A stretch of 54,088 nt of DNA from a virus (Duplodnaviria > Caudoviricetes), in IMG/VR virus record IMGVR_UViG_3300023199_000101, positions 1-54,088 of that record; one strand, given 5' to 3'. A program made the translations under genes and the position numbers. This document shows, piece after piece, positions 1-54,088 of this stretch. Below the pieces are notes generated by a model that was not told the origin of the DNA, made no database searches, and saw only the letters and a list, made by a program, of their open reading frames with translations. Position 1 is the first letter of the stretch, and every line of letters begins with the position of its first letter.

Positions 1-114
1 GACGAAACAACCCTGAGCCGCCAAGTTTCGGGGCGTGTCGGATTGTCAGCCGCTTGGCAGTGTGCTTATCTGTTTTTCTTTTCATCTTATAGCACCTAAC
101 GGCTCTGTATGTGA
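1..114 (+). repeat. 3' part of duplicated ~485-bp mini-element (identical to 31666-31779)
   Basis: GACGAAACAACCCTG...CTAACGGCTCTGTATGTGA matches 31666-31779 and diverges immediately after. Confidence 0.95.
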
Positions 115-355
115 CGTGCAAAGCATGGTCGTATAGATGCCCTCGTTAACTGAACGCGGAACATTTCCGCCCTCGTCTGGGTTGTAAGTGTGCAACCGTC
201 TGGACGCGGGTTCGACTCCCGCCGCCTCCACTAAGCTAGCAATGATTCGGGGGCGAATGGATATCGACAGGCGGCCAAGTACCTGAACTGACGCATAGCA
301 CTACCCCCGGCTGAGTAGGTCGGGGCAAAGCCCTGGGGCAATCCTCCGGGGCTTT
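115..355 (+). ncRNA. Circularly permuted tmRNA-like RNA (tRNA-like domain with 3' half before 5' half); outer ends approximate
   Basis: T-arm GCGGG-TTCGACT-CCCGC (206-222) and acceptor 3' strand CGCCTCC-A (223-230) are followed 18 nt later by GGGGGCGAATGGATATCGAC (from 249). These pair 7/7 with a G3-U70 wobble. CAGGCGG (268-274) pairs with CCGTCTG (196-202). Confidence 0.7.
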
Positions 356-357
356 CT
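327..357 (+). terminator. Hairpin / probable intrinsic terminator after the tmRNA-like RNA
   Basis: AAAGCCCTGGGG-CAAT-CCTCCGGGGCTTT stem-loop. Confidence 0.55.
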
Positions 358-397
358 GGTATCTGAAAAAGACCTATCTTTGCTTCAGGAGGAAAAG

Positions 398-661
398 ATG
401 ATCGGATATTTTATTTCTATTATGGCCATCGCTGCCTTGGTGTTTCGAAACTTCCAGCTGGCTGCTGAGCTACAAAAAGAACGGCGCGACCATCGAAATG
501 CGATAGACAGCCTAAATGATATTCTGAGGCAGAAAGCTGAGCATCGCCCGGAGCGGAAGCCGAAAAAGGAAACGGAGGATCCGGATAGCCCTTCGAGAGT
601 TCTATTGAGCCGGCGCGGAAAGCGCATTCGAGAAGGAGTTATCGACTGGGGCGAAGCCTAA
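398..661 (+). CDS. Hypothetical protein, N-terminal membrane anchor plus coiled coil
   Basis: Hydrophobic N-terminus; TATCTTTG -7-like promoter at 375-382. Confidence 0.6.
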   Translation: MIGYFISIMAIAALVFRNFQLAAELQKERRDHRNAIDSLNDILRQKAEHRPERKPKKETEDPDSPSRVLLSRRGKRIREGVIDWGEA

Positions 662-890
662 GTTTTTCTATACTATTTCTATACTCAGGACCATGAATAA
701 TGTAAACTCCTGAAAGAAAGCAAGTTAAAACTTGGTCTCGTAGTACAATGGATAGTACGTGCCAAATATTCATTCTGCCGCATTCCTTCCCAAAACCCCT
801 GTTGTACCGACTTGTCAGATATTCGTTTTCAGAATCAGGGCGAATAGGCGAGAATAAGTACCACTCAGTTTTCTATACTATTTCTATATT
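661..890. other. attP: tRNA 5'-end fragment core (734-758) flanked by arm-type direct repeats
   Basis: GGTCTCGTAGTACAATGGATAGTAC is an acceptor 5' strand plus D-arm (GTAC/GTAC stem), tRNA-Arg-like. TTTCTATACTATTTCTATA occurs at ~665-683 and ~870-888, directly upstream of the integrase. Confidence 0.7.
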
Positions 891-910
891 GGCTGGACAA
901 ACGCCACGCC

Positions 911-2128
911 ATGAAGCTGAATTTTGTCTGCGGCCGCCAGACCTTTCGCAACGATCGGGGGGAAGGTCAGATCGAATTATACCTGTACCATGCCCGGAAA
1001 AAGCGGTACCTAGCTACCGGTTACTTCTGCAAGCCTGCTGACTTCCAGAGAGGAAAAGTTACGCGCCGCCCAGATGCCGTCAAAATCAACAACCGACTGA
1101 ATCGCCTTCGAAGGGAAGCTGAGGACTATTACGACCGCGCCCAGGTCGCAGGGAATCCCTTCCACATGGATAGCCTGCTGGATCACCTGCGGGAATACCT
1201 TCGAGGATCCGCAGACCGTCCGCCGGAGCAAGAAACATTCTGTTTGTTCGTGCGGGCTAATATTGAACTGATGCGCCGGAAGGGGTACGCCCGGGGGTAT
1301 CTGAAAAACCACCAAACATTGCTGAGCCGCTACCTGGAAAAGTACGATCCCGTGGCCGGGCTGGACGATTTGTCGTACCTGTGGCTTTCCGACCTAGTGG
1401 ACTGGCTATTTCAGCAGCCAAACCAGAAGTACCCGGATGGGAAGCTGTCTGCAAACTATGTCGGGCAGCAGGTAACGCTGCTAAAGGTTCACGTTTCTGA
1501 GGCTGTCCGACAGGGAAAGATCCCATACAACCCGTTCAGCGAGTTCTCCGTCCAGCGGGAAAAGACGCGCCCGTCCTTCCTGACAATCGAGGAAGTGGAT
1601 GCCGTTGCCGCCCTAGACCTGACCGGCCGGGGCCCGAAGTGGGAATTTTGGCGTAAGTGGTTTGTCGTCTTGGCGGATACTGGTCTGCGGTATATCGATA
1701 GCGTGCGCTTGGAGCGACGACATATTAGCGAAACTTCAGACGGTGCTTTCCTTCGCATGAGCCCTCAAAAGACTGGCCGACGGACCTTGGCCGATATTGC
1801 ACTGCCGCTCCGGGATCTATTTAATGGCCGACCGGAACGAATCCTGGTGGAGCTTTGCGATGGTCTGGACCCTGCGGATCGTGTTTTTCCTGGAACAGCG
1901 GATGGCGACCTGAATAGATACTTTCGGGAGATAGGCCGGGCGGCTGGTATTGACAGTCATTTCACGGTTCACTCGCTGAGGCACTCGTTCGGAGTAAATA
2001 TGCTGAATGAAGGATACCCTATTGAGGTCGTTTCGCGTTTGATGGCTCATTCTGATATAAAGACGACGCAGATGTACGCCCACCTGACAGACCAAGGCGT
2101 TGTTCGGATGCTGAGGCGGCGAAGTTGA
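911..2128 (+). CDS. int: Tyrosine integrase (arm-binding, SAM-like and catalytic domains)
   Basis: TGLR, HSLRH, MAHS..TTQMY catalytic motifs; Bacteroidota-type N-terminal arm-binding domain. Confidence 0.95.
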   Translation: MKLNFVCGRQTFRNDRGEGQIELYLYHARKKRYLATGYFCKPADFQRGKVTRRPDAVKINNRLNRLRREAEDYYDRAQVAGNPFHMDSLLDHLREYLRGSADRPPEQETFCLFVRANIELMRRKGYARGYLKNHQTLLSRYLEKYDPVAGLDDLSYLWLSDLVDWLFQQPNQKYPDGKLSANYVGQQVTLLKVHVSEAVRQGKIPYNPFSEFSVQREKTRPSFLTIEEVDAVAALDLTGRGPKWEFWRKWFVVLADTGLRYIDSVRLERRHISETSDGAFLRMSPQKTGRRTLADIALPLRDLFNGRPERILVELCDGLDPADRVFPGTADGDLNRYFREIGRAAGIDSHFTVHSLRHSFGVNMLNEGYPIEVVSRLMAHSDIKTTQMYAHLTDQGVVRMLRRRS

Positions 2129-2237
2129 ACCTGGGCCCATTGGTTTGTTTTCGATTTTTTCGATTTTTCAAAAAAGGAAAAGTTCCTTCCATTTCTTCCA
2201 TTCCTTCCATTTGGAAGTTTTGGAAGAACCGTATGAA

Positions 2238-2702
2238 ATGAATATCTTTGAAGCAATGAAGCTGCTATCCCTTTTCTTTTCCGGGTTTTTTTTATTCTTT
2301 GCCCTGCCGACCGTTAAGCAATATGAAATGCTGGACTACCGATCAACTTACCTTATTGTTTCCCTGCCCGGCTTCCTTGTGAAAATTGGAATTGCAGGCG
2401 ACCCTGCTGCCCGGACCAAGGCTATCGATCGATCAGTGAGGGGATCGAAGGAGTTCCGCGTTCTATCCCTGCCGGGCTTATTTGCTGAGCGGTTTGAGAA
2501 GGACGTGCTACACCTGCTTTTCGCTGGATCCCGGAGGACATTCAAAGGATCTGGTAAGACCGAGTATTTCCGGATGGGGCCAATCCGCTTTGTCGGGGCG
2601 GTAGTTCTTATCCTTTTCTGGTGGGCTGCATCCCTGGGAGTGATTATTTCGACTGGTTATTATTTCGCCTTTTTTTTGGTCCGATCCATTCAAGTTATTT
2701 GA
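2238..2702 (+). CDS. GIY-YIG/T5orf172-like protein with hydrophobic segments (start uncertain)
   Basis: YLI...VKIGIAGDPAAR...E..LH.LF..SR.....TEYF pattern plus C-terminal TM helix. Confidence 0.6.
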   Translation: MNIFEAMKLLSLFFSGFFLFFALPTVKQYEMLDYRSTYLIVSLPGFLVKIGIAGDPAARTKAIDRSVRGSKEFRVLSLPGLFAERFEKDVLHLLFAGSRRTFKGSGKTEYFRMGPIRFVGAVVLILFWWAASLGVIISTGYYFAFFLVRSIQVI

Positions 2703-2731
2703 AAAGGCGAATATTTCGTATTTTTGGGGGC

Positions 2732-3244
2732 ATGGAAAAAGATTTTCAAGGAAAAGCGCTCAAGGTTGTTCCCTACGAGGAGCGAGTAGCTGAATTTCAT
2801 CGAACATTCGGCGCGCCGATCGAGCAGTCGCCTGTCATCCCGCCGGAGCGATCCCTGCTAAGGCTCAAACTATTGCAGGAGGAACTAGACGAACTCAAAG
2901 ACGCTATCGTAGTAGGCGACCGTACTGCTGTCGCTGATGCCCTGGTGGATCTCCAGTACGTTCTTTCCGGTGCAGTCCTGGAGTTCGGTTTGACGAATGT
3001 TTTCGAGTTGCTTTTCCAAGAAGTTCATGAATCGAACATGAGCAAGAAAGTCAGCCCGGGCCCTACGCTGGATACTGTCCTGGAGGAAGCGGTGCAACGG
3101 TATGGCCCTCATTTTCAGCTGGCAAGCTGCCCGGATGGGAAAGGATACTACCTACGCCGGACGGATGGCAAGATATTGAAGCCATACACCTACCACAAGG
3201 CCCAGGTATCTTATATACTTGATTCACTATACCCTGAAAAATAA
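2732..3244 (+). CDS. MazG-like / PRA-PH nucleoside triphosphate pyrophosphohydrolase
   Basis: VAEFHRTFG, LLQEELDEL, VADALVDLQYV, EVHESNMSK, DGKILKP motifs; TATTTTTG promoter at 2719. Confidence 0.85.
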   Translation: MEKDFQGKALKVVPYEERVAEFHRTFGAPIEQSPVIPPERSLLRLKLLQEELDELKDAIVVGDRTAVADALVDLQYVLSGAVLEFGLTNVFELLFQEVHESNMSKKVSPGPTLDTVLEEAVQRYGPHFQLASCPDGKGYYLRRTDGKILKPYTYHKAQVSYILDSLYPEK

Positions 3245-3248
3245 CTCT

Positions 3249-3566
3249 ATGAATAAGCTAGAATACAACTTAGAGGAACTGCGCCAGGAGTTCGATGAAG
3301 CGTTCCCTCCAAAACAGAGAAAACGTCAGCGGCTTAAAGTCTATTATTTGGCTGGGGAAAAATATGTTTTTGTTTCCGATGAGGCTTTCGAATATCGAAC
3401 AAGGCTGAGAAAACGATTTGCGGACAAGTTCAAGACGAAAAAGGGCGGGCTGAATATCTGGAAAATCATTGTCAACCTGTTCGAATTCCTGTCAATCGTG
3501 TGGGTATTGATCGAACCCTGGATCCTGGAAAAGTCAGAGCAGCGCGAAAAAGTGCTGTCAGAATGA
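3249..3566 (+). CDS. Hypothetical protein
   Basis: Tightly packed in the operon; C-terminal hydrophobic stretch. Confidence 0.6.
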   Translation: MNKLEYNLEELRQEFDEAFPPKQRKRQRLKVYYLAGEKYVFVSDEAFEYRTRLRKRFADKFKTKKGGLNIWKIIVNLFEFLSIVWVLIEPWILEKSEQREKVLSE

Positions 3567-3660
3567 TCGCATCATGCCTACTATTTGCCCTGGTGGGCTT
3601 CGCCCTGGGTATCGTCTGGACCTGCTGGCGCATTTCCCGCCTGCTGAAAAACTGGCCTGA

Positions 3661-4332
3661 ATGAAAATGACCAGCCAGCAGCTGAAAGAGCTTCGAGCGC
3701 GGAAGCCTGGCATTGAAATAACGCAAACCGTTAAGAGAATCATCGTAGGCTTCGATGCGGATGTTTCGGCCTGCGGTGTGGCTATGTACGATGCTGCCGC
3801 CGGGGAAGTCCTGGAAAAGGAGTGCATCAAATACAGGCTTATGAACGAATGGCTCAATGATATGAGTCGAGACTACGACAGAGACCGGTTCTTGGTGCGT
3901 ATCGAGATCCCTACTGAAAAGACCGCGTTCGGTGTTGTATCTGTATCCAGGGGCAGTAAGGGGGCATTCAAGACGATCTATAATTCTGGCCGCTGCCGAC
4001 AGATCGCTGAGGAAATGTACGAGCTATGCCTGGCGAAGCGAATCCCTGTTCAGCGCGTCGATAGTGATACGAGGATTAACTTCAAGAGCCAAGGGAAAAG
4101 CCGTGCCTGGCTGAAAACGACAACGCCGGGCGACTTTGCCCTGCGAGTAGTGAACCTGGTGCGCCAGGGGCGCGTGAACGATATCTACCCTACAAAGGTG
4201 CCAGCCAAGTTCGTGAAAGACTGGTACGGGCTGCCGGTAGCCGGTAACGACGAAGAGAAGGATGCACTTTGCCTGAGTGTTCCCGAAATGGCCTGGAGGA
4301 AGTATTCCAACGCAATTCAGTATAGCCGCTGA
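3661..4332 (+). CDS. RNase H-fold / RuvC-like nuclease (possible Holliday junction resolvase)
   Basis: IIVGFDADVSACGVA N-terminal motif, conserved E (RIEIP), C-terminal DEEKDA. Confidence 0.55.
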   Translation: MKMTSQQLKELRARKPGIEITQTVKRIIVGFDADVSACGVAMYDAAAGEVLEKECIKYRLMNEWLNDMSRDYDRDRFLVRIEIPTEKTAFGVVSVSRGSKGAFKTIYNSGRCRQIAEEMYELCLAKRIPVQRVDSDTRINFKSQGKSRAWLKTTTPGDFALRVVNLVRQGRVNDIYPTKVPAKFVKDWYGLPVAGNDEEKDALCLSVPEMAWRKYSNAIQYSR

Positions 4333-4384
4333 AAAAATCGGCTTTTTGTTTGGAACTGATCCCTGTCCGAATTGTTGTTTTAGT

Positions 4385-4642
4385 ATGAGTAAGGAATTAG
4401 CGTCGGGCATCGTTTTTTCTATCAGGCAGACCAAGCAGGCTTGCTTGGAAGCGGCAGAAAACGCAAAAGCGCTGGCCCTGTCAAAGCTAGATCCTTTCAA
4501 GTTTGACGACCAGTTCATGCGCCAGCAGATTGCTGCTATTGATCCGGAGGACTGCCTGCCGGACGCGCTGAAAGCCCCGGAAAAGAAGAGGCCGGTAAAG
4601 ACCAAGCCTTCCGGGTTCACTGCGAAAATACTTGGTTTGTAG
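4385..4642 (+). CDS. Hypothetical protein
   Basis: ORF co-oriented with the operon. Confidence 0.5.
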   Translation: MSKELASGIVFSIRQTKQACLEAAENAKALALSKLDPFKFDDQFMRQQIAAIDPEDCLPDALKAPEKKRPVKTKPSGFTAKILGL

Positions 4643-4814
4643 TTGAAAAAGCGTACATTTGTAAATATAACCCACCTACCTGGGGCATCCCTGCCCCGCT
4701 TTGTGGCGTTTGTTGTTTGATATAAAAACGGCAGGGCTAAAAACCTGTCGTTTTTTTTATGCGCAAAAATGTAATATATTTGCCTCGTCCCGGAGCGCTT
4801 ACAAAGCGCTTTCA

Positions 4815-6473
4815 ATGAGTACACAAGACAGGAAGGATTTTGCCATCAAGATGGCCCCAGTAGCGAGAGCATTCGCAAAGATTAAAAACCTGGGGCACGT
4901 CGGATCCGTCGTATTTTCTACCACTTCAATAACACTGGCCCTGTACGGCTTGGCCGAAAGCCGCCTGCAGGCGAGTACCTGGATTCTGTGGATCGGTGCA
5001 GCCCTGGCGCTTTTCTTTGCCGTGGCGATTGAGGCCGGTACAAAATACTTCCTCCCCCTGGTCGTCAGACAAGTCGTCGGTAAGTTCTACCGAAGCGGCC
5101 CGCAGCGGTTCATCCTGGCCATGCTGCTGGTCATGACTGCTGGCTTTTTGGTCGTCAACCCACTGACTACGATCAACGGAGGTAAGTTCATCGGGGCGAA
5201 CACGGTAGGCGACTTTCAGCAGACCAGCACTGAATCACTGGACAGCACACGCGCTTCGCAGCTGTCGATGATAGAATCCGGATACGACAGAAGCGCCGCG
5301 CTGATTAAGGAAAAGTACAGGGAGCAGGCGGCAGCCGTACAACAGGAGTATGCCAGCAGGATCTCGGCAAGCCAGCAAAAGGAAGCTCACTACCGGAGCC
5401 TGAACCGAGAAAAGCACCAGTGGGCTGTCGGTAGTGCCAGGGCTGAACGAGTTAAGCAGTCGAAGCTGACTGAGCGCCGCGATGCGAAAAAGGCCAAGCT
5501 GATTGCATCGATGAACAGTGAACTGGCCGACCTGCAGGAGAAGCACCAAGATCGGCTGACCGGGATCGATACTACACTAGCAGCGCAATATGCCCTAGTG
5601 AATAAGAAGGATCAAGTCCGCATCAAAACCCACGCTACCCTATCTGGAGCATCGTTCACCTTCTTTCATATCCTGGCCTGGGTATTTGTCGCTATCGTTG
5701 TGGTTGGGACAGTAGCGAGTGAATACTACCACGAGTATAGCGAACACCACGACGAGCAGGAGGAACTGATGCGCGAGAAGTCCCCGGCAAATCGCTTCAT
5801 GGATGTTCTTTCTAAGGCGTACCTGAACCGGGCGAATGCCTGGATCGATACCTTTGAGGCCTGGGTAGAAAATCCTGGGCCAACGGTAGGGAGTTCGCTG
5901 TTGTCTTTCCTGTTTCATGTGGCAACGCTTGGGATGTTCAAGCGTTGGCAGCCCGGCCCAACGGCTACGGTGGCTGGCTTCCAGTCGGGCCTGTTTGGGG
6001 ATAGTGGCCAAGGGCTAAGACCCAACGCCTCAACGCCTGAAACCCCAGTTGGCAACGGGGTTTCAGAGCGTCTACCAACTGATAGCGAGCCTGAAACAAC
6101 ATCTAGGACAACGGCTAAGCCAACGGAATCTGTAAGCGTTGGAAAAGAGAACGACGGTTCAGGGAAGGCGTTGGCGGTGGATGACAGAAGCGTTGTCATC
6201 GTCGAGTGGTCTGGAATGCCTGCCATAGAAATCGAGGACAAGCAGACCGGCGAGACGACCCTGAAAACGATGGCCGACATCTGTAAGCAAGTGAGCGCCT
6301 ACAAAAGCAAGATCGCGAAAACGAGAAAGCGCATCCTTGGCCTGGAGGCGGGAACAGTGGAAACGTATAACCTGGAGGCAGCCCTACGGAAGGCGAAGGG
6401 TGCGCTGCATAATCAGACGAAGCGATACCAAGAGTGGGTAAGGATTAAGAAAGCCCTGGAGGATATGCAATAG
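4815..6473 (+). CDS. Multi-pass membrane protein with long coiled coil
   Basis: Several TM helices flanking a coiled-coil region; own TATATTTG promoter (4775) and downstream terminator. Confidence 0.75.
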   Translation: MSTQDRKDFAIKMAPVARAFAKIKNLGHVGSVVFSTTSITLALYGLAESRLQASTWILWIGAALALFFAVAIEAGTKYFLPLVVRQVVGKFYRSGPQRFILAMLLVMTAGFLVVNPLTTINGGKFIGANTVGDFQQTSTESLDSTRASQLSMIESGYDRSAALIKEKYREQAAAVQQEYASRISASQQKEAHYRSLNREKHQWAVGSARAERVKQSKLTERRDAKKAKLIASMNSELADLQEKHQDRLTGIDTTLAAQYALVNKKDQVRIKTHATLSGASFTFFHILAWVFVAIVVVGTVASEYYHEYSEHHDEQEELMREKSPANRFMDVLSKAYLNRANAWIDTFEAWVENPGPTVGSSLLSFLFHVATLGMFKRWQPGPTATVAGFQSGLFGDSGQGLRPNASTPETPVGNGVSERLPTDSEPETTSRTTAKPTESVSVGKENDGSGKALAVDDRSVVIVEWSGMPAIEIEDKQTGETTLKTMADICKQVSAYKSKIAKTRKRILGLEAGTVETYNLEAALRKAKGALHNQTKRYQEWVRIKKALEDMQ

Positions 6474-6507
6474 CTGTATATGGGGTTATGACAGCGTTCC
6501 GTGTACT

Positions 6508-6545
6508 CGCCCCTGGCCGCACTGGCCGGGGGTTTTTGTTTTTCT
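6508..6545 (+). terminator. Intrinsic terminator
   Basis: GCCCCTGGCC-GCACT-GGCCGGGGGT followed by a T-tract. Confidence 0.7.
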
Positions 6546-6627
6546 GGCTATTCAGTTTATTTTTTCTGCAAAGAAATTTGAATATCCCGGATATAATTGC
6601 TATTTTTAACACAACAAACAACACGCC

Positions 6628-6849
6628 ATGATGAAAAGCAAAACAACAGTAAACCGCCGCCCGGTCGTTGAAACCATTGAGGATGCCAGCTTTAGCTGGT
6701 TCTTCCCGGATGGATTCCTGGCTGAGCGCGACCAGCGCACCGCGATAAGTTCTGAAACTCTGATCGAAGAACCCACCGACGAGCAGAAAGCTCAGTGGGC
6801 CTGGGAAATCGAGCAGATTCTTGTTCACCCTTCAAACCGCAGAAAATGA
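6628..6849 (+). CDS. Hypothetical protein
   Basis: A-rich leader AACAACACGCC-ATG; stop overlaps the next start. Confidence 0.65.
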   Translation: MMKSKTTVNRRPVVETIEDASFSWFFPDGFLAERDQRTAISSETLIEEPTDEQKAQWAWEIEQILVHPSNRRK

Positions 6850-7553
6850 GCAAGACAATGAAAATATGGGAGGCATTAACTCCCGTAGATCCTCAGTACA
6901 CTAAGAAAGTCCCGCTTGGCGGTCGTAGGTTGACAGCTATCAACGCGACCTACCGGTTCCAGCGAGCTACCGAATACTTTGGCCCTATGGGGCTGGGTTG
7001 GGGCGTAGAGGACGAGCAGTACGACTTTCAGCAGCTGGGAGCCGAAAAGCACGATACCCTATGCACCTACCGTGCCGTGCTGTGGTACATTGATCCTGAG
7101 AGTTCCGAGACTGGAAAAATCCAGATTAGTGCAGATATCTGGGTCTGGGAATACTCGCGCAAGTATCAGGAATGGCAGCGCCAAGAAGACCTTTTTAAGA
7201 AGGTTCAGACTGACGCGCTGACCAAAGGCCTGTCGAAAATAGGCATGGCCAGCGAGGTGTTTAAAGGAATGTGGGATGACCACAAGTATATGGCGAAAAT
7301 CCAGGCTCAATTCTCTGGCCAGAACGGGAATGAGTCAGCTAGACGCAAGCTGACCAAGAAGCTGCTGGAGCAGGCCGAGCCTGGAATGCAAATCGGTGTG
7401 AAAGAGCAAGGCATGACCTTGAAGCATGTGCTGGAAGCATTCGCCAACAAAGGCTTTACCCTGGATCCCGACATGGAAAAGCATGTTTCTGATAAGGTTC
7501 GCCGTTGGGCGAAAGAAGCTGAGGAAAAAAGGGGCGAAAAAGTCCGGCCGTAG
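6846..7553 (+). CDS. Rad52/Sak-like single-strand annealing protein
   Basis: YTKKV..GGR.LTAINATY, FGPMGLGWG, KKVQTDALTKGLSKIG.ASEVFKG motifs. Confidence 0.75.
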   Translation: MSKTMKIWEALTPVDPQYTKKVPLGGRRLTAINATYRFQRATEYFGPMGLGWGVEDEQYDFQQLGAEKHDTLCTYRAVLWYIDPESSETGKIQISADIWVWEYSRKYQEWQRQEDLFKKVQTDALTKGLSKIGMASEVFKGMWDDHKYMAKIQAQFSGQNGNESARRKLTKKLLEQAEPGMQIGVKEQGMTLKHVLEAFANKGFTLDPDMEKHVSDKVRRWAKEAEEKRGEKVRP

Positions 7554-7701
7554 CATCAGTAAGCCGGCCCCTGGGGAGAGCGAAGGCCTTAATGATCACT
7601 CCAGAGGGTCGGTATACCTGACTTGGTTTGTTTAGAGCATTGTCGTATATTGGTGTCCGGCACAACCTATGTTTTTTTTTTAAATCTTTTATTTTGTTTT
7701 A

Positions 7702-8400
7702 ATGACAAGTGTAGATTTCATTGCAAAACATCTCCCCCTCGAAAATTTAGGGATTCCTATTTTGCCTGTTAATGATGTTTGTTCATTTACTGGCAAAACA
7801 ATCAAAGAGGGAGTTTACAACAAAAAACTTATCAAAAAAACATTTACCGACCATGCTTACTTGAGATACCCTTCCGATTATTCAAGTGTTGAAGCTGCGC
7901 TATGTATAGAAGCTGTAATCCCAGCAAAAAAGGGTTTAAGTTCGCTTAGAAATTACTCATACTTTGTATCTGAAAGGAATTTGAAACTATTGAAGCGTGA
8001 GGAAATATTAGACTTGATGCTGAATATTAATGAAAGCCCGTTTGTGCTTGCTGTAACTTATTCAAATAAGAAACACACGTCTTACAAAACAACGCTTAAC
8101 TATAATATCGAAAAATTTGTCGTTACAACTGATGTTGGCGATGTGTTAATTGAGCGAAAAGGGTTACTTGAGATACTACCAATTTTGCAAAACTGGTATA
8201 CTGTTGTTGATGGCAAGCAATGTACAGCATCACAACCCACTTATTTCACAAAATCAGAAATATTGAGCGGGAGCGAAAATATTAAGCGTATCCGGCAATA
8301 CGGAATTGAAAAATATTGCCTTGAAAATGCGGAAATTGAAAAATACCGAAATACGGCATTTCTTAATCTTATTGTTCACATTCTTAACAAAAAAGTCTAA
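7702..8400 (+). CDS. csf1: Type IV CRISPR large subunit Csf1 (Cas8-like)
   Basis: Degenerate N-terminal Zn-finger with TFTD, PFVLAVTYSNKKH and FTKSEILSG motifs; first gene of the csf operon. Confidence 0.75.
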   Translation: MTSVDFIAKHLPLENLGIPILPVNDVCSFTGKTIKEGVYNKKLIKKTFTDHAYLRYPSDYSSVEAALCIEAVIPAKKGLSSLRNYSYFVSERNLKLLKREEILDLMLNINESPFVLAVTYSNKKHTSYKTTLNYNIEKFVVTTDVGDVLIERKGLLEILPILQNWYTVVDGKQCTASQPTYFTKSEILSGSENIKRIRQYGIEKYCLENAEIEKYRNTAFLNLIVHILNKKV

Positions 8401-16971: not shown

Positions 16972-17643
16972 TTATCGACCGTCCCAGCCGATATTATAAA
17001 ATTCTCGTGCGCTAACAATAGAGGCCTGCACAATGGCCTCTGCGAAGTTGTCCACGATGTCATCCTGCATGAGCAGGGCAGCATCGTCGGGCTGATCGAA
17101 GAACAATGCTTCGACCAGGATAGCTGGCATGGCTGTCTTGCGAAGAACAAAAAAATTGGCATCCTTATCCGGGTTGCCATCCAGTAAAGGATCTGGCCGG
17201 TATCGCAGGCGATCTCCCATCACATCGTTCAGTCGCTCCCAGTAGTTCGCAGCGTAATGGTCAGCCAGGGTTTCGCCCTTCGATGTCCACACTTCAGTTC
17301 CTCTCGCTGTATGCGTTGCTGATGCGTTAGCATGAACGGAAACGTACAGCGTTTTACTCTCAAAAGCTCTATGGTAGAAATTGGCAACGTCAACGCGCTG
17401 CCGAAGTGGTGTGTCACGGTAACGATGATTCACCGTTACCGTGGGAATGCCTATTGACCTGCATTTGTCCAGGATCCTGCTTACTAAGACCCGATTCCAA
17501 ACGCCCTCGCAGAAAGTAGTTCCCAGATGAAAACTTCCTTCCTCGTGAATATACTGCTTTGCAGGGGCGGTAGTGTACTTCCCCGTGTTGGGGTCAATAC
17601 CGCCGTGTCCGGCATCACAGATTAGCAAAAAGTCAAAGTTCAT
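16972..17643 (-). CDS. Endolysin, N-acetylmuramoyl-L-alanine amidase (Amidase_3)
   Basis: DAGHGG, EG..N, SVHANA, GTEVW, FFVLRKTAMPAILVE Zn-amidase motifs. Confidence 0.92.
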   Translation of the reverse strand: MNFDFLLICDAGHGGIDPNTGKYTTAPAKQYIHEEGSFHLGTTFCEGVWNRVLVSRILDKCRSIGIPTVTVNHRYRDTPLRQRVDVANFYHRAFESKTLYVSVHANASATHTARGTEVWTSKGETLADHYAANYWERLNDVMGDRLRYRPDPLLDGNPDKDANFFVLRKTAMPAILVEALFFDQPDDAALLMQDDIVDNFAEAIVQASIVSAREFYNIGWDGR

Positions 17644-17785
17644 CCCCTCTATTCAGTAGCCTCGGAAACGAATATACAAATAATTCTCTTTTACGATTGC
17701 TTGACGTGACTTTTTTCTTCGATCTGCCGCTCCAACCGGTAGCTAGATGCCTACGCCGCGCCGGCAGCCTTGGAAAGATAGGCGC

Positions 17786-18008
17786 TTAACTTGTGGACTG
17801 GTGCGGGGCGCCTGGTCGGGTACGAAGTAGGCCCAGGTATTTGGCTACGGCGGCTTCACCGAGCGCACCGAGTACGTGAATATCCCAAGATCTGGACCGA
17901 CCTGCGCCGTGCCCAGCGGCTCCGGCCCTGGAATATGTTATCGCAGTTCCTCATGTTAGCGACGATGACAGCCTGCATGTACTCTTCTTTCGTTAGCTTC
18001 ACCTCCAT
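17786..18008 (-). pseudogene. Frameshifted, truncated phage gene remnant
   Basis: MEVKLTKEEYMQAVIVANMR continues in another frame as WDIHVLGALGEAAVAKYLG and then stops early. Confidence 0.5.
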
Positions 18009-18009
18009 T

Positions 18010-18336
18010 CTATTTTCCTTTTTTCTTATTCACCTGCGAATGTGCCCAGGCCATGTACCTGGCTCCGTCGAGCGTGGCCATGTGCTTAACGACTTTCCCC
18101 TGATCGGTGAACAACCGGAAGGTAAGCCGGCCTTCTTTCTGAGCGCTAGGTGGAACCACTGAGACGAAGTATTCGTCTTGGCCTATTCTGATCCGCCAGG
18201 AAGGACGATCGCCGTTAGCGAGAACGACAGCGTGGTATTCCTGGATGCCAAGCATGAAGGAACACCGCCAACAGGGGATGTGCCCGACCTGCGCGTATAA
18301 CTGTTTTTCGATCTGTATTCGGTTGCTGTTCATCAT
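18010..18336 (-). CDS. Hypothetical protein
   Basis: ORF abutting the next gene start at 18008. Confidence 0.5.
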   Translation of the reverse strand: MMNSNRIQIEKQLYAQVGHIPCWRCSFMLGIQEYHAVVLANGDRPSWRIRIGQDEYFVSVVPPSAQKEGRLTFRLFTDQGKVVKHMATLDGARYMAWAHSQVNKKKGK

Positions 18337-18690
18337 GAATGAAAAAACCCTGGCAAAGGCCAGGGTCGTCCCGAAACACCTATGTTGAAATCCAAATCTC
18401 CGAAAGATGCTGCCGTTCGCGCACAGGCGTTCTGGCCTGCCGTCGGGCCACTCACACCTGGCAGCCACCCAGGGCAATTCGGCGACTTGGTGTGCCCCGG
18501 AAGCCCTGATCCGGAAACAAAAGAACCCATATTCTTAGCCTTGGATCCTGTCATCGCAGGACAAATCTAGTGTATATTCTTTAATATTCAAAATATTCTG
18601 CAATGAAATTTTTTTCGTGAAAACGTTAAATAATTTGCATGCTCTGAATATCCGCCTTTTTCCCCGAGGTCCGTTAATCCGGGAGCGGGG

Positions 18691-18845
18691 GGGGGTAAAC
18701 ATAGGATTAAGGGGGTATAAATGTACGATTAAGGGGGTATAAATGTACGATTAAGGGGGTATAAATGTACGATTAACCATAATAATACAAGAGTAATAAT
18801 ACAAGATAGAATAAGCGGACCTGTTTCAAAACAGGCCCGATCCTG
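18691..18845. repeat. Non-coding copy of Rep-gene iterons: 3 x 22-bp GATTAAGGGGGTATAAATGTAC plus AATAATACAAGA repeats
   Basis: Perfect tandem units at 18705, 18727 and 18749; the region aligns to 48394-48515 inside the rep gene. Confidence 0.9.
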
Positions 18846-18920
18846 CTGCATAAAGCGAATAGGGGTTGAATTTTTTGTATATTGTGGGCCGTAACCTATT
18901 AGTGAAAAAGAAAAACGAGA

Positions 18921-19589
18921 ATGAAGGATTTTGTCGAATCGCTAAAGTGGAAATCCGAACACGCCAAGCGCCAGGCGCTTCTGGCTGTTGGCAATGCTCG
19001 GACGCGCGCTATTGAGGCCAGAAAGCAAAGATCTTGGCGGCAGAACATTTCTAACCTGGCCCAGCTGTACCCGGAGGATGCGAACTCCTTCTTGGCTATC
19101 CTAGAGAGCGACACCGCTTCGCAAGATTCGGTAGCCCAGGCTGAACGGAAGGTAAAGTTTGTGGACGCTTTTGCTGCTCCGGCTGGGATCCGCCCGAAAA
19201 AGCCGTGCGCTGACTGCCCGGACGATATTGCCGACCAGGTAGAACGAGTTACCGCTGGCCTGCAGGCGACCAAAATAGATGCACACCCCTACGAACCCAA
19301 AACGGAAGCAGGCCGTACAGCGGCGACAGACAGCCCGGGGCAGGACGATACTCCTTTTTCTCTTCCGGAGGAACTGTACGAAGAGCCGAAGCTCAAAAAG
19401 GTACTCGATCTGAATGATTTTGACAGCGTGGACGACCTGAAAAAGTTTCTGGCTTTTGAGGATCGCCCGAAGCGCGAGATCCGCGACGAGGTTAAGGCTT
19501 GGCTGGACAGCAACGAGGTGGAATACAGCGGCCGGTCCAGTACCGAGAAGCTGATCAATGCAATGTACAGGAAGCTAACCGAGGCGTAA
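18921..19589 (+). CDS. Hypothetical protein (first gene of the tail operon)
   Basis: Long ORF; stop overlaps the next start (TAATG). Confidence 0.7.
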   Translation: MKDFVESLKWKSEHAKRQALLAVGNARTRAIEARKQRSWRQNISNLAQLYPEDANSFLAILESDTASQDSVAQAERKVKFVDAFAAPAGIRPKKPCADCPDDIADQVERVTAGLQATKIDAHPYEPKTEAGRTAATDSPGQDDTPFSLPEELYEEPKLKKVLDLNDFDSVDDLKKFLAFEDRPKREIRDEVKAWLDSNEVEYSGRSSTEKLINAMYRKLTEA

Positions 19590-20586
19590 TGCTGGAAATC
19601 GTCGCAAGGAACGGCCAGAGCGAAAAGGCAGAATTCTTCCTCCCTGACGAGGTGGCGGAGGTCACTTACTCGGCCTTTCTGGACTTCGTGAAAGCTGAGG
19701 AAAAGTACCACAATGCCAACTCGACCGACGAAGGAGATCCTGCCGAAGCCATATCCCGAATATTGGATGCCGTACGGACGTTTGTCGATGGCCCGGTGGA
19801 AAGCCTGCCTTTCGAGGGCGAAAGCAAGGATGATCTTTCCTTGGTCTGGCTGTATCGATACTTTGCCGGACTGATCAAGGACTACGTTCCACGTTCTGGG
19901 GAGTCGAGCGAAGCCTACGAGGACCGAGTGCTGAAAAGGGGCGGCTTCGATACGGCCTTTTCCTGCCGGTATGCCGGAGAAACGTACTACATCGAACCAG
20001 ACCGGGTAAAGCGGTACCTAGGAGCGCAAAAGTCGTACACCGTCGGGGAAGTTGTCGAAATATCGGAGGTGGACCGGCTGCTGAGTAGGGAAGCTGAAAA
20101 GACAGGCGACCCGGATGGATCCCTGACCTTCGAGCGGGATCTTACAGCGATGGCTGTTCTACTGCGGAAGGAAGGGGAAGCCCTACCGGTGAACACCCCG
20201 GAGCGGATTGCTTTCCTTCGGTCTCGGGCCGAGCATTTTCAGAACCTGCCGATGCATATTGTCCTCGGTGTTCGTTTTTTTTTGGCAAGTATGTGCGGCG
20301 TTTACGGGCTGAGCCTCGCTACGCTCCCTTCTTTCATGGCAAGCCTAGAGCGGAATTCACCCGCGACCCTTCGCAGGCTCAGGCGGAAAGCAAAGCAAGA
20401 GCGCGTCAAGCAAGGGTATCTGAATACATTAATCAAAAAATCGGTAGTCAGTGGATTTATACGGCGCTTGCGGAAAACGGCTGGTTCAATCGTCCTGGCC
20501 TTACACCGTGGCAGTCTGCCTTTCAGGCTGATTATGCCGATGCTGCCTACCTGTTTTCTATCAACCTAATCGCGAAAACGCAATGA
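19589..20586 (+). CDS. Probable tail assembly chaperone with -1 frameshift extension at T9 (20275-20283)
   Basis: Upstream of the tape measure gene. The 0 frame ends at 20569; the -1 frame after the T-run ends at 20586, overlapping the next ATG. Confidence 0.55.
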
Positions 20587-21275
20587 GCCTGACGATAAAA
20601 AACTGGAATGCCATATGCCGCGACATCGTGATTCGGTGGCCCGCTTCTGCTGGTCATGACCGGATTAACACCTTTGCCGTTTTCGACGACCTGGCAGAAG
20701 TAAATGCTGACAACCTGGGAAAGACCTACGAGGATTATTTGTACGGCTCGTTTTGGTCCAGGGCCTGGGTACATGCCGGAGCGAAGCGAACGAACCTGCG
20801 AAAGCAGTACGGGCTATTTCTGATGGAAAACAAGCAGGGTAAAATACGGGATAAGGACTTATACCTGGATTGCTTCATTAGCATCCTGCTGAAAGATGAC
20901 GGCGAGCGATCCGAGCAGGAAATAGACGAGCGGCTGACGATGAACGTGGCGCACGTTATGAGTGAACTACACAAGTATGAGCTTCGGCGCATAACGCCTA
21001 CGGACAGCCCTCCTTACGATGCCTGGCTGACCCTGGCGCAAGTCATGAAGTTGGAGAGCGATCCGAAAATAGATTCGACCAACGACCTGAACGTTCGCCT
21101 GAGTGCCCGGATAGGCAAGCGGGAGGCCGAAGTATTCAAGCTCAACCCGGATTTCATCGGGATCGATAACACGAGGGGGATGGCCATGCAGCTGCAGGTC
21201 AACATCTGCCCGGTCGAGGAACTGACGTTCAGCGATGAGGTGGACGACCTGAGCCTTCGAGACTTGAAAGCGTAG
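20583..21275 (+). CDS. Putative tail completion/terminator protein
   Basis: Position and size only. Confidence 0.45.
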   Translation: MSLTIKNWNAICRDIVIRWPASAGHDRINTFAVFDDLAEVNADNLGKTYEDYLYGSFWSRAWVHAGAKRTNLRKQYGLFLMENKQGKIRDKDLYLDCFISILLKDDGERSEQEIDERLTMNVAHVMSELHKYELRRITPTDSPPYDAWLTLAQVMKLESDPKIDSTNDLNVRLSARIGKREAEVFKLNPDFIGIDNTRGMAMQLQVNICPVEELTFSDEVDDLSLRDLKA

Positions 21276-21278
21276 GGC

Positions 21279-21767
21279 ATGAGCGAGCGCCTGGAGCGAG
21301 ATATGCGCCAAGCCCTAGACCTGCTGGTAAAGGCCAGCGTCCGGGAAATCAGAGAGCAGGGGCACGTTGCCAGCGGCCGGGGAGTGCGAAGCCTGGAGAC
21401 GAGAGTGCGACGACATGGCGGCCTGGTCATTGGCGAGGTGCTGGTGAACGACTACATGATGTTTGTCGATAGTGGAACCCGGCCGCACTTCCCGCCGGTA
21501 CGAGCCATCCTGAAATGGGTGAAAACGATCCGGCCGGGCTTATCTGAGGCGAGTGCGAAATCTATGGCCTGGGCAGTAGCGACGAATATGGCGAAGGAAG
21601 GAACACCCAGCAGGGGATCCTTCCAGTACAGTAAGAACGGCCGCCGCCGGGAGTGGACCCGGTTTGCGGCTGAGGCCAGCGCCAGGGGCATAGATGCTAT
21701 CTTGGAAGACAGCGACTGGTTGCAGTTTGTGATCGACGAAGTGATCCGGAAAGCACTGCGGGCATAG
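21279..21767 (+). CDS. Neck/tail-completion protein (HK97 gp10-like)
   Basis: ASGR..RSL and Y.MFVDSGTRPHFPP..AILKWV motifs. Confidence 0.65.
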   Translation: MSERLERDMRQALDLLVKASVREIREQGHVASGRGVRSLETRVRRHGGLVIGEVLVNDYMMFVDSGTRPHFPPVRAILKWVKTIRPGLSEASAKSMAWAVATNMAKEGTPSRGSFQYSKNGRRREWTRFAAEASARGIDAILEDSDWLQFVIDEVIRKALRA

Positions 21768-21808
21768 GGCTGACCGACCGAGCGGAGAGTGTGCAAAGAG
21801 GATGACGG

Positions 21809-24800
21809 ATGAAGGTTATTGCCTATCGCATACGAATAGATGGTCAGGAACGAGTAGTTCGGACGGCTAAGGAATTGCGCGAAGCGATCCGGGATACGAA
21901 TCGTGCCCTGCAGGATACTGACATCGGAACGCTCCAGTATAAGAAACTGGAGCGCGAATTGGCTCGACTGCGCAATGTGCAGAAAGGGCTTCGAGACGAC
22001 ACTCGGAAGGTGCAGCGCTCCCTGAAAGAATCTGCCGAGGCCGGCACCGGATCTTACAGAGAACTGCAACTTACGCTTACGCGCCTAAAGAACGAGTACA
22101 AAGACTTGGGCCGGGCGGCGCGGGAAAGCACTAGGGGGCAGCAGCTGCGCGGGCAAATCGCCGGCCTTTCTTCTGAGCTAAAGACCCTAGACCGTGGCTT
22201 GGGAGACAACTTCCGCAACGTCGGTAATTACCAATCGGCCCTATCTGGTGTATTCCGGAATATCCGGAGCGGGCTTGCTGCTGCGGGTATTGTGGCAAGC
22301 GTTGATCAAATCGTTCAGGCTGTCGGCCGTGCCGTTCAGACCTTTGTGGAATTTAACGAGGAGGTGGCCCGGACACAGGCTATTTCCGGAGCCAGTAGCG
22401 AAGAGATAGACGCCCTGGAAGCCGATGCGCGCCGCCTGGGGGAAACGACAGAATTTACTGCTAGCCAAGTTGCTGAGCTTCAAACTCAGTTCGCCCGCGG
22501 CGGCTTTCGCCCCGATGAGATCATTGCCGTAACGGAGGCGGCCCTGGATCTTTCTACCGCTACTGGTGAGGATCTTTCGAGGGCTGCCCAAATCGTTAGT
22601 GCGAATGTTCGTGCCTTTGGGCTGGAATCTCAGGAGGCGGCACGGTTCGCTGACGTGCTTACGGATTCATTGAACTCGTCGAATCAGGAACTAGAGGACT
22701 ACGCCGAGGCAGTGAAATTTGTCGCTCCGGTAGCCAAGTTGCTTGGCGTTTCGGTGGAGGAAACGAGTGCGGCTATTGGGATTCTGGCCGACAATGGCCT
22801 GAAAGGATCTATCGCTACCCGGACCCTTGGGACCAGCTTGCAAAACCTATCTGACGACACCAAGAAGTACCAGAAGCGCGCCCAAGAGCTTGGCGTGGAA
22901 GTTTTCGATCAGCAGGGCGACTTTGTGGGTCTGGCACAGCTTCTTTCTAACCTGGAGGCCGCCTTCGAGGGCTTCAATGACCAGCAACGCCTGGCTGCCC
23001 TGTCGCAAATATTCGGTGCGGAAGCCACCCGTACCTGGGCCACCCTGCTGGATGCTCAGAAAACTGTGTTGATTGACAACAATGAAATTACGGCCCAGGG
23101 GGGCGAAGCCTTGGCGAATTTCACGCGACAACTTGAAAATGCCGGGGGTGCGGCAAAAGAAACGGCAGAGATTATTCGAGACACCCTGGCTGGCGACATT
23201 AAAGAGTTTCGGTCGGCCCTGGAGGGGTTGCAGATATTCATCGTTTCGCAATTCGAGGGGCCGCTGCGGTCTGCTGTCCAGGGGGCTACATCGATCATTC
23301 GCCGCCTGGGAAGTGCCTTTGAGGTGCTGCGCCAGATTTTTGAGCCACTGATCGATGCCTTTGGGCGGCTGGGGCAAGCGGTATTCGAGAGCCAGGGCGG
23401 TGCGGATGCTTTTCGCCTTACTGCTGAAGCTCTTGGGCGGAGTATCGTATTCGTAGTGAATGTAGTCACACGGATCGTTAACGAGCTTGGTGCGTTGATT
23501 GACAGCTTTAACCAAGCGCGTACTTCTGGGAATGCCTTTGCGGTGTTGTTCGACACGATCGTCATTAAGCCTATACAGCTTTTCATTGCTTCGCTTATTG
23601 AGGTTCCTGCCCTGTTGAACGGCCTGCTTCGCGCTATTGAGAATTTCGGTGATTCGATAGTGAAACTTCGGTTTGACCGGATTGACCCGGCCGCACAGTT
23701 CCGCCGTGGTGTTCTGGAAATCAGGAATTTCGATACGGTTGTCAAAGATTCTGCCGAGCAGGCCGTAGGCGTATGGAAGGAAGCCGGGAAACAAATCGAT
23801 GCGTTGGATCCCCTCAGCCCCGGCAACCTGACCTTTTTCAGCCAAGATGCTAAGAACCAAGCTAAGGAGGAGGCGAAAGAACTTGGCGACAACCTTGGCA
23901 ATGAACTCGCTGATGACCTGCGCGCCGACTTGGAAAGCGAACTTGCTTTCCTTAGAAAGCAGATTCAGGATCTAAAGCAGGCTGTTGAGGAAACTCCAGA
24001 AGGCCGGGGGCTGGAAACGCTTATCTCCGACCTGGTGGAAAAGGAACGAGAGCTGGAAGCCTTGGAAGCCAGGGTGCGGACGATCCGCCGGGCCGTGGAA
24101 GGCGAAACCACCGTGGAGGGGCTGAAAGCCGAAATATCGGATATTCAGGCCCTGATTAACTCCAGCCCTGCCGATGACAACCTGATCGACCTTGTTCAGC
24201 TGCTGGTGGAAAAGGAGGGAGAACTCGAACAAGTAGAGGGCATGATTCAAGCGATCCGCCGGGCGCTGGAAGGGGGCGAATTCAACGTTACCGAACCCCT
24301 GGCCGGTCCTGAACTGCCTACCACTGTGAATTCTCAGGACGACAATGCCGACCTGCGCGCCGACTTGGAAAGCGAACTTGCTTTCATTGAGCAGCGTCGC
24401 CTTCAAGCCCTGGATCGACTGAATGGCCTGCGGCTAGAAAACGAGGAAGAGTACGCTAACCGACGCGAGCAGATCAACCGGGAGGCTGTTATCCGGGCAA
24501 CGAAAGCCGAACTAGCTGCTGCTGAGCAGGGCAGCCTGCAATACCTGGCGCTCAAAGATCGCTTATATCAGCAGGAGCTGGAACTGAATCGCAATAAGAA
24601 TCAACTGCTTACCGAGCAAGAGAAGCAGTTTCTTACCCAGGCGCTTGCCCAGGCCAATCAGCTGGCTGGGATTATTTCAGATTCTATCCTGGGGGCCGAG
24701 CGGCAGCGTATCGAGCAGGAAAAGGATGCCAGGCTTTCAGCGGTCGAAGAAGAGTTCGACCGGCGGCTGGAGCTTGCCGAGGAAGGAAGCTTGGAAGAAC

Positions 24801-25456
24801 AGCGGTTGCAGAAGGAGCTTGCCGAGGCCCGCCTTCAGATTGAACGTCAAGCGGCAAATGAGCAGCGTGAGATAGCGCTAAAACAAAACACGATCAATAC
24901 AGCCTTGGCGGTTACGAATGCGTTGGCTACGGTCCGGCCGTTCCTCCCTGCTGGACTAATTGCTGCGGGTATTGCTTTGGCTCGCGGTTTGGCTGAAGGC
25001 CAGCGCATACGATCCCAAAGCTTTGCCGGGGGTGGATTTACGGGATGGGGAAAAAAGGGGGCGGACCGAACCGGAGAGCGCCCTGTCGATGCTACCGTTC
25101 ACGAGAAGGAGTACGTCGTTCCAAGGAAGGTTGCTATGAGCAAGCGCGGGCGTAGCCTTATTGCTCAGCTGGAAGCTATGCGCCGGTCAATGGGATTCAC
25201 TACTAACCCGTGGCCTTTCAAGTCCTTCGCCGAAGGCGGCGTTGTTGGGGCTGCCATTGTTCCGAGTGAGCTACAAGGCGGCACGACGGTAGTGAATGCC
25301 AGGGTAGAACTTTCGGATGAAGACATCGATCGTATTGGATTAGCTGTTGCCGAGGGATCTGCAATAGGAAGCAAGCAGGGAACTGAGGCAGGGGCCAAAG
25401 AGGCTGCAAAAGAAGAAACCCGCCGGAAAGCCTTGCGGGAAAAAACCTTAATATAA
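21809..25456 (+). CDS. Tail tape measure protein (TP901-type core)
   Basis: 1215 aa, helical; FRNVGNY, LGETTEFTASQVAE, GILADNGLKGS.A motifs; FAGGGFTG / VHEKEYVVP near the C-terminus. Confidence 0.95.
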   Translation: MKVIAYRIRIDGQERVVRTAKELREAIRDTNRALQDTDIGTLQYKKLERELARLRNVQKGLRDDTRKVQRSLKESAEAGTGSYRELQLTLTRLKNEYKDLGRAARESTRGQQLRGQIAGLSSELKTLDRGLGDNFRNVGNYQSALSGVFRNIRSGLAAAGIVASVDQIVQAVGRAVQTFVEFNEEVARTQAISGASSEEIDALEADARRLGETTEFTASQVAELQTQFARGGFRPDEIIAVTEAALDLSTATGEDLSRAAQIVSANVRAFGLESQEAARFADVLTDSLNSSNQELEDYAEAVKFVAPVAKLLGVSVEETSAAIGILADNGLKGSIATRTLGTSLQNLSDDTKKYQKRAQELGVEVFDQQGDFVGLAQLLSNLEAAFEGFNDQQRLAALSQIFGAEATRTWATLLDAQKTVLIDNNEITAQGGEALANFTRQLENAGGAAKETAEIIRDTLAGDIKEFRSALEGLQIFIVSQFEGPLRSAVQGATSIIRRLGSAFEVLRQIFEPLIDAFGRLGQAVFESQGGADAFRLTAEALGRSIVFVVNVVTRIVNELGALIDSFNQARTSGNAFAVLFDTIVIKPIQLFIASLIEVPALLNGLLRAIENFGDSIVKLRFDRIDPAAQFRRGVLEIRNFDTVVKDSAEQAVGVWKEAGKQIDALDPLSPGNLTFFSQDAKNQAKEEAKELGDNLGNELADDLRADLESELAFLRKQIQDLKQAVEETPEGRGLETLISDLVEKERELEALEARVRTIRRAVEGETTVEGLKAEISDIQALINSSPADDNLIDLVQLLVEKEGELEQVEGMIQAIRRALEGGEFNVTEPLAGPELPTTVNSQDDNADLRADLESELAFIEQRRLQALDRLNGLRLENEEEYANRREQINREAVIRATKAELAAAEQGSLQYLALKDRLYQQELELNRNKNQLLTEQEKQFLTQALAQANQLAGIISDSILGAERQRIEQEKDARLSAVEEEFDRRLELAEEGSLEEQRLQKELAEARLQIERQAANEQREIALKQNTINTALAVTNALATVRPFLPAGLIAAGIALARGLAEGQRIRSQSFAGGGFTGWGKKGADRTGERPVDATVHEKEYVVPRKVAMSKRGRSLIAQLEAMRRSMGFTTNPWPFKSFAEGGVVGAAIVPSELQGGTTVVNARVELSDEDIDRIGLAVAEGSAIGSKQGTEAGAKEAAKEETRRKALREKTLI

Positions 25457-26658
25457 TGGCTGTATTAGTTACAAAATCGCCAGGCAATTATTCGACCCTG
25501 AAGCCTTCCGTGGTATGGTCGTTTCAGATGGATACGGAAGGGATATACCCTATTGAATATCGAATGTTCTATCAGCTGTTTCTATCCGGTGTGGGTGCTA
25601 TTACGGAGCGCCGGGTAGTAAACTATTCGGCTAATCCGTTGCGGGTAGATTTTTCGGAAGTCATGGCTGGTCAGGTTCATACTCCTTTGCTTTCTCCGCT
25701 GAGCGATCGAGCGATCACGGATGTTAACGATGAACAAACTGCCGATTTTTTCGTGAGCTATGGCGAGTTGGTCCTTAATCGAGAAACCGGTGTGCAAGTA
25801 GAGCAGGGCGCAGCGAATACTGGTCAGTGTACAGTTATGAACGGCGTTGTTCCGTATGACGAATTAGACCTGATAAGCAATACCGAAAACGATGTGTTTC
25901 TTACGCGCCGCGAAAAGTATTTCAAGACCTGCAAGTCGCAGTACGATTGGATCTATGTGCGCGTTGGCCGCGAGCCTATCTGGCTAAAGACTAGCTTCAA
26001 TACTGGCTTAATTCCTTTCATCATTACGCCGCTTCCGGTAGAATTGGCGGCTTATACGATCTGGGCTATACCTGTTGGTGGGGCTAATCTTGCAGACGCT
26101 TGGAGTGCAGATGCTACATACGCGGAGGTCGTAGGTGCTACCGAAACGGTCAGGTTTGAGTTTTATCGTGCCGATCCAGATGCAGACCCTGACCAGACAC
26201 CATTTGAAGTCTATACTGCTGAGATGAACTCGTGCTGCGAGGACGGTAATCAGACTGAGTTGTACTTCCTGGAAGGCCCAGGCGGCTATGCATCTTTTCG
26301 ATTCGATGAGGTTGACTATGGCGCAAACAGGCAGTATAGCAGGGTCGAATCGGCCTGGGATGTTCGCGGAAACCTAGAATACCGGCTGAAGTTTGGCGGG
26401 GCTTCTGTGGCTAGCACTACGACTTTTCAGACCCTTCGGCTGTCTACTCGCTTGCCAGCAGTGTCGGAGCAGCAGGAAAAGTTTTTGCGGCAAATCTATT
26501 CCAGCGAGTATGTGTACCTGAAACATCGGGGGCCGGATGGTGTGTTCTATCCGCTTAGAGTACTGGTAGATGGTGGCCAGTTTACGACCCGTCGCCTCGA
26601 AGAGTTCACCGAGCTAGTTGTCAATATCCGAGCAAACAAAGACCTTCTGAGCCTATGA
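25456..26658 (+). CDS. Tail (distal tail-like) protein
   Basis: Directly after the tape measure gene; LYFLEGPGGYASFRF motif. Confidence 0.6.
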   Translation: MAVLVTKSPGNYSTLKPSVVWSFQMDTEGIYPIEYRMFYQLFLSGVGAITERRVVNYSANPLRVDFSEVMAGQVHTPLLSPLSDRAITDVNDEQTADFFVSYGELVLNRETGVQVEQGAANTGQCTVMNGVVPYDELDLISNTENDVFLTRREKYFKTCKSQYDWIYVRVGREPIWLKTSFNTGLIPFIITPLPVELAAYTIWAIPVGGANLADAWSADATYAEVVGATETVRFEFYRADPDADPDQTPFEVYTAEMNSCCEDGNQTELYFLEGPGGYASFRFDEVDYGANRQYSRVESAWDVRGNLEYRLKFGGASVASTTTFQTLRLSTRLPAVSEQQEKFLRQIYSSEYVYLKHRGPDGVFYPLRVLVDGGQFTTRRLEEFTELVVNIRANKDLLSL

Positions 26659-28949
26659 CAAAAGACAGGATATATCTGGAAGAAGCACCTGCTGGCACGC
26701 CTGCTGAATTTCTCGAAGATGGTGTTTTTGCCCTTGACTTGCAGGACAACTTTTCCTTTCTGGAGACAAGGCAGGTCGAAGAACTGAATGACATCAATCA
26801 GATCAAGGGTTCTGGTGTGCTTGGGTTTTCTATGCCCTACACTACACGAAATAGATTTGCATTTCAGCGCTTCTTTTCGCCTAATATCGAGGACAATGCG
26901 TACGAGCCGATACGAGTGCGGGCAGTATCTGGAACTGGCAAGGTGCTTCCACAAGAGTTGCTTTTCGTCCGAGGCCTGGACGACTCTAGCAAGGAAATCG
27001 AAGTAGAGCTTATTGATGAAAATGTATTCTGGGTGAAAGCGGCCGAGGAGCTCAAGCTAAGTGAAATACCGATGCCTACCAGACCTTTCACGCTCGCTGA
27101 AATATCGAACCGGTGGGGGGACCACCAATACCGCCCGGACGACGACGAAGATGCCCAGGTTGTCAACTACCCGTTATGCCATTACGGGGGCTGGCTGGCT
27201 GACAAGTTAGAAGGCATTAACTCGGTCCTGGTTGAGGATTTTAAGCCGTGGCATTCGATTCCGTGGCTACTCGTCCGGGGGTTTCGTCATTTGGGCTGGA
27301 CCTTTGAAAGCGAATTACTCGAAACGGATTGGTTCTGTCAGCTGTACGCTTATCTGTTAAATAAGGATCTGATTTATCCAGGAAAAGGTCAGGAGTGGCG
27401 CGTGTATGCACTGTGGGGGGTGGATGAGAATGTTCAGCTTATTCCTTCTGCGCCGAACTGGCTAATCGGTGGCATAAGCAATTACTTGGCCCTGCCCTTT
27501 CGAGGGTTGGTAACAGACCCCAAAGGGCAGCACCAGTTAAGAGACCTGGTTTCAGGGGGTGTAGTAGCTGGTCAAATCAGTGATTTTGCGAACTTGACGA
27601 ATGGAACATCTGATTTTTTGATCGAGTTCGTACTTGTAATTGAAAACAATACGGGAGGGGAGATTAAGCTAGATGTAGGAGCGTGGGTTTCTGGTACAGA
27701 GCTTGACGTAGCTCCGGATTTGATTTTTCCGAACGGGGAAACAACTCAGCATTATATTGAATTGAAAGTCAACATGGATTTTGGGCAAGTCTGCAATATC
27801 ATTCTTCAGGGCGCTAGCATCGACGGTGTGCCTGCGAACCAGCCCTACGAATTTACAATTAAGGGCGGCACTCAGGTTACGTTTCGACCGAACGATCCGA
27901 GCCGGTTATACCGTGACGAACAAGTTGACACCGGTGCGATCGTCAATCCCAACTTAACTTTCTTAGACTTTTTCAAGGGCATTGTACACCTTATTGCCGG
28001 CAAGGTTGAAACCGATTTTTCGGAATATACTGTGCGATTGTTTCCCCCGGACCGGACGAAGGTTTCCGGTCAGGTATTAGAGGGCTTCATGCTGCCCTAC
28101 TCTGAGGCAATAGATGTGACGAATGCGATACAACTTGAAAGCCGCAGGGTGAGCTTTGAGGCCGGAGATGCGAGGTATATCGAGTTGAAGTTTTCAAATT
28201 CATCGGATGCTTATATTCGGGATGTTCTGCAGCGAGAAAATGATGATCTATTGTATTCTCGTACTATCGACTTGGGGCCAACGCTGCCGGACCGCAAGAA
28301 AAGACTGGAGAACCCGTTTTTTGAACCGACGGCGAACACGAGCCTAAATAGGGTAATGATGCCTGCGCTGTGGGATAACAGTGATGGGAGTATAAGCCGG
28401 AGCATAAGCCCTCGAATTATACAGTTTCTAGGCATGAGACAGCAGGATGGCGGCGATGGTCAAGCTGCTGTATTGGTTTTTGAAAACTCTTCGATACGAA
28501 ACATACCCTACGCTTTTCAGTTTTTTGAGCGCAAAGCTAGAATTGAATCCCCAATAGGATCTGGTAGTCCCTTTTTTCTACCGGTTGGCGGAGTGCTGTA
28601 TGGGGTGCAAGTTCAAGACTTATACGAAATGTTCTGGCGCTTTCAGGAGTACGAATCGGCATACTCGCCTGTCTATTCCTTCGATTGCTACATGGACCCC
28701 GCGCTGTATGAGCAGCTATCGTTCCGGCGGCGATTATTCATCACTTACGGAGGGGAATCATTCTCGGCAAAGCTAATTGCTATTCGAGACTGGCAGACCG
28801 GAATTAACGATATTTTCACGATCGATGTAAAGCCTGAAGTCCAGCTGTATGCTCGATACCTGAATCAGATCAAAGACCCTATCCCAGAGGGGTACACGCC
28901 GCAGCAGCCTGATCCTGAAGCCGGGCCTTCGGACCCTCAAATTGAATAA
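26655..28949 (+). CDS. Tail hub/baseplate-like structural protein
   Basis: 764 aa, beta-rich; S..FSMPYTTRN motif; second gene after the tape measure gene. Confidence 0.6.
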   Translation: MTKDRIYLEEAPAGTPAEFLEDGVFALDLQDNFSFLETRQVEELNDINQIKGSGVLGFSMPYTTRNRFAFQRFFSPNIEDNAYEPIRVRAVSGTGKVLPQELLFVRGLDDSSKEIEVELIDENVFWVKAAEELKLSEIPMPTRPFTLAEISNRWGDHQYRPDDDEDAQVVNYPLCHYGGWLADKLEGINSVLVEDFKPWHSIPWLLVRGFRHLGWTFESELLETDWFCQLYAYLLNKDLIYPGKGQEWRVYALWGVDENVQLIPSAPNWLIGGISNYLALPFRGLVTDPKGQHQLRDLVSGGVVAGQISDFANLTNGTSDFLIEFVLVIENNTGGEIKLDVGAWVSGTELDVAPDLIFPNGETTQHYIELKVNMDFGQVCNIILQGASIDGVPANQPYEFTIKGGTQVTFRPNDPSRLYRDEQVDTGAIVNPNLTFLDFFKGIVHLIAGKVETDFSEYTVRLFPPDRTKVSGQVLEGFMLPYSEAIDVTNAIQLESRRVSFEAGDARYIELKFSNSSDAYIRDVLQRENDDLLYSRTIDLGPTLPDRKKRLENPFFEPTANTSLNRVMMPALWDNSDGSISRSISPRIIQFLGMRQQDGGDGQAAVLVFENSSIRNIPYAFQFFERKARIESPIGSGSPFFLPVGGVLYGVQVQDLYEMFWRFQEYESAYSPVYSFDCYMDPALYEQLSFRRRLFITYGGESFSAKLIAIRDWQTGINDIFTIDVKPEVQLYARYLNQIKDPIPEGYTPQQPDPEAGPSDPQIE

Positions 28950-29157
28950 TATGTGGAGATTTGACCACCTGAACGAAGAGCAGCGCGAAGAGACGCGCCG
29001 CCTGTATAGTGAAAAGAACTGGCCGGTTTTGCAGGAGAGATTCCGGGAATGGGGGGTTATGCCATCGACCCTGTGCGATGCTTGCAAGGCCTGGAAGCTA
29101 TGCAAAACATGGGCCCGATGGGCTATCGAGGTGCAATGGAAAGGAAGACAACAATGA
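28942..29157 (+). CDS. Small hypothetical protein (CxxC)
   Basis: Overlaps both flanking genes. Confidence 0.5.
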   Translation: MNNMWRFDHLNEEQREETRRLYSEKNWPVLQERFREWGVMPSTLCDACKAWKLCKTWARWAIEVQWKGRQQ

Positions 29158-29432
29158 CAGTAACAAAAGTGCATCCCAAGCGGAAGAAAATGATTGTCGA
29201 GTGCGCTAAGTATTTCGGCCTGGAATCAGTGGGAGAATACGATCAGCTGAGTTCTGGTACAAAGGATCTTTTTTCTCATTTTGGCTACAAAACTATTGTT
29301 AGACCCCTGGTGGAACGCGATCGCGGGCGGGGGCTTTCCTGGAGTCAACTGTCAATCAAGTACGGAATAACCGTGGACGAGGCCAGGTGGATGATTTGCT
29401 GCAGGCCTACCTATGAACTTGAACAAGAATAG
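29154..29432 (+). CDS. Small HTH-like protein (Mor-like C-terminus)
   Basis: GLSWSQLSIKYGITVDEARW. Confidence 0.55.
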   Translation: MTVTKVHPKRKKMIVECAKYFGLESVGEYDQLSSGTKDLFSHFGYKTIVRPLVERDRGRGLSWSQLSIKYGITVDEARWMICCRPTYELEQE

Positions 29433-29552
29433 TAATTTGCATAATTTTAGAGCGCATAACTATTCGTGGGATTCAATTAGGCTCGTTCTGTTATTCAGGG
29501 CGGGCCTTTTTGAATATTTTTTGTATTTTTGCGAGTAAATAGAATAAAATAA

Positions 29553-29906
29553 ATGAAGAAAAACCAAGAAAGGGGGCTGCTGCTCACAGTATCCGATAAA
29601 GAGGCGAGAGAAGCGTTTGAGTGGCTGCGTGAATATCATTGGATTGTTGTGAACGCTGCAATCTGCCGAATTATCACGGAGGTAGTGCATACCGGAACGA
29701 TTGAAGTGAGCCTTAACCCAAGCAAGGAAGCTTGGCAGGCGTTCGTAGATGGCCTTCCGCAAGGCGATAAGCAGGTTCACCCGTCGGCCATTACGCAGGC
29801 GCTGAAGAGAAACGGACATACTTCTTTCAAGTATGCCAAGGGAGTAGCCCTGGCGAGACGAATCATTGTATATGGGGATCCTTTTACGATCCCTAAGCAG
29901 GCATAA
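29553..29906 (+). CDS. Hypothetical protein, possible DNA-binding
   Basis: TATTTTTG promoter at 29524; terminator at 29936-29971. Confidence 0.6.
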   Translation: MKKNQERGLLLTVSDKEAREAFEWLREYHWIVVNAAICRIITEVVHTGTIEVSLNPSKEAWQAFVDGLPQGDKQVHPSAITQALKRNGHTSFKYAKGVALARRIIVYGDPFTIPKQA

Positions 29907-30065
29907 TAGTCACAAGGTGTTTTAGGACTGTTTTAAATCCTGGGCAGCAAATCTGCTTGGGATTTTTTTTTGCTGCTGTTATTCAGGATATTCATTTTTT
30001 AGGGTTGAAAACTTGTATTTTTGGAATGAAATGAATATTTTTACATCGCAATCAACAACAACGCC

Positions 30066-30455
30066 ATGCACGAAAAAATCTGGATCAGCACTTACGAAGC
30101 GATCGAATTTCTCTTGTACACCTGCTCGCAGATTGGCGTGGAGCTTAAAGAAGGGGGGAGCCCTGATGTTTCCCTTGCCGCTATGTGGAGATATATAACG
30201 CAAAAAGCTCCGCGAGCAAAGAAAATTCAACTGGAGCGAATCGTAGTGTGGGGAATACACTGCGGTTTAAACAGCGGGAAAGAAGTAACGGAAGGCACGT
30301 TAAGGATACGAGTGCCTTGGTTCGTGGATCACCTGAGAACAGATGCTACGGATCGCGAAAAACACTTTCATCAGGTGAAGAAGGATTTTTTGAAATCTAA
30401 ACACAGTGAAATGGATGATCTCTTAACACAAATTCTTGGATATGAACCGAAATAG
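30066..30455 (+). CDS. Hypothetical protein
   Basis: TATTTTTG promoter at ~30016; AACAACAACGCC-ATG leader. Confidence 0.65.
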   Translation: MHEKIWISTYEAIEFLLYTCSQIGVELKEGGSPDVSLAAMWRYITQKAPRAKKIQLERIVVWGIHCGLNSGKEVTEGTLRIRVPWFVDHLRTDATDREKHFHQVKKDFLKSKHSEMDDLLTQILGYEPK

Positions 30456-30642
30456 AGCAAACGCGGCAATCATATTTATGAAAGCCGCTACTGAACTGGT
30501 TCGCGCCGGAATGATCCGGCGGGAGGACCGCACCAGCGCCCAAGACGCTGCATTCAACTCTTGGGTGCGAAGGAACGGGTTTGACCCGAAAACACCCGCG
30601 AGAGTGCCGACCCTGGAGGAGGCCCGGCGCTGTTTTTCTTAA
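30442..30642 (+). CDS. Hypothetical protein
   Basis: Overlaps the previous gene; followed by hairpin CCGGGGGC-AAA-GCCCCCGG. Confidence 0.6.
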   Translation: MNRNRANAAIIFMKAATELVRAGMIRREDRTSAQDAAFNSWVRRNGFDPKTPARVPTLEEARRCFS

Positions 30643-30722
30643 CTCATTCCGGGGGCAAAGCCCCCGGTAAAACCCTTTGTCATGATTATTATCACTGAAG
30701 ATGTAATAATTCAATTCAAACC

Positions 30723-31022
30723 ATGAAATTAAAAACAACCACAACTATTAAGTTAGTCGATCAGGCAGGATTCTATGTTTTCTGCTTATACAAGCATCAT
30801 CTGCGCCGCAACGGGTCTAAGGATAGATACTTCGCCGGTGCGGCTGATGCTGAAAAAGGAATCCTGTATCAATTTCACATGCAGGACTCGGAGCAGCTGT
30901 TCTCTGAGTTAGAGAGGCTTGCCGAAAAACTCGTAAAGGAACAGCCCGACGGGCTTACGATGCCTGTTGCAAAACAGTATGCCGCGAATCTGCTTTCTAA
31001 GTACCTAGACGACGAAAAATAA
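30723..31022 (+). CDS. Hypothetical protein
   Basis: A-rich leader; clean ORF. Confidence 0.6.
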   Translation: MKLKTTTTIKLVDQAGFYVFCLYKHHLRRNGSKDRYFAGAADAEKGILYQFHMQDSEQLFSELERLAEKLVKEQPDGLTMPVAKQYAANLLSKYLDDEK

Positions 31023-31294
31023 CCTGTTTTCTTTCAACTTGATGCCCTAGGGCAGCCTTTCAACGATGACAAATGAAAGCCACAGTACAAAGCCAAGTGG
31101 GCGAGTAAAAATCAATCCTTCATCGGATCCCGTCAGGAGAATTGTTGGATACTTAATCTTTGGAAGCGGGAGTTTGAGGAAGTCCGCCCGGCCGTAAATC
31201 CTGATCAAGCCGCCCGGATCCTGACCAGGGCCAAAAAGTTCTTTTACGACCGTACTATCGAGCCGCTATGTGTCGGCTACGACGACAAAAGGGG

Positions 31295-31779
31295 CCAGAA
31301 AAAAAACTTGACATTTTCTGAAAAATAATTGTGCAAAACTTGACAATGTGTAAAGATTGGCTTATATTTGTATCATCAGTTAATCAAAAAAAAACACAAT
31401 GAAAAATTGGAATGAATTTCTAGCGGCTTGTAAGATTGCGTGGCAAACAGAAGGGCGCCAAGAACCGGAAATAGGTAGATATTTGCGGAGGTGCGAAAAA
31501 ACCACATCGATTGGGGTTAATCCAGGTAGCCGCTAGTGCGTACAAATTGTACAAACAAGAAAACGCATGCACAAAGAACAGCTAAAAAAGGAAATCGAAG
31601 CCCGCTTCCAATCGAGGCGGGCTTTTGTTTTTTCGTTCAACGAGAAAGCAGGATTTGCGGCACTGGACGAAACAACCCTGAGCCGCCAAGTTTCGGGGCG
31701 TGTCGGATTGTCAGCCGCTTGGCAGTGTGCTTATCTGTTTTTCTTTTCATCTTATAGCACCTAACGGCTCTGTATGTGA
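31295..31779 (+). mobile_element. Duplicated AT-rich mini-element: promoter + 45-aa ORF (31399-31536) + HTH ORF
   Basis: Left part matches 53969-54088 and right part matches 1-114; TATATTTG -7 box at 31363; ends ACCTAACGGCTCTGTATGTGA. Confidence 0.75.
31567..31764 (+). CDS. Small Cro/XRE-like HTH protein
   Basis: SRRAFV....LDETTLSRQVSGRVGLS pattern. Confidence 0.6.
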   Translation: MHKEQLKKEIEARFQSRRAFVFSFNEKAGFAALDETTLSRQVSGRVGLSAAWQCAYLFFFSSYST

Positions 31780-32096
31780 GTGGCTTATTCTGGACCTTCC
31801 GGAGAAGCCTACGCGCCACAAAACGGGCTACGGCAGCTACTGGCATCGGGCAATCCGTTTTGATCCAGAGGAACTGGATTTCAAAATCCCGGAGTGCCTG
31901 GATCCTGCCCGCGACCAAGAACGCTTTGCTTGGAAGCAATGGCGAGACGGCAGCAGGCTGAGAGGCTGGATGAAGCTAAATTACGTAAACCAGATTAAGC
32001 CCGATTGCTGGCTGGCCTGGGGGGTATGGGATGAGCGCATGAGCGTTCTAAACTTAACTTAAAAGTTAATACCCCCCCCCTTCTCGCCTTGATCTA

Positions 32097-32133
32097 AAAA
32101 GCCCCGGTGCATTTGCGACGGGGCTTTTTTCTT
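32097..32133 (+). terminator. Intrinsic terminator
   Basis: AAAAGCCCCG...CGGGGCTTTTTT. Confidence 0.7.
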
Positions 32134-32225
32134 TGGTGCTGAACGCCAGCACTTGCGTCAAATTCCTTTTTCTGCCAGCATATATTCAGTTTATTCGCAT
32201 TGACGAATAAAACGAATTATTCTGC

Positions 32226-33359
32226 ATGGCATCGAGTACTCTTCAAATTAAGCCTATCCGTAACGTAGGCTGGGGCTACAATGACGAGGATCTCCTGGAG
32301 CAGCTAAATGGCTTCCGGGGACGCCGCATTGTCGTTCCTATCAATTCCTTTGGAGGCTCAGTGATGGAGGGTACGGCCATTTACAATATTCTACTGGGAA
32401 GAACTGAGGACGTGGAAGCCCGAATTATTGGCTATGCCATGAGCATGGGCAGCGCGATTTCCCAGGCGGCCGACACAGTGCGGATGCCGGAGAATGGATA
32501 CTTCATGATCCATAACCCGTGGACGGTTGCCATCGGCGACAGCCGGGATATGGACCAGGCCGGGCAGTTGCTGGAAATGATGGCCGGCGACCTGGCTAAG
32601 ATGTACGTCCGCAAGACGAACCTCCCCTTGGATGACGTGCGGGATATGATGAACGAGGAAACCTGGCTGAATGGCGAACGGGCTTTAGCACTAGGATTTA
32701 TCGACGAACTGACCGAAGGCGTGAAGCTGGAAGCCAGTTTTACGAAGGACCAGTATGACAAGCTCAAGAACATTCCCGACGCGCTGGTTCGGCCTTCAAA
32801 AATCTATGTAATGAGCTTGAAAGATAGCCTTATCGAGGCGATCAACGGCGTGTTCAACAGCGCTCGTGATAAAACTGAAACGGCCGATGACAATACCGAA
32901 GTGGTGGAAACGCAGGAAGGCGATACTGGACTGGAAACTGACCAGCCGCTCGAGGATGAAGTGCAGGAAACCATCGAGGAAACGGAAGCGGACGAATCGG
33001 AAAACGCCTGGGAAGAAGGCGAGCAAATAGAGGAAGAAGCGGAAGCAAGCCAGGGAAACGAAAGCGATCTGGTTGCTGGTGTTCGCAGTGCCGTTGCGGA
33101 AGGCCTGGTTGACCTGCAAAAGCACATTGATCAGCGCCTTACTGCTCAGATGCTGAAAATGAACGACTTGGAGGACACATGCGCTGCCCTGCAGAATCGT
33201 GTCGATACCCTGGCTGAAAAAAATGCCGGATCCAAAGGACTGAAAGGAGACGGCACTACCGGGAAGACCCCGCGAATGAGCGAGACGGAAGCTGCATTCG
33301 CTAAAAAGTACCATGCCACCCGGCCCGGTAACGAAACGAAAGTGAAAGCGAAAGGCTGA
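32226..33359 (+). CDS. ClpP-like prohead protease with acidic scaffold extension
   Basis: INSFGGSVMEG.AIYN, AMSMGS, FMIHNPW, MMNEETWL..E.AL..GFIDE motifs. Confidence 0.92.
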   Translation: MASSTLQIKPIRNVGWGYNDEDLLEQLNGFRGRRIVVPINSFGGSVMEGTAIYNILLGRTEDVEARIIGYAMSMGSAISQAADTVRMPENGYFMIHNPWTVAIGDSRDMDQAGQLLEMMAGDLAKMYVRKTNLPLDDVRDMMNEETWLNGERALALGFIDELTEGVKLEASFTKDQYDKLKNIPDALVRPSKIYVMSLKDSLIEAINGVFNSARDKTETADDNTEVVETQEGDTGLETDQPLEDEVQETIEETEADESENAWEEGEQIEEEAEASQGNESDLVAGVRSAVAEGLVDLQKHIDQRLTAQMLKMNDLEDTCAALQNRVDTLAEKNAGSKGLKGDGTTGKTPRMSETEAAFAKKYHATRPGNETKVKAKG

Positions 33360-33421
33360 ATACAGCCGAATGAGGATGAATGACAGGGCCACCCAAGCCC
33401 GCCAAAAAACCAAATGAAACA

Positions 33422-34633
33422 ATGATTCTTACAATAGCTCCGAATTTTGATCCGGCCCGCAGCCGGTTCTATTTCACCTCCCAAGAGTTGAACGAACTGC
33501 AGCGTGCTGAGTATGCGGACACATTCGGGTTCTGGCAGTCGAATTACAATCTGTATTCGTACATGCGAATGAACCAGTTTCGCAAGTACATTCTTCACGT
33601 TCCGAAGGCTCACCCTTTTGCGTGGCAGCCGTACAAGTCCTGTTCTGTATCTGAGACGGGAAGTTTGACGATGGGCCAGCGTGAACTGGAACCTGAGCGT
33701 ATCGCCATGCACGAGAAGTTCTGCCACGATGAGCTTTTCGATTCGGCTTACGAGCAGATGATCCAGTATAGCGAGGGCGGCAACGTCGAACTCAACGGCG
33801 AGGGCGTTACCATGTTCAACGCCTTGGTGGACGAGATCCTGGCTAACGCAGCCCTGGGCTTCCGTCTTACCGGCGCGGTAGGCGGCCTGTACGACCTTTC
33901 TTCTGTGGCCTTTGATGCCGACACCCCGGCGACGCTGCGCGACCTGTTTACGAGGACGCATGACAGTTTCCAGGGCTGGGTGAAACTGGCCTTTGATTTG
34001 GCAAGCACAGGCGAAGCCCCCTGGCTGAATACGCCGACCTTCGACGATACGCAGTTTGATTCGACGAACACCTACACCGGTAACGTGGTGGATTTGTTCG
34101 AGGATCTGAAAGCGAACGCGCCCCGCCCGCTTCGCCAGCTGATCAATCGCGGCGGGATGCTGAGCCGGAACGGCCAGAACTTCATGCCGTTAATCGTCGT
34201 ATCGGATGCGTTCTATAACGCTGTTGTCCGGTACTACAACGATGAAAGCGAGAAGGTTGCTACGAACCGGATGCGGATCGTGAAGCAGGTCGTTGACAAC
34301 CCGAATCCGGGAACGCCGCGCTTTGTGTACTGGCTGGATGACCAGTTGCCGATCATTCCGCTCAGCGACCTGAATGGCTTTGATCTGTACTTGGCTGGCG
34401 ACACCCACTTTGCCGGAATCGTTGCTAGCGGAAACATCCAAATCGGTGCGAGTTTCGCACAACTTCCGCAGGACATTGAGAACCGCGATATCGGTGTACT
34501 GATTGCCCGTAACGATGACCCGACCCGGAGTGACTATGGCAAGTATTCGGTTCGCTCCTTCGGCCTGGCCAAGACGGCTATTGCTGACGTGGACTACATG
34601 GTAAGCTCGATCCGCTACACGGAACCCGCGTAA
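33422..34633 (+). CDS. Major capsid protein
   Basis: ~400 aa directly after the protease; followed by a strong hairpin at 34651-34676. Confidence 0.75.
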   Translation: MILTIAPNFDPARSRFYFTSQELNELQRAEYADTFGFWQSNYNLYSYMRMNQFRKYILHVPKAHPFAWQPYKSCSVSETGSLTMGQRELEPERIAMHEKFCHDELFDSAYEQMIQYSEGGNVELNGEGVTMFNALVDEILANAALGFRLTGAVGGLYDLSSVAFDADTPATLRDLFTRTHDSFQGWVKLAFDLASTGEAPWLNTPTFDDTQFDSTNTYTGNVVDLFEDLKANAPRPLRQLINRGGMLSRNGQNFMPLIVVSDAFYNAVVRYYNDESEKVATNRMRIVKQVVDNPNPGTPRFVYWLDDQLPIIPLSDLNGFDLYLAGDTHFAGIVASGNIQIGASFAQLPQDIENRDIGVLIARNDDPTRSDYGKYSVRSFGLAKTAIADVDYMVSSIRYTEPA

Positions 34634-34700
34634 CATATTTAAAACTACGAGGCAGCCGGGTGCTAGCCCGGCTGCCCTACACATAAAAACCAAATAAGCT

Positions 34701-35285
34701 ATGCCTACTTTTTCCTGTCAGATGACCAATATCGTAAACAGCGAGCTTTGTACCGATCAAGCTGGCCTGGTCACTGTATTCGTTACCGACGCAAGCAATA
34801 TCGACTGGGAAGCGATGGCGCTGGCTACGAACTACACTGATGCGATCTATACGATCGATCAGTGGGTTATGGAGGCTGGTGGACTGTGGGGCGAACTCAC
34901 CTTCAATGCTGAGCAGGGCCGACTGGATGCGCTGTACACAGTTGAGAATGGGTACTACGAAATCAACCTGCAGAACCTGATTTTCGCAGGCCGTCAGGCT
35001 GCCAAGTCGATTGCCCTGGATAACCTGATTGCCTGCTGCGGCCTGGTTGCTCAGATTCACTCGAACGATGGCAAGGCTAGAATGGTCGGCCGAGAATTTG
35101 TATCCGGAGCTTGGGTGCCGAGCCTCCGTCAAATCCGTGTTTCGCGTAACCTGGACACCACCGGAGCCTTCGGCGACGAAGAAGACAAAGGGCGCAACGA
35201 AGTCGATATGGCTGGTCGTCACCGCTACGCCCCGGCGTACTCTGATGTGACGATTGCTGAAATGCGCACAATGCTCGTAACCTGA
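34701..35285 (+). CDS. Major tail (tube) protein, putative
   Basis: C...AGL..VFV N-terminus, TTGAFGD...N C-terminus; size and position. Confidence 0.6.
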   Translation: MPTFSCQMTNIVNSELCTDQAGLVTVFVTDASNIDWEAMALATNYTDAIYTIDQWVMEAGGLWGELTFNAEQGRLDALYTVENGYYEINLQNLIFAGRQAAKSIALDNLIACCGLVAQIHSNDGKARMVGREFVSGAWVPSLRQIRVSRNLDTTGAFGDEEDKGRNEVDMAGRHRYAPAYSDVTIAEMRTMLVT

Positions 35286-35593
35286 TGAGCAAGCGGAAGC
35301 GCATATACCGACCGAACCAGAAAGCGCTGGATAAACCCCGGTATCTGATCCTGAACGGAAAGCTGGTAGGCATTGGAGGCGAGATAACTCTTCCTGCCGT
35401 GCCGCCTGCTGTTCCGAAAATGATCCCGGAGGCAACCCAGCAGGAATACAACGAACTGGGTGAAAAAGGAACAGTAGCCCACCTGCTTACTGAGCAGGGC
35501 GAAACTGAAAACGAGGACGACAAACCTAAGCGGGATGCTGAGACTGAAAAACCCTTTACCGGCATTTTTAACCGACGAAGCAAGCCTTCTTAA
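35285..35593 (+). CDS. Hypothetical structural-operon protein
   Basis: TGATG coupling to the previous gene. Confidence 0.6.
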   Translation: MSKRKRIYRPNQKALDKPRYLILNGKLVGIGGEITLPAVPPAVPKMIPEATQQEYNELGEKGTVAHLLTEQGETENEDDKPKRDAETEKPFTGIFNRRSKPS

Positions 35594-36872
35594 TTTCTAC
35601 CGGGAACACAATCTAGTTCCCTATGCCGGCACAACAACTGGTTCCGCTCATTCTTTCCTGCGACTGCTCTTTGACCTGTTTGATCTTTCACCTTCGCATG
35701 GATCTTGCATAAGCGACAAAGCCAAATGGGCCTTCGATGGCGATATTGATTTTGTCGAATCCTGGGTTGCCGGATTGAAGCGGCCGGAGGAACAGGCGGA
35801 AATACCGGACGACACAAAGATCATGGTCGCCGAATCGCTGGCTAAATCGGGGTTAAGTCTTCCGCAACTTGGCGCGCTGACGGCTGACCTACACCGGAAT
35901 TACGAGGTATGCGGTGATGCGTACCTGCGATACCGGGAAATTGAAATAGCCGGCGCAAAGAAGGTAAGCCTGGAGTCTCTACACCCGATGAAGGCGATGT
36001 ACCTGAAAACGATGCGCGATGAACCCCGCACCCTGGTTATCAGCCCCGACTTTTTTCTGGGATCCTGGAAGACTGGAAACGAGGTAGAGCTTGTTCGCGT
36101 ATTCCCAAATTACAGCGAGGGCGATGAATACCGGGAGACTGTGTTTCACGTTCGCAATAAGCGAGACTATGGCGACTGGTACGGGAAGCCACCGACCTTG
36201 CAAGTGCTTAACTGGATGTTTTCCGAATGGCAAACGGCTAATCTGAATGCCAAAATTTCGGGTTCGGAAGTGGGTGCGAAAGCGATAATTACGATGGAAG
36301 CTGAGGATCCCAGCATCCGCCTGAATGATGAGCAGGACGACCTTCGAAAAGTGGCTGCCGATCTGCGAATGCTGACTACGAACCGAGGACAGAACCACGA
36401 AATGGAAAGCATGGTCGTTCTGGAGTACCCGCACGGAGGCAAGCAGCCGGAACTGCTGGACCTGGAAATCAACCGAGACTATCGGTATTTCGAGACGACG
36501 GTACGGGTAGCATCGGATTATATATTCAATGCTCACGGCTGGAGCAAAATACTAAGCGGGTTTTCCAATCCGTCCGGGGGCATCGGATCTAACATTCTGA
36601 TCGACGAGTTCAAAGTAAAAAACACCGGCGTTATCAAGCCCCTTCAAGAAAAGTTTGCGGCCTTCTGGAAGCCTGTGCTAAACGAGATAGCAGAGTTCAT
36701 AGACCTGCCGGAATTGGCCGGCATGGGCATACGGTTTGAGGACCGGATAAGTTCAATGATTGAAAGTTTCAATAATGCAGAAAACGCTGATCCAGGAGAA
36801 GGAAGTGATCCTGCACTCCCGGCTGAACCGGGAAATAGCACCTTTCAATATCAACGATATACCACAAGTTGA
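35535..36872 (+). CDS. Portal protein
   Basis: SPSHGSCISDK, D....GDAYL, YGKP, F....IKPLQ portal-type motifs; 445 aa. Confidence 0.8.
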   Translation: MLRLKNPLPAFLTDEASLLNFYREHNLVPYAGTTTGSAHSFLRLLFDLFDLSPSHGSCISDKAKWAFDGDIDFVESWVAGLKRPEEQAEIPDDTKIMVAESLAKSGLSLPQLGALTADLHRNYEVCGDAYLRYREIEIAGAKKVSLESLHPMKAMYLKTMRDEPRTLVISPDFFLGSWKTGNEVELVRVFPNYSEGDEYRETVFHVRNKRDYGDWYGKPPTLQVLNWMFSEWQTANLNAKISGSEVGAKAIITMEAEDPSIRLNDEQDDLRKVAADLRMLTTNRGQNHEMESMVVLEYPHGGKQPELLDLEINRDYRYFETTVRVASDYIFNAHGWSKILSGFSNPSGGIGSNILIDEFKVKNTGVIKPLQEKFAAFWKPVLNEIAEFIDLPELAGMGIRFEDRISSMIESFNNAENADPGEGSDPALPAEPGNSTFQYQRYTTS

Positions 36873-37461
36873 ATTGCAGGAGCGCCGGATGGTGCTGGGA
36901 AAGGATTTTTACGACGCGCTGCGCGCTGACGTGATTGACTATTCTGCAGTGCCCTATTGGCTGGAGGGCCAGGCATACGATACTGGTGACGTGGTGAATT
37001 ACGAGGACCAGGTATTCGCCAGTAAGATTGACAGCAATACGAGCGAACCTACCGTAACGTCGGACTGGGAGCTTGCGTCAAAATTCACGACGGCGGCGAA
37101 TCAAGAGCTATGGGATACTGTGCTATGCAGATACTTGGCGGTTGCGGTGCTAAAAAACTCAATTCCCGGGATCGCTACGCCGGCGAGTGCAAACGGAGTG
37201 GTAAAAGTGGATGGATCCACCTTTGAGCCTGCCCCGGAAACGAGCGTGAAGCGATTGCAGGAATGGCTGGAAGGGCAGTATCGGATTGCCAGAAAGAACC
37301 TGGACGACTTCCTTCAGGAAAATAGCGACGAAGTGGCTTATGCTGGATACCAAGGGTTCCAGGACGATAACGTCTGCGATGATGTGTTTTCCAGCGATGG
37401 CCAGGAAAAAAAGAGTTCTGGGCGCGCCGGCAACAGCACAAACCGGATTCGGGTAGCATGA
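36775..37461 (+). CDS. Head-tail adaptor with inserted carbohydrate-binding-like module
   Basis: VLGKDFYDAL adaptor motif; WLEGQAYDTGDVVNY....F......EP....W insertion. Confidence 0.6.
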   Translation: MQKTLIQEKEVILHSRLNREIAPFNINDIPQVELQERRMVLGKDFYDALRADVIDYSAVPYWLEGQAYDTGDVVNYEDQVFASKIDSNTSEPTVTSDWELASKFTTAANQELWDTVLCRYLAVAVLKNSIPGIATPASANGVVKVDGSTFEPAPETSVKRLQEWLEGQYRIARKNLDDFLQENSDEVAYAGYQGFQDDNVCDDVFSSDGQEKKSSGRAGNSTNRIRVA

Positions 37462-37763
37462 GGAAAGAAATATTTGCCAGCCTGGTGAAAGCCGCCGGAA
37501 CGGTAGTGAGTGATGAACACGGAGAAGCGAGGATCGAACGGTGCAAAACCCTGAACGGTGGTCGCCCATGTCAGTACGCTGGAATAGTGGAGCCGCTGCC
37601 GGCAATGAAAATGGAAGGTTGTACGCTTTGCGGATGCCCGTTTGCGACCAAGCCAAAGATGAAAACAATAGCCGGGAAAACGATAACCTGCCCGCACCCG
37701 GCTGGAAACCAATGGGCAGAGATAGATGAAAAATTCTTAAACAATAAAAGAACGGAACAATGA
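37458..37763 (+). CDS. Small Cys-rich (Zn-binding) phage protein
   Basis: R...C, CTLCGC...K, CP....W pattern. Confidence 0.65.
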   Translation: MRKEIFASLVKAAGTVVSDEHGEARIERCKTLNGGRPCQYAGIVEPLPAMKMEGCTLCGCPFATKPKMKTIAGKTITCPHPAGNQWAEIDEKFLNNKRTEQ

Positions 37764-38488
37764 GTGAAATAACCGTTTTCGGCCCTGGATTGTACCGGGC
37801 CAACCCGGATGCTGAGGACTATAACCTGGCCCGCATCCGAAGTAAAGACACTACTACCGTGATCGGTCAGGATTCTGGCGAATCCGGATCCAGCACTGGC
37901 AACCTGGTGGCTATTGAACATGACGGTGTGAAGTACGACACTGCAGCTACCGTTGCGACCGATACCGACGCTGTGGTTGCTGAGGTGTACCGAGTGCTTA
38001 CTGATGTTGTCGCTAACCCGGAGATCAACCCAATTATCGAGGCAAGCTACGGCGGCGGTAAGCTGACGATTACCCACGTTGGCCAGGGTACGCTGGGCGG
38101 GTTCTACCTCTCTGACATCGGATCTGGTGCTACCAAGCAAGCTACCACCCGCCTGACGGCCAAGAAAGCTGTGTTTACCTATGCCGGAACGGTGGAAGGT
38201 GCTGCCAGCATGACCTACGACGGATCGACTAATGCGCTGGACAATACGCCTTATGCGTACACAGATGGCGGTGCTACGGATGCCGCTACGGCTTCTGACT
38301 TGGAAACCGACTTCGCTGCTGAGCTTACGGCCCTGAGCGTACCTGGCGCCGGAGACGTTACCGTGACTATCGACAACGATGCTGAGGTGTACCGAGTGAC
38401 GTTCACGGCTGACAGTCTGTTGAGCCTGGTAAGCGTAAGCGGCATTGTGTTCAAGCCGACGGGGTGGACGGTTGCCTATACGAGTTAA
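37760..38488 (+). CDS. Structural protein (decoration or tail accessory)
   Basis: Thr/Gly/Asp-rich beta composition; followed by hairpin 38508-38550. Confidence 0.55.
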   Translation: MSEITVFGPGLYRANPDAEDYNLARIRSKDTTTVIGQDSGESGSSTGNLVAIEHDGVKYDTAATVATDTDAVVAEVYRVLTDVVANPEINPIIEASYGGGKLTITHVGQGTLGGFYLSDIGSGATKQATTRLTAKKAVFTYAGTVEGAASMTYDGSTNALDNTPYAYTDGGATDAATASDLETDFAAELTALSVPGAGDVTVTIDNDAEVYRVTFTADSLLSLVSVSGIVFKPTGWTVAYTS

Positions 38489-38568
38489 GGTCAGATTTTC
38501 CCATATAGGAAGGGGGTGCTATCGAGCAATGCCTCCTTCCGCCTTTTTTTGCCTGAAAAACCAAGCGA

Positions 38569-39756
38569 ATGCACTTGCAAAGGAGCATTATTATTGTGGC
38601 GCTTTGTCTTATTGCCCCCGTCTCGGCCTTGCTAGGGCAGGGGGTTTTTTCGTTTGAATGTATCGAAGGCGACACCCTGCTGAATGATCCGTACTGCGAC
38701 TTTTGCACGCCCGGCGTGCCGTATGAAATGTGGGGGCTGAAAGTTACTAGCCCTAGTGGTCGGGTAGCATACATTCTGCATCCGTATTCGGTTGAAGGAT
38801 TCGGAACGTTGTATGTGACTATCCGATACGATGTTAATTCGACGCTATTCTATAACTGGCAGACGCAGACGAGCTTTTCAAGCCAGCAGGAAATGATTGA
38901 TTCAATATCTGGATGCCCAGTGCGTCCTCCCGATGCGGGCGGGGCGCGTATTGACACCTTTCAACTACGTCAGGATAGCCTGTTCATTTCGCTAGAGGAC
39001 GATAACGAGCCAGCATGGCATGTGGTGTTCAGCGACTTTCGGGATTCGAGCGTGTATTCCGGCGCGATCCTATACCGGGAATACTGGAGGGATCTGCAGG
39101 GCGATTCGATTCGTGTTACACTGAATGACGGCCGCCTGCCAGACAGTACGGCTATCGTTGGCGTGTATGTGGAAGGATGGCGCAACCAAGAAGGACCGGG
39201 TAAGGACTATACCGTCACCCCGGATAGTGGCCTGATCGTTTTCGACTACAACCTCCAGTATGAGGATGTCGAAGTGCGCTGGCTGGTGGGATCCGGCCTT
39301 CGATTCTATCGTGAAATCGTGGATTCCGTAAGCGGCGATTCGGTGAACCTTCCGGACTGGCCCCTGGATTGCCCGACCCTGCGCGTTCGAGTGGAGGGCT
39401 GGCAACAGCAGGAAGGGCCGGATCGCGACTACCTGCACCTGCGGGATAGCATCTTTTTCAACTACACCTTGGATAACGAGGACGTGCTGCTGTCCTGGAT
39501 CCTGGACGGAACGATCGTTCACCAAGAGCTTTTCGAGGATGTTTTTGGGGATGTGCTGAGGATCGACAGCCAGGGGCTGCCGGTGCAATGCCCTCACATA
39601 TGGGTGTACGTCGAGGGCTGGCCGCAAAGCAAAAACGACTACTGGATCGACCGAGCGTCGGGTGTGGTACGATTCAACTATGCTCTGGAGAACGAGGACG
39701 TAGAGCTACTATACCAGAACACAGAGGGCGCATCGACATATTCAAAAAGCAATTAA
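38569..39756 (+). CDS. Repeat-domain structural protein
   Basis: Three ~70-aa repeats with V.VEGW.Q..G...DY...FNY.L..EDV; hydrophobic signal-like N-terminus. Confidence 0.7.
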   Translation: MHLQRSIIIVALCLIAPVSALLGQGVFSFECIEGDTLLNDPYCDFCTPGVPYEMWGLKVTSPSGRVAYILHPYSVEGFGTLYVTIRYDVNSTLFYNWQTQTSFSSQQEMIDSISGCPVRPPDAGGARIDTFQLRQDSLFISLEDDNEPAWHVVFSDFRDSSVYSGAILYREYWRDLQGDSIRVTLNDGRLPDSTAIVGVYVEGWRNQEGPGKDYTVTPDSGLIVFDYNLQYEDVEVRWLVGSGLRFYREIVDSVSGDSVNLPDWPLDCPTLRVRVEGWQQQEGPDRDYLHLRDSIFFNYTLDNEDVLLSWILDGTIVHQELFEDVFGDVLRIDSQGLPVQCPHIWVYVEGWPQSKNDYWIDRASGVVRFNYALENEDVELLYQNTEGASTYSKSN

Positions 39757-39766
39757 ACGTTAAGAA

Positions 39767-42700
39767 ATGAAAGCGTTGTGGAGGATTGCAGTTTTTCTTT
39801 TGATCGCCGACTGCCTTTTTGGGCAAACCGGCCCGGCAACCCGACCCTTGGTGCGCAGACTGGAGCAAGCGCCCAAAGAGGGATCGATTATCGTATCTGA
39901 TTCAAACCGAGACGGGCAATGGGATTCGACGCTGATCTGGACCGGCGTGTACCTGATCGCTAACGGTGATACCCTGGGTATAGGATCCGGTGGGGGCGTT
40001 CCGCAAAGCCTGACATTCACCAGTCCGACTCTTTCTATTTCGGGCGGCAATAGCGTGGATCTTTCTGCATTGCTCGATAATACCGATGACCAAGTGCTAA
40101 GCCTAACGGGCGACGTGCTGAGCCTGGAGGACGGCGGCTCCGTAAACCTTTCTTCCTACTTAGATAATACCGATACGCAAGACCTTAGTTTAGCCGGGAA
40201 TACACTTTCCCTTACAGACGGAGGGAGTGTAGACTTGTCGGCATTCTTGGATAACACAGATTCGCAAACGCTGAGCCTGGCCGGTACGGTGCTTTCTATT
40301 TCGGGCGGCAATAATGTGGATTTTGCTTCCTTGGTAGCTCCTCAAAATCTGACATTCGATATATCTACTGGCAATCTTTCGATATCAGGAGGTAATACTG
40401 TAACTATTCCCGAAATGGTTGGTGCTAGTTCGGTAGCTGCAGGCGAGCAGGGCCTAGTTCCTGTTCCACTGGCCGGGGACGAGGAAAAGTTTTTGCGCGG
40501 CGATGGTTCATGGTCAGACGTAGCTGGCAATCAGACTATAAGCATAACCGGAACGGATTTATCGATCAGTCAGGGCAACTCGGTGGCCTTAGCCGAGGTG
40601 CTGGCTCTGAATGACCTATCGAACGTAAATGCCAGTCCGGCAAACGGGCAGGTTTTGAGCTGGAATGGAAGCCAGTGGGTAGCTGCTGACGATGCTACCG
40701 GTGCGCCCGGAACCTCTGATGGGGTGGTCGATGGGGTAAGCATTAGCAATGATTCCTTGGTGCTAACTAGGACGGAAAGCCTGGGGGATTTGCGGGTTGA
40801 CTTGGACCCGTTCCTGGACAATACCGACGAACAGACACTGAGCCTGGCTGGTACTGATCTTTCTGTTTCGGGAGGGAATACCGTAGACCTGTCCGGCCTG
40901 CAGGATGGCACCGGTACAGACGACCAGCAGCTGACATTAACCGGGAATACTCTTTCCCTGGAGGACGGCGGCCCCGATATTGATTTAAGCGGCTATATCG
41001 ATAATACCGACAACCAAGGTTTTGACATTGCGAGCCTAAATGGTACGGACTTGGAATTGAGCCTCGACAACGACGCGGCTACAACGATCATTGACCTTTC
41101 CAGCTTGCAGGATGGCACCGGTACGGACGATCAACAGCTTTCGCTGGCTGGAAACAGTTTGTCGCTGGAAGACGGCGGGAGCGTTAGTTTGGCTTCGTAC
41201 CTGGACAATACGGACGAGCAGACGCTGAGCTTCACCAGCCCAAATCTATCTGTTTCAGGTGGCAACACGGTAGATCTATCTGCCTTGCAGGACGGCACCG
41301 GCACGGACGATCAAGCGCTGAGCTTGGCAGGTACGACGGTATCCTTGGAGGATGGCGGAAGTGTGGATCTGACCGAGGTGTTGGCTCTGAATGACCTATC
41401 GAACGTTAATTCCAGCCCTACGAATGGACAGGTGCTTTCGTGGAACGGTTCAGCCTGGGTAGCGGCTGACGATGCTACCGGTGCGCCTGGAACGTCGGAT
41501 GGGGTGGTCGATGGGGTAAGCATTAGCAATGATTCCTTGGTGCTAACTAGGACGGAAAGCCTGGGGGATTTGCGGGTTGACTTGGACCCGTTCCTGGACA
41601 ATACCGACGAACAGCAGCTTTCCTTGACTGGCAACAGCTTAACTCTGGAGGACGGAGGGAGCGCTATTGACCTGTCCGGCTACCTGGATAATACCGATGC
41701 GCAGACGCTGAGCCTGGTAAGTACGAATCTGACTATATCGAATGGCAACACGGTGGACCTGTCTGCCTTGCAGGATGGAATCGGTACGGATGACCAGACG
41801 CTGAGTTTCACATCACCGAACCTGTCGATATCAGGGGGTAACTCGGTTAACCTGTCTGCCTTGCTGGATAATACAGACGACCAGACTATTGATGTTTTTT
41901 TGCTGTCTGGTGACGACTTGCAACTTTCCCTGGAGGGCGATGGAGAAGCTACGAAAACGGTGGACCTGAGCGGCTACCTGGATAATACCGATACCCAGGA
42001 TCTTTCGCTGGCCGGCAACACACTGAGCCTGACCGATGGCGGAAGTGTGGACCTGTCGCTGTACCTGGATGACACCGACGACCAGACGCTGAGTTTCACT
42101 AGCCCGAACCTGTCTATTTCGGGGGGTAATAGCGTGAATCTGTCCGCCCTGAACACGGAGCGCACCGATGAGGAAATCGAGGATGTGGCCGGCGCCATGT
42201 TTTCGGGCAATGCGGAAACGCTCATAACGGCAACATACCAAGATGTTGACGGAACTATTGACCTAGAGGTGAACGACGACCTGAGCTTGTACGATAACTC
42301 AACTTCGGGATTCGTAGATGGCACAGAACTTGCCGACACGGCAGCCGCTATTCGAGCAGACTTTCCTACAACCGCAGACGGCGTTGCGTCTTCCGGGTCG
42401 CTTGATACATTGAGTGAGGAAATTGACATTGTGGTCACCGATGCCCCAGATTTTTCGATTGACCTTTCGAAAATTGACGTTTTGCCTTCGTTTTTAAGCT
42501 GGGATAAGGATGTTGCAAATGAGGGTAGACTTTCCACAGCTAATCTTTTCGGCGATGGTGCGATTACCAGCAACACTCAGGGAGCACTCGCAATCAAATT
42601 TCCTGCCGGCTTCGGGCTGAACACTATGGTTACGAGCGCGTCAAATGGCGGCGAAATTGAGTTTGAGGTCGATACTTCAGAGGTAGCTACGCTGAGTGCT

Positions 42701-44215
42701 TTGACAGATAGTCTTTCTAATATTGGCTCCACCACTGTCAGCGAGGGCGACCTGATCGACATCGTGAACGTGGGCGATGATTATCAGGTGGATGTGGATT
42801 TGAGTGAGTTGACAAATTCCGCGGCAGATATAATAGACGATGATGAGTTCATTTTTCTCGACAACGGCAATCAGCAGAAGATGCGATCGGATTCGTTCGC
42901 ATGGAACTATCTCACGGAGGTGATAAGTACATCAGAATCGGGAAGCTTTTTTAAAGAATTCAATAATTCTGTTTTTGCAACTAATATTGTGTCCTTGACT
43001 GGGAGCGCTACAACTCACGACGCATTAGTTTCAATGGGTCGAGGCCAACATGCTATCGGCATTCGCTTCATCATCACAAATGACGGGAGCGCCGACAAGA
43101 CGGTAGATTTCGGTACGCTATACCATTGGGCAGGCACGACCAACGACGTGGAACTCGAAGTAGATGTCGGCGATACGGAGGTAATTGAGTGCTACCGGCT
43201 GACACCTACTGGAAGTGTATTCGAGTGCGTCTACCTGAACGACACGATACCCACAGGCGGAGGTGGCTCCGACGATTGGGGTACGCAAGTCGTTCAATCG
43301 GATGCAACCCTGATAGGCGATGGCACGAGCGGCAATGAGTTGAAGGTCGATACTTCAGAGGTAGCTACGCTGAGTGCGCTAAATGACAGCATTGCGGGCT
43401 TATCAACTACGGATACCCATCTTTTCAGCGAGAACAAGACCCTTTCGGCTAATCGCTCGCATTCCCTTGGCGCCAATCGTCTAGGCTTCACGCTTGCGAA
43501 CGGCGAGTTCGATGTTACAATGCAGACAGGAGCCTCCTCAATCGCTCTTGGCGGTGAGGGAGTATCGGAAACAAGGATTGGCTCCACATCTATCTGGGGT
43601 GACAGCATTATGATTTCGGCCAATGAGCTTCACTTGCAGGGTTTCGACTCTATCGTGGTTTCGGAGAGTAAAATGAAGTATGATGCGTCTGCTCCAACTA
43701 GTTTCTCAGGCACCGATATTCCGAGCGTAGACTGGATAGAAGCGAATATACCAGGTACGGATGCAGTGGGAATCAACGAGTTAGACATTAGTCTTACTGA
43801 CCTTGATCTCGAACAAGATGAATTTTTCTTACTTCGCGATGGCAGTAATCTTGAAGAAGTGAGCTTCGACAATCTTGTAGACAAGGAAATACAGGCGCTC
43901 CCCTTCACGACCACGACTTCTGGGAACTTCAGCATTATTATCACCGAGTCTGTTTTTGGGGTAGTGAGGGTCAATCTTACCGGCGGGGCGACCACCCATA
44001 CGGTCACTATGTCTACCAGTTTTGTGCGGACAGGCGCGCAGTGGACAATACATATTAGAAACACGGGAACTGGAACGCACACGGTAGATTTCCCCAGCAC
44101 TGTGCTGAAGGGTGATGCTACTACACAAGTCGGTAATATCGGCATTGACGCTGGTGATTTCATATTTATTCCGATGTATTATGACGGAACGAACTTCATC
44201 ACTAATCTGAACTAA
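39767..44215 (+). CDS. Long repetitive tail fibre / adhesin
   Basis: Many DNTDxQxLSLxGxxLSxxGGxSVDLS repeats; two related C-terminal beta domains. Confidence 0.8.
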   Translation: MKALWRIAVFLLIADCLFGQTGPATRPLVRRLEQAPKEGSIIVSDSNRDGQWDSTLIWTGVYLIANGDTLGIGSGGGVPQSLTFTSPTLSISGGNSVDLSALLDNTDDQVLSLTGDVLSLEDGGSVNLSSYLDNTDTQDLSLAGNTLSLTDGGSVDLSAFLDNTDSQTLSLAGTVLSISGGNNVDFASLVAPQNLTFDISTGNLSISGGNTVTIPEMVGASSVAAGEQGLVPVPLAGDEEKFLRGDGSWSDVAGNQTISITGTDLSISQGNSVALAEVLALNDLSNVNASPANGQVLSWNGSQWVAADDATGAPGTSDGVVDGVSISNDSLVLTRTESLGDLRVDLDPFLDNTDEQTLSLAGTDLSVSGGNTVDLSGLQDGTGTDDQQLTLTGNTLSLEDGGPDIDLSGYIDNTDNQGFDIASLNGTDLELSLDNDAATTIIDLSSLQDGTGTDDQQLSLAGNSLSLEDGGSVSLASYLDNTDEQTLSFTSPNLSVSGGNTVDLSALQDGTGTDDQALSLAGTTVSLEDGGSVDLTEVLALNDLSNVNSSPTNGQVLSWNGSAWVAADDATGAPGTSDGVVDGVSISNDSLVLTRTESLGDLRVDLDPFLDNTDEQQLSLTGNSLTLEDGGSAIDLSGYLDNTDAQTLSLVSTNLTISNGNTVDLSALQDGIGTDDQTLSFTSPNLSISGGNSVNLSALLDNTDDQTIDVFLLSGDDLQLSLEGDGEATKTVDLSGYLDNTDTQDLSLAGNTLSLTDGGSVDLSLYLDDTDDQTLSFTSPNLSISGGNSVNLSALNTERTDEEIEDVAGAMFSGNAETLITATYQDVDGTIDLEVNDDLSLYDNSTSGFVDGTELADTAAAIRADFPTTADGVASSGSLDTLSEEIDIVVTDAPDFSIDLSKIDVLPSFLSWDKDVANEGRLSTANLFGDGAITSNTQGALAIKFPAGFGLNTMVTSASNGGEIEFEVDTSEVATLSALTDSLSNIGSTTVSEGDLIDIVNVGDDYQVDVDLSELTNSAADIIDDDEFIFLDNGNQQKMRSDSFAWNYLTEVISTSESGSFFKEFNNSVFATNIVSLTGSATTHDALVSMGRGQHAIGIRFIITNDGSADKTVDFGTLYHWAGTTNDVELEVDVGDTEVIECYRLTPTGSVFECVYLNDTIPTGGGGSDDWGTQVVQSDATLIGDGTSGNELKVDTSEVATLSALNDSIAGLSTTDTHLFSENKTLSANRSHSLGANRLGFTLANGEFDVTMQTGASSIALGGEGVSETRIGSTSIWGDSIMISANELHLQGFDSIVVSESKMKYDASAPTSFSGTDIPSVDWIEANIPGTDAVGINELDISLTDLDLEQDEFFLLRDGSNLEEVSFDNLVDKEIQALPFTTTTSGNFSIIITESVFGVVRVNLTGGATTHTVTMSTSFVRTGAQWTIHIRNTGTGTHTVDFPSTVLKGDATTQVGNIGIDAGDFIFIPMYYDGTNFITNLN

Positions 44216-45078
44216 TGCGCACACTTGTCGTCATATTGCTTTTTCCGATGTTTCTGGCCGCACAGCCGGGGGCATTCTATTTTGGACAGGCTGAGGAAGA
44301 CACTACGACGTACCACCCTACGCTCGAAGCTGTATTAGATCGTGCAGACTTAGAAGGGTATGCAACGCCGACAAGCTCGCAGTTGCTTGTTCTTGACAGC
44401 ATGTGTCGAAACCCAGCTTTTGCAGCGGTTCTTGACAGCGCAGATTTTGTCTTTGTCTTCTGGCATGGCTTGGACAGCCTGGCGAAAATCAACTGGGCGC
44501 AACCCGACAGTGCACTGGCTGTGAATCAGGATATTGAATACACTACGAGTCGAGGCGCTAAGGCAGTCCAATTCGCTTTATCTCCTGCCTTCCTGACGAA
44601 CTGGAAAATGACAGCCAACATGGAGTTGGCTGACGCAAACAACATAGGAATGTTCGCATATGTGGACACAGTTTCGGATGTGACGGCCAGCTCGTACGGC
44701 CTAATGGGGGTTGACGATTCCAGCGCTTCAGAGGACTTCTGGATGCGCAACGAGCCTTCCGGTTCTTATTTTCGATTTCGCATCGGCCGTAACTCTTTCA
44801 CCTCTTACACTAATGACGAGGGGCTGATTGCAATGGCCAGAACACCCACCACAGGCACCCAGGTGGATACATACTATAAGGGTACTACCGGAGCTAACTC
44901 TAACAACACGCGCACCATGTCCAACACGGCGGAAGAGTTTTACGTCCTGGCTGTCAATGGCTCGGCGGGAACTTGGTTCGACGGCTATGTTCTGTTCGCA
45001 GGTCTGGGCGCAGGGAAAACCGTGTACGATAATTTTGCAGGCTTGGATGCGCTTGGTGACTGGATGTTGACGCAATGA
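44215..45078 (+). CDS. Fibre-associated / receptor-binding-like protein
   Basis: Coupled to the fibre gene; beta-rich; signal-like N-terminus. Confidence 0.55.
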   Translation: MRTLVVILLFPMFLAAQPGAFYFGQAEEDTTTYHPTLEAVLDRADLEGYATPTSSQLLVLDSMCRNPAFAAVLDSADFVFVFWHGLDSLAKINWAQPDSALAVNQDIEYTTSRGAKAVQFALSPAFLTNWKMTANMELADANNIGMFAYVDTVSDVTASSYGLMGVDDSSASEDFWMRNEPSGSYFRFRIGRNSFTSYTNDEGLIAMARTPTTGTQVDTYYKGTTGANSNNTRTMSNTAEEFYVLAVNGSAGTWFDGYVLFAGLGAGKTVYDNFAGLDALGDWMLTQ

Positions 45079-45175
45079 AATTCGAATTGATACGCCCTGA
45101 GATGGACTCGACCAGTGTACTCCGAAATGCCGTCTTGGTTTTCCTGAGCTTCTGTACTAGACAAGGGTATCGATT

Positions 45176-46429
45176 ATGTTAAAAGAAAAGGGAAAGTATT
45201 TTCGGCCTAAAATTCCTAAAAGGAATAAAAGGAGTGCTATTCAGGCACTTAACATGATCAGAAAAATGGGATGGGATGAGGCCCTTGCTCGGCTAAGCGA
45301 TTACCAGGATCCTGCTATCGAGAAGCGCCACGGCGACGATGGTGGCCTGACCTATACCGCCATCGGAGACCGGCCCATATCAACGGAAGCGGAGGCCGTG
45401 GAGTTCTTTCAAGTAGATACGGAACGCTGGGAGGTCAAAGCTATTCGGCACAATTCATGGGATGTTTCCATGAAAATGGGTAACGCTAAGGACGGGTTTT
45501 GTACTGAGAAGCGGACCAACTATCAGACGCGGCTGGACCTAGCGCCGAGGACAGAATCGATTATCGAACAACTGGATGGACTGAAGGCTGAAATACCAAG
45601 GCTGCCGGCAGTGAAAAAGCGCGGCCCGGATGTCAATAATGGCGTTTTACTTGAGCTAATGATAACGGACCTACACATCGGGAAGGTAGGCTTCGACCCG
45701 CATACCCTCGAATTCAACTGGTCGCCAGAGGAAGCCCTGCGGATATACGCGGATTGCGTTTCCTACCTGCTGGAGCAGGTGGATGAACCGATCGAAAAGA
45801 TCGTCATCCCTACTGGCAACGACTTACTGCATATCAACAGTGACCAGAACACGACCAAGAAGGGAACGCAAATGCACACTGGTGATATGTTCGGCAGGCT
45901 GTTTGTGCGAACCAGGGAGACAATCTGCGCTATTGTGGATGAAATGCAGGAGAAAGCGCCGGTCGAGATTGTCATGGTGCCTGGAAATCACGATGCGGAT
46001 GCTGTATTTTCATTGGGCGATAGTCTGAGTGTTCGTTACGAGAACAGTACCCGCGTGAGTGTAAATAACGACCCGATCCGAAGGAAGTATGTGCGCTTCG
46101 GTAAAAGCCTGATCGGATATGACCACGGCGACAAGGCAAAGGTATCTGACCTATTCCATGCCCCTGGGCAGGATCGGCCCCTGGACTTTGGCGAGACGGA
46201 GTACCGGTACATGCACATCGGACACCTGCATAAGAACGCCGTGTACCCGAAGTTTTGGAAGGAAGAAAAGTTCGGCGTTGAGGTTGAGATTTGCCCTAGC
46301 CTTAGCCCAATAGATCAATGGCACTATGAGAAGCTTTTTGTAGGCAACGTGCGTCGAACCAAAGCCTTCGTGTACGACCGCGATAAAGGAAAGATTTCCG
46401 AGCATTATTTTAACCTGGAGGAACGATGA
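45176..46429 (+). CDS. Calcineurin-like metallophosphoesterase
   Basis: DLHIG, GND, PGNHD, HGD, GHLH motifs. Confidence 0.88.
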   Translation: MLKEKGKYFRPKIPKRNKRSAIQALNMIRKMGWDEALARLSDYQDPAIEKRHGDDGGLTYTAIGDRPISTEAEAVEFFQVDTERWEVKAIRHNSWDVSMKMGNAKDGFCTEKRTNYQTRLDLAPRTESIIEQLDGLKAEIPRLPAVKKRGPDVNNGVLLELMITDLHIGKVGFDPHTLEFNWSPEEALRIYADCVSYLLEQVDEPIEKIVIPTGNDLLHINSDQNTTKKGTQMHTGDMFGRLFVRTRETICAIVDEMQEKAPVEIVMVPGNHDADAVFSLGDSLSVRYENSTRVSVNNDPIRRKYVRFGKSLIGYDHGDKAKVSDLFHAPGQDRPLDFGETEYRYMHIGHLHKNAVYPKFWKEEKFGVEVEICPSLSPIDQWHYEKLFVGNVRRTKAFVYDRDKGKISEHYFNLEER

Positions 46430-46740
46430 GCGAAGGGAAAAAGGGCATGGATTTCATCACTGGACCTAGGGCGAAGGTAGCCCCGCGAGTGCTCGAAATC
46501 ATAGAGGAAAGCGAACATTCAGCCCTGGTTATTTCAGATCGCCGGCTAATCAAACTCGCTGTCATGTCTGAATATATGCTATTTACGCTGGACGATATAT
46601 ACGAGGCTATTCGATGGCGATGGAAGTGGCCGAAGGACGATTGGCCCCCTGAGGTTCAGGAAAAGTGGGAAGCCATATACGAGCAGTTCCACGAACTGTT
46701 GCGGGATGGCGGGATAAGCGTGGACGACCTGAAAGAGTAA
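46426..46740 (+). CDS. Hypothetical protein
   Basis: ATGA overlap with the previous gene. Confidence 0.65.
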   Translation: MSEGKKGMDFITGPRAKVAPRVLEIIEESEHSALVISDRRLIKLAVMSEYMLFTLDDIYEAIRWRWKWPKDDWPPEVQEKWEAIYEQFHELLRDGGISVDDLKE

Positions 46741-46772
46741 TTTTTTTTTTCAAACCTCAAATTGGACCAGTT

Positions 46773-47180
46773 ATGAGTATTTTCAAATCTTTTGTGGAAA
46801 ACGATCCGAATGCGGCGGAGAAATTCGCTTCGGCCGTGGGCCGAGTGCTGTCTGCTGCTGTGGATATTGACTCCAACGATGACGGCAAAATAGATGGTGG
46901 CGAGTGGGCCAGCTTCGGTGTGCTGTTGCTGATGCAGGCCAGCCAGAACTTCAACGGATGGAAGGCCTTCCTGAATGCTTGGACCGTGAAGGAACAGCGC
47001 ATCATGATTGTGGAAGCCCTCGCCGTTGAGTTCGACATCGAAAACGATGAAGTGGAAGCCCTGATTGAGCGCACCATTTTCGTCGCGAACGACAACGTAG
47101 ATCTCGCCGAGGACTGGGTGAAGTTCTTCAACAAAGCCAAAAAGGTGAAAGTTGAGGAAGCCCGCGAACTGATGCCGTAG
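46773..47180 (+). CDS. Hypothetical protein with EF-hand-like loop
   Basis: DSNDDGKIDGGE fits D-x-N-x-D-G-x-I-x-x-x-E. Confidence 0.65.
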   Translation: MSIFKSFVENDPNAAEKFASAVGRVLSAAVDIDSNDDGKIDGGEWASFGVLLLMQASQNFNGWKAFLNAWTVKEQRIMIVEALAVEFDIENDEVEALIERTIFVANDNVDLAEDWVKFFNKAKKVKVEEARELMP

Positions 47181-47205
47181 GCACGATACACTCCTGTCTT
47201 GGTTT

Positions 47206-47241
47206 GCCCCCTGCGATCCTGGTGGTCCGGGGGGCTTTTTA
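47206..47241. terminator. Terminator between convergent genes
   Basis: GCCCCC...GGGGGC followed by TTTTT. Confidence 0.6.
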
Positions 47242-47772
47242 TTTGTTGAGGCTGTCGTCTTCCGGATCTCGACCCTGCTGCTGATTCAGGAGGAGTTTCG
47301 AGTATTTAGCGATTTCTTTGTAAGCCTGGATAATTTCGGCCTGCATCTGGTGAATTTTTTCCTGGAGTTCTCGACGCTCTTCGTCGAACTTGTCGCGCAG
47401 CCTTTCTATGTCGGCTTCTCGCTGCTGTTTGAGGCGGATAATATCCATCTGCAGGTCAGATGATGTTGGGCTGTCGTCAACCATGTCTCGAATGTACTTG
47501 GGTTGCGCGGGGTCGTTGAGCCAGTCTGGATTTATTCCGCGCTCGATCAGGTAGCCGGAGAGGGCAAACATGATCGTCTTGCTAAATTTATCCTGGCGGT
47601 TCACCCACCGAGAGACGGTGGGCTGCGAAATCGGCTCGTACAGCTTTTCGGCGAAGTCGCCTTGGTTGGTGAATCCGAGTTCGCTAATAACCGACATTAA
47701 CCTGTCACCAGGCGTTCCCGGCGTAAAGGATAGTTTTTTCATTTTCGTGGTGCTTTCCCGTATTGTGATCAT
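47239..47772 (-). CDS. XRE/CI-like repressor with C-terminal coiled coil
   Basis: DRL...ISELG.TNQGDFAEKL...ISQPTVSRW, GINPDWL; divergent from the replication operon. Confidence 0.8.
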   Translation of the reverse strand: MITIRESTTKMKKLSFTPGTPGDRLMSVISELGFTNQGDFAEKLYEPISQPTVSRWVNRQDKFSKTIMFALSGYLIERGINPDWLNDPAQPKYIRDMVDDSPTSSDLQMDIIRLKQQREADIERLRDKFDEERRELQEKIHQMQAEIIQAYKEIAKYSKLLLNQQQGRDPEDDSLNK

Positions 47773-48064
47773 TCAATCACCTCCGTTTACCACGAAGTTA
47801 AGGCAAAAAAAATTCATTCGTAAATACGGAATCAAATTTTAAACATATAGGCAAACATACAATTATTTAAAATGCTGACTGTAAACAATTTTCAGGGTTT
47901 GGCACTGAAATCATATTCGGTACTGAATATTATTTCAATCTCGATTGGATAATTTGGATATTTTGCATACCTTAGTAACGCTTTCCCTATTTGCTGCCAG
48001 GGCAATACCCCCCGCCCGGCGGCTTTAGCGGAGTGCATTTTTTGTTCACAACAAACGCTATTGT

Positions 48065-49045
48065 ATGCACAAGCCTTCATACTACACGGTCACCCCTGCT
48101 CACATCAGGTATGACAAATCCCTTCCTCCTTTTGCACGTCTACTGTATGGTGAAATTACTGCGCTTGCGAACAAGCGAGGCTATTGTGATGCTAGCAACG
48201 GATGGCTGGCTAAGCAGTACGAAGTTACGCCTCAGGCAGTCAGTGGTTGGATTCGGCAGTTGGCTGAAAAGGGGCACTTGGTCTTAATCTATGAGGATGG
48301 CGAGTACGGGATGAAGTGCAGGAAAATATACCTTTCTGAAGCCTATCGGCAGGAGTTCGAACTATTAACAGACGTTTACCCCCCTAAACAACAGATTAAG
48401 GGGGGTATAAATAACGGATTAAGGGGGTATAAATGTACGATTAACCAGAATAATACAAGAGAGAATAATACAAGAGAGAATAAAGCGGACCTGTTTGAAA
48501 ACAGGCCCGACCCTGGACCGAAGCCAGTAAAAAAGAAGGTCGCTGACATGAGCGACAATGAGAAAATGAGCTACCGGCTGGAGAAAGCGAAAGCGAAATC
48601 CTACGAGCCTGACATTCGACGGGTAGTGGATTATTTCCGGAAAGCCTCAGGTAAGAATGTAGCCTACTCGACGAAGGACGCGCTGGACTACATGGTCAAG
48701 CGCATGAAAAAGGACGGCTACACTGCCGACGACTTGACTCTGGTGATTGACTACAAGGTTAAGCAGCTTGTGGATCGGCCTGAATACATCAACCTATCCA
48801 CCTTTTTCCGCGATAGCCTATTTGAGGGCAATCTGGAAAAGGCCCGAATGAATAACAGGAAAGCCGGACCATCGAAAGCATCTCCGGTACGAGACCCTAT
48901 TGAGGATGAACAAGTAAGGGCGTACAAGTCCATGATGGAGCGTGCCCGGCTGAAAGGATACGACCTGCAGGAAGCCGCCGCCTTTGCGCGAAAGCACCTC
49001 GGGCTGAATGATGATTTTTTCAACCAACAAACAACAAACGCATGA
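48065..49045 (+). CDS. Phage replication initiator (N-terminal wHTH, internal iterons)
   Basis: YY.V.PA.IRYD..L...A.LLYGEITAL....GYC.ASN..LA motif; GY..DDL..VID.K C-terminal domain. Confidence 0.88.
   Translation: MHKPSYYTVTPAHIRYDKSLPPFARLLYGEITALANKRGYCDASNGWLAKQYEVTPQAVSGWIRQLAEKGHLVLIYEDGEYGMKCRKIYLSEAYRQEFELLTDVYPPKQQIKGGINNGLRGYKCTINQNNTRENNTRENKADLFENRPDPGPKPVKKKVADMSDNEKMSYRLEKAKAKSYEPDIRRVVDYFRKASGKNVAYSTKDALDYMVKRMKKDGYTADDLTLVIDYKVKQLVDRPEYINLSTFFRDSLFEGNLEKARMNNRKAGPSKASPVRDPIEDEQVRAYKSMMERARLKGYDLQEAAAFARKHLGLNDDFFNQQTTNA
48374..48515. other. Probable origin of replication (iterons within the rep gene)
   Basis: GATTAAGGGGGTATAAAT units at 48394 (one extra G) and 48417, inverted GTTTACCCCC upstream, then AATAATACAAGAGAG x2; lambda O-like layout. 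Confidence 0.7.
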
Positions 49046-49431
49046 GTGCTACACAAGCTGCGCAATCACTGGAATCTATTCCTACTGACACCTGGCTGGA
49101 AATTCGAATAAACTTTTTGCCTGCCCGGCATGGGGTTATTGCTCGCAAGATCCGGAACGGCGATGCTCCGGAAGAGGTACTGGAGTACATGAGTAAGGTT
49201 GAAGCCGCGCAGGGCCGCGCCCTAGAGGCTGCTATTGCCGAGAGCGATAAGTCCCTTGGGCTGCTATTGAACCGCCGGTCGTTCTGGATCCGCGTCATAC
49301 GCAATTACCTGAAAGATCAGGGAGCAACACGAAAGGAAGCAATTCGGCAGCTACGTTCTTTCTCTTCGCTGGTGGGGCTGTACGGAGCTGAGAAAGTCGT
49401 TAACGAAGCTTTCAAAATCGTGTACCCATGA
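49042..49431 (+). CDS. Hypothetical protein
   Basis: ATGA coupling on both sides. Confidence 0.65.
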   Translation: MSATQAAQSLESIPTDTWLEIRINFLPARHGVIARKIRNGDAPEEVLEYMSKVEAAQGRALEAAIAESDKSLGLLLNRRSFWIRVIRNYLKDQGATRKEAIRQLRSFSSLVGLYGAEKVVNEAFKIVYP

Positions 49432-50822
49432 GCCAACGAAAAGACAGGAATATAATATGCCGGGGTATCCTGGGAACATTACTTATTCACCCGAAATGGT
49501 TTGCATCGGCCGCCGGGATGACCCCTGAAATGTTTCCGGAGGGAAACCTACAAGATGTAGCGAACCTGGTCTGGAAGAACGGCTTCGGCGCTACACTGGC
49601 TCTGGTGGCTGCTGAGGCTAACGAGGATCCGAGCTACCTGATGGAATACGCAGTGGAATCCTTAGACGACTTCGAGAAGCTGATTGAAGAAGGTAAGAAT
49701 CTGTACCTAGACGAATCCACGATAACGATAATGCAGCAGGCTACCCAGGCCGCCCTGTCGGGCGACGATGTGGAAATGTGCATTAATTACTTGACAGAAT
49801 CCAGGCGAGATTTAGTCGAGCGGGCGCGTATTGTTAAGCCGAGGGAAAAGCTAGTTGAGAACGTTAGCAATCGGATCGATCAATCCCGGTCCGGGGGGAT
49901 TCCAGGTATAAGCACCGGATACACTGATCTGGACAAAAAGGCCGGCGGCTGGTATGCTCCAGACCTGACAATAATCGGAGCGCGTCCGGCGATGGGGAAA
50001 ACTACGAACATGATCGAGTTGGCTGTCCGGGGCGCTAAGCAGGGCAAGGGCGTGGCGATTTTCTCCTATGAAATGTCGTCCGAGCAGATAGCTACCGTGG
50101 CTATTTGCCAGTTGGCCGGTGTTACGACGGAGAGCCTATACAAAGGCCTTCTTTTCCCTGATGAACTCGATGAGGTGGAAGCTTGGAAGGAGATATTCTT
50201 CAAATTACCTATAACGATCCGCGACCTAACCGAGGTGCGCAATACCCCTGCGAGTATGTGGACTGAGATTCAGCGCATCCGGATGGACCAGCGCGTGGAT
50301 CTCGTTTTCGTGGACTACCTGCAACTGATGAATGCGGACGGCGAACACGGCAATCGATCCGAGGAAGTTAGCCAGATAAGTCGTGCATTGAAACGCTACG
50401 CTGTGCAAGGTGATTTTCCGGTGATTGCCTTGGCTCAACTGAGCCGCGCAGTTGAAAATCGAGGCGGCGATCGGAAGCCTATCCTAGCCGACCTTCGGGA
50501 ATCCGGGTCTATTGAGCAAGATGCTGATAACGTCTATTTCCTATATCGCCCGGAAGTGTACGGCATTGAGGAAGACCTGGAAGGAAATAGCGTGAAGGGT
50601 GTAACGTACTGGGTTGGAGCCAAGCACCGGATGTTTGGCGGAAGTGTGGTTGGAGCTGAGTTTAAGCGCTTTTTCCGGCATGGACGCTTACTGGAAGAAT
50701 CTGAACTGACTTTCGATGACAAAGTAGACAAAATGAAGCGTGAAAAAAAGCACGAAAATATCATTAATCCAGCCGTGGTGAACGGCTACAAAGCAACAAG
50801 CGATGAGGACTTGCCATTCTAA
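49428..50822 (+). CDS. dnaB: DnaB-like replicative helicase
   Basis: GARPAMGKT, FSYEMS, VDYLQL, LAQLSR.VE.R, DLRESGSIEQDAD motifs. Confidence 0.95.
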   Translation: MSQRKDRNIICRGILGTLLIHPKWFASAAGMTPEMFPEGNLQDVANLVWKNGFGATLALVAAEANEDPSYLMEYAVESLDDFEKLIEEGKNLYLDESTITIMQQATQAALSGDDVEMCINYLTESRRDLVERARIVKPREKLVENVSNRIDQSRSGGIPGISTGYTDLDKKAGGWYAPDLTIIGARPAMGKTTNMIELAVRGAKQGKGVAIFSYEMSSEQIATVAICQLAGVTTESLYKGLLFPDELDEVEAWKEIFFKLPITIRDLTEVRNTPASMWTEIQRIRMDQRVDLVFVDYLQLMNADGEHGNRSEEVSQISRALKRYAVQGDFPVIALAQLSRAVENRGGDRKPILADLRESGSIEQDADNVYFLYRPEVYGIEEDLEGNSVKGVTYWVGAKHRMFGGSVVGAEFKRFFRHGRLLEESELTFDDKVDKMKREKKHENIINPAVVNGYKATSDEDLPF

Positions 50823-51048
50823 GCAAAAGAGCATTGCTAAGATAATCCTAGAAAATGCTGATGCTATTATTCATGAAGCTAACCGTACCGGCCTGAGCAG
50901 GGAAGAAGCGAATGAAGTGGATAAGGTGGATACTGCCCGTATCGTAATGGAGAACGCCCAGCCAAAGCGGGAAAAGGGAAGAAGCGGTAAAAATTATGCG
51001 AAAAATTATTCATTCTATACTATTTCCCGTATTTTTGAGTCGGAATGA
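50803..51048 (+). CDS. Hypothetical protein
   Basis: Overlaps the end of dnaB. Confidence 0.45.
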   Translation: MRTCHSKQKSIAKIILENADAIIHEANRTGLSREEANEVDKVDTARIVMENAQPKREKGRSGKNYAKNYSFYTISRIFESE

Positions 51049-51082
51049 ATAAGGTTCATAATTTTCACTAAAACAAAGAGTC

Positions 51083-51514
51083 ATGAACAAAGTCATTTTA
51101 ATCGGTCGCCTCGGTAAAGACCCTGAACTGCGCACTCTAGAATCCGGAGCATCGGTGGCCAACTTTTCTCTGGCTACCAATGAAAAGTACAAAGACCGAA
51201 ACGGTGAATACCAGGAGCGCACCGAATGGCATAATTGCACCGCATGGGGCAAGCGTGCTGAGGTGATTGAGAAGTACGTGCAAAAAGGCCAGCATCTGAT
51301 AGTCGAAGGAAAAATCAACACCGATAAATGGACAGACAGCGACGGGAATGAGCGTCGTTCAACCAAGATTGTGGTTACTAATTTTGAGTTTATCGGCGGG
51401 GCTTCTGCAAATGGATCTACCGTAAGCAGCGAGAAGAACTCGTACGTGGATGACACTGAAAAAAACCCTTTGGCGGGGGCGCGTCCAAAAGTGGATGAGG
51501 ATCTGCCATTCTAA
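51083..51514 (+). CDS. ssb: Single-stranded DNA-binding protein
   Basis: MNKVILIGRLGKDPE, TEWHN, C-terminal DLPF. Confidence 0.96.
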   Translation: MNKVILIGRLGKDPELRTLESGASVANFSLATNEKYKDRNGEYQERTEWHNCTAWGKRAEVIEKYVQKGQHLIVEGKINTDKWTDSDGNERRSTKIVVTNFEFIGGASANGSTVSSEKNSYVDDTEKNPLAGARPKVDEDLPF

Positions 51515-51599
51515 AGGGAATATGGTGAATGATGCATACAATTTTGAACGCCGGGGCTGGGGGAATTGCCCCGGTGTTTTTCACCACCAACAAAGAGCC

Positions 51600-51890
51600 A
51601 TGAAAGATACTGAAGGAATATACGTCGCCATCGATCCCGGTGCTGTTGCTAAGCAAATCGCCCTGGAGGTCGGCAAAGGTCTTGATCAGATTGTTTCTAC
51701 CCTAGCGCAAAGCCAAGGTGCTGAGCTACCAATTACCGCCGAAGTGCTGGCTGAGCGTACCGGCCTGAAAGTAGCGCACATTCACGATCTGCGCCGCAAA
51801 GGCAAAATCAGGAGTTATAAGCTGGGCGGCAAAGTGCTTTTCTATTTTTCCGAATTCAATTCTGACGTTCGTAAAAACCCTTGCCAATGA
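51600..51890 (+). CDS. Excisionase-like HTH protein
   Basis: LAERTGL....I..LRRKGKI.SYKLGGKVLF. Confidence 0.75.
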   Translation: MKDTEGIYVAIDPGAVAKQIALEVGKGLDQIVSTLAQSQGAELPITAEVLAERTGLKVAHIHDLRRKGKIRSYKLGGKVLFYFSEFNSDVRKNPCQ

Positions 51891-52021
51891 CGACTATGTT
51901 AGCAACAATAGGAATTTGGGCAATCCTTTCTGTTTTGTGTTTGTTTGCTGCCTGGACTGTCTATCGGATACAGCGTGGGGATGAAAAGTGTGATGAGCAG
52001 TAGTAACTGACGAGGGTATGA

Positions 52022-52065
52022 GTGAACTACCCATCCACGCCAGAGGCGATGGGTGGGTAGTTCAC
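52022..52065. repeat. Long inverted repeat at the boundary of the xis-primase block
   Basis: GTGAACTACCCATCCA...TGGGTGGGTAGTTCAC. Confidence 0.6.
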
Positions 52066-52086
52066 CGAACCAAAAAATAAAGATCA

Positions 52087-52374
52087 ATGCAAAATCCATT
52101 TGTGGCAATTGATAGCCGCCTCCGCATTATTGAGGACATGCTCATTGAGATGAAGCAGAGCGCACAGAGCCAACCGCAACCCGAACCTACCCCACCGGAT
52201 GACCCAGAGCGATTGGTGAGCAAAAAGGAAGCCGCCAGGCTGCTGAACTGTTCCCCCTCAACTATTGATAATGCAGCCAGAGCCGGGAAGCTCCAAAGGC
52301 ACTACCTGGGGAAAACTGTTCGCTTCCTTCGGAAAGAAGTTCTAGCCCTGGCCGAACCCGAAGCCGCCAAATAA
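52087..52374 (+). CDS. Second excisionase-like HTH protein (ICE/IME type)
   Basis: NPF..I..RL..IE.ML N-terminus; KEAARLL.CS.STI....GKL.....G..VRF. Confidence 0.8.
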   Translation: MQNPFVAIDSRLRIIEDMLIEMKQSAQSQPQPEPTPPDDPERLVSKKEAARLLNCSPSTIDNAARAGKLQRHYLGKTVRFLRKEVLALAEPEAAK

Positions 52375-52406
52375 CCAAATTTTTCAAGGCAAAAACTTGC
52401 GAAGCT

Positions 52407-52941
52407 ATGAACATTCAATCTATACCGAAGCCAGACGAAACTATTGAAGTACGAATTCCCGAAGGGGCCAGTTTGAATGGCCACCAGAACAACCTGGCCC
52501 ACCCGGTGCTGGAAAAACTGCTGGGCCTTATCGAGCCGGTGGACTTCAGGGAAAAGATGGGGCTGGAAGAAGACGAAAAGCCAAAGCAGAAGCACTACGT
52601 TGTCATGATAATTGACGAAGTGCTGGAAGTGGCCCGGAACAACCGCTTCGGGCTGGCTGTCCAGAACGACTTCATCTACATCTACGATGGTGTGTACTGG
52701 GCCAGCCTTGACCGCAACGAATTCAAATCCTTCCTGGGCCTGGCAGCGCAGGAAATGGGGCTTTCGGTTCTCGAAGCTAAGCACTACACCTTCCGGCATG
52801 AACTGTTCCAACAATTCCTTTCCGCAGGCAACCTGCCGGCCCTGTTCCAGCAAGAAATTCGGGAAGCGACTGAAGGCCTTGGGGTATGACCAGACAAAGC
52901 GAAATGTAGGGCAGGTAGTTTTCATCGAAAAGGTGACGTAA
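52407..52941 (+). pseudogene. P4-family primase/helicase remnant with large internal deletion
   Basis: N-terminus (KQKHYVV, IYIYDGVYW, AKHYTFR..LFQQF) is joined at ~52835, out of frame, to a C-terminal tail (KKFGKRLKALGY...RN.G.VV); no ATPase core. Confidence 0.6.
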
Positions 52942-52976
52942 GTGACGGCTAAAAAACTTTTTCTGAATCCCAGGCA

Positions 52977-53957
52977 ATGAAAAACAGCGTTCTAAATACC
53001 GAAGTTTCCTGCTTCCCCGACTATTACAGTCCGAACGACTGCGAGCCGGTGAATTTGCTGACCTTCCTACATTCGACCAAGTACCGCAAGCAGGTGGAAG
53101 CTATCCGGCAGCTGGAAGACAAGGCCGAACGCGACAGGCTGAAGGCCGGGCTACCTTGCATAACACCCAGCGGGCTGTTCACCCGCAGGGAAGCACCTGG
53201 ACTTGTGAAACATTCGGGGCTTATTCAGATTGATATTGATGGGAAGGAGAACCAGCACATAGGCAATTTTGCCCAGTTGAAGCAGGAAGTTGTGAAGCTC
53301 CCCGAAATTGCCTACTTCGGCCTTTCTGTATCCGGCAAGGGTTACTGGGGCCTGGTGCCGATAGCATACCCCCACCGGCACAAAGAACACTTCCGCGCCC
53401 TTCGGCAGGACTTCCTGCGATGGGGTATCCGCATCGACAGCAAGCCGGGCAACGTTGCCAGCCTGCGGGGCTATTCCTTCGACCCGGAAGCAACCTTTAA
53501 CCACCAGGCCCGAACCTACCGCAAGCTTTGGAAGCCAAAGCCCGGCCGTTACCGTGGCCAGTATAGCACCAATGGAGCCGGAAGGGAAGCCGAAAAGGTG
53601 GAAGCCTGCCTTCAGCTTATCGAAGCCGCCCGGCTGGATGTTACCGTCAGCTATGAAGACTGGTTTGGGATTGCCTGCGCCCTGGCCAACGAATTCGGGG
53701 AAGCAGGCCGGGCCTACTTCCACCGGGCAAGCCAGTTTCACCCGGCCTACAATGCCCAGGAAGCTGACCGGCAGTTTTCGGCCAGCCTGCGGGGCAATTA
53801 CACCTTCACCCTGGCCACCTTTTACCAGGTGTGCAGTCTTCACGGCATCACCTACCGGGAAGCCCTGCCAGCTGGCCAGGCCCAGGCCCAAACCAAGCCC
53901 CAGGAAGCCCCAGCGGGGCAAATACCGGACTTCTTTAGCTTCTACCTGAAACAGTGA
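52977..53957 (+). CDS. VirE-N (BT4734-like) + PriCT-2 primase-related protein
   Basis: K..LP.ITPSG.F, HSGLIQIDID, S.SGKG motifs; YEDWF.IA.AL..EFGE.GR..FH..S PriCT-2 motif. Confidence 0.8.
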   Translation: MKNSVLNTEVSCFPDYYSPNDCEPVNLLTFLHSTKYRKQVEAIRQLEDKAERDRLKAGLPCITPSGLFTRREAPGLVKHSGLIQIDIDGKENQHIGNFAQLKQEVVKLPEIAYFGLSVSGKGYWGLVPIAYPHRHKEHFRALRQDFLRWGIRIDSKPGNVASLRGYSFDPEATFNHQARTYRKLWKPKPGRYRGQYSTNGAGREAEKVEACLQLIEAARLDVTVSYEDWFGIACALANEFGEAGRAYFHRASQFHPAYNAQEADRQFSASLRGNYTFTLATFYQVCSLHGITYREALPAGQAQAQTKPQEAPAGQIPDFFSFYLKQ

Positions 53958-53968
53958 ACGAACTTCCA

Positions 53969-54088
53969 CCAGAAAAAAAACTTGACATTTTCTGAAAAAT
54001 AATTGTGCAAAACTTGACAATGTGTAAAGATTGGCTTATATTTGTATCATCAGTTAATCAAAAAAAAAAACACAATGAAAAATTGGAA
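53969..54088 (+). repeat. 5' part of duplicated mini-element (matches 31295-31412)
   Basis: CCAGAAAAAAAACTTGACATTTTC...ATGAAAAATTGGAA; differs only in an A-run (11 vs 9). Confidence 0.95.

Follow-up and report, generated by a model that had tools for sequence, protein, structure and literature searches.

Permuted and Reduced tmRNAs

Two-piece tmRNAs have already been published for phages, including the OM43 phage Melnitz and the pelagimyophages, and in the available portion of that report 53 of 133 unique phage tmRNAs were classified by ARAGORN as two-piece (PMC9004378). The Melnitz-type genes are described in the same portion as full-size and provided with normal tags, and they belong mostly to lytic aquatic myophages (PMC9004378). 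Strong reduction has also been recorded. According to the accessible part of the corresponding article, the tmRNA of mycobacteriophage DS6A is 'little more than the TLD', and the idea of a decoy that titrates SmpB was raised there (PMC4131195). The tmRNA database, as far as the accessible text of its description goes, holds 79 phage sequences, 72 'permuted, no CDS' entries and 2-residue tags; the same text covers mitochondrial permuted tmRNAs without a tag frame and Fermentibacterota tmRNAs with 2-residue Ala-Ala tags (PMC11915505).

The window analysed here, IMG/VR record IMGVR_UViG_3300023199_000101 over its whole length of 54,088 bp, carries a tmRNA-like element that resembles the Melnitz-type phage tmRNAs in its permuted order and in matching the same Rfam model. 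It differs from them in aligning with model positions 26-117 only, in being about half their size, in lacking an encoded CCA, and in residing in a temperate phage beside a probable attP and an integrase gene. Like the DS6A RNA, it is a phage RNA reduced nearly to the tRNA-like domain, to which the SmpB-titration idea can be attached (PMC4131195 and PMC11915505, in their accessible parts); DS6A, however, infects an actinobacterium and its tmRNA follows the standard order without permutation, whereas the present element is permuted and has a possible 2-codon frame. With the mitochondrial permuted tmRNAs lacking a tag frame it shares a permuted, tiny structure that is mostly tRNA-like domain, although those RNAs belong to an organellar lineage, and with the Fermentibacterota tmRNAs it shares an extremely short tag frame, although those are bacterial and not phage genes (both as presented in the available text of PMC11915505). 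Judged on titles and abstract openings, none of the papers retrieved dealt with a Bacteroidota-phage or miniature permuted tmRNA; a paper on AcrIIIA1 that deals with tmRNA fragments has no bearing on the element. Phage two-piece tmRNAs and the decoy idea are already known, and what is new is a rare small variant.

The Phage Genome and Its Host

The record is classed as linear, with a completeness estimate of 84%. Both contig ends fall within a repeat of about 485 nt whose interior copy occupies 31295-31779: positions 1-114 recur at 31666-31779 with 100% identity, and 53969-54088 matches 31295-31412. Since the repeat at both ends has a further copy in the interior, the molecule is probably a circle whose assembly broke within the repeat, with about 253 nt missing. 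The repeat is promoter-bearing, with twin AACTTGACA boxes, a TATATTTG -7 box and two small ORFs, and one regulated promoter seems to drive two different operons through the copies at 1-114/53969-54088 and 31295-31779. On the plus strand, positions 1-99 of the left-hand copy (1-114) encode the last 32 codons and the TAA of a 65-aa ORF. Since 1-114 is repeat, unique sequence starts at 115, in agreement with the start of the element in a preliminary description of this DNA; within the span of 115-355 proposed in that description, 115-195 and 299-355 are still to be regarded as putative parts of the RNA.

A Bacteroidota host is likely, though not proven, because the nearest terminase relatives (39-45% identity) are phages of Croceibacter, Chryseobacterium and Cellulophaga and the sewage phage vB_RanS_PJN03, because the primase has a BT4734-like N-terminal domain, and because TAnnTTTG boxes lie upstream of genes in the window. 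The terminase and primase domains thereby support the earlier assignment to a Bacteroidota phage. No SmpB gene was found in the 54-kb window. The closest phage relatives found through the integrase and terminase were only 23-47% identical and had unrelated loci, and a blastn search of positions 1-1000 against 50,697 phage records returned no match.

Several other features of the genome deserve mention. A type IV-B-like CRISPR-Cas effector module occupies 7702-11197 and comprises Csf1/Cas8 (7702-8400), a Cas11-Csf2/Cas7 fusion (8400-9638), a PAPS-reductase/CysH-like gene (9808-10560) and Csf3/Cas5 (10553-11197). Tandem 22-nt repeats (GGGGGTATAAATGTACGATTAA) are present at 18689-18793 and 48401-48461, in each case followed by AATAATACAAGA repeats, and look like iterons or operators. 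In addition, a 1482-aa ORF (39767-44215) contains many periodic repeats of 87-96 nt with the peptide motif DLSxYLDNTDxQ and probably encodes a fibre or adhesin.

A Permuted tRNA-like Domain

The window specifies a complete tRNA-like domain of the tmRNA type, arranged as a 3' half, an 18-nt spacer and a 5' half, all on the plus strand. Along 196-274, the gene order is that of the permuted form, with the T-arm and 3' acceptor strand first, then the spacer, then the 5' acceptor strand and D-loop analogue, and with helix 2a closing the structure. The 3' half consists of the 3' strand of helix 2a (CCGTCTG, 196-202), a T-arm with a 5-bp stem and a 7-nt loop (GCGGG/TTCGACT/CCCGC, 206-222), and the acceptor 3' strand CGCCTCC with discriminator A230 (223-230). 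The intervening spacer, CTAAGCTAGCAATGATTC (231-248), would be removed on maturation; it begins with CTA at the position of the CCA, which is not encoded. The 5' half comprises the acceptor 5' strand GGGGGCG (249-255), the D-loop analogue AATGGATATCGA (256-267), placed by the Rfam models, and the 5' strand of helix 2a (CAGGCGG, 268-274); both helix 2a strands were read directly and also recovered by the Rfam models. The acceptor stem has seven pairs, including G251.T227, which corresponds to G3:U70, and together with discriminator A230 this pair supplies the alanine identity elements. Helix 2a likewise has seven pairs (268-274 with 196-202), one of them G.U, and all 19 of the 19 pairs of the tRNA-like domain are standard or G.U. 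Each element listed in the preliminary description was found at its given position by reading the sequence directly.

That description had also interpreted the locus as a circularly permuted tmRNA domain and had suggested an Rfam search as a check, and the models bear it out. Rfam RF04321 (tmRNA_permuted) matches 196-279 with 57.3 bits against a curated cut-off of 47 (E 1.4e-8 for the whole window) and is the sole Rfam family above its cut-off in the 54 kb, with an alignment that spans only model positions 26-117 of 213 rather than the full length. On that stretch the beta_tmRNA model reaches 52.1 bits, short of its cut-off of 84; none of the clade models (alpha, beta, cyano) reaches its cut-off on the window, the mt-tmRNA model has no match in it, and ARAGORN at default settings makes no call in it. 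A one-piece reading over 29-231/233 was rejected, as its acceptor pairing is poor and its supposed 5' end falls in the terminal part of an ORF (1-99) and in the repeat (1-114); RF00023 scored 38.6 bits on 29-233, below the cut-off of 47, and ARAGORN reported 'tmRNAp, ALVN*' only with lowered thresholds (-ps).

Relation to Bacteroidota tmRNAs

Bacteroidota tmRNAs had been described beforehand as normally one-piece, and the sampled genomes agree: ARAGORN found standard one-piece tmRNAs at 14 of 15 Bacteroidota loci, the fifteenth being cut by a contig end, and RF04321 exceeded its cut-off in 0 of 151 sampled Bacteroidota genomes. Two sub-threshold RF04321 matches in such genomes proved to be 5' parts of ordinary tmRNAs. 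The tags predicted by ARAGORN for Bacteroidota include GENNYALAA and ADDYSYAMAA. None of the 15 Bacteroidota tmRNA genes encodes the CCA, which is replaced by a trailer beginning with CT or CA; at loci from mixed phyla, CCA is encoded in 104 of 120 and missing from 16. Since the phage gene has CTA in place of CCA, and the 15 Bacteroidota genes likewise encode no CCA, CCA on the phage RNA would need to be added post-transcriptionally.

Over 199-233 the sequence agrees at every position (100% identity) with the 3' end of the tmRNA from one Bacteroidota genome, and matches to this stretch occur in 174 of 401 sampled genomes. In comparison with the closest host (G346), both strands of helix 2a have changed while complementarity has been kept, and this helix 2a variant joined to the T-arm occurs in none of the species-representative genomes. 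The 5' 20-mer is found in no tmRNA of these representatives and has 0 matches in IMG/VR; its sole genome match, on a Mesorhizobium contig, lies in an apparently protein-coding stretch and is not a tmRNA. A GTAAGTGTGCAA box within 178-195 aligns with the TAAGCRTGTAGA helix-2 box of Bacteroidota tmRNAs. On the basis of this box alignment and of the missing CCA with a CT trailer, the phage gene looks to be derived from a Bacteroidota-type tmRNA.

Permuted tmRNAs in Other Phages

The base rate of the permuted layout was estimated from fetched loci sharing the 25-nt 3' end of the element, in which a tmRNA-like 5' end was sought within 70 nt downstream. Such a 5' end was present at 0 of 120 bacterial loci and at 11 of 118 viral loci. 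Eight of the 11 were called permuted by ARAGORN, with lengths of 310-365 nt and normal tags; of the three that it missed, two are cut by contig ends. Because of this difference between viral and bacterial loci, the eight ARAGORN calls and the published examples (PMC9004378, available in part), phage two-piece tmRNAs are a real class.

A degenerate pattern combining the permuted layout with this T-arm retrieved 36 IMG/VR contigs, all of which encode CCA with the exception of contig L164, and RF04321 aligns over its full length, at 89-111 bits, with the four permuted IMG/VR genes that were tested. Apart from the present element, CCA-less permuted genes with this T-arm number one in IMG/VR, one in a metagenome set and none in genomes. 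L164 (2712-2914) and L298 (3884-4075, minus strand) are full-size permuted tmRNAs of marine phages situated inside tRNA arrays, without an encoded CCA and with Bacteroidota-like tags (GVENYAMAA and ...EENFALVA); L164 is missed by ARAGORN, and RF04321 scores both at 89 bits. The element described here is similar to these two in being permuted, in its T-arm and in the absence of CCA; they differ from it in being full-length, with pseudoknot-sized bodies and 9-residue tags, and the phages are unrelated (no tblastx match). A further phage contig, L178, carries a permuted tmRNA, a tRNA array and, at 7310-7367, a match to the Type-P5 twister ribozyme that scores 42 bits (cut-off 37.6).

Flanking Structure and Reduced Size

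Beyond the tRNA-like domain, a helix 2b is predicted in which GTACCT (279-284, plus strand) pairs with 187-193. In a constrained fold, the region 178-195 would supply the distal 3' strands of helix 2 on the same strand, and 178-185 is able to pair with 287-295 as a helix-2 extension. Further downstream are two plus-strand hairpins, one of 8 bp with the loop GAGTA (305-325) and one of 12 bp that is rich in G+C and is followed by TCTGG (327-355). The second is a probable 3' end or terminator of the unit on the strength of its predicted fold, and a simple terminator scan did not call it. No pseudoknots are evident in the element, and helix 2a is separated from the candidate resume codon by just 15 nt. 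The mature pieces are tentatively estimated at roughly 50 nt and 110 nt, or about 160 nt in total. Against the 310-365 nt of other phage two-piece genes, the term 'miniaturised' that had been applied to the element is appropriate.

Fold z-scores are unremarkable (-0.91 for 115-362 and -1.12 for 249-362), and no additional pairing emerged between 100-195 and 275-360, where the duplex energy of -41.4 compares with a shuffle mean of -47.5 and 267 of 300 shuffles were as good or better. Vestiges of a tandem duplication were sought and rejected, as the similarity of 100-195 to 275-360 (208/500) and of 21-70 to 241-290 (49/500) was no better than that of shuffles. The element directly follows the ORF with the stop codon at 97-99, and no promoter box of its own lies between 100 and 250. 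Downstream, a Bacteroidota-type -7 box, TATCTTTG (375-382, plus strand), precedes an 87-aa ORF (398-661, plus strand) situated between the tmRNA-like gene and the attP; its product has an N-terminal hydrophobic helix and a charged tail, and no family was found for it in Pfam, PHROGs or PADLOC. The open frame running from 299 into this ORF is attributable to chance (33 stop-free codons, p ~0.2).

Candidate Tag Frames

The preliminary description had reported that no ...ALAA tag frame is visible, and indeed no frame ending in ...AA was found. Both frames that it offered instead exist at slightly different positions: DA* lies at 290-298 and not at 289-297, and ERGTFPPSSGL* at 152-187 and not at 157-189. 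The best tag candidate, from sequence context, is the mini reading frame at 286-298 on the plus strand, in which AACU would be followed by GAC GCA UAG (290-298). It has an A at -4 before GAC, like the ...TAACT-then-G contexts of the fetched host and phage tmRNAs, and this A fits a frame-setting rule worked out in E. coli (PMC2481249, in its available part). The encoded Asp-Ala is not degron-like. The frame at 152-187 has a more canonical context, TTAACT, and may be the real one, with 11 codons on the acceptor piece and a break point unlike that of the known permuted lineages. We know of no permuted tmRNA with a tag upstream of the T-arm, and this frame is disfavoured because in all known permuted tmRNAs the tag is on the other side of the 5' half.

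Run X3 of the same study provides the sole known relative, a 675-nt Logan contig that is identical over 203-276 and diverges to about 40% identity on either side; the comparison extends over 30 nt past 276 and includes no upstream half. The relative keeps AACUGACGCA despite its divergent flanks, with an in-frame stop two codons on. More precisely, AACTGACGCA is identical and is then followed by GCG TAA, so that the relative would read Asp-Ala-Ala-stop where the window reads Asp-Ala-stop. The conserved 10-mer stands out because identity in the flanks is just about 40%. Its conservation may nevertheless be structural rather than coding, since in the modelled helix-2 extension the same 10-mer can pair with 178-185.

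Integrase and Probable Attachment Site

The sole integrase in the window is a tyrosine recombinase (911-2128, plus strand) with Arm-DNA-bind_5 and SAM_5 domains, and no serine recombinase was found there. The region 664-888 (plus strand) is a probable attP, as suggested by its sequence: perfect 20-nt repeats at 664-683 and 869-888, which contain four of the five TTTCTATA boxes of the window, flank a tRNA-Arg(CCG) fragment. This fragment (734-757) equals the first 24 nt of a Bacteroidota tRNA-Arg(CCG), exactly so in three of four fetched genomes, the fourth being different. The attP thus carries the 5' end and not the 3' end of the tRNA gene, a less usual polarity for an attP, and integration would rebuild tRNA-Arg(CCG) with a 5' end and upstream region supplied by the phage.

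The tmRNA-like element is located about 500 nt upstream of the attP-like site and about 650 nt from the integrase gene, with the 87-aa ORF in between. An Islander-type att scar at ssrA was considered for it and rejected: both gene ends are present, and the arm-type boxes flank the tRNA-Arg fragment instead. The preliminary description had argued against an att remnant on the ground that this would carry only one end, and its case is strengthened by the location of the attP signals elsewhere and by the absence of the 5' half from every representative genome.

Proposed Function and Alternative Explanations

The reading that we favour, while still holding it tentatively, is that of a working, phage-borne, circularly permuted (two-piece) mini-tmRNA with a 2-codon frame. 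Its transcription would start from the upstream Bacteroidota-type promoter module, yield a single precursor and end at the hairpin 327-355. RNase P would cleave 5' of G249, and the 3' side would be trimmed to A230 before CCA is added by the host enzyme, as for CCA-less host tmRNAs. The two pieces would be held together by the acceptor stem, helix 2a and helix 2b, and the RNA would be charged by AlaRS through G3:U70 and A73 and bound by SmpB. On a stalled ribosome, translation would resume at GAC (290) and stop at UAG (296-298), adding only Ala-Asp-Ala, with the net outcome that ribosomes are freed without the host ...YA[LM]AA degron. A fuller version of this proposal, which we consider possible and yet doubtful, is that a one-piece gene of the host type gave rise, in a temperate Bacteroidota phage, to a natural minimal two-piece tmRNA of about 160 nt, free of pseudoknots, which still performs trans-translation but adds only Ala-Asp-Ala (Ala-Asp-Ala-Ala in the relative).

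The absence of pseudoknots and of a normal tag beside a complete tRNA-like domain would also suit a decoy consisting of that domain alone, processed and perhaps charged, without a usable frame, which would bind SmpB (and EF-Tu/AlaRS) and hinder host trans-translation. The candidate resume region can be buried in the helix-2 extension, the window is devoid of an SmpB gene, and the DS6A phage offers a precedent, a similar TLD-like molecule being described as a strong inhibitor of tmRNA (PMC4131195 and PMC11915505, in the parts available). Such a decoy would, however, leave unaccounted for the retention of AACUGACGCA and an immediate in-frame stop in a relative with divergent flanks, as well as the A at -4 that is consistent with frame-setting rules, and we regard it as somewhat unlikely. 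Both the mini-tmRNA and the SmpB decoy are more likely than the remaining explanations, in which the element is a relic, a processing signal or an artefact of assembly. Non-functional debris of recombination at a host ssrA, with a 3' att identity block and a 5' end left adjacent to it near the integrase, is in our estimation improbable. Such an origin is suggested by the identity of 199-233 to a host tmRNA 3' end, its matches in many sampled genomes, the integrase gene about 650 nt away and the other 5' tDNA fragment of this phage, from tRNA-Arg (734-757). The order of the two halves, with the 5' end following the 3' end after 18 nt, is however not one that ordinary integration and excision produce. 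Both helix 2a strands differ from those of the sampled hosts and are still complementary, none of the tmRNAs of representative genomes contains the 5' 20-mer, the arm-type TTTCTATA boxes (four of five) flank the tRNA-Arg fragment and not the element, and the relative preserves 74 nt unchanged.

The position of the element directly behind an ORF, with no promoter box of its own, would also accommodate a role as RNA-processing punctuation, in which the fold would serve only to attract RNase P and the enzymes that process tRNA 3' ends, so that an operon transcript is cut between the small ORFs and the RNA that follows. For that purpose an ordinary tRNA-like hairpin would be enough, and neither the D-loop analogue nor helix 2a nor G3:U70 would be needed, which makes this explanation very improbable. 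Least probable is an assembly chimera joined at the 30-nt tmRNA 3' end that is common to many genomes of the sample. The Logan contigs of runs X1, X2 and X3 do all break at 202/203, where the summed depth is 275-750x, and those of X1 and X2 leave 115-168 uncovered, a gap from which nothing is concluded. Nevertheless, in each of three runs the 3' half, spacer and 5' half follow one another on a single contig, with 202-2500 covered in two of the runs and 203-276 in the third; the pairing partners of 196-202 and 187-193 lie within 268-284, and 1-114 is phage sequence.

Significance

For annotation, the element illustrates that ARAGORN at default settings overlooks such genes, which the new Rfam model detects. 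If functional, it would be among the smallest tmRNAs still carrying a reading frame, and it would mean that gene permutation arose independently in a phage belonging to a phylum in which the cellular tmRNAs sampled are one-piece. With no pseudoknots and a 2-codon template, it would constitute a natural test of how minimal a tmRNA can be for ribosome rescue. It also gives a concrete setting in which to ask what phages gain by interfering with trans-translation, be it rescue free of proteolysis or a block of the host system. If the proposal of a minimal two-piece tmRNA is true, such an RNA could let the phage uncouple ribosome rescue from the degron tagging of its host.
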